The position numbers and the translations under genes were made by a program. From Dickeya solani IPO 2222 (GTDB lineage: Bacteria > Pseudomonadota > Gammaproteobacteria > Enterobacterales > Enterobacteriaceae), in NCBI RefSeq assembly GCF_001644705.1, contig NZ_CP015137.1, positions 1,140,001 through 1,172,000 on the forward strand: a DNA stretch of 32,000 bases, written 5' to 3'. A model generated the notes under the pieces. The model did no database searches. It had not been told where the DNA came from and saw only the letters and a list, made by a program, of their open reading frames with translations. Of the stretch, positions 1 to 32,000 are shown one piece after another; the stretch's first letter is position 1; each line of letters starts with the position of its first letter.

Positions 1-260
1 CCGCGCAGCAGATCCAGCTTTTCCGGCAGCGCATAGCACTGGCGGCGGGTAAACACCAGTTGCCCATCGCGCTCCATGGCGCGTAACCGGCGGCGCAGGG
101 CCTCCAGTTGCTCATCGGTGGTCAGTTGCAGATCGGTGGCCAGTTCCTCACGGCTGATAGGCGTATCCCGTTTTGCCAGATGCTCAAGAATGTACTCGCG
201 GCTGGGGATGGGGGATTCATATTTTTCTGCTTCACGTTCCAGAAACGGATCTTGTGACAT
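1..260 (-). CDS. rnr: RNase R, N-terminal fragment (gene runs off the window start)
   Basis: Minus-strand translation from the ATG at 260 reads [41 protein letters not shown]...[31 protein letters not shown]. This follows the E. coli RNase R N-terminus closely. A GGAGGAA SD lies 5 nt upstream. The gene sits directly downstream of nsrR, as in E. coli. It is absent from the ORF track because it is open at the window edge. Confidence 0.85.
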   Translation of the reverse strand, partial: [86 protein letters not shown]

Positions 261-300
261 TGCGGTTCCTCCGTTGTCATCAGCAGGCGGCTGAACAAGC

Positions 301-726
301 TTATTCAACCAGAAGTAATTTATAGAGGGGTGGGTTTTCTTCTACCATATCGGCGAGCGTGTAATTATCCAGTTCCTTCAGGAAATTTTGTACGGCCTGC
401 TGCAGCACCTGCTTCAGGCGGCAGGCAGAGGTGATATGACAAAATTCCTTGCTGCAGTTAACCAGCGACAATGGCTCCAGCTCTCGCACCACATCCCCGA
501 TGCGAATGGTGGACGGATCGCGGCCCAGCCGGATACCACCGTTTTTACCGCGCACCGCCATAATCAGCCCGGCGCGGCTCAACTGATTGATGATCTTCAC
601 CATATGGTTACGTGAAACGCCATACACTTCAGTCACTTCTGAGATGCTGGTCATTTTGCCCTCCGGCAATGACGCCATATAGATCAGCGCCCTCAAACCA
701 TAATCTGTAAAACTTGTTAACTGCAC
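301..726 (-). CDS. nsrR: Nitric-oxide-sensing Rrf2-family repressor NsrR
   Basis: 141-aa ORF with a GTG start at 726 preceded by [28 protein letters not shown]... is colinear with E. coli NsrR. It includes the three cluster-ligand Cys in [14 protein letters not shown]. Confidence 0.95.
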
Positions 727-1086
727 AGAGACCTCTGGGTACCTTGCCGGACAGTCATACGACCGCCCCGAAAAAACGCGGGCTGGAACCGGGGTGGCGC
801 TCGTTAGCCCTGGTCCGTACCCGTCATGTTCATTTTTTATCAGCAGATGATAAACCAGTGATCAACGTCGGGCGAATTTATTTAGCGCCAACCGATCCTT
901 TCCAAAGCCGAATTCCCCGAGTCCATGTATTTCCATTCACAAAAGATAAGAGAATCGTGCTTCCTAACATACTGTTTCATCTGTTATGTTCTGAACAAAA
1001 ATAACCCTACAACACCTTAACGTACGGCGAGCCCGGAATAGGCTCTGTCAGTGGTTTTTTGCTCTGCACACACTAGGAAATGAACC

Positions 1087-2673
1087 ATGCGTTTGAAAAA
1101 TCTCTCCATCCGCACCGGTCTGCTAACACTGCTGACCGTCATCACCCTATTGTTACTGCTGGTCAGCGGTATGGGGATTCAGGCCATCAACAAGAGCCGT
1201 GCCTCCCTGACGGCGCTCAATCAGATTCAGGGAGAACAGCTGGGCGCGTTAATGAATGGTTATAACCTGACGTTACGAGCCAGAGCCTCCGCCACGCTGG
1301 CGGTGCGCAAAATCGAAATCGGTTTGCTGGATGTCGGCGTCAAAGAGACCGAAAAGCTGGAAGGCTATGTGCAACAGTCGGAAAAGGATATTCGTCAGTT
1401 TAACAGCGTGGGAACCAACGGCGAGCAGGAACAGAAACTGGCGCAACAGGTGTTAAAAAGTTATCAGGATTACCTGAATCAGGGGCTGAAGCCGATGATG
1501 GACTCCCTGAAAAAGCAGTACACCGACGAATATTACACCTTGCTGGAAAACAACCTGACGCCCCTGAGCGACGCGTTTGATAAATCCATCCAGAACTTCC
1601 GCAGCTACTCCCAGCAACTCTCCGAACAACATATCCAGCAGGCCAATAACAACGAACGGCTGATGCTGATGCTGATCGCGTTTGCCTGTCTGCTGTCTCT
1701 GCTGCTGGTGCTGCTGGGCTGGCTGGCGTTGCGCCACATGCTGCTCAAACCGCTGGATTACGCGATTGAACAACTGGAACACGTGGCCTCCGGCGATTTG
1801 ACCCGCCGCATTACTCAGGGCGGCAACAATGAACTGGGGCGGCTGAACGACGCCATCGAGCGCATGCAATTAGCGCTGCTGGATTCGGTCAGTCAGGTGC
1901 GTGACGCCAGCCACCAGATCGATCAAGGCAGCCGTGAGTTGTTCAGCGGCAACCGCAATCTGGCGGAACGGACCGAAGAGTCGGTCGCGGCGCTGGAACA
2001 GACCGCCGCCAGCCTGGAAGAACTGAGCGCGACGGTTAAACGCAACGCCGACAACGCCGAACTGGCGCATCAGTTGACCAACCAGGTTTCCGATACCACC
2101 GATCGCGGCAACGAATCCGTTAACTACGTGGTGGAAAAAATGCGTGAAATCGCCGCCAGCGCCAAACGGATCAGCGATATTCTCGGCGTTATCGACGGCA
2201 TTGCCTTCCAGACCAATATTCTGGCCCTGAACGCGGCGGTGGAAGCGGCCCGCGCGGGCGAGCAGGGCAAAGGCTTTGCGGTAGTGGCCGGCGAAGTGCG
2301 GAGTCTGGCGCAGCACAGCGCCCAGGCGGCCAAAGAGATCCGCACCCTGATCCTGGATTCTCAGTCCCATGTGTCGGAAGGGCTGGATCTGGCCGCCAAA
2401 GCCGGTACCACCATGGACGACGTGGCGGAAGAGATCAACCGTATCACCAGCCTGATGAAAGAGATCTCTTACGCCTCTCAAGAGCAACATCGCGGCATCG
2501 AACAAGTGAATATCGCCTTCACCCAGATAGACAAAGTGGCTCAGCAGAATGCCTCGCTGGTCAAAGCGTCCGCCGACACCACCCAGTCGCTGGAAGAACA
2601 ATCTCGCCAGTTGGTGCAGGCAATGGCCATGTTCCGTATCGAAGACCACACCGCGCTGCTGCAGGCGCGCTGA
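1087..2673 (+). CDS. Methyl-accepting chemotaxis protein (two TM segments, periplasmic helical sensor, HAMP, MCP signalling domain)
   Basis: 528-aa ORF with an AGGAAA SD before ATG 1087. TM1 is LLTLLTVITLLLLLV and TM2 is LMLMLIAFACLLSLLLVLLGWL. It carries the conserved MCP hairpin GIAFQTNILALNAAVEAARAGEQGKGFAVVAGEVRSLA. There is no C-terminal NWETF pentapeptide. Confidence 0.9.
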   Translation: MRLKNLSIRTGLLTLLTVITLLLLLVSGMGIQAINKSRASLTALNQIQGEQLGALMNGYNLTLRARASATLAVRKIEIGLLDVGVKETEKLEGYVQQSEKDIRQFNSVGTNGEQEQKLAQQVLKSYQDYLNQGLKPMMDSLKKQYTDEYYTLLENNLTPLSDAFDKSIQNFRSYSQQLSEQHIQQANNNERLMLMLIAFACLLSLLLVLLGWLALRHMLLKPLDYAIEQLEHVASGDLTRRITQGGNNELGRLNDAIERMQLALLDSVSQVRDASHQIDQGSRELFSGNRNLAERTEESVAALEQTAASLEELSATVKRNADNAELAHQLTNQVSDTTDRGNESVNYVVEKMREIAASAKRISDILGVIDGIAFQTNILALNAAVEAARAGEQGKGFAVVAGEVRSLAQHSAQAAKEIRTLILDSQSHVSEGLDLAAKAGTTMDDVAEEINRITSLMKEISYASQEQHRGIEQVNIAFTQIDKVAQQNASLVKASADTTQSLEEQSRQLVQAMAMFRIEDHTALLQAR

Positions 2674-2688
2674 TTCTCATCCCTGCTT

Positions 2689-2718
2689 CGGCAGTGACCG
2701 GCCACCGGTCACTGCCTT
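2689..2718 (+). terminator. Rho-independent terminator candidate after the MCP gene
   Basis: Perfect 12-bp stem GGCAGTGACCGG / CCGGTCACTGCC (2689-2715) with a 3-nt loop, followed by TTT. It starts 16 nt after the MCP stop. The U-tract is short. Confidence 0.55.
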
Positions 2719-2891
2719 TCCCGTCCAACCGAACGCGCTGCCTCCCGCAGCCCGGCGGCTCACGCTTTCAGTGCATGACACGGCACGACGCACAACAAAC
2801 GGGCGCAGTATGCCTGTTTTCGGCGCCAAACCATGCAACCTGCACAGGGTACTCCCTCTCTCCGCCCTACTACCGCTAGCCGCAAAAGCGG

Positions 2892-2917
2892 CACGTTCCT
2901 TGCTCACGTTCCTTGCT
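2892..2917. repeat. Perfect 13-bp tandem duplication (CACGTTCCTTGCT x2) upstream of the PucR-like gene
   Basis: Positions 2892-2904 and 2905-2917 are identical when read directly from the sequence. Confidence 0.9.
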
Positions 2918-2986
2918 GTAGTTCTAAGGACACAGTTCCACGGACATTGCTGTTCCCCATGTCGGGGCGAAACCAGAGGGACCACT

Positions 2987-3898
2987 ATGGCGGCATTTCA
3001 TCACCGGAACGTGCCTCATCATCATACCGAAAGTGACCGGGACAGGTGGCGAAGCGACTTCCTGCTCCAGCTACTGACCAACGATCGTCCGGATCTGCCT
3101 TTCCTCCATCAGCGTGCCGCTTATCTGCAATGGCCGCTGGATAGGCCGCATCGGGTGACGGCATGGCGTCTGTCTGGGATACCTTCGCTGTTTTCCCTCT
3201 CTTATCCCGACTGCCCGGAAGCGCATCTGCACAGGTCGCGCCAGCAGTTGCAGCAACAGCTACAGGATCTCATGTCGGGGTGCTTGCCGCCGGTCACGCT
3301 GGCCGACCTCTGTCTGCTGGTGCTGCCGGCCGACAGTCCGCTGCTAAGCCGGGGACACCAGAAACTCACCGCATTCCGTCAGGCCATCAACGCCGATATC
3401 GCGCCGCTGGCGCTGTTTGGCGGCATCTCCGGCCCGGTAAGCGCGGCCGAGCACTACCGACGGGGGCTGAGCGAAGCCCGACAGGCACTGAACGCAGCGG
3501 AAAGCCTGCGCCCGGAAAAAGGCCTGTGCGACTACACTGATCTGGGGGTGTTGCAACTGCTGACCTCCGTCAGCGACCCGGCCTTACTCACCCGCTTTAT
3601 GCACGACGTGCTGGGTAATCTGGTGGAGAACAATCGCAAGTCGCCTCATCTGCTGATTGAAACACTGGATGCGGTATTGCAGGAAAACAGTAATCTAATC
3701 AAGGCCGCCGAGCGGTTGGCTATCCATCGCAATACGCTGCATCAGCGACTGCAACGTATTGAACAGCTGTCGGGCGGCACGTTGAACGATCCGTTATTTC
3801 GCCTCAACGCCTCCGTCGCGCTAGTAGTCTGGCGCCTGTCAGGTTCGCAGGCGCAGGGAACCGCCATGTCGCCGTTCAAGACAACATCACAGGAGTGA
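2987..3898 (+). CDS. PucR/CdaR-family transcriptional regulator, short form lacking the usual N-terminal sensor domain
   Basis: The C-terminus NLIKAAERLAIHRNTLHQRLQRIEQLSGGTLNDPLFRLNASVALVVW matches the PucR C-terminal HTH. ATG 2987 is preceded by GAGGGA at 8 nt. The longer track ORF (from 2549) overlaps the MCP gene and its extension is not protein-like. The stop overlaps the codA SD/start region. Confidence 0.6.
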   Translation: MAAFHHRNVPHHHTESDRDRWRSDFLLQLLTNDRPDLPFLHQRAAYLQWPLDRPHRVTAWRLSGIPSLFSLSYPDCPEAHLHRSRQQLQQQLQDLMSGCLPPVTLADLCLLVLPADSPLLSRGHQKLTAFRQAINADIAPLALFGGISGPVSAAEHYRRGLSEARQALNAAESLRPEKGLCDYTDLGVLQLLTSVSDPALLTRFMHDVLGNLVENNRKSPHLLIETLDAVLQENSNLIKAAERLAIHRNTLHQRLQRIEQLSGGTLNDPLFRLNASVALVVWRLSGSQAQGTAMSPFKTTSQE

Positions 3899-3900
3899 TC

Positions 3901-5148
3901 ATGAAGATTATCAACGCCGCCCTGCGTCATCAGGCCGGGCTCCACACGCTGCAACTGCAGGACGGCCTGATTGCCGCGATAACGCCCCAGCCCGCCATGC
4001 TGCCCGCTACGCCGGATACCATTGACGCCGCCGGGCAACTGGCGCTCCCGCCGCTGGTAGAACCGCATATTCACCTTGATGCCGTCCTGACCGCCGGCGA
4101 ACCGGAGTGGAACATGAGCGGCACGCTGTTTGAAGGCATCGAACGCTGGAGCCAGCGCAAAGCCGTTATCACCCACGAAGACACCAAGCGTCGGGCGCAT
4201 ACCGCCATCGGCATGTTACGCGACCACGGCATCCAGCACGTTCGCACCCACGTCGATGTCACCGATCCGTCGCTGGCGGCGCTGGAAGCGATGCTGGAAG
4301 TCAAAGACGAAGCGAAGGGTTTGATCGACCTGCAAATCGTCGCCTTCCCGCAGGAAGGCATCGAATCGTACCCGGCAGGCCGCCAACTGATGGAGCGCGC
4401 CATCGCGTTGGGCGCCGACGTGGTTGGCGGCATTCCCCATTTTGAGAACACCCGCGAACAGGGCGTCAGCTCGGTGAAATTCCTGATGGACCTGGCGGAA
4501 CGCACCGGTTGTCTGGTGGATGTACACTGCGACGAAACTGACGATCCGAACTCGCGTTTTCTGGAAGTGCTGGCGGAAGAAACGCGGGTGCGGGACATGG
4601 GCGCGCGCGTCACCGCCAGCCATACCGTGGCGATGGGGTCTTATGACAACGCCTACTGTTCGAAACTGTTCCGTCTGCTGCGCCGCTCGGGCCTCAGCTT
4701 TGTTTCCTGCCCGACCGAAAGCATCCACCTGCAAGGGCGATTCGACACCTTTCCCAAACGCCGCGGCGTCACCCGGGTAGCCGAACTGGACCGCGCCGGC
4801 ATGAACGTCTGCTTCGGGCAGGATTCGATCAAAGATCCCTGGTACCCGCTCGGCAACGGCAACATTCTGCGTATCCTCGACGCCGGGCTGCATATCTGCC
4901 ACATGATGGGGTATCAGGATCTGCAGCGCTGTCTCGATTTCGTGACCGACAACAGCGCCAAAGCGTTGCATCTGGGCGATCGCTACGGCCTCGCCGTCGG
5001 CCGCCCAGCCAACCTGCTGATTCTGGAGGCGGAAAACGACTACGACGCGGTGCGGCGCCAAGCCAAAGCGCGCCTGTCGATACGCCACGGAAAGATCATC
5101 ATGCAACGTGAACCAGAGCTGATTCGGTATCCTGACGCCTCATGCTGA
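3901..5148 (+). CDS. codA: Cytosine deaminase
   Basis: Colinear with E. coli CodA (VEPHIHLD..., SGTLFEGIERW, HVRTHVDV, DLQIVAFPQEG, VDVHCDE.DD, ARVTASHT, HLQGRFDT.PKRRG.TRV, DPWYPLG). ATG 3901 has an AGGAG SD 5 nt upstream. The track start at 3895 is a GTG inside the SD. Confidence 0.9.
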   Translation: MKIINAALRHQAGLHTLQLQDGLIAAITPQPAMLPATPDTIDAAGQLALPPLVEPHIHLDAVLTAGEPEWNMSGTLFEGIERWSQRKAVITHEDTKRRAHTAIGMLRDHGIQHVRTHVDVTDPSLAALEAMLEVKDEAKGLIDLQIVAFPQEGIESYPAGRQLMERAIALGADVVGGIPHFENTREQGVSSVKFLMDLAERTGCLVDVHCDETDDPNSRFLEVLAEETRVRDMGARVTASHTVAMGSYDNAYCSKLFRLLRRSGLSFVSCPTESIHLQGRFDTFPKRRGVTRVAELDRAGMNVCFGQDSIKDPWYPLGNGNILRILDAGLHICHMMGYQDLQRCLDFVTDNSAKALHLGDRYGLAVGRPANLLILEAENDYDAVRRQAKARLSIRHGKIIMQREPELIRYPDASC

Positions 5149-6168
5149 CACCCTACCAGCGGCATCCGCGTCAGGCCGCAGCGCACCCTCCCGGCATCGC
5201 TGCTGGTAACTCTGCTCAAAAGTCTGCATGCCGACCTGGCTGCCGGTTTGCAGCAGGCTGGGCAACTGGTGGGTTTTACCTTCGCGGATCAGGTTGCTGA
5301 CCGCCGGGGTGGCGAGCAGCACTTCAAACAGCGCCACGCGCCCGCCTTGCGCGCCCGGCAACAGTTTCTGCGCCACCACGGCCTGCAGGCTGGCGGCCAG
5401 CTGCGCGCGGACAAACGCTTTCTCTTCGGCGGGAAAGACATCCACCAGCCGATCCACCGCCTGCACCGCCCGCCGGGTATGCAGCGTCGCCAACACCAGA
5501 TGACCGGTTTCCGCCGCCGTCAGCGCCAGCCGAATCGTCTCGCTGTCGCGCAACTCGCCGAGCAGCAGCACATCCGGGTCTTCACGCAGCGCAGCCCGCA
5601 ATGCGCTGGCGAATCCTTCGCTGTGGCGACCGATCTCCCGCTGCTGGATCAGGCTGCGCTGGCTGGTATGCAGGAACTCAATCGGGTCTTCCAGCGTAAT
5701 GATGTGGCGCGCGCTGCGTTGATTAAGCGCGGCAATCATCGCCGCCAGCGTGGTGGATTTACCGCTACCGGTAGCGCCGGTCACCAGAATCAGGCCATCG
5801 GCGCGGGAGGCCAGCTCCGCCACCACCGGCGGCACACCCAGCGTCGGTAAATCCGGCTGATGTTGCGGGATCAGACGCAGCGCCGCCGATAACCCGTGGC
5901 GCTGCATAAACAGATTGGCCCGCAACCGCTGGCCCTCCGGCAGCGTCAGCGCGCAGTCAGTCTGCCCATATTGCCGCAGTTGCTGCTCGCAGGCCGGGTC
6001 CAGCCAGCTGCGGCACCACTGTTCCAGTTCGGCATTATGCAACGGCGGCTGAGCGGCATCGGCCACCAGTTGCCCGTCGATACGCCACACCGGCGGATGA
6101 CCGCTGCACAGGTGCAGATCGGACACATTCTGTTTTACACTAGACCTCACCCATTCACTCACATCCAT
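5140..6168 (-). CDS. pilT: PilT-family type IV pilus retraction ATPase (YggR-like)
   Basis: Walker A GATGSGKST, Walker B DPDVLLLGELRD, and TGHLVLATLHT. It is colinear with E. coli YggR from MDVSEWVRSSVKQNVSDLHLC. ATG 6168 is preceded by GGAGG. The gene is divergent from yggS, as in E. coli. Confidence 0.85.
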   Translation of the reverse strand: MDVSEWVRSSVKQNVSDLHLCSGHPPVWRIDGQLVADAAQPPLHNAELEQWCRSWLDPACEQQLRQYGQTDCALTLPEGQRLRANLFMQRHGLSAALRLIPQHQPDLPTLGVPPVVAELASRADGLILVTGATGSGKSTTLAAMIAALNQRSARHIITLEDPIEFLHTSQRSLIQQREIGRHSEGFASALRAALREDPDVLLLGELRDSETIRLALTAAETGHLVLATLHTRRAVQAVDRLVDVFPAEEKAFVRAQLAASLQAVVAQKLLPGAQGGRVALFEVLLATPAVSNLIREGKTHQLPSLLQTGSQVGMQTFEQSYQQRCREGALRPDADAAGRVSA

Positions 6169-6189
6169 TGATTGGCCTCCGGAATCATT

Positions 6190-6924
6190 ATGACGATATC
6201 GACAGTCACTACATCGACAGTCCAGCAAAATCTACAGGACGTCCGGCAGAGAATCTCGGCGGCGGCGGAACGTTGCGGGCGCGCGCCAGAAGAAATTACG
6301 CTGCTTGCCGTCAGCAAAACCAAACCTGTGAGCGCGATCGAAGAAGCCATTGCGGCCGGGCAACGGGCGTTTGGCGAGAACTATGTGCAGGAAGGGGTGG
6401 ACAAGATTCGCCATTTTCAGCTCGCTCAACCAGATACGACGCTGGAATGGCACTTTATCGGGCCTTTGCAGTCGAATAAAAGCCGTCTGGTGGCGGAGCA
6501 TTTCGACTGGTGCCACACCATCGACCGGCTGCGCATCGCCCAGCGCCTGAGCGAGCAACGCCCGGCGCACTTGCCGCCGCTCAATGTGCTGTTGCAAGTC
6601 AATATCAGCCAGGAGCAGAGCAAATCCGGCATGCTGCCCGGCGACCTGCCGGCACTGGCCGCCAGCGTGGCACAATTGCCGAATCTGCGGCTGCGCGGGT
6701 TGATGGCGATCCCCGCGCCGGAAACGGATCACGCGCGTCAACTGGCGGTATTTCGCCAGATGACCGAACTTTTCCTGCAACTGAAAGCGGATTATGGCAC
6801 TTTGGATACCCTGTCGATGGGCATGACCGACGACATGGCCGCCGCCATTGAGGCCGGCAGTACGCTGGTGCGGATCGGCACCGCGATTTTTGGCGCACGT
6901 GATTACAGTTCACCGGCCAGTTAA
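6190..6924 (+). CDS. yggS: PLP-homeostasis protein YggS (COG0325)
   Basis: Strong colinearity with E. coli YggS (EEITLLAVSKTKP, FGENYVQEG, EWHFIGPLQSNKSRLVAEHFDWCHTIDRLRIA, RLRGLMAIPAPE, VRIGTAIFGARDY). The ATG at 6190 is chosen over the TTG at 6172. Confidence 0.9.
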   Translation: MTISTVTTSTVQQNLQDVRQRISAAAERCGRAPEEITLLAVSKTKPVSAIEEAIAAGQRAFGENYVQEGVDKIRHFQLAQPDTTLEWHFIGPLQSNKSRLVAEHFDWCHTIDRLRIAQRLSEQRPAHLPPLNVLLQVNISQEQSKSGMLPGDLPALAASVAQLPNLRLRGLMAIPAPETDHARQLAVFRQMTELFLQLKADYGTLDTLSMGMTDDMAAAIEAGSTLVRIGTAIFGARDYSSPAS

Positions 6925-6957
6925 CCTTAACGGACAGACGAGAACAGCGAGAATCTG

Positions 6958-7779
6958 ATGGAACACCGTAAAATAGCCTTTATTGGCGCGGGCAATATGG
7001 CGCAGGCGATCATCGCCGGTCTGATGGCGGGCGGTTATCCGGCCAGCCACGTCAGCGTCAGCGCGCCGTCAGCCACCCATCGGGATGCGCTGGCCGCCCG
7101 TTATGGCATCGCCAGCCTGAGCGATAATACGGTCTGCGCCCGTGATGCCGACGTCATCGTACTCGCAGTCAAACCGCAACTGATGGCGGGCGTCTGCGAG
7201 GTGCTGGCGCAGCAGGTGGATTTCAGCGGCAAGCTGGTGCTGTCGATCGCCGCGGGCGTCAGCGTGGCGCGGTTCCGTGAACTGCTGGGCGCCGCCATCA
7301 ATATTGTACGCATCATGCCCAATACCCCGTCGCTGGTGGGCAAAGGCATGAGCGGCTTGTACGCGCCGGCGGAGGTCAGCGAAACCAACCGCGCCTTTGC
7401 CGCCGACCTGATGAAGAGCGTCGGCAAGCTGTGCTGGGTCGACGACGAAGCGCAGATTAACGGCGTAATTGCCGCCGCCGGCAGCGCTCCCGCCTACTTC
7501 TTCCTGTTTATGGAAGCCATGCAGCAGGAAGCTATCCGCCAGGGCTTCGACGCCGACACCGCCAGGCTGCTGGTACAGCAGGCGGCCAGCGGCGCGGCGG
7601 CGCTGGTGGAGGCCAGCCCGGATATCCCGCTGTCGACATTGCGGGAAAACGTGACCTCCAAAGGCGGCACCACCGCCGAAGCGCTGCGCGTGTTCAACGA
7701 GCGCCAGTTGAGCCAGACTGTCGCCGACGCCATGCAGGCCGCCGTACACCGGGCGAAAGAAATGGAATCGCTGTTCTGA
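6958..7779 (+). CDS. proC: Pyrroline-5-carboxylate reductase
   Basis: 273-aa ORF with the N-terminal Rossmann motif IAFIGAGNMAQAII, RIMPNTP, and the C-terminal VTSKGGTTAEAL signature of ProC. Confidence 0.93.
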   Translation: MEHRKIAFIGAGNMAQAIIAGLMAGGYPASHVSVSAPSATHRDALAARYGIASLSDNTVCARDADVIVLAVKPQLMAGVCEVLAQQVDFSGKLVLSIAAGVSVARFRELLGAAINIVRIMPNTPSLVGKGMSGLYAPAEVSETNRAFAADLMKSVGKLCWVDDEAQINGVIAAAGSAPAYFFLFMEAMQQEAIRQGFDADTARLLVQQAASGAAALVEASPDIPLSTLRENVTSKGGTTAEALRVFNERQLSQTVADAMQAAVHRAKEMESLF

Positions 7780-7822
7780 TTGCCGTCTGAAACATGATTT
7801 TTAATGAAGGAATAACCGTCTC

Positions 7823-8377
7823 ATGCTGACCCTGACTTTTCTGGTCAAGACCCTGATTGACCTGTACGTAATGGTGTTGCTGCTGCGAATCTGGATGCAG
7901 TGGGCACGCAGTGATTTTTATAACCCGCTGGCGCAGTTCGTGGTGAAGCTCACCCAGCCGATCATCGGGCCGCTACGTCGCATCATTCCGTCGCTGGGGC
8001 CGATCGACAGCGCGTCGCTGCTGCTGGCGTTTCTGCTCACCACGCTGAAATACCCGTTACTGTTGCTGATCCAGGTCGGCTCGCTGTCGCTCAGCCCGAT
8101 CAACCTGCTGGTGGGGCTGCTGGCGCTGGTCAAATCCGCCGGTTATCTGGTGTTCTGGATAGTGATTATCCGTTCGCTGATGAGCTGGATCAGTCAGGGC
8201 CGCAGCCCGGTGGATTACATGCTGCATCAATTGACCGAACCGCTGATGGGGCCGGTGCGCCGCGTTCTGCCGTCGGCCGGCGGGCTGGATTTCTCGCCGA
8301 TGGTGGTGATTCTGGTGCTGTACCTGCTGAACTACCTCGGCATGGATTTTTTCCCGGGGCTGTGGTTCTTGTTGTGA
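7823..8377 (+). CDS. yggT: YggT-family integral membrane protein
   Basis: 184-aa hydrophobic ORF following yggS/proC. It has two YGGT-like repeats ([21 protein letters not shown]; [22 protein letters not shown]). Confidence 0.9.
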
Positions 8378-8664
8378 GTGCCGTTAGTCGTTGCGAAGAC
8401 GGGTTGGTGATTCGGCTGTATATTCAGCCGAAAGCCAGCCGGGATCAGATTGTCGGGTTGCATGGCGACGAACTTAAAGTCGCCATCACCGCGCCGCCGG
8501 TGGATGGTCAAGCCAACGCCCACCTCATCAAATTTATTGCCAAGCAGTTTCGCGTCGCCAAAAGCATGGTGACCATCGAAAAGGGCGAGCTTGGGCGTCA
8601 CAAACAGATTAGAATCGTCAACCCGCAAGCCATCCCGGCCGATGTCGCGGAACTCATCTCCTGA
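8374..8664 (+). CDS. yggU: DUF167 protein YggU
   Basis: [68 protein letters not shown] is colinear with E. coli YggU. The likely GTG start at 8374 overlaps the yggT stop (GTGA). The track start at 8362 is also possible. Confidence 0.8.
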
Positions 8665-8710
8665 GCCTATTCTCTGAACGAATACCCTGAGCAAATTGCA
8701 GGAACAACAG

Positions 8711-9304
8711 ATGCAAAACGTGGTTTTAGCAACCGGCAATGCCGGTAAAGTGCGTGAACTCGCCGGTCTGCTGGCGGATTTCGGTCTCGACGTGGTGGCG
8801 CAAACCACGTTGGGCGTCGACTCCGCCGAAGAAACCGGTTTGACCTTTATCGAAAACGCCATTCTGAAAGCGCGCCACGCCGCGCGTGAAACCGGCCTGC
8901 CCGCCATCGCCGACGACTCCGGTCTGGCGGTGGACGCGCTGGGCGGCGCGCCGGGAATTTATTCCGCCCGTTACGCCGGGGAAGACGCCAGCGACCGGCA
9001 GAATCTGGACAAGCTGTTGGTCGCGCTGGACAACGTGCCGGATGAGCAGCGTCAGGCCAGCTTCCACTGCGTACTGGTGTATTTGCGCCACGCCGACGAC
9101 CCGACGCCGCTGGTGTGCCACGGCAGTTGGCAGGGCGTCATCGCCCGCACGCCTGCCGGCGAAAGCGGCTTCGGCTACGACCCGGTGTTTTTTGTGCCGT
9201 CAATCGGCAAAACCGCCGCCGAACTGAGCCGCGAAGAGAAAAACGCCCTCTCTCACCGCGGTCAGGCGCTGCGTAAGCTGCTGGATGCCCTGCGACATGC
9301 TTAA
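8711..9304 (+). CDS. rdgB: dITP/XTP pyrophosphatase (non-canonical NTP house-cleaning enzyme)
   Basis: [32 protein letters not shown]...FGYDP.FFVPS.GKTAAEL..EEKNA.SHRGQAL is colinear with E. coli RdgB. ATG 8711 has an AGGAA SD. Confidence 0.9.
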
Positions 9305-10436
9305 TCTGCCGCCGCTCAGCCTGTACATTCACATTCCCTGGTGCGTACAGAAGTGCCCCTATTGCGACTTCAACTCTCACGCGCTGAAAGGCGAGGTGCC
9401 CCACGACGACTACGTGGCGCACCTGCTGGCGGATCTGGACGCCGACCTGCCGCTGGCGGGCGGGCGGCCGCTGCACAGCATTTTTATCGGCGGCGGCACG
9501 CCGAGCCTGCTCAGCGCCGAGGCGATGCAACAGTTGCTGGATGGCGTGCGGGCGCGATTGTCCTTGCCGGCCGAGGCGGAAATCACCATGGAAGCGAATC
9601 CCGGTACGGTGGAAGCCGACCGGTTCAGCGGCTACCAGCGGGCGGGCATTAACCGGATTTCCATCGGCGTGCAGAGTTTCAGCCCGGATAAGCTGACGCG
9701 GCTGGGCCGCATCCACGGTCCGGAAGAGGCCAGGCGCGCCGCACGGCTGGCCGCCGGCCTGGGGTTGCGCAGTTTTAATCTGGACCTGATGCACGGGCTG
9801 CCGGAGCAATCGCTGGACGAGGCGCTGGACGACCTGCGTCAGGCCATCGCGCTTAACCCGCCGCACCTGTCCTGGTATCAGTTGACCATCGAGCCGAATA
9901 CCCTGTTTGGTTCGCGTCCGCCGGTGCTACCGGACGACGACGCGCTGTGGGACATTTTCGAGCAGGGTCACCGTTTGCTGAGCGACGCCGGGTATCAGCA
10001 GTATGAAACCTCGGCCTACGCCAAACCGGGTTACCAGTGCCAGCACAACCTCAATTACTGGCGCTTCGGCGATTATCTGGGCATCGGCTGCGGCGCTCAC
10101 GGCAAAATCACCTTCGCCGACGGTCGCATTATGCGCACGGTGAAAACCCGCCATCCGCGCGGCTATATGCAAGGCAACTACCTGCAGCAACGCAGCGAGG
10201 TGGCGATGACCGACCGGCCGTTCGAGTTTTTCATGAACCGTTTCCGGCTGCTGGAACCGGCGCCGCGCGCTGATTTCACCGCCTATACCGGGCTACCGGA
10301 AAGCGTAATCCGTCCGCACATCGACGCCGCGCTGGCACAAGGCTACCTGACCGAAACCGAGCAGTACTGGCAGGTGACCGAACACGGCAAACTGTTTCTT
10401 AACTCGTTGCTGGAGCTGTTTCTGGCGGAAGAATGA
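9297..10436 (+). CDS. hemW: Radical-SAM heme chaperone HemW (YggW)
   Basis: [28 protein letters not shown] carries the CxxxCxxC radical-SAM motif and is colinear with E. coli HemW to the C-terminus [13 protein letters not shown]. The start overlaps the rdgB stop by 8 nt. Confidence 0.9.
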
Positions 10437-10567
10437 GTAGCGAAGAGACCGGGCTACAGCACAAAAATCTGTCTTAACAGGCTGACAACATGTTGAATTC
10501 CGGCATGGGATTATGACAAAGTGAAGTCGGGATTTGCCCCGCTATACGCTATAAAAGGTAAACCACC

Positions 10568-10696
10568 ATGAAAACCCTTATCTTACTGGTCGCAACCCTA
10601 TTCATGGCGACGGCGTTGAGCGGCTGCAACACCGCTCGCGGATTTGGTCAGGACGTTCAGAAACTCGGCAGTTCGATCTCCCATACCGCCAGTTGA
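10568..10696 (+). CDS. ecnA: Entericidin-family small lipoprotein (42 aa)
   Basis: My own translation gives MKTLILLVATLFMATALSGCNTARGFGQDVQKLGSSISHTAS. It has a signal peptide plus an LSGC lipobox. The mature part matches E. coli EcnA (CNTARGFGEDIKHLGNSISRAAS) closely. It is below the ORF-track size cutoff and is followed by a hairpin. Confidence 0.75.
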   Translation: MKTLILLVATLFMATALSGCNTARGFGQDVQKLGSSISHTAS

Positions 10697-10701
10697 CCGG
10701 C

Positions 10702-10739
10702 GCCCCGCTTGCCGTGCAGGCAGCGGGGCCACCGTTTTA
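10702..10739 (+). terminator. Hairpin/terminator between the convergent ecn-like and elaA-like genes
   Basis: GCCCCGCTTGCC-GTGCA-GGCAGCGGGGC (one bulged T), followed 4 nt later by GTTTT. It lies 5 nt after the ecn stop and 10 nt before the elaA-like stop. Confidence 0.5.
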
Positions 10740-10748
10740 GAACAACCA

Positions 10749-11204
10749 TTACCCTGCCGTTCGCATCGGCACGTGAGGAATACCATCCTCGTCGTAACCG
10801 TCGCCACACACCACAAATCCAAATTGCTGGTAGAAATGCTGCAAATGCGCCTGCGCGGACAGGTATTGCGCCCGTCCCGGCCAGTGTCGGGCACAGGCGG
10901 CCTGCGAATGCATCAACAACTGATGCCCGAACTGTTGACCGCGTGCCTCGGGGGCGACCACCACCCGGCCGATGGTCACCGCGTCCTGCCCGTCATGAGG
11001 CGCAAGCAAGCGCGCGCAGGCAATCAGCTTACCGTTTTGCCAGGCGGTCACATGGCGGTTGCCGTCCACCAGATCCAGACCGTCCGCATCCTGATAGGCG
11101 CACTGCTGCTCCACCACAAAGACCTGGCTGCGCAGGCGCAGAATGTCGTACAGCGCATACGGGTTCAGGTCTTTCACACTCCAATCATGCCAAATCAGGC
11201 TCAT
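10749..11204 (-). CDS. elaA: ElaA-family GNAT N-acetyltransferase
   Basis: 151 aa. LYDILRLRSQVFVVEQQCAYQDADGLDL..GNRHV, IGRVVVAPEARGQQFGHQLL and AQAHLQHFYQQFGF...YDEDGIPHV are colinear with E. coli ElaA. A GGGAGAGG SD precedes the start, which lies 11 nt after the lplT stop. Confidence 0.85.
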   Translation of the reverse strand: MSLIWHDWSVKDLNPYALYDILRLRSQVFVVEQQCAYQDADGLDLVDGNRHVTAWQNGKLIACARLLAPHDGQDAVTIGRVVVAPEARGQQFGHQLLMHSQAACARHWPGRAQYLSAQAHLQHFYQQFGFVVCGDGYDEDGIPHVPMRTAG

Positions 11205-11215
11205 TACCTCTCCCG

Positions 11216-12457
11216 TTATTTATTCTCATCAGAGGTATTCGCGGCCGCCGGGGCCGGCCGGCGCCGCCACTGGGTGGTCTGCACCCAGACCCACAGCCCG
11301 GCAATGGCTAGTGCAAACAGCGCGCCGAAGCCGATGCCGATCGCCAGCACCGGCACGCCGACCTTCACCGCCAGCGAGTAGAGCGCCAGCATCAACAGCA
11401 TGGCGCCGTTTTCGCCCAGATTCTGCACCGCAATGGCGTTGCCCGCCCCCACGCTTTCCCGGCCGCGCTCCTGTAACAGCGCATTAAGCGGCACGATGAA
11501 AAAGCCGCCCAGCGCCCCCAGTACCAGCAGGCAGGCGTACGCGTTAATCAGGCTGTGTTGCAGGGTGAACACCACCACCATCACGCCGATCAATACCCCG
11601 GCGGGCAGGCAGCGTCGTACAGTTTTCAGCGTCACCAGCTTACCGGCCGCCGCCGCGCCGACCACAATCCCCACCGCCACCATGGCGTTGAGCAGCGTCG
11701 GCGTCGAATTGTCGTTGATGCCCAGCGCCAGCGGCACCCACAGCACCAGCAGGAAACGCAGCGTCACGCCCGCCCCCCAGAACATACCGGTGCCGACCAG
11801 CGAAAACCGGGTTTCGCCGTTGCGCCACAGCACGCGGCAGGCGTCAAAGAACGAGCGGGTCATGCGCGCCGGGCGCCAGGACGCGCCGGGGCGGGCGGGC
11901 GCCAGTTTCGGAATCAGCAGGTTGGCGGCCAGCGCAATGCCGTAGGCCAACGCACACACCGCCAGCGCGCCGTAGATATGCCAGTCGGCCAAGACGCCGC
12001 CCACCACCGAGCCGGTAAGAATGGCGGCGATGGTGGAAGCTTCCATCAGGCCGTTGGCTTTCACCAACTGATCGCCGCGGGTGATTTCCCCCAGAATGCC
12101 GTATTTGGCCGGGGAATAGGCCGCCGCGCCCAGCCCCACCAGCGTGTAGCCCAGAAACGGATTGCCGCCCAGACAGATCAGCAATGCGCCGGCCAGCTTC
12201 AGGGCGTTGGCGAACATCATCACCCGCCCCTTGGCGAAACTGTCGGCGAATTGGCCGACAAACGGCGCCAGCACGATATAGGCGGCGACAAATCCCATCT
12301 GCAGGAAAGGCTGGCTCCAGTCGGGATACGCCAGCGATTTCACCAGTGCCAGCGTGGCGAACAGCAGCGCGTTATCGCCGAAGGCGGAGAAAAACTGCGC
12401 CACCATCACCGCGTTCATACCGCGGGAAAACAGCGAGGGCGAGGTCTGGTTGCTCAT
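11216..12457 (-). CDS. lplT: Lysophospholipid transporter LplT (MFS)
   Basis: 413 aa and colinear with E. coli LplT ([79 protein letters not shown]...[15 protein letters not shown]). An ATGA overlap joins it to the aas stop. Confidence 0.92.
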
Positions 12458-14652
12458 GCATCATGCTCCAATTGCGCATCCGGAGCATCGTCAGCCCCGC
12501 CAGCGGGTTGTTCCGCCAGTTGGCGCAACGTGACGAAGTCCGGTTTACCGCTGCCCAACAACGGCAGCTCTTTCAGGTAACGAATATCGCGCGGCACCGC
12601 CAGTTCCGGCACGCCGCTCTGGCGCGCTTGCGCCAGCAGGCTGTCGCGGGTAAGACCGGCATCGGTGGTAAACAGCACCAGCGCTTCTCCTTTGCTGCTG
12701 TCGCTGCGGGCGCTGGCGGCGTGCTGCGCCTGCGGCGATACCTGATTCGCCAGTTGCTCCACGCTCTCCAGCGACACCATTTCCCCGGCCAGCTTAGCGA
12801 AGCGCTTAACACGGCCGACGATGGTGCAAAAGCCCTGCGTGTCCAGACTGACGATATCGCCGGTGTCGTACCAGCTCGCTTCACGCTGGCCCAGCTCGTT
12901 TTCCGCCGCCGGCAACTCCAGCTCACCGGGGTTTTCCACCCGCAGGTAGCCTTTCATCACGTTCGGCCCGCGCAGTTGCAGACGGCCGCCGTGATGGATG
13001 CCCGGCACCGGGATCAACCGCGACTCGATACCCGGCAACAGCCGGCCGACGGAATGCAGTTTGCAGGCCATCGGCACGTTGATTGCCACCACCGGCGCGC
13101 ACTCGGTCACGCCGTAGCCTTCCAGAATGCGGATGCCGAATTTGTCCTGCCATACGGTCCGCACTCGTTCGGACAGTTTTTCCGCCCCGGCCACCACGTA
13201 GCGCAAGCGGGCGAAATCGTACGGATGGGCGAAGCGCGCATAGTGCCCGAGGAAGGTGGAGGTGCCGAACAGCACGGTACAGTTGCGGTCATATACCAGT
13301 TCCGGCACGATGCGGTAATGCAACGGGCTCGGGTAGAGAAACACCCGTGCGCCGGTCATCAGCGGCGTCAGCAGCCCCACCGTCAGCCCGAAGGCGTGGA
13401 ACAGCGGCAGCGCCGACATAAAACGGTCGCGCGGCGTGAAATCGGCCACGGTGCGGATCTGCTCCACGTTGGCCGTCAGGCTATTGTGGGTATGCACCAC
13501 CCCTTTCGGGTTGCCTTCCGAGCCGGAGGTAAACAGGATGATCGCCGCGTCGTCCGGCTGTTGCGGGCGCATGGCGCGCAGCGGGAACAGCAGGTGGAAC
13601 AGAATCCACAGTTTGTCCGACAGCGTGACGGTATCCTTCAAGTCTTCCAGATAGACCCAGTTAGCCTCTTTCACCTGCTGCGGCAGGTGGGTCAATTTGC
13701 CTTTTTCCAGAAACTGCCGCGAAGTGACGATGGTTTTGATCCGCGCCGCGGTCATCGCGTTCTGGATCCCTTTCGCCCCGGCGGTGTAATTCAGCATTGC
13801 CGGTACCCGGTTGCCGAGCGACGCGCCGAGAATCGTAGCGGCGGTGACGGTGGCGTTGGGCAGCAGCAGCCCGACATGTTCGCGCTCGCCGGTAAAGCGC
13901 TGCAGGATGCGCGCCACCCCCAGCGATTTTTTCAGCAGGCCGTGGTAGCTGTCTTCCTTCAGGTTGATGTCTTCAATACAGGGCGAGTGGTAGCCGTAAC
14001 GGTCGCAGGCGGCCAGAAACGCCTGATACAAGGTGTGGCGCGGGCGCACCGCCATGCGCGCGTCCATCATGATACGGTGCAATGCTTCCCCCGCCAGTTC
14101 GCGGCGCTCACGCGCCGAATTCGCCACCGGCATCGGTAGTGGGACCGGCGGCAAAAAGTGCAGGGAAACCGGCGGGAACAGGCGGCAACGCAACACCCCG
14201 CCCAGACGGCCGAAATGGGTGAACTCCGGTCCTTCGATGCGTACCGGCACCACGGTTGCGCCTGAACGGGCGGCGACGAACGCCGCGCCGCTGTAGATTT
14301 TCATCAGCGAGCCGCTGACGGTAATGCGCCCTTCCGGGAACACCACCACCGGGCGCCCCTGCTCCACCAGCCGGATCAACTGCTTGATAGCCAGCGGCTT
14401 GCTCGGGTCCAGCGGCAAAAAATCGATGTACGGTTTCAGCCAACGCATGAACCAACGGTCGGCGATGCTGGAATAAACGGCGAACACCGGCTTGCTTTGC
14501 ACCGGCAGAAACAGCGCCATCAACACGCCATCAAGGAATGAAACGTGGTTTGGGGTAATCAATATCTTCGACTGCCGGAAACTGCTTTCATCACCCGTGA
14601 TCTGAATGCGATACAGTTGCTTCAGCGCCCAGCGTAAAAAGGTATAAATCAT
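12454..14652 (-). CDS. aas: Bifunctional 2-acylglycerophosphoethanolamine acyltransferase / acyl-ACP synthetase
   Basis: 732 aa and colinear with E. coli Aas ([74 protein letters not shown]). A GGGAGGTGG SD precedes the start. Confidence 0.95.
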
Positions 14653-14913
14653 CCCACCTCCCTATGTGTAAACAGTGACCCTGTCCGGTGTGGACCCGCC
14701 CGCCGCCGATGGTTCACGCCCGAACGTTCTCATCAGGCATTCACTCTCGCCGCCGCCATAATTGCGCCCAGGATAGCGCGCGCACCGCGGCGCAGCTCCC
14801 CGTCAACGGGTTCACCATACCATAAACCACACCAACATTAGCGATGAAAACACCGCCGGAACACGCGGCCACAGGGAGTCAAAAAACAGCCGAAAATCAT
14901 CAGGCTGCGGCGA

Positions 14914-14942
14914 GGAAATATCGGGCGGGTGGCGGCCCGCCC
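14914..14942 (-). terminator. Weak rho-independent terminator candidate after the distal GH1 gene
   Basis: On the minus strand, GGGCGGG-CCGCCA-CCCGCCC (14942->14923) starts 10 nt after the stop and is followed by GATATTT. The U-tract is short and interrupted. Confidence 0.35.
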
Positions 14943-14951
14943 AGGGAGGGG

Positions 14952-16358
<1,407 letters not shown>

Positions 16359-16403
16359 TTACCTATCCGATAAAGCCGGCGGCACGCGCCACCGGCGTCT
16401 GGG

Positions 16404-19827
<3,424 letters not shown>

Positions 19828-19906
19828 GGCAATTCCTCTTTCCAGAAAGAAATCTTACGATTTCTGCAACAACCGCCCGGTATTTACCGTAGCGCCTTGT
19901 TCCTCT

Positions 19907-19971
19907 GGGGTTTGCCTGCGTCAGCGGATATCGCGTCGTCTCCGGCGAATCACCGCTGCCAGTAACAAGCC
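19907..19971 (-). promoter_or_regulatory. RAT-like element (second, intercistronic) with a 41-nt expanded apical loop
   Basis: The minus strand reads GGCTTGTTACTG-[GCAGCGG...CCGCTGACG]-CAGGCAAACCCC. The flanks match the BglG/SacY RAT consensus GGATTGTTACTG-loop-CAGGCAAAACC. The insert can itself pair (CAGCGG/CCGCTG). I found no convincing overlapping terminator, only a weak AGAAATC-GTAA-GATTTCT+UUCU hairpin at 19865->19842. Confidence 0.45.
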
Positions 19972-19985
19972 TATTCGGAATGATG

Positions 19986-20041
19986 TATACCCTTCATACG
20001 TCAAGTTGCAGGAAGGCGGCAACTCGAATTACTTTGGGTAA
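19986..20041. repeat. Mini-ERIC/IRU-like palindromic repeat (internally deleted form)
   Basis: TATACCCTTCATACGTCAAGTTGCAGGAAGGCGGCAACTCGAATTACTTTGGGTAA. The ends and arms resemble, from memory, the ERIC termini (TATACCC...AATTCGAGTTGCAGGAAGGCGGCAA / GCAACTTGAAGTATGACGGGTATA). It is an imperfect palindrome around AGTTGC-N9-GCAACT. Confidence 0.6.
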
Positions 20042-20870
20042 GATGATGAATCATATTATCGATATGAATGGTCAGATAGAGCTTCTCCGAATTGGTCATG
20101 GTGTGTTGGTGGTTTTTTTTGATAAAGGTATTGATGGCCTCCACACAGCCCAGCGTTTTTTGATAGCGTTGCTGAACCATGGTAAATAAATCGCCGTCGT
20201 CATTATCCAGCGAAGTGCCTTCCACCACCCGCTGAGAAAAAAACTTCAGGTGGGTAATGAAACGGTGATAATTGCCGTTGCTTTCATCCAGCGGTACCTG
20301 AAAATAATATTTGACGATATTCTGCACCTGATAAATCAGCTGCGTAATCTGCTTCATATTGCCAATATTGTCGCCAAGCTCGGCATTGACGATATGCAGC
20401 GCAATACTGCATGCCTCATCTTCCGGCAGGCTGACGCCCAGCGTTTCGCGTATCAACGCGAGCGCCTGCTCCGCCACGGCATACTCTTGCTTGTAGAAGT
20501 GGCGCACTTCCCAGTGCAGCGGGTTCTGAATCAGGGTGCCGGTGCGCTGACACTGCAGGGCGAACGCGAGGTGATCGGCCAGCGTGACATAAATGCCTTC
20601 GCTCAATTTCTGCGGTAATTGCTTTTTTACCGTTTCGACAATGTCGCTGGTCAGCTGCAATATTTCCAGCGGGACTTCCTGAGCCAGGTCCTTAAAACGC
20701 GCGGAAATGACGTTATCCTGCAAACGGAATATTTTCTCCACCCGCGGCATTTCCACATTCTGCCCGGTTCGGGAATGAAAACCCAATCCACAACCGGTCA
20801 AGACAAGCTCCTGCCCCTGATTATCGATCACGCTGATCACATTATTATTCAGGACTTGAGTTATCTTCAT
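20001..20870 (-). CDS. BglG/ArbG/SacY-family transcriptional antiterminator (CAT RNA-binding domain + two PRDs)
   Basis: MKITQVLNNNVISVIDNQGQELVLTGCGLGF is the CAT domain. PRD-like repeats carry conserved His (e.g. ALHIVNA, FITHLKFF, LTIHID). ATG 20870 is preceded by GGAGAGA. The track start at 20900 adds 10 non-conserved codons. Confidence 0.9.
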   Translation of the reverse strand: MKITQVLNNNVISVIDNQGQELVLTGCGLGFHSRTGQNVEMPRVEKIFRLQDNVISARFKDLAQEVPLEILQLTSDIVETVKKQLPQKLSEGIYVTLADHLAFALQCQRTGTLIQNPLHWEVRHFYKQEYAVAEQALALIRETLGVSLPEDEACSIALHIVNAELGDNIGNMKQITQLIYQVQNIVKYYFQVPLDESNGNYHRFITHLKFFSQRVVEGTSLDNDDGDLFTMVQQRYQKTLGCVEAINTFIKKNHQHTMTNSEKLYLTIHIDNMIHHLTQSNSSCRLPAT

Positions 20871-20883
20871 CGCATCTCTCCTG

Positions 20884-20983
20884 AAAACAGAAACGGGCAA
20901 AACCTAAATACAGCAGACGGCGAAGTCAGTCGACTTCATACTGTTGCTGCACTTATGTTTTGCCCGCCGAACGGTAACAAGCC
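20884..20983 (-). promoter_or_regulatory. Leader RAT plus overlapping rho-independent terminator (BglG-type antitermination switch)
   Basis: The minus-strand RAT is GGCTTGTTACCGTTCGGCGGGCAAAAC (20983->20957). Its 3' GGGCAAAAC is also the left arm of a long imperfect hairpin closed by GTTTTGCCC (20903->20895) and followed by GTTTCTGTTTT. Inner pairs are CAGCA/TGCTG and GAAGTC/GACTTC. Confidence 0.75.
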
Positions 20984-20998
20984 TTATGCAATGAACCG

Positions 20999-21027
20999 AA
21001 ATTATCACTCGTTATTTTGAGCGTCAA
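20999..21027 (-). promoter_or_regulatory. Candidate sigma70 promoter of the beta-glucoside operon
   Basis: The minus strand has TTGACG (21027->21022), a 17-nt spacer, then TAATTT (21004->20999). It sits about 15 nt upstream of the RAT. This is prediction by eye only. Confidence 0.4.
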
Positions 21028-21105
21028 TCGCGCCCCCGTCAGGGGTAAGGATTTCTTTTTTATTTGTGACAAGGGTATTATTTTCCCGCCTGCCGGAACG
21101 CAGGC

Positions 21106-21197
21106 AAAAAAAAACCTACGCATCCGCGTAGGTTGGTGCAATTTGAATGGTTCAATGTGGAGAACACATCGATTTGTCACCCATCAATACCTCTGGG
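21106..21197 (-). ncRNA. omrA: OmrA/OmrB-family Hfq-dependent small RNA (single copy)
   Basis: The minus strand reads CCCAGAGGTATTGATGGGTGACAAATCGATGTGTTCTCCACATTGAACCATTCAAATTGCACCAACCTACGCGGATGCGTAGGTTTTTTTTT. The 5' seed CCCAGAGGUAUUGAU.GGUGA matches E. coli OmrA/B, as does the 3' end UUGCACCAACCU.CGCGGAUGCG.AGG+U9 (terminator CCTACGC-GGAT-GCGTAGG). It lies between aas and galR in the same orientation as in E. coli. A TAGAGT -10 sits 7 nt upstream of the 5' C. Confidence 0.9.
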
Positions 21198-21360
21198 ACT
21201 TGTTACTCTAAAGAGAGTCATCCCGAATCACTAGCGCAGAATCGAAAGATAAACGTTCGAAGTGCAACCAACTGTAAAATTCTCAGGTGAGCTGTAATAA
21301 AGCCGTGAAAAGCCGAGGTTATCGGGCAATTCGGCCGGTTTTTACCCACCGACGCCGACC

Positions 21361-21384
21361 GAAATTTAGCCGTCGGAAGACGGC
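21361..21384 (-). terminator. Weak terminator candidate after lpxO
   Basis: The minus strand has GCCGTC-TTCC-GACGGC (21384->21369) starting 12 nt after the TAG stop, followed by TAAATTTC. Confidence 0.35.
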
Positions 21385-21396
21385 CGTTCATTCAGA

Positions 21397-22299
21397 CTAT
21401 AGCGCCAGCCAGATCAGCGCGGCGATGCCGCCGAACAGCGACCACTTCACCAGATAGTAAACCGGCTTGTTCCAGCTTTTCAGCCGTTTGCCCACTTTTC
21501 TGATCGCATAGACATAGCGGAAGATCCGGTTGATCCCACCGGTGCGATCCGCGTCGGTATTGGGCGCGGCCGCCGCGCTCATCAGATTGCGCCCCACCCA
21601 GTGATTGACCGCCTGCGTCCAGCGATAGCGCATCGGCCGTTCGATATCGCAAAACAGGATCAGGCGGTTCTGACCGCTGGTGTTTTCCGCATAATGAATA
21701 TAGGTTTCGTCAAACAGCACGCCTTCGCCATCCCGCCAGCTGTAACGCTCGCCGTCGACCTCGATAAAGCAGCGGTCGTCGTTGGGCGTCTTCAGCCCCA
21801 GATGGTAACGCAGCGAACCGGCGTACGGGTCGCGGTGGCGCGGCAAACGGCTGCCATCCGGCAGGGTGGCGAACATCGCCGCCTTTACCGACGGCAGCGA
21901 ACGCAGCAACGCCGTGGTCTTGGGGCACATCACACCCGCGGAGGGATGGGCATCCTCATACCATTTCAGGTAGAAGCGTTTCCAGCCGGTCTTGAAGAAC
22001 GAGTTGAAACCGGCGTCGTTATAGCGATCCGACGCTTTGATTTCCTGCATCGCCAGCAGCGCTTCCCCCTCTTCCCGGATCATCTGCCAGTTCTCCTGCA
22101 ACACCGCCAGTTCGGGGAAATGGCCGGGCTTGAGATACGGCGTCACCGGGACGCGGGAAAACAAGTACATAAAGCCGTTGAGCGGCGCGGTAAAGGTCGA
22201 GTGGTCCGACAGTTGGCGCCAGAACTTATAACGTACGCGGCCACGAAAATGGACATAAGCGACCGCCAGAATAAACACCATCAGAATGACATATTTCAT
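21397..22299 (-). CDS. lpxO: Lipid A 2-hydroxylase LpxO (Asp/Asn beta-hydroxylase family, Fe(II)/2-OG dioxygenase)
   Basis: From MKYVILMVFILAVAYVHFRGRVRYKFWRQ it is colinear with Salmonella LpxO (DAGFNSFFK.GWKRFYLKWY, PSVKAAMFA.LP, HRDPYAGSLRYHLGL.TPN, YSWRDGE...FDETY.H.AEN, ILFCD.ERP). ATG 22299 is chosen; the track start at 22371 adds 24 non-conserved codons. Confidence 0.9.
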   Translation of the reverse strand: MKYVILMVFILAVAYVHFRGRVRYKFWRQLSDHSTFTAPLNGFMYLFSRVPVTPYLKPGHFPELAVLQENWQMIREEGEALLAMQEIKASDRYNDAGFNSFFKTGWKRFYLKWYEDAHPSAGVMCPKTTALLRSLPSVKAAMFATLPDGSRLPRHRDPYAGSLRYHLGLKTPNDDRCFIEVDGERYSWRDGEGVLFDETYIHYAENTSGQNRLILFCDIERPMRYRWTQAVNHWVGRNLMSAAAAPNTDADRTGGINRIFRYVYAIRKVGKRLKSWNKPVYYLVKWSLFGGIAALIWLAL

Positions 22300-22594
22300 G
22301 CAGTGACTTCCCTGAGAGCGATGAGCCCATCCTGCCCGTATGGGAGCAGCCGGCATATTGCCCGACGTCATTCCCGATACCGGGCATCCGCATCCGGCGC
22401 AGGATGACGGCCCGTTGAAGAAACACGAACATAACGTATGACAAACACTCTATTTACGCTTCACCAATATTGCTGCCTGATGGCGTATCACGACGCGCCG
22501 GCGGTGAAAGTTGCGATCCCCGCCTCTTGCGGCTACGGCCTAATTCCGTGACACTTTGGCAGTCGCTTGATTCAGCGCACCATTTTCACATTAA

Positions 22595-22805
22595 GAGCCT
22601 ATCCCAGTAGGCGTTATTGGCGCAGCCAGTTTGGACTCGGACAGAGCGGAGACAACATGCAACGCATGTTGAACGGACAAAGCAATTTGTCCGGCCCAAC
22701 GGGCGAGCGCAGCGAGTAAACCGGAGCGTACACATAGTACGTGAGGATTTCGAGCACTGCCCAGGGCCAAAATGGCAAGTGAAATAGCCCTAATGGGATA
22801 GGCTC
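22595..22805. mobile_element. 211-bp MITE-like element with 12-bp perfect terminal inverted repeats and a TAA target duplication
   Basis: The left end GAGCCTATCCCA (22595-22606) is the exact reverse complement of the right end TGGGATAGGCTC (22794-22805). TAA flanks both sides (22592-94 and 22806-08). The interior is a string of short hairpins (CAACATGC-AAC-GCATGTTG, GGACAAA-GCAA-TTTGTCC, CGTAC-ACATA-GTACG). It has no coding capacity. Confidence 0.65.
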
Positions 22806-22826
22806 TAAGAACAACAGGAAACCCCC

Positions 22827-23837
22827 ATGGCCACCATTAAGGATGTCGCCAGGTTGGCGGGCGTGTCGGTCGCAACCGTGTCACGCGTCATCAACGATTC
22901 GCCGAAGGCCAGCGCACAGGCGCGCAGCGCGGTACTGCAGGCCATGCAGCAGTTGCAATACCACCCGAACGCCAACGCCCGCGCGCTGGCCCAGCAATCT
23001 ACCGAAACGCTGGGGCTGGTGGTATCCGACGTGTCCGATCCGTTTTTCGGCACTATGGTCAAAGCGGTGGAGCAGGAAGCCTACCGCACCGGCAACTTCC
23101 TGTTGATTGGCAATGGTTATCATGTGGCGCACAAGGAACGTCAGGCGATCGAACAGCTGATTCGCCACCGCTGCGCGGCGCTGGTGGTTCACGCCAAGAT
23201 GCTGCCGGATGAGGAACTCACCCAACTGATGGAACAGATTCCGGGCATGGTGCTGATCAACCGCATCCTGCCGGGTTATGAAACGCGCTGCGTGGCGCTG
23301 GATAACCGCTACGGCGCCTGGCTGGCGACCCGGCACCTGATCCTGCAGGGGCACCGCCAGATCGGCATCCTGTGTTCCAACCACGCCATCTCCGACGCCG
23401 ATGACCGTCTGGCCGGCTACCGGGACGCGCTGGCCGAACACGCGATTCCGCTGGATGAGCAGTTGATCGCCTATGGCGAACCGGACGAAAGCGGCGGCGA
23501 AGCCGCGATGATCACGCTGCTGGAACGCGGCCGCCCGCTGACCGCGCTGACCTGCTACAACGACCCAATGGCCGCCGGCGCGCTGGCGGTGCTGAGCGAT
23601 AACGGTATTGAGGTGCCGCGGGATATGTCGCTGATCGGCTTCGATGATGTGCTGCTGTCGCGTTACCTGCGCCCGCGCCTTACCACCATCCGCTACCCGA
23701 TTACCGCGATGGCGACGCAGGCGGCGCAGATCGCGCTGGCGCTGGCCAACGACACGCCGTTACCCAACGCCATCAACCTGTTCCACCCGACGCTCATTCG
23801 CCGACATTCGGTCGCCGGTTTGAATAATGGGCACTAG
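22827..23837 (+). CDS. galR: Galactose operon repressor GalR (LacI family)
   Basis: MATIKDVARLAGVSVATVSRVIN.SPKAS ... YHPNANARALAQQ.TET.GLVV.DVSDPFFG.MVKAVEQ.AY.TGNFLLIGNGYH is colinear with E. coli GalR through to PTL.RRHSV. An AGGAAA SD precedes the start. Confidence 0.95.
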   Translation: MATIKDVARLAGVSVATVSRVINDSPKASAQARSAVLQAMQQLQYHPNANARALAQQSTETLGLVVSDVSDPFFGTMVKAVEQEAYRTGNFLLIGNGYHVAHKERQAIEQLIRHRCAALVVHAKMLPDEELTQLMEQIPGMVLINRILPGYETRCVALDNRYGAWLATRHLILQGHRQIGILCSNHAISDADDRLAGYRDALAEHAIPLDEQLIAYGEPDESGGEAAMITLLERGRPLTALTCYNDPMAAGALAVLSDNGIEVPRDMSLIGFDDVLLSRYLRPRLTTIRYPITAMATQAAQIALALANDTPLPNAINLFHPTLIRRHSVAGLNNGH

Positions 23838-23869
23838 GTAGTGAGACGTTAGGACGTAACAAATGCTGG

Positions 23870-24130
23870 TAAGCCCCTTTAGCTAAAGGTGATGGTTTTA
23901 CGGCGTCAAAAACTGTGCTGAGGCAAGCGACTTCGCCGGGTGAGCCGCACGGACGCGGCGAAAGCCCGTGCCGCGTCTGACAAAAACGTTGGGAACGTTT
24001 TTGAACAGCGTTTACGCTGGCCCGCAGGGCGAGCCCCAGGGATGGGGCGAGTAACCGCGTCACGGGCGGCCCGAACAGCGAAGGTGAATGCCGAAGGAAC
24101 CGCGTTAGCGGCACAGTTTAGCCCCTAGCC
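23870..24130. repeat. Hairpin-array repeat related to the MITE at 22595..22805 (boundaries approximate)
   Basis: It shares a colinear core with the upstream element: GAC-[hairpin]-GAAC-[hairpin]-GGCCC-N3-GGGCGAGC...GCGAGTAA(A)CCG...TAGCCC(C)TA. The stems differ in sequence but remain self-complementary (AAAAACGTT-GGG-AACGTTTTT; CAGCG-TTTA-CGCTG). Further hairpins include GCCGC-ACGGAC-GCGGC, CCCC-AGGGAT-GGGG, CCGC-GTTA-GCGG, and the 14-bp palindrome CCTTTAGCTAAAGG. Confidence 0.45.
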
Positions 24131-24283
24131 AGTGGTCAAGGAGAGGCGGCGTTTGAGCCTCTTCTTGTCGTGCGTGCGATGAAATAGCAGAGAAATGACA
24201 CTGGTTGTCCAGCACGAAACCATTCACCGACCGTATAAAAATCACTATCCACGAAGCAGTAGGCTGTTTGCAAACAGCGCGGA

Positions 24284-24757
24284 TTACCTTAACGCGCGGT
24301 GATACAACCGCACCGTTTTATCGGGGTAATCCGGCGCATCGCCCAGATAACGCCAGCCGTGGCGTTCGTAGTAACCGCTGAAACCGGCGTAGAGATAGAG
24401 ATCGTGGAAGCCGCGCTCGCGGCTGAACTCGACCACAAAGCGCTGTAGCTCAGCGCCCAGACCGCGATCGCGGTAGTGTTCGTCCACATAAAGCGCCGCC
24501 AGCCAGGGGGTCAAATCCTGTCGGCTGATCAGATCGCAGCGCCATAGCCCGACGGTGCCGACCAGTTGCTCACCTTCCAGCGCCACAAACGTCAGCGGCA
24601 ATGCCTGTTTGTCCATGCTGTGATGCACCACGCTGGCAAAAAAGTCCCGGCTCAGACCCTCGCCAAACGCCTGCCACAGCCAGTCGACGACCTGCGCCTC
24701 AAAGTGCGGGTAATCCGCCAGATAGCCTATCGTTGCCTTAGACTCTATCGTTGCCAT
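24284..24757 (-). CDS. GNAT-family N-acetyltransferase
   Basis: 157 aa. It has the acetyl-CoA-binding core LAALYVDEHYRDRGLGAELQRFVVEF (Q/RxxGxG/A type). The start lies 3 nt after the stop of the upstream GntR gene, so co-transcription is likely. Confidence 0.8.
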   Translation of the reverse strand: MATIESKATIGYLADYPHFEAQVVDWLWQAFGEGLSRDFFASVVHHSMDKQALPLTFVALEGEQLVGTVGLWRCDLISRQDLTPWLAALYVDEHYRDRGLGAELQRFVVEFSRERGFHDLYLYAGFSGYYERHGWRYLGDAPDYPDKTVRLYHRALR

Positions 24758-24760
24758 GCG

Positions 24761-25528
24761 TCAGACCAGTTTTCCCTGAAAGATCGGTACCGAATCGAAC
24801 AGATAGCCGTCAAATTCCGGCGCTTCGGCATCGGATATCTCCATCAGGGTGGTTTTGACGTTTTCCAGATGCTGCCACATCGCCTGATAAGAGCCGCTAA
24901 CGTCCCGACGACGCAGCGCCGCCAGTATCGTCTGGTGGTCCGCCAGCCATTTCAGCCGGTAGCCGTGGTTGCCGACATGACTGTAAAGCTGCTGCCAGAT
25001 GGGGCTTTCGTCCCGGCAAGACCAGATATTGCTGACCGTTTCCAGCAGCATCTGGTTTTGGGTGGCACCCGCCACCTGCAGATGAAAGATTTTGTCGAAA
25101 TCGCTGCGGTAATCATTGGCGGCGATGGCCGCCTGCTCCTGCTCCAGCGTATGTCGCAAGATATCAATGTCATTGCGGGTCGCCATACGGGCGGCAAACG
25201 CGGCGATATTGCTTTCCAGCAACTGTCGCGCCTGCAGCATTTCAAACGCACCGATGCGGTTTTGCGCATTGGGGGACGGTTCCTCCGCCGACGGCACGCG
25301 CAACACGTACACGCCCGACCCCTGGCGGATATCCACCGTGCCTTCCAGCTCCAGCATCAGCAAGGCTTCACGCACAATGGTGCGGCTGACGCCGTAGGTT
25401 TCCGCAATATTCCGCTCCGGCGGAAGACGCGCCCCGACCGGGTACTCCCCCTGCTGGATTTTCTCCCGCAGGTCACACCCTATCTCCTGGTATTGCTTTC
25501 TTTCTTGTAGAACCACAACCTTCGCCAC
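24761..25528 (-). CDS. GntR-family transcriptional regulator, FadR subfamily (FCD domain), ExuR/UxuR-like
   Basis: The wHTH is LPPERNIAETYGVSRTIVREALLMLELEGTVDIRQGSGVYV. FEMLQARQLLESNIAAFAA and the C-terminal MWQHLENVKTTL are colinear with E. coli ExuR/UxuR. The start is uncertain. I chose GTG 25528 (AGGGTGG upstream) because the longer track ORF N-terminus (to 25651) is Arg/Gly/Ala-rich and unlike homologues. Confidence 0.8.
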   Translation of the reverse strand: MAKVVVLQERKQYQEIGCDLREKIQQGEYPVGARLPPERNIAETYGVSRTIVREALLMLELEGTVDIRQGSGVYVLRVPSAEEPSPNAQNRIGAFEMLQARQLLESNIAAFAARMATRNDIDILRHTLEQEQAAIAANDYRSDFDKIFHLQVAGATQNQMLLETVSNIWSCRDESPIWQQLYSHVGNHGYRLKWLADHQTILAALRRRDVSGSYQAMWQHLENVKTTLMEISDAEAPEFDGYLFDSVPIFQGKLV

Positions 25529-25654
25529 AATGCCACCCTGAACGGCCGAGAATTGAACACCGCTGCCGCCCCGACGCGGGGCTGGATACCAGGCTGCGCG
25601 CCCCTGAATCATCGCCTCGCCGGCACAACGCGCGCGTTCGTCAGGGTTCACAGC

Positions 25655-25690
25655 CTAAACGCGGACCGGGGTCTGCACCACCGGTCCGCG
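25655..25690 (-). terminator. Rho-independent terminator candidate after the Chb-type PTS operon
   Basis: The minus strand has CGCGGACCGG-(11-nt loop)-CCGGTCCGCG, a 10-bp GC-rich stem (25690->25660), followed by TTTAG. It starts 23 nt after the EIIB stop. Confidence 0.55.
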
Positions 25691-25713
25691 CGTTACTTAC
25701 AGCAATCAGAGGC

Positions 25714-26031
25714 TCAGTTTACCAAACTCAGCGCCTGATCGAGTACCTTTGCGCCGTTCAGGGTGCCGTAAGCCACCGAATCGATCACCGCGATCGGAAT
25801 TTGGTACTCGTCGGTCAGTTTCTTGTTTTCCGTCAGTTTGAAGCGCACCTGCGGCCCCAGCAGCACCGCAATGATATCGTCGCCGTAGGTTTGCAGTTCA
25901 TCCCGCAGGTTCTGTTCAGGGATGGCGTAAATCTGGTATTCCATGCCGCGCGCCGTCGCTTCCTTTTCCATTTTGGTCACCACCAGCGACGTGGACATGC
26001 CTGCCGAGCAGGCCAGTACGATCCGTTTCAT
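25714..26031 (-). CDS. PTS lactose/cellobiose-family EIIB component
   Basis: 105 aa. IVLACSAGMSTSLVVTKM contains the phospho-Cys motif of ChbB/CelA-type EIIB, followed by LLGPQV. An AGGGGGAAAG SD precedes the start. Confidence 0.9.
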   Translation of the reverse strand: MKRIVLACSAGMSTSLVVTKMEKEATARGMEYQIYAIPEQNLRDELQTYGDDIIAVLLGPQVRFKLTENKKLTDEYQIPIAVIDSVAYGTLNGAKVLDQALSLVN

Positions 26032-26039
26032 CTTTCCCC

Positions 26040-27476
26040 CTATTTATCTTCATCGTCCAGTTCTAACGCCAGCACACCGCTGTCCCGTACCTGACGGAAC
26101 CAGCTTGCCGATTTCTTCGGCCGCCGCTGCCGGTCGTGCTCCAGATCGATTTCAATCAGGCCGTAACGGTTCTTGAACGCATTCATCGGCGAGACGTTGT
26201 CGGTAAAGGCCCACAGCATGTAACCCAGACAGTTGGCCCCGTCTTCGCGCGCCTTCAGCGTCCAGTAAAGGTGCTCGGCGATGAACGCGATACGGTAATC
26301 ATCCTGCACCACGCCGCGGCTGTCTTTGAACTGACCTTCGTTTTCAATCCCCATACCGTTTTCCGACACGAACCAGGGCAGGTTGCCGTATTCGTTTTTC
26401 AGGCGCATCGCCATGTCGTAAATGATGCGGGGATTAATCTCCCAGCCACGGGACTTGTTCATCCGGCGACCGGGCAGTTCGAAATGCTCGTAGTAGTAGG
26501 CCGGGTGGAACGGCGTGTTGCTGTTCCACGCCCGGCTGGGCGCTTTGACCCGGTGCGGGTAATAGAGATTGATCCCCACCTCGTCCACGGTATTGGCGCG
26601 GATGACAGCCAGCTCTTCCTCGGTGTAATCCCAATGCACCTGATGCGTTTCCAGCAGCGCCAGCAGCTCTGCCGGGTATTCGCCCTTCAGCGCCGGATCC
26701 AGAAACACCCGGTTGTAGAACAGGTCATACAGGCGCGCCGCTTCCACATCGTGCGCGGCGCTGGAGCGCGGATAGGTCACTTCCGGATTGAGGATCACCC
26801 CGATGCTGCCGCCCTGTCGGTGGTAACCTTTGTCGCGGAACAATTGCACGACTTTGGCGGTCGCCAGATTCTTGTGATGGTTCCACTGCATCCAGACGCC
26901 GGTGTCCTGCTGGTAGGGGTAGCGCACCGCGTCCAGATAGACGCGGGTCTGCACCACGATCGGCTCGTTAAAGGTGAACCAGCGTTTAACCTTACCGGCA
27001 TAGCGGGCGAATACCGCGTCGGCGTACTGCACGAACCACTCCACCACCTGCTTCGACGACCAGCCCTGATACTTCTCGAACAGCACCGCCGGCAGCTCGT
27101 AATGTTCCAGACACAGCATCGGTTCGATGCCCTGCCGGTGCAGTTCGTCGATCAGGTTGTCGATGTAGGCGGCGTATTCCTCATCCACCACGCCGTTTTC
27201 ATAATCCAGCATGAAGCGCGACCAGTTGATGGAGGTGCGGAAATGGGTCAGCCCGGTCTGCTTCATCAGCGCCACGTCTTCGCGGTAGCGGTTGTAGAAG
27301 TCGGTAGCCACCGCCGGGCCGTAGCCGTTGTGCCACACCTGACGGTCGCGCTTGTACCACAGGTCCAGATAGGAATCCTGCCCGCTTTTCTTGCCTGACC
27401 ATCCTTCGGTCTGCCAGGCGGACGCCGCCGCCCCCAGAATGAAGCCCTCGGGAAGGGTCATTGATACCTTGCTCAT
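26040..27476 (-). CDS. GH1 6-phospho-beta-glycosidase
   Basis: 478 aa from MSKVSMTLPEGFILGAAASAWQTEGW. FRTSINWSRF, WFTFNEP (acid/base), FVSENGMG (nucleophile). The C-terminal WAFTDNVSPMNAFKNRYG has Ser where non-phospho enzymes carry Glu, consistent with a phosphorylated substrate. ATG 27476 has an AAGGGAGA SD; the track start at 27500 is a TTG. Confidence 0.88.
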   Translation of the reverse strand: MSKVSMTLPEGFILGAAASAWQTEGWSGKKSGQDSYLDLWYKRDRQVWHNGYGPAVATDFYNRYREDVALMKQTGLTHFRTSINWSRFMLDYENGVVDEEYAAYIDNLIDELHRQGIEPMLCLEHYELPAVLFEKYQGWSSKQVVEWFVQYADAVFARYAGKVKRWFTFNEPIVVQTRVYLDAVRYPYQQDTGVWMQWNHHKNLATAKVVQLFRDKGYHRQGGSIGVILNPEVTYPRSSAAHDVEAARLYDLFYNRVFLDPALKGEYPAELLALLETHQVHWDYTEEELAVIRANTVDEVGINLYYPHRVKAPSRAWNSNTPFHPAYYYEHFELPGRRMNKSRGWEINPRIIYDMAMRLKNEYGNLPWFVSENGMGIENEGQFKDSRGVVQDDYRIAFIAEHLYWTLKAREDGANCLGYMLWAFTDNVSPMNAFKNRYGLIEIDLEHDRQRRPKKSASWFRQVRDSGVLALELDDEDK

Positions 27477-27495
27477 GCCTGTCTCCCTTTCGTTT

Positions 27496-27563
27496 TTCAA
27501 TTCGCTTCGTTGTTCGATTCGCTTACGTGTTCGATCTGCTTACGTGTTCAATACGCTTAGCTT
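27496..27563. repeat. 17-bp tandem repeat x4 in the EIIC-GH1 intercistronic spacer
   Basis: The four copies are TTCAATTCGCTTCGTTG (27496-27512), TTCGATTCGCTTACGTG (27513-27529), TTCGATCTGCTTACGTG (27530-27546) and TTCAATACGCTTAGCTT (27547-27563). The last copy contains the EIIC stop codon (27557-59). Confidence 0.85.
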
Positions 27564-28897
27564 TTCGCTGCGCTGGCCTGCTCGGCTTCCGCTTCCCGCT
27601 GCGCCTGCTCGGCGCGACGGGACGCCACTTTGACGAACGGCAGGTAAATCAGGGTGGCGACGATGATGCAAACAATCTGCGTCGCCACCGCGCCCATGGA
27701 ACCGGCGGTGGACAGCCAGGCGTTGATGATCGGCGGCGTGGTCCAGGGCACCATCACCACCGCTTTGCCGGCAAACCCCATGCTGGTGGCGAAGTAACCG
27801 ATGGTGCCGGTGACCAGCGGCGTGATGATGAACGGAATCGCCAGAATCGGGTTGAGCATGATCGGCATACCGAAAATCACCGGCTCATTGATGTTGAACA
27901 CGCCCGGGCCGAAGGAGATCTTGGCGATCTCTTTCATTTCGCGGCGTCGGGAAGCGATCATCACCGCCAACAGCAGCCCGATGGTCAGCCCGGACCCGCC
28001 GATGCTCATGTACACGTCCCAGAACGGCATGGTGATGATATTCGGCACCTCGTGACCCTGCTCAAACGCGGTCATGTTCACCGCGATCGCCCCCAGCAGC
28101 AGCGGTTCGCGGATCGGCTTGATCATCTGGTTGCCGTGGATGCCGATCACCCAGAACAACTGCGCCACAAACATCAGGATCAACAGCCCCGGCAGGCTCT
28201 GCACCACCGATTCCAGCGGCTGCTGCACCACCATGTAGATAGCGTCGTACAGGTACATGCCGGTCACTTTCTGGAAGGTAAACCCAAAGGTCGCCACCAG
28301 CGTCACGGTGATGATCGCCGGGATCAACGCCGAAAACGACGCGGACACATTCGGCGGCACGCTGTCCGGCATCTTGATGCGCAGCCGGTCCACCGATTCC
28401 AGTTTGGAGTAAATCTCCACCGACAGAATGGCGATGAACATGCCGAGGAACAGGCTCTTGGTGTCGGAGAACTGGCGCGCCAGCACGTCTTTCACCGGCA
28501 AAGTCTGGCCGTTGATCACCATATCGATGGTGGTGGGGGTAATCGAAATAAAACAGATCACCGCCAGCAAACCGGGGAATAACCCGCGGGAGCCATTGAT
28601 GCGCCCCAGTTCGATGCCGATCAGGAACACCGCGCCGATGGTCAGAAAGTTCAGCGTGGCGTAGTTAATACCGCTCATAATCGGCTTGAGCGGCGCCAGA
28701 AACGAGAACATGGCGAAACTCGCCAGCCCGTTCTTGGGGTCAAGCACCATATTGGAGATCAGCACAGAGAAAGCGCCCACGATGATCACCGGCATCAGCG
28801 TGATGAACGAGGCTTTGATCGCCATGATGTATCTCAAACTGTTGAACTGGTTGGCAAAAGATCCCAATGAATCGATGGCCTGATCCTTGAATGACAT
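27557..28897 (-). CDS. PTS lactose/cellobiose-family EIIC permease
   Basis: 446 aa from MSFKDQAIDSLGSF. It is polytopic, with KMPDSVPPNVSASFSALIP, WVIGIHG, GGSGLTIGLLLAVMIASRR and FNINEPVIFGMPIMLNP colinear with E. coli ChbC. ATG 28897 has a GAGGTGGAG SD. Confidence 0.9.
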   Translation of the reverse strand: MSFKDQAIDSLGSFANQFNSLRYIMAIKASFITLMPVIIVGAFSVLISNMVLDPKNGLASFAMFSFLAPLKPIMSGINYATLNFLTIGAVFLIGIELGRINGSRGLFPGLLAVICFISITPTTIDMVINGQTLPVKDVLARQFSDTKSLFLGMFIAILSVEIYSKLESVDRLRIKMPDSVPPNVSASFSALIPAIITVTLVATFGFTFQKVTGMYLYDAIYMVVQQPLESVVQSLPGLLILMFVAQLFWVIGIHGNQMIKPIREPLLLGAIAVNMTAFEQGHEVPNIITMPFWDVYMSIGGSGLTIGLLLAVMIASRRREMKEIAKISFGPGVFNINEPVIFGMPIMLNPILAIPFIITPLVTGTIGYFATSMGFAGKAVVMVPWTTPPIINAWLSTAGSMGAVATQIVCIIVATLIYLPFVKVASRRAEQAQREAEAEQASAAKS

Positions 28898-29011
28898 AAC
28901 TCCACCTCTTTGATTTACCTGCATTTTCAGGGGTTGTTGTTATCAGAGGCTATCGCCCCCGTAGTGGCCGTTACGCGCGGAAGAATGGACGGCAGGTTCA
29001 GCGCTTTCGCG

Positions 29012-29024
29012 TTTGGCATACCAA
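29012..29024. promoter_or_regulatory. Candidate operator, copy 1 (TTTGGCATACCAA; palindromic TTGG-N4-CCAA)
   Basis: This 13-mer is identical to 29109-29121. It overlaps the predicted start region of the minus-strand (EIIC) promoter. Confidence 0.45.
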
Positions 29025-29048
29025 AAAAATAAAACAAATGAATAATTT

Positions 29049-29070
29049 TTCTGTGACATTGTTCTCACAA
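29049..29070. promoter_or_regulatory. Candidate CRP-binding site shared by the divergent EIIC and EIIA promoters
   Basis: TTCTGTGACATTGTTCTCACAA contains TGTGA-N6-TCTCA, one mismatch from TGTGA-N6-TCACA. It is centred at 29059.5, about 41-42 bp from the start sites implied by TAACAT (29090-95, plus) and TATTTT (29031->29026, minus). Confidence 0.5.
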
Positions 29071-29071
29071 G

Positions 29072-29091
29072 CCAATATTGGAATTCCAATA
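29072..29091. promoter_or_regulatory. Overlapping perfect palindromes CCAATATTGG / TATTGGAATTCCAATA (candidate central operator)
   Basis: There is a 10-bp palindrome at 29072-29081 and a 16-bp palindrome at 29076-29091, the latter containing TTGGAATTCCAA. They overlap the spacer and -10 of the predicted EIIA promoter. Confidence 0.45.
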
Positions 29092-29108
29092 ACATGGAAA
29101 ACATCAAA

Positions 29109-29121
29109 TTTGGCATACCAA
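29109..29121. promoter_or_regulatory. Candidate operator, copy 2 (TTTGGCATACCAA)
   Basis: Identical to 29012-29024. It abuts the EIIA SD (AGAGGA, 29121-29126). Confidence 0.45.
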
Positions 29122-29133
29122 GAGGACAACGCG

Positions 29134-29460
29134 ATGGAATTCGATATGGAACAGACCGTGATGGAGCTACTGATCAACGCCGGCGAAGCCCGATCCAGCG
29201 CCATGATGGCGATTCAGGCCGCCCGCGGGCAGGACTGGGCACAGGCCGACGCGCAGTTGCTGGCCTCGAAGGAGGCGGCGAAAGCGGCCCATCTTATCCA
29301 GACCCGGCTGATCGGGCTGGACGAAGGCGAAGGCAAAGTGCCGGTCAACCTGATTATGGTACACGCGCAGGATCATCTGATGACCGCCATGCTATGCCAC
29401 GATCTGGCCGAAGAGATGGTACTGCTGCGCAAAGAGCTGTTTGACCGCTCGTCAGCCTGA
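29134..29460 (+). CDS. PTS lactose/cellobiose-family EIIA component
   Basis: 108 aa from MEFDMEQTVMELLINAGEARS. LIMVHAQDHLMTAML contains the phospho-His motif, as in E. coli ChbA (LVLVHAQDHLMTSML). An AGAGGA SD precedes ATG 29134; the track start at 29038 adds 32 non-homologous codons. Confidence 0.85.
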   Translation: MEFDMEQTVMELLINAGEARSSAMMAIQAARGQDWAQADAQLLASKEAAKAAHLIQTRLIGLDEGEGKVPVNLIMVHAQDHLMTAMLCHDLAEEMVLLRKELFDRSSA

Positions 29461-29587
29461 CGACGCCGCGCCGGCAGAGAGATATTCTGCACCTGCCCCA
29501 CTGACGCTGTGCCAGTGTGCTAGTATGTGACAAAGATTGATAACAACTCTGTGACAGACTTCGGTAAAAACAGGGAAGGTGCAAACC

Positions 29588-30598
29588 ATGATGACCATGC
29601 TTGATGTGGCAAAGCATGCCGGCGTATCCAAAGCAACGGTATCACGGGTGCTGAACAGTACAGGTCAGGTGAAGCAAAGCACGCGCGATGCCGTGTTCAA
29701 AGCGATGGAAGAACTGGGCTATCGCCCCAACTTTCTGGCGCGATCGCTGGCGCAACGCAGCTCAAACAGCCTTGGCCTGGTGGTATCCAATTTCGACGGC
29801 CCCTATTTCGGCCGTTTGCTGCGTCGGGCGGCGGAACGCACCGAAACCAGCGGCAAGCACCTGATCGTGACCGACGGCCACGATACGCCGGAAGACGAAC
29901 AACAGGCGGTGCAACTGCTGACCGATCGCCGCTGCGACGCCATTGTGCTCTATACCCGCCACATGTCCGACGCGGCGCTGATGGGGCTGCTGGAGCAGTC
30001 CACGGTGCCGATCGTGGTCATCAACCGCCACCTGCCGATGGCGCCTGACCGCTGCGTCTGGTTCGAACAACAGCAGGCGGTGTTCCAGTTGATCGCTTAT
30101 CTGGTGCAGCAAGGGCACCGCGAAATTGCCTGTATCACCGGGCCGATCAACACCCCGACCGCGCGCGCGCGTCTGGCGGGTTACCGGCAGGCGCTCGACC
30201 ATCATCGTATCCCTTATGATCCGCTGCGGGTGGTCAACGGCGACAATCTGGTGCCCGGCGGCTATCAGGCGGTGCGCGAACTGCTGGCGCATGACGCCGG
30301 TTTTTCCGCGATTTTCGCCAGCAACGACGATATGTGCATCGGCGCGATGAAAGCGCTGCTCGAAGCCGGTAAACGGCTGCCGCAAGACGTGTCGCTGTTC
30401 GGCTTTGACGATATCCCCAGCGCCCCTTATCTGAACCCGGCGCTGTCCACGGTGTATTTGCCGATTGAAGAGATGATCAGCGCCGCCATCTCGCAGGCGC
30501 TGAAATTGTCTGAAGGCGAAGCGGTCAAACCGATCGCCCCGTTTATCGGTGAATTGAAACGGCGTGCCTCGGTGGCGCAAGGGCCGCACGCGCGCTAA
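29588..30598 (+). CDS. LacI-family repressor, AscG-like
   Basis: MMTMLDVAKHAGVSKATVSRVLN...YRPNFLARSLA..SSNSLGLVV, RLAGYRQAL, ASNDDMCIGAMKAL and FGFDDI..APY..PALS.V are colinear with E. coli AscG. ATG 29588 has a GGGAAGG SD. Confidence 0.88.
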   Translation: MMTMLDVAKHAGVSKATVSRVLNSTGQVKQSTRDAVFKAMEELGYRPNFLARSLAQRSSNSLGLVVSNFDGPYFGRLLRRAAERTETSGKHLIVTDGHDTPEDEQQAVQLLTDRRCDAIVLYTRHMSDAALMGLLEQSTVPIVVINRHLPMAPDRCVWFEQQQAVFQLIAYLVQQGHREIACITGPINTPTARARLAGYRQALDHHRIPYDPLRVVNGDNLVPGGYQAVRELLAHDAGFSAIFASNDDMCIGAMKALLEAGKRLPQDVSLFGFDDIPSAPYLNPALSTVYLPIEEMISAAISQALKLSEGEAVKPIAPFIGELKRRASVAQGPHAR

Positions 30599-30613
30599 AT
30601 CGGCGCCGAGCGG

Positions 30614-31876
30614 TTACACCCGCTCCAGCGCCAGCAGTTCGTCCAGCGTCTGGCGACGGCGGATCAACCGCGGCTGTCCTTGTTCAAACAGCACTTCGGC
30701 AATCAGCGGGCGGCTGTTGTAGTTGGAGGACATCGACGCACCGTAAGCGCCGGTGTCATGGAACACCAGATAATCGCCCACCTGCGCCGACGGCAGCGGC
30801 AGCGTTTCCACCCCACCGCCCGCCTGTTGGGTAAATACATCGCCGGATTCGCACAGCGGGCCCGCCACCACGGTGTCACGCAGCGCGGACTGGCTTAGAT
30901 CGCGCCCATCGCCCGGCAACAGGGTGATGTGATGGTAACTGCCGTACATCGCAGGGCGCATCAGGTCGCTGAACCCGGCGTCCACCAGCACAAAATGACG
31001 GCTGCCCATGTCTTTCACCGCGCACACCTGCGCCACCAGCACCCCGGACTCCGCCACCAGAAAACGCCCCGGCTCGATTTCCAGCGCCACCGGGTGCTCC
31101 AGATGCGCGGCGATCTGCTCCCGCGCCCGGTTCCACAGCCCATAATAGTGTTGAGTATCAATGCGCTCGCCGCCGTGACGATAGGGAATCGACAACCCGC
31201 CGCCGGCGGAAATCGCCTCCAGATCCTGCCCCACCGCCAGCACCTGCTGCACCATGGCGTCGCACACCTGCTCCAAATGCTTGTAATCAACGCCGGAGCC
31301 GATATGCATGTGGATGCCCACCAGCTTCAGGCGGTAACGGCTCAGCGCCTCCAGCGCCTGCGGCAAATCGGCATACCAGATACCATGTTTGCTGTTTTCG
31401 CCGCCGGTGTTGGTCTTCTGACTGTGGCCGTGGCCGAATCCCGGATTAATACGCAGCCACACCGGGTGACCCGGCGAACGCTCGCCCAGTTGATGCAGCA
31501 TGTCGATGGAACCGGCATTCACCGGAATATTCAGCTCCTGCACCCGTTGCAGCGTGGCATCATCCAGCACATCAGCGGTAAACACGATCTCATGCGCGTC
31601 GGTGCCTGGCTCAAACCCGGCCGCCAGCGCACGTTCAATTTCGCCCAGCGATACCGAATCCACTTTCACGCCCTGCTGGCGCATCAGCGTCAGAATATGC
31701 AGGTTGGAACAGGCTTTCTGCGCAAAACGGATGGTATCGAATTGGCGCAACTGACCGATGCGCTCAATGATAGTCTCGGCATCGTAGGCCCACAGCGGGC
31801 AGCCAAAGCGTTCCGGCAGCGCGCGCAGGCTCTGGACGTTCAGCGCATGGGAAAGGTCATTCAGATCGTGTGGCAT
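30614..31876 (-). CDS. lysA: Diaminopimelate decarboxylase
   Basis: 420 aa and colinear with E. coli LysA (FAQKACSN.HIL.LMR.QGVKVDSVSLGEIERALAAG, NPGFGHGHSQKTNTGGENSKHGIW, HMHIGSGVDY, EIEPGRFLVA, GPLCESGDVFTQ, HDTGAYGASMSSNYNSRPL). The AGAGGGA at 31990-31996 on the plus strand is probably the SD of a divergent lysR starting beyond the window. Confidence 0.95.
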   Translation of the reverse strand: MPHDLNDLSHALNVQSLRALPERFGCPLWAYDAETIIERIGQLRQFDTIRFAQKACSNLHILTLMRQQGVKVDSVSLGEIERALAAGFEPGTDAHEIVFTADVLDDATLQRVQELNIPVNAGSIDMLHQLGERSPGHPVWLRINPGFGHGHSQKTNTGGENSKHGIWYADLPQALEALSRYRLKLVGIHMHIGSGVDYKHLEQVCDAMVQQVLAVGQDLEAISAGGGLSIPYRHGGERIDTQHYYGLWNRAREQIAAHLEHPVALEIEPGRFLVAESGVLVAQVCAVKDMGSRHFVLVDAGFSDLMRPAMYGSYHHITLLPGDGRDLSQSALRDTVVAGPLCESGDVFTQQAGGGVETLPLPSAQVGDYLVFHDTGAYGASMSSNYNSRPLIAEVLFEQGQPRLIRRRQTLDELLALERV

Positions 31877-32000
31877 GGATATCGTACCGTGGCGTTATCA
31901 GATACCGAAATTGTGCTGGCCTGCAAGCTATAATACAAATATCCTTTTTCGCAGACTCTATTCATTTCTGATATGGCTTAGCTAAACAAAAGAGGGACGG

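Follow-up and report, generated by a model that had tools for sequence, protein, structure and literature searches.

Two hairpin arrays that bracket galR in Dickeya solani IPO 2222 are probably independent insertions of one miniature, non-coding and non-autonomous mobile module into pre-existing intergenic repeats, i.e., a 147-bp MITE before galR and a structured element of ~340 nt after it. Judged from its sequence, the module is evidently the conserved core of the Rfam RtT RNA (RF00391). This core also exists outside tRNA operons, where it behaves as a distinct unit of insertion whose empty and filled sites can be set side by side exactly. All positions refer to the window, by which we mean the whole stretch of 32,000 nucleotides that was analysed (Table 1).

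One module in two unrelated hosts

Both flanks of galR carry the array GAC-[hp1]-GAAC-[hp2]-GGCCC-GNA-GGGCGA-[hp3]-GAGTAA on the + strand. The sequence-only reading had rightly recognised an ordered core at both loci in the same orientation; it described two variable hairpins and overlooked the third, hp3. The covariance model R2, built from 24 module copies of other genomes with the window sequences left out, matches the window at exactly these two sites, copy 2 with 84.9 bits (E = 4.6e-22) and copy 1 with 35.6 bits (E = 2.2e-8), and the next-best match has E = 0.16. The corresponding scores in the covariance model R1 are 88.4 and 42.8 bits. The similarity is above chance also in the count of GGCCCNNNGGGCGAGC, which is seen twice in the window when 0.09 occurrences are expected.

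The module sits in two unrelated hosts around galR, probably as separate insertions, and it would be wrong to regard the arrays as copies of a single repeat. The earlier description of two members of one repeat family is therefore replaced by a module of 66-76 nt nested in two different hosts. Homology between the upstream and downstream elements is confined to the module, an alignment of the whole elements by MAFFT misaligns them, and the 3' flanks of the two copies are AACCGGAGCG and CCGCGTCACG. The interval 22595-22805, earlier given as the upstream element, fits the host MITE and not the shared unit, and the downstream block, earlier placed at 23870-24130, is really a host that extends from about 23905 to 24245. 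The distal TAGCCC(C)TA, which had been counted as a shared part, belongs upstream to the right terminal inverted repeat (TIR) of the MITE; downstream it belongs to the other host, and it is not kept in the Pectobacterium relatives of that host. It had also been proposed that direct copies create a substrate for deletion or amplification of galR. This is not supported, since uninterrupted identity between the two copies is limited to blocks of 8-9 nt and since each of the six other assemblies that encode an identical GalR has kept the arrangement whole. GalR is a protein with Pfam LacI and Peripla_BP domains on record.

Table 1. Positions in the window of galR, the two hosts and the parts of the two module copies
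Feature	Position	Strand	Description
Host 1	22594-22806	+	213-bp element: 147-bp TIR-bounded MITE plus inserted module
Module copy 1	22651-22719	+	Short class; GAC-hp1-GAAC-hp2-GGCCC-AAC-GGGCGA-GC/GCA/GC-GAGTAA
Copy 1, GAC	22651-22653
Copy 1, hp1	22654-22670		AACATGC/AAC/GCATGTT
Copy 1, GAAC	22671-22674
Copy 1, hp2	22675-22692		GGACAAA/GCAA/TTTGTCC
Copy 1, GGCCC-AAC-GGGC	22693-22704		Followed by GA
Copy 1, hp3	22707-22713		GC-GCA-GC
Copy 1, GAGTAA	22714-22719
Inserted segment relative to empty MITE	22653-22718	+	66 nt, register ambiguous by one A
galR	22827-23837	+	336-aa ORF, LacI-family repressor; bracketed by both elements, belongs to neither
Host 2	23905-24245 (approximate ends)	+	~340 nt, AAAAACTGTGCTGAGG to GCACGAAAC...TATAAAAATC
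RtT-like 5' arm in host 2	23939-23964	+	GGTGAG-CCGC-ACGGAC-GCGG-CGAAAG; hp0 hairpin, GGA in loop
Module copy 2	23979-24054	+	Long class; hp1 loop GGG/GGGA
Copy 2, GAC	23979-23981
Copy 2, hp1	23982-24002
Copy 2, GAAC	24003-24006
Copy 2, hp2	24007-24018
Copy 2, GGCCC-GCA-GGGC	24019-24030
Copy 2, hp3	24033-24048		GCCCCA/GGGA/TGGGGC
Copy 2, GAGTAA	24049-24054
Unoccupied site	24110-24116	+	GGCAC|AG; holds a third, divergent 68-nt module copy in a close relative

Consider now host 1, which ends 20 nt before the galR ATG. Its termini are inverted repeats of 18 nt (22594-22611 and 22789-22806, 94% complementary), its outer flanks are TTA|...|AAG, which show no clear duplication of a TA-type target, and its predicted fold has an energy of -101 kcal/mol (z = -9.1). 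Short, non-coding, bounded by terminal inverted repeats and dispersed in many copies, it has the properties of a MITE. The host MITE matches 103 plasmid records, and its plasmid copies adjoin unrelated genes; module-free copies (147 bp, 88-92% identity) lie on plasmids of Klebsiella, Citrobacter and Enterobacter, and further copies occur in Kosakonia and Leclercia. From the occurrence of the MITE without the module on plasmids follow an exact empty site and exact breakpoints: by alignment and by BLAST breakpoints, MITE positions 1-59 correspond to 22594-22652 in the window and positions 59-147 to 22718-22806, the empty site is GACAGCGCGCAG|AAACCGGAGCG, and the filled site is ...GGAG[AC...GAGT]AAACCGGAGCG. 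In Salmonella (locus L129), Kosakonia (L015) and Leclercia (L118), the module lies on the far side of the central hairpin of the MITE, in the orientation opposite to that in the window, and the orientation rule for insertion is valid at both sites of this one MITE. An assignment of host 1 to ERIC/IRU, whose consensus has 127 bp, was rejected, the ERIC sequence from PMC2759123 giving only 7-nt BLAST matches to the MITE (E = 1).

Host 2 is unrelated to host 1 and lies between the convergent galR and an acetyltransferase gene. Over its whole length it aligns with three Pectobacterium loci (L085, L090 and L103), all non-orthologous to the galR locus, and imperfect direct repeats of ~17-25 nt lie at its two ends. 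At 15 nt 5' of module copy 2, it contains the arm GGTGAG-hp0-CGAAAG, which is kept in Pectobacterium with covarying stems, e.g., as GGTGAG-CGAC-AAGGAT-GTCG-CGAAAG. This arm parallels GGAUGAG-hp0-GGUUCGA of the RtT consensus, a resemblance only, which may reflect homology. A hammerhead ribozyme, as GGTGAG/GGATGAG-stem-CGAAAG might suggest, was rejected for want of conservation at C3 and U4 of its core; there is also no A15.1-U16.1 pair and no Rfam match. Host 2 has a further site for the module. The close relative L124 (GCA_025643375.1), with aligned flanks that are nearly identical, carries GGCAC[ACCATTTTGCAACGCAAAATGGAACAGCGCTTGCGCTGGCCCGCAAGGGTGAACCCGTCAGGGTTCATA]ATTTAGCC at the unoccupied site of Table 1, and this insert scores 31.8 bits (E = 2.6e-5) in R1. 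The extra copy is absent from the window and from five other compared genomes, and the equivalent site is empty in the Pectobacterium copies of host 2.

Structure and insertion sites of the module family

The possibility that the two loci are the sole copies is excluded by a pattern scan, which finds the module at no fewer than, i.e., at least, 120 loci. Those that are named belong nearly all to Gammaproteobacteria, and Pseudomonas, Xanthomonadales, Enterobacterales, Chromatiales and Methylococcales are represented among the matches listed. In 2.9 million viral contigs the pattern has no match, and a phage origin was dropped for this reason.

On the + strand, the ~66-76 nt of the module make up four adjacent hairpins. 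The first three (hp1, hp2 and hp3) keep their pairing while both their sequence and their length are free to change, and the fourth, P3 (GCCC-GNA-GGGC), is essentially invariant, as are the single-stranded linkers G|AC, GAAC, GA and GAGT|AA. In an alignment of 119 distinct copies, which is partly model-fitted, standard pairs fill 92.7% of the pair cells compared to 67.5% after shuffling and 32-43% with slid partners, and double-change cells number 578 compared to 192 in shuffles. The conserved linkers together with the covarying stems indicate selection on a folded single strand, and the structural selection claimed from the two window copies is thereby corroborated. The two candidates then offered, an RNA with structure or DNA whose hairpins are recognised as such, hold in spirit, with neither of them singled out. 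The variable hairpins differ between copies far more than is usual for the sites of one transposase, an observation that speaks against a mobile module.

The stems have 41-53 G.T pairs and 16-25 A.C pairs, and among the loops GNA triloops closed by C-G dominate; both observations speak for folding as a single strand. Of the loops, some are classic RNA tetraloops (UUCG, CUUG and GNRA), and long variants of hp1 and hp3 have loops of the CANGGAUG type. A GGA is found in the loop of 22 of the 42 distinct long hp3 variants and of 19 of the 28 long hp1 variants, often as CA-NGGA-UG, which we take to be the repeat motif of CsrB/RsmZ. The region of copy 2 has GGA loops in hp0, hp1 and hp3; copy 1 has none, and short-class copies in general are without them. 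The Csr/Rsm families of Rfam have no match in the window.

Insertion of the module, as seen from empty and filled sites, is precise and in one orientation, without TIRs and without target-site duplication. For the most part the junction reads G|AA(A/T/C)CC (G|AAWCC with A or T), and such sites often lie within the loop or at the base of a palindrome that was there before. The hosts are otherwise unrelated and include dRS3-like palindromes, BoxC-like palindromes and stems like the tRNA T-arm, and the T-loop TTCG|AATCC of tRNA is a perfect case of the module junction. The first three bases 3' of GAGTAA are TCC in 48 of 129 copies. This target logo is inflated, since a host may spread jointly with its module and copies within one lineage are for that reason not independent events. 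The extra copy of L124 stands not at G|AAWCC but at CA(C/T)|AAT, and it shares bases with the host at its 3' end, a pattern that would also fit microhomology-mediated copying.

With respect to flanking genes, there is a mild sense bias of 86 to 57 by a crude ORF heuristic, and 26 copies lie between convergent genes. When the ORFs within 3 kb on either side of pattern-matching copies were clustered all against all for 130 neighbourhoods, no recurrent neighbour protein (transposase, integrase, reverse transcriptase, tnpA or RAYT) was found, only local synteny. From the lack of a conserved neighbour gene in these neighbourhoods follows that the module is non-autonomous.

The core of RtT RNA and its tRNA-linked form

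The RF00391 consensus holds the whole module, as hp1-(G/A)AAC-hp2-GGCCC-GNA-GGGCGA-hp3-GAGUAA. The core array of RtT is present in both window copies, and R1 matches inside the RtT match of locus L088. The sequence-only reading could assign no named family; the core is that of RtT, and copy 1 is near a second family, RF02902, although the window copies themselves fail both models. RF00391 has no match at its gathering threshold (45 bits) in the whole window and none even at E <= 10 in 22400-24400, when the positive controls L088 and L037 score 96 and 101 bits. RF02902, the Aggregatibacter sRNA 22 or AaHKsRNA22, has a consensus of the same design, AC-hp1-GAAC-hp2-GGCCC..GGGGCGA-hp3-GAGUA. It aligns to copy 1 end to end (model positions 1-101) with 35.3 bits (E = 2.5e-4), which is below its gathering score of 39.8 bits, and it has no match to copy 2. 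That AaHKsRNA22 might be an intervening sequence (IVS) of 23S rRNA was an idea that was not retained; no rRNA context of the module was seen in the loci examined.

RtT repeat units were described from 1978 to 1991. At tRNA-linked sites the RefSeq label is 'RtT sRNA' (rttR/tyrT repeat units), and among 18 loci tested Rfam calls RtT only in those that are tRNA-linked. The module is, in other words, a very small structured element which current annotation misses except in its tRNA-linked form. In that form every copy follows a tRNA gene and shares its strand, GAGT is succeeded in 7 of 11 cases by a sequence identical to the final 19 nt of that tRNA (AATCC...CCA), and the 5' arm resembles an inverted copy of the T-arm. 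RtT and the window copies are alike non-coding. They differ in that RtT has a 5' arm X-GGAUGAGAAC-hp0-GGUUCGA, which copy 1 does not have, a 3' arm in which ~19 nt from the end of the nearby tRNA are repeated, which both window copies lack, and a place within tRNA operons, downstream of the tRNA gene and on its strand, whereas the window copies have no tRNA nearby; ARAGORN finds none in the 32 kb. RtT has been reported as a processed RNA that is released from tRNA operon transcripts, and its function is still described as unknown. It was mentioned in an earlier version of the CoCoNuT preprint and is absent from the current one.

The presence of the core outside tRNA operons, the exact empty and filled sites and the fit of the T-loop to the junction preference together give a concrete and testable origin for RtT units. 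In a wider reading, which we regard as possible though doubtful, the RtT core would be an unrecognised class of mobile element of ~65-80 nt that lacks inverted ends, target duplication and its own gene, is defined by structure and ~30 invariant bases and homes to G|AAWCC sites in hairpin loops across Gammaproteobacteria. The RtT/tyrT units and the spacers of E. coli serV-argVYZQ would then be by-products of insertion into TTCG|AATCC, and mobilisation would be the work of a widespread enzyme, either selfish or of the host, with folded single strands as its substrate.

Spread of the module and comparison with known systems

Mobilisation would be in trans, with the module folded as a single strand. 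We tentatively prefer, with rather less than even confidence, a route by which an enzyme of the HUH/Y1 type handles single-stranded DNA in the style of IS200/IS605 or RAYT, with GGWTT| as the bottom-strand target at the left of the element. Once inserted, the module would simply be co-transcribed in the galR leader and in the galR 3' region and may there give rise to a stretch of stable, folded RNA in the manner of RtT in E. coli, and it would have no dedicated role in the control of galR. In its leader and its 3' region galR appears to have structured inserts of a selfish kind, with a possible effect on the stability of the transcript. For the locus itself the message is modest; there is no sign that the inserts regulate galR or destabilise the locus.

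The RNA tetraloops and the CANGGAUG-type loops argue for selection at the RNA level and against a mobile module. They favour a rival account, to our judgement unlikely, in which the module is first of all an RNA domain, conserved for its function as RNA, RtT-like and in its long form a putative binder or titrator of CsrA/RsmA with two or three GGA hairpins. It would have no mechanism of spread to itself and would hitch-hike on MITEs, REP-like repeats and duplications of tRNA operons. The same account draws on the processing of RtT from tRNA operon transcripts, on the uniform strand and downstream position of the tRNA-linked copies, on the GGA loops that are frequent in long hp1 and hp3 and recur in hp0 of host 2, on the excess of G.T over A.C in the stems and on the mild sense bias. 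That bias is weak, however, and some copies lie between convergent genes; RtT itself has no described function, short-class copies such as that upstream of galR lack GGA loops, and the Csr/Rsm families of Rfam are not matched. An RNA domain also leaves unexplained how a bare unit of 66-68 nt came to be inserted precisely at two places of a MITE, once in each orientation, and why L124 has an extra copy. That the arrays are instead vertically inherited cis-regulatory elements of galR (operator, leader or terminator), alike because they serve one gene, is scarcely credible and largely refuted. Both elements are kept nearly base for base in seven Dickeya-like assemblies, and the upstream one stops just short of the galR start codon, which speak for this account; but the module occurs at more than 120 unrelated loci, the host MITE on plasmids by unrelated genes and host 2 at non-orthologous Pectobacterium loci. 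A scan of the galR flanks for promoters and terminators, which was uninformative, gave no signal that stands out in or near either element.

A quite improbable alternative does without dedicated machinery: template switching or microhomology repair would be triggered by the stable hairpins and the palindromic targets, with short junction homologies (G..., ...AA/AAWCC) to guide the joins. Wherever a junction is resolved, the ends of the module do coincide in part with host bases. Of GAC...GAGTAA, the G and the AA are already in the empty site, and in L124 the host CATAA replaces GAGTAA. The targets are palindromic, no partner gene is found within 3 kb, and the 5' arm of tRNA-linked copies, being like an inverted T-arm, is what switching at a palindrome is expected to give. 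Sporadic repair errors would, on the other hand, hardly produce so large and uniform a family, with sharp boundaries, a fixed orientation rule and a junction register that holds with striking constancy in very distant taxa and hosts.

Several known systems share parts of this picture. Sponges of the CsrB/RsmZ type have several GGA-loop hairpins, as have long-class modules and host 2; the module unit has only two or three GGA sites, or none in the short class, and it is dispersed in many copies, whereas such a sponge is one gene under regulation. A CIME-like miniature integrative element with the tRNA 3' end as att site was prompted by the 19-nt tRNA duplicates and the duplicated terminators, and it was set aside because the module lies between T-arm halves and the bare module also inserts into non-tRNA hosts. 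REP/BIME was likewise rejected. A REP consists of one imperfect palindrome, 35-40 nt long and headed by a conserved GTAG, whereas the module is a four-hairpin array with other conserved linkers; the true REP beside L088 is recognised separately by Rfam, as naRNA4.

Host 1 is like the ERIC/IRU MITEs in being a TIR-bounded intergenic palindrome with an insertion of ~66 nt at a defined internal site. Sharp in 1997 and Wilson and Sharp in 2006 reportedly described ERIC copies with internal insertions of ~70 bp; a link of the module to these was not seen among plasmid ERIC matches. The module, unlike classical MITEs, has no TIRs of its own. PATEs derive from IS200/IS605, and REP/REPIN elements are mobilised by Y1 HUH enzymes. 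The module falls far below known PATEs in length, its hairpins show far more sequence variation than typical transposase-bound ends, and, unlike in PATE and REPIN systems, tnpA/RAYT is not found within 3 kb of the copies. With PATEs and REPINs it shares hairpin-dominated ends that matter as single strands, non-autonomy and abundance in Gammaproteobacteria, and, as is typical of the IS200/IS605 type, it combines the absence of TIRs and target duplication with oriented insertion beside a short specific sequence.

The hairpin array and its two hosts at galR

On both flanks of galR, the + strand carries the ordered array GAC-hp1-GAAC-hp2-GGCCC-N3-GGGCGA-hp3-GAGTAA, where hp1, hp2 and hp3 are variable hairpins (reading of 22400-24400). 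The feature outlined in the sequence-only reading is thus real and its outline correct, including hp1 and hp2; what that reading had not seen is the third variable hairpin, hp3, which is GC/GCA/GC in the upstream copy and GCCCCA/GGGA/TGGGGC in the downstream copy. GCCC-N3-GGGC forms a fourth, invariant hairpin of this module. The sequence GGCCCNNNGGGCGAGC occurs twice in the window when 0.09 occurrences are expected. A covariance model of the module, R1, built from 24 diverse copies, gives strong hits at the two galR-flanking copies and nowhere else in the window; these two are recovered at E = 4.6e-22 and 2.2e-8 by R2, a model built without window sequence, with no further site over the whole window better than E about 0.15-0.16. 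Both models give the weak module-like match at that level; it immediately precedes the downstream copy, overlaps the hp0 hairpin, and may be due to chance or to the decay of a second module.

Features at and around galR in the window
Feature	Position	Strand	Basis or remark
Module, upstream copy	22651-22719	+	sequence reading
Module, downstream copy	23979-24054	+	sequence reading
galR ORF	22827-23837		between both module copies
Upstream host	22594-22806		long palindrome
Downstream host	~23905 to 24245		aligns with Pectobacterium elements
Weak module-like match	23886-23963	+	R1 and R2
OmrA/OmrB sRNA gene	21107-21197	-	RF00079, 85 bits; full length, upstream of the galR region
ERIC-like remnant	19986-20040	+	TATACCCTTCATACGTCAAGTTGCAGGAAGGCGGCAA then CTCGAATTACTTTGGGTA

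The surrounding elements had been taken as two members of one repeat family. This was rejected, since whole-element alignment fails and the hosts are unrelated: the upstream one is a MITE, a long palindrome with 18-nt terminal inverted repeats and a folding energy of -101 kcal/mol (z = -9), and the downstream one can be aligned with elements of three Pectobacterium species, at loci not orthologous to galR. The distal motif TAGCCC(C)TA, also proposed as a shared part, belongs to these unrelated hosts and does not reflect common ancestry. Imperfect direct repeats of ~17-25 nt end the downstream host (window about 23905-23925 and 24228-24245), as well as its counterparts in loci L090 and L103 of other genomes (TCCGGCGTAAAAAATTATGCTGAGGAG and TCCGGCATAAATATAACTAAGGGAG in L103); these may be a duplication of att-like or target type, or a second tandem unit may begin there.

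Between the end of the upstream element and the galR start codon there are 20 nt, and the element therefore probably belongs to the leader or promoter region of galR; the downstream one is placed between convergent genes. A simple scan of the galR flanks returned no promoter or terminator of note. The suggestion that the direct copies provide a substrate for deletion or amplification of galR finds no support, as they share identity blocks of only 8-9 nt and the locus is intact in 7/7 genomes compared. Elsewhere in the window, the first 37 nt of the ERIC-like remnant match the left end of an ERIC sequence at 84%, and it has the appearance of an ERIC with an internal deletion.

Family size and covariation

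A scan of one-genome-per-species contigs with the pattern GGCCCNNNGGGCGAGCN{3,15}GCGAGTAA gave at least 120 loci. Among the matches listed, those named by record title are nearly all Gammaproteobacteria, and the taxa include Pseudomonas, Xanthomonadales, Enterobacterales (with E. coli), Thioalkalivibrio, Methylocaldum and Alcanivorax; in every listed copy, hairpins separated by (G/T)AAC lie 5' of the pattern. No match was found in 2.9 million viral contigs. R1 finds 124 sites in 100 sources, about a dozen of them outside the original pattern, and the family is very large.

Covarying stems with conserved linkers, as read from the two copies alone, are confirmed in this larger set. Among the 24 seeds, which were picked by a hairpin-requiring parser, standard pairs make up 96.4% of pair cells (72% shuffled, about 33% with slid partners), and double-change cells number 124 against 36 in shuffles. 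Among 119 distinct copies, fitted to the model and in many cases mutually related, 92.7% of cells pair (67.5% shuffled, 32-43% in slid controls), with 578 double-change cells against 192. The conclusion is robust despite these caveats, because the stem sequences are visibly diverse. The covarying helices are hp1, hp2 and hp3, while the GCCC/GGGC helix never varies, and within the stems G.T is about twice as frequent as A.C.

Insertion of the module and its possible mechanism

A module-free form of the upstream host (147 bp, 88-92% identity) occurs on Klebsiella, Citrobacter and Enterobacter plasmids, and from this follow the exact breakpoints of the upstream insertion. With ^ marking a junction, the empty site is GACAGCGCGCAG^AAACCGGAGCG and the window site ...GGAG[AC...GAGT]AAACCGGAGCG, so that the insert is 66 nt and lacks a target duplication. 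In Salmonella (L129), Kosakonia (L015) and Leclercia (L118), a module sits in the same element in opposite orientation, on the other side of the central GTAC hairpin, where the window element is unoccupied (GCTCG^AAATCCTCAC). About 1.3 kb from the Kosakonia MITE copy lies a C4 antisense RNA of P1/P7-phage type (L015 1241-1327, - strand; RF01695, 71 bits).

The galR flanks were also compared among six assemblies encoding a GalR identical to that of the window, which we take, by accession, to be Dickeya solani and relatives. Five match the window at both elements; the sixth, L124 (GCA_025643375.1), carries one more module, divergent and 68 nt long, within the downstream host (window 24114/24115), at a position that is empty in the Pectobacterium copies. 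L124 also has a 14-nt tandem duplication (TAAAGGTGATGGTT; about 2557-2584, window ~23883-23896) in the galR 3' flank, just outside this host. Other module hosts are dRS3-like palindromes, BoxC-like palindromes and T-arm-like stems. The junction typically reads G^AA(A/T/C)CC, to which the downstream window copy conforms (TCTG^AC...GAGT^AACCG), and TCC are the first three bases after GAGTAA in 48/129 copies. Judged from these sequence comparisons, the module is an insertable unit.

ORFs within 3 kb of pattern-matching copies contain no recurrent protein family, from which it follows that the module is non-autonomous. It may be moved as single-stranded DNA by an HUH/Y1-type mechanism. In favour of this, inverted ends and target duplication are lacking, insertion is oriented and next to a short motif (bottom strand GGWTT^), the ends are rich in hairpins, and the module loops are dominated by C-GNA-G triloops, which form exceptionally stable DNA mini-hairpins. 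Copying by template switch is kept alive by the microhomology at every junction.

The module may also be under RNA-level selection, in that RtT is reported as a real RNA and UUCG, CUUG and GNRA loops are among the variants. GGA loops occur in 22/42 long hp3 and 19/28 long hp1 distinct variants, often as CANGGAUG, which matches CsrA/RsmA sites. The downstream host has them in its hp0 hairpin as well. With respect to flanking genes, module orientation shows no more than a mild bias (86 sense, 57 antisense). DNA mobility and RNA effects are two layers and not mutually exclusive.

Relation to RtT and AaHKsRNA22

The upstream copy matches RF02902 (AaHKsRNA22) over its full length, below threshold (35.3 bits vs 39.8, Rfam E-value scan). 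Among the matches listed, about 20 follow an intact, same-strand tRNA gene at a distance of 90-140 nt. The proK-linked copy is annotated 'RtT sRNA' in E. coli RefSeq and scores 96 bits with RF00391 (RtT). In the RtT consensus, the complete module is flanked by a 5' arm (GGAUGAGAAC-hp0-GGUUCGA) and by a 3' arm (AUCC...CCACCA). In 7/11 tRNA-linked copies GAGT is followed by a sequence identical to the final 19 nt of the neighbouring tRNA, which places the junction, TTCG^AATCC, in the T-loop.

Several tRNA loci carry variant arrangements. In serV-argVYZQ operon spacers of E. coli, Shigella and E. ruysiae (L017, L022, L027, L113, L117; e.g., L022 2832-2965), each ~275-bp tRNA-Arg spacer has a module that lacks hp1 (GGATAAC-hp2-GGCCC-GAA-GGGCGA-hp3-GAGTAA) and, after it, a second copy of the tRNA-Arg 3' end; RtT is not called at the Rfam gathering threshold in L017, L022 and L027. 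At E. albertii proK (L088 6268-6530), there are about 1.5 repeats of a unit made up of tRNA 3' end, terminator and RtT 5' arm, and the second RtT is truncated after GGTTCGACTCGA by a REP/BIME (naRNA4 in Rfam); many E. coli genomes carry one fewer of these units. Two complete tandem RtT-like units, each ending with the tRNA 3' end and terminator, follow a tRNA-Ser(GCT) gene in L045 (4682-5017).

Rfam calls of RtT are confined to tRNA-linked copies (0/11 others tested), the window copies are not called, and the 32-kb window has no tRNA gene. The array, earlier left without a named family, is the core of RtT (RF00391), with the window copies themselves below the Rfam threshold. In the literature RtT is a processed tRNA-operon product, with its function given as unknown. 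The feature at galR is an RtT core that lies within other repeats instead of next to a tRNA gene. The wider picture, a tiny structured module whose target resembles the T-loop, is absent from the accessible literature as far as could be checked, and opens the origin of RtT to testing.

Follow-up and report, generated by a model that had tools for sequence, protein, structure and literature searches.

A predicted divergent, CRP-dependent switch with three putative UxuR-type operators in a PTS gene cluster of Dickeya solani

The sugar-uptake cluster between galR and lysA

The window (the whole 32,000-nucleotide stretch of the Dickeya solani IPO 2222 genome that was analysed) contains a sugar-uptake cluster, which comprises the following genes and borders:

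22827-23837, plus strand: galR, the left border of the cluster
24284-24757, minus strand: GNAT acetyltransferase, the last of the leftward genes
24761-25528, minus strand: FCD-type GntR regulator (GntR and FCD domains in Pfam), upstream of the GNAT gene; proposed binder of the operators O1-O3 described below
25714-26031, minus strand: PTS EIIB, one of the leftward genes
26040-27476, minus strand: GH1, 6-phospho-beta-glycosidase-like enzyme, one of the leftward genes
27557-28897, minus strand: PTS EIIC (lactose/cellobiose family), heading the leftward operon
29134-29444, plus strand: PTS EIIA of the lactose/cellobiose family, rightward
29591-30598, plus strand: AscG-like regulator of the LacI family, rightward, with an extended -10 of its own
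30614-31876, minus strand: lysA, the right border of the cluster

The leftward genes are arranged in the order EIIC, GH1, EIIB, GntR and GNAT, and the divergent rightward genes are EIIA and the LacI-family gene. The solved structures nearest to the GH1 protein are those of 6-phospho-beta-glycosidases (4b3k and 5foo), EIIC shares 98% identity with its Dickeya undicola counterpart, and the GC content of the cluster is like that of the host. The start codon of EIIC is almost certainly the ATG at 28897 (MSFKDQAI, with the ribosome-binding site AGAGGTGGAG) and not the ATG at 28924 of the longest open reading frame, since relatives align only from MSFKDQAI, which begins at residue 10 of the longest frame, and the ribosome-binding site is good. 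The GH1 gene most likely starts at 27476 rather than at 27500, where MSKVSMTL matches residue 1 of the Paenibacillus enzyme; the longest-frame starts at 28924 and 27500 are thus probably both wrong. With EIIC starting at 28897, the intergenic region between EIIC and EIIA spans 28898-29133 (236 bp).

For comparison, the 80 best orthologous loci were taken from a single EIIC scan, one per species, from approximately 35 genera of Enterobacterales, including Dickeya, Pectobacterium, Brenneria, Rahnella, Rouxiella, Ewingella, Serratia, Sodalis, Klebsiella, Raoultella, Kosakonia, Kluyvera, Phytobacter, Buttiauxella, Siccibacter, Franconibacter and Pantoea. Nearly all of these loci lie between galR and lysA, a site that holds the same cluster in many other Enterobacterales. 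Within the genus Dickeya the cluster seems to be patchy, with only D. undicola and D. oryzae represented among the 80 best loci; protein searches also return Musicola. The cluster was not found in any complete Escherichia coli genome, and data of the RegulonDB type are therefore not transferable to it. A literature search on this cluster, or on a PTS route for cellobionate, returned nothing.

Putative operators, CRP site and their conservation

Within and beyond the EIIC/EIIA gap, the following sites were delimited, of which the -10 elements and operators are predictions:

29013-29024, no strand: O1, operator TTGGCATACCAA (TTGGTATGCCAA read towards EIIC), immediately next to the predicted EIIC -10 and with the predicted EIIC start inside it
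29026-29031, minus strand: predicted -10, TATTTT, of the EIIC-GH1-EIIB-GntR-GNAT promoter, a conserved hexamer at class II distance
29052-29067, no strand: CRP site TGTGACATTGTTCTCA (TGTGA-N6-TCTCA; TGAGA-N6-TCACA towards EIIC), centred at 29059.5
29076-29091, no strand: O2, 16-bp perfect palindrome with the core TTGGAATTCCAA at 29078-29089, directly upstream of the predicted EIIA -10
29090-29095, plus strand: predicted -10 of the EIIA promoter, TAACAT (TATGAT in most species), at a conserved hexamer position
29110-29121, no strand: O3, operator TTGGCATACCAA, which would span approximately +9 to +20 counted from the predicted EIIA start
29518-29526, plus strand: extended -10 of the LacI-family gene, TG-C-TAGTAT (TGnTAAACT in group C, the EIIA-less loci defined below)

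The sequence TTGG-N4-CCAA occurs three times in the 32-kb window (at 29013, 29078 and 29110), each time within the EIIC/EIIA gap, and the pattern TTGGNNNNCCAA has three matches, all clustered within 110 bp, against 0.58 expected in 32 kb, a number that was reached in none of 100 shuffles. An earlier, sequence-only reading of this DNA had drawn attention to a pair of identical 13-mers, a 16-bp perfect palindrome and operator spacings of 65 and 32 bp. The 13-mer TTTGGCATACCAA is indeed present at 29012-29024 and 29109-29121, the palindrome TATTGGAATTCCAATA was found again at 29076-29091, and the measured start-to-start distances have the same values. These spacings amount to about six and three helical turns between the three operator centres, which places O1, O2 and O3 on one face of the helix. 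The half-sites of O1 and O3 are TGGT or TGGC, those of O2 are TGGA, and O3 abuts the ribosome-binding site of EIIA (AGAGGA, 29121-29126), 13 bp upstream of the EIIA ATG at 29134. The same reading had described the layout as symmetric around a central CRP site; the CRP site does lie between the operators, but strict symmetry was not borne out, as O1 is centred 41 bp from the CRP centre on the EIIC side, and O2 and O3 are centred 24 and 56 bp from it, respectively, on the EIIA side.

Phylogenetic footprinting, which had been envisaged in the sequence-only reading, was performed with an alignment of 80 sequences upstream of EIIC (79 loci and the window; L044 was left out because it has no alignment anchor), and four conserved blocks stand out in an otherwise diverged alignment. 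These are an O1 block, cTAtTTTT followed by TTGG(T/C)AT(G/A)CCAA, with the consensus TTGGYATRCCAA; a CRP block, T.TG.GA-N6-TCACAGA, or TGnGA-N6-TCACA in short; an O2 block, TTGGAAT(T/A)CCAA; and an O3 block, TGG(T/C)AT(G/A)CCAA, or TGGTATRCCAA in short. The motif TGG.AT.CCA is present in 226 copies in the 22.3 kb of the 80 intergenic regions, with two to four copies in every locus, and in 24 copies in 1.17 Mb of flanking sequence, an enrichment of approximately 500-fold. The rare copies outside the intergenic regions were considered as operators and rejected, since they often occupy a fixed coding position (in lysA, EIIB or EIIC).

The positions of the sites relative to the CRP centre are also conserved. 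The O1 core is invariant in all 78 scored loci at a distance of 39-41 bp (+40 in 62 loci, +39 in eight and +41 in eight), an invariance that is partly built in at the GG and CC bases, which were demanded at set positions in site calling; the unbiased alignment gives the same GG/CC pattern. O2 is found at -24 (51 loci) or -23 (24 loci), and O3 at -54 to -57 (72 loci) or at -45/-46 (six loci). The distance between O1 and O2 is 63-65 bp (about six turns) across the loci, and that between O2 and O3 is either 31-33 bp (about three turns) or 22-23 bp (about two turns). The shorter form reflects deletions of approximately 10-11 bp between O3 and O2, observed in a Klebsiella group (L035, L054, L056, L060 and L070) and in Buttiauxella (L072 and L077); in the alignment these deletions sit at different places, so that two separate lineages are involved. 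Because each deletion removes about one helical turn, the operators are kept on the same face of the helix.

The EIIA gene is absent from 39 of the 80 loci; the LacI-family gene is then the divergent neighbor of EIIC in 38 (group C), and one locus (L047) has neither gene. In these 38 species, which lack EIIA and its -10, O2 and O3 persist in a somewhat degenerate form and do not overlap the LacI promoter either. Their retention after the loss of EIIA suggests a role in repressing the EIIC promoter, and it is quite possible, if short of probable, that O2 and O3 contribute to that repression through cooperative binding or a loop.

Two further elements were observed in this alignment. In the EIIC leader, 4-23 nucleotides downstream of O1 (L035, L040, L042 and others), a short hairpin can form, with a conserved loop, ..GCTGT.., and arms that show co-variation from genus to genus (AGGTGT/ACACCT, GGGAT/ATCCC and GGTA/TACC). 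In a small, hand-picked sample of 12 group C sequences, both sides change at two pairs, and pairing extends to 89% of the cells, compared with at most 62% after the partners are slid. An equivalent in Dickeya and Pectobacterium is CGC-GAAA-GCG, located at about 28995-29012 on the minus strand of the window. The hairpin has no match in Rfam (a scan of 28700-29700 at E<=1 returned none) and may be a 5' stabilizer or a site for some protein. In addition, the EIIA-less species (group C, L035-L080) have in common a conserved block, AAAAGCGTGATC(GCGAT), which lies between O3 and the LacI promoter, approximately 80-90 bp upstream of the LacI -10, and shows no clear palindrome across genera.

The near-consensus CRP site named in the sequence-only reading is the single match in the window within one mismatch of TGTGA-N6-TCACA. 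By itself this match is not significant (one observed against 0.78 expected in the window), and its weight therefore derives from conservation across species and not from window statistics. When the best site per sequence is taken, 71 of 81 sequences are within one mismatch of the consensus, and the half TCACA is exact in 74 of the 81. Left halves, read towards EIIC, include TGAGA (47 sequences), TGGGA (16) and TGCGA (12), and the consensus T never occupies their third position.

On the EIIC side, the hexamer TATTTT is present in 52 of 78 loci with its first base 29-30 nucleotides from the CRP centre and O1 immediately following, a position that would place CRP at -40.5/-41.5 and the predicted start inside O1, near 29019. 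On the EIIA side, a -10-like hexamer begins 31 nucleotides from the CRP centre in all 42 EIIA-bearing loci and is lost in loci without EIIA; from its position, CRP would be at -42.5 and the EIIA start near 29101-29103. A scan for sigma-70 -35/-10 elements identified no promoter-like pair on either side of the CRP site, which is consistent with CRP-dependent promoters and is not positive evidence for the start sites. The class II geometry in both directions that had been proposed for this site fits these conserved -10-like hexamers, and we infer that a single CRP site serves both predicted promoters in a class II arrangement, with the starts predicted from the hexamers.

Candidate proteins for the conserved sites

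The FCD-type GntR regulator is named in public records either "FCD domain-containing protein" or, automatically, "uxuAB operon repressor". Its full-length identity is 49% to E. coli UxuR and 44% to ExuR, and the recognition helix V(S/T)RT(I/V)VREA and the wing R-x-G-x-G are common to all three proteins. Its best scores against the NCBIfam equivalog models are 260.5 bits for UxuR (cutoff 442) and 220.8 bits for ExuR (cutoff 396), so that it passes neither (NF007588, NF008571); it is therefore a paralogue of the UxuR/ExuR clade and not UxuR or ExuR itself, and the automatic annotation as uxuAB operon repressor is corrected by this analysis. The gene is present in all 80 loci and in Gilliamella, and the helix-turn-helix segment is essentially invariant among the 80 orthologues. 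It is thus conserved at the galR-lysA site in plant-associated and clinical Enterobacterales, among them Dickeya, Pectobacterium, Rahnella, Serratia, Klebsiella, Kosakonia and Cronobacter-related genera.

Operators of this family have an inverted-repeat consensus with TKGT/ACMA boxes, in which two nucleotides separate GT from AC in motifs of the UxuR group and three in those of ExuR, PdhR and LldR (PMC4494728). O1-O3 form an inverted repeat of the TKGT/ACMA kind, TTGG-Y-AT-R-CCAA, with the two-nucleotide spacing of the UxuR type, G[T/C]-AT-[G/A]C, at the three sites and in all 80 loci. The sequence-only reading had matched these sites to a joint ExuR/UxuR consensus, which is close enough; the UxuR part of that match was upheld, and the joint consensus was not, because ExuR-type sites are spaced by three nucleotides. 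In E. coli MG1655 the UxuR operators are AAATTGGTCAACCATTG, TGTGGTTAACCAATTT and ATTTGGTTGACCAGTTT, that is, TGGT-NN-ACCA with GG-N4-CC geometry. Neither UxuR entries nor these sites are present in the supplementary files of PMC4494728. A Budvicia relative (53% identical) has TTGGTAAACCAA upstream of a neighboring MFS-GH31 operon, and in Vibrio the UxuR encoded beside uxuA has N5-spaced TTGG...CCAA sites.

The gene and the motif occur together in all 80 loci and also beyond Enterobacterales. The Gilliamella locus, whose EIIC is 77% identical, consists of EIIA divergent from EIIC-GH1-EIIB-GntR/FCD, lacks the LacI-family gene and keeps the order O3-O2-CRP-O1 as CGGCATACCAA, GTGGAATTCCAA, TGTGA-N6-TCACG and TTGGTATATCAA. 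The same EIIC-GH1-EIIB cassette is found in Paenibacillus polymyxa and Bacillus safensis, with EIIC approximately 70-72% identical and the Paenibacillus GH1 protein 70% identical without gaps; more widely, the cassettes of Paenibacillus, Bacillus pumilus/safensis and Brevibacillus are approximately 70-73% identical to that of the window at the protein level. Two Firmicute loci, those of P. polymyxa and B. safensis, were examined; in both, a PRD/LicR-type regulator lies upstream of the cassette, and there is no GntR gene, no TTGG-N4-CCAA and no promoter-proximal TGG.AT.CCA. The compared cassettes have the coordinates 25714-28897 in the window, 7001-10162 in L089 and 7001-10112 in L090, and the B. 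safensis locus carries a cre-like sequence, TGAAAGCGCTTTTA. From these comparisons O1-O3 are most likely the sites of the locally encoded UxuR-like GntR repressor.

A first alternative is that ExuR and/or UxuR of the host, and not the local paralogue, occupy the TTGG-N4-CCAA sites, or that both bind, with cross-talk or heterodimers. The shared recognition helix and wing and the common geometry of the E. coli UxuR operators speak for such binding, and since the GntR gene is never missing within Enterobacterales, presence and absence cannot separate the paralogue from host ExuR/UxuR there. On the other hand, every locus, that of Gilliamella included, encodes the dedicated paralogue; the E. coli sites are of the form TGGT-CA/TA/TG-ACCA, whereas those studied here are TGG-Y-AT-R-CCA, differing consistently in the central AT and the Y/R positions; and regulators of this family, as a rule, act on sites near their own genes (PMC4494728). 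We therefore consider control by the host proteins unlikely; if true, it would connect the PTS operon with the hexuronate regulon.

A second alternative concerns the central element, which, instead of being a CRP site, could serve some other factor as an operator, for instance as a lacO-like palindrome of the form TGTGA-N8-TCACA. The window element can also be read in this way, and the N8 reading is CG-centred in Rahnella. Across species, however, only the N6 register, TG[A/G/C]GA-N6-TCACA, is conserved, and the Klebsiella/Kosakonia group has lost the left arm of the N8 reading. Loci without the LacI-family gene, that of Gilliamella included, also keep the element, and the missing -35 on either side fits dependence on an activator. 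An identity other than a CRP site is accordingly very improbable.

The adjacent LacI-family protein would be a third candidate, either for all TTGG-N4-CCAA sites or for O2 alone. Its gene adjoins EIIA, and a central CG is missing from a minority of the motifs in the LacI family (PMC4052901). The gene is, however, missing from 24 of the 80 loci (firmly from 22, as a contig end truncates the other two) as well as from Gilliamella, and the loci without it, in Rahnella, Rouxiella, Sodalis, Acerihabitans, Biostraticola, Mangrovibacter and others, retain O1, O2 and O3. O2 is even best conserved in the LacI-less species, as ATATTGGAATTCCAATAT, and is a perfect 18-bp palindrome in the Rahnella group. 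The LacI-family protein thus cannot be the binder that these sites require. Its sequence is 47% identical to that of E. coli AscG, and the two proteins share the recognition helix VSKATVSRVL; the AscG boxes in the E. coli ascG-ascF gap are GTGACCGGTTTCAC and GTGAAACCGGTTTCT, of the type TGAAACCGGTTTCA, and no AscG-like box (similar to GTGAAACCGGTTTC, within three mismatches) was detected in the regulatory regions of the cluster, in the window or the 80 loci. LacI-family operators are even palindromes, 16-22 bp long and in most cases centred on CG, that match the specificity of their regulator; the region 28898-29133 contains no CG-centred palindrome, in agreement with the absence of a CG-centred LacI-type palindrome reported in the sequence-only reading. 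That reading had favored the GntR over the LacI-family protein as the binder, and the sites do track the GntR/FCD gene; binding by the LacI-family protein is hardly credible. That the repeats are due to chance or non-functional, for which only the shortness of the motif speaks, is already refuted by the cross-species conservation, and the window statistics speak against it as well.

An operator for the LacI-family regulator was not identified anywhere in the cluster. The sequence GCnGTA in the EIIC leader was considered for this role and rejected, as its loose correlation with the LacI-family gene (41 of 57 loci with the gene against 5 of 24 without) is confounded by phylogeny. The only CG-centred palindrome of the cluster with at least six of seven arm positions matching is GCTTTGCCGGCAAACC at 27762-27777, whose core is a perfect 12-mer, TTTGCCGGCAAA, inside the EIIC coding sequence. 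The extended -10 of the LacI-family gene is followed by two direct TGTGACA repeats at 29526-29532 and 29550-29556, 24 bp apart, which are also present in D. undicola.

The proposed switch and its relation to known systems

The reading preferred here is that of a divergent, CRP-dependent switch repressed by the UxuR-like GntR protein at O1-O3, and we consider it probable, with good confidence. One cAMP-CRP dimer at 29052-29067 would stand in for the -35 element of both promoters, acting from approximately 41 bp upstream of the EIIC start and approximately 42.5 bp upstream of the EIIA start. Dimers of the FCD/GntR protein would bind the three inverted repeats, of the type TTGG-Y/A-AT-R/T-CCAA. 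With repressor on O1 the EIIC transcription start would be covered, O2 would fill the stretch from the CRP site to the EIIA -10, and O3 would lie in the early transcribed region of EIIA. The three operators would probably be bound cooperatively, possibly with a loop over CRP-bent DNA, and an effector bound by the FCD domain would free the repressor from them. FadR-type GntR regulators are usually simple dimers, and looping is therefore speculative. If the regulator gene is co-transcribed with EIIC, as its place in the leftward operon suggests, it would lie within the operon that it represses and would thus be autoregulated. The motif TTGGYATRCCAA and this promoter layout provide a testable proposal for an uncharacterized regulator of the UxuR clade. 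The region itself would be an ordinary enterobacterial switch, which contradicts no expectation for sugar operons and changes no general concept.

Judged by sequence comparison, the regulator is a UxuR-clade paralogue recruited to a PTS beta-glycoside cassette that is shared with Firmicutes, where it is under another type of regulator, and the history of the cassette looks like an inter-phylum transfer followed by a swap of the regulator. FCD domains normally sense carboxylates via a bound metal, which raises the possibility that the cassette imports an acidic beta-glycoside. The beta-glycoside PTS is most likely under this carboxylate-sensor type of regulator and not under the neighboring LacI-family protein, and such control narrows the search for the substrate. 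A carboxylate as the FCD ligand is speculation; a candidate substrate may be an aldonic-acid glycoside such as cellobionate from the oxidized plant cell wall. The combined model, in which the FCD/GntR protein forms a repression loop like that of nagE-B and the acid released from an imported acidic beta-glycoside is the inducer, is a long shot. If true, it would mean that a horizontally shared PTS cassette has been rewired in its regulation, and it would add a PTS route for products of oxidized cellulose that had not been described before.

Four known systems invite comparison. In the E. coli ascG-ascFB system, AscG of the LacI family represses a cryptic beta-glucoside PTS and a 6-phospho-beta-glucosidase. 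The LacI-type protein studied here is likewise encoded beside a PTS and GH1 system, but this cluster contains no TGAAACCGGTTTCA box and the LacI-family gene is dispensable in many species. In nagE-nagBACD, studied by Plumbridge and Kolb, NagC reportedly binds operators at both promoters, with CAP between them, in a repression loop. That system shares with the present one the divergent PTS and catabolic operons, the operators over both promoters with a CRP site between them, and a phasing compatible with a loop that takes in the CRP bend. It differs in its repressor, which is the ROK protein NagC there and an FCD-GntR protein here; the operator distances are shorter in the present region (63-65 and 31-32 bp), in which looping is only proposed. 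The nagE-B region has multiple CRP sites (PMC3105977).

A single CRP site between divergent promoters is known from 11 natural cases in E. coli (PMC3105977, referring to El-Robh and Busby, 2002), which, like the present region, have one CRP target between back-to-back promoters; compared with those cases, both promoters here appear to be of class II and approximately 83 bp apart, as read from the -10-like hexamers alone. The fourth system is gntP-uxuAB, one of the CRP divergons (PMC3105977), with uxuR; it is repressed by UxuR and ExuR, and the present region would share its mode of control. As in the present cluster, the regulator is an FCD-type GntR protein of this clade (UxuR and the present protein are 49% identical and have a common recognition helix), and it is associated with inverted-repeat operators of GG-N4-CC geometry (TGGT-NN-ACCA in E. 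coli), several of which lie in a divergent, CRP-controlled intergenic region. The targets differ, being hexuronate enzymes in E. coli and PTS EIIC, GH1, EIIB and EIIA here, and so does the regulator, which in the present case falls below the UxuR/ExuR equivalog cutoffs as a paralogue. The operator core here is TGG-Y-AT-R-CCA with an invariant central AT, and three phased sites are arranged around a single CRP site.
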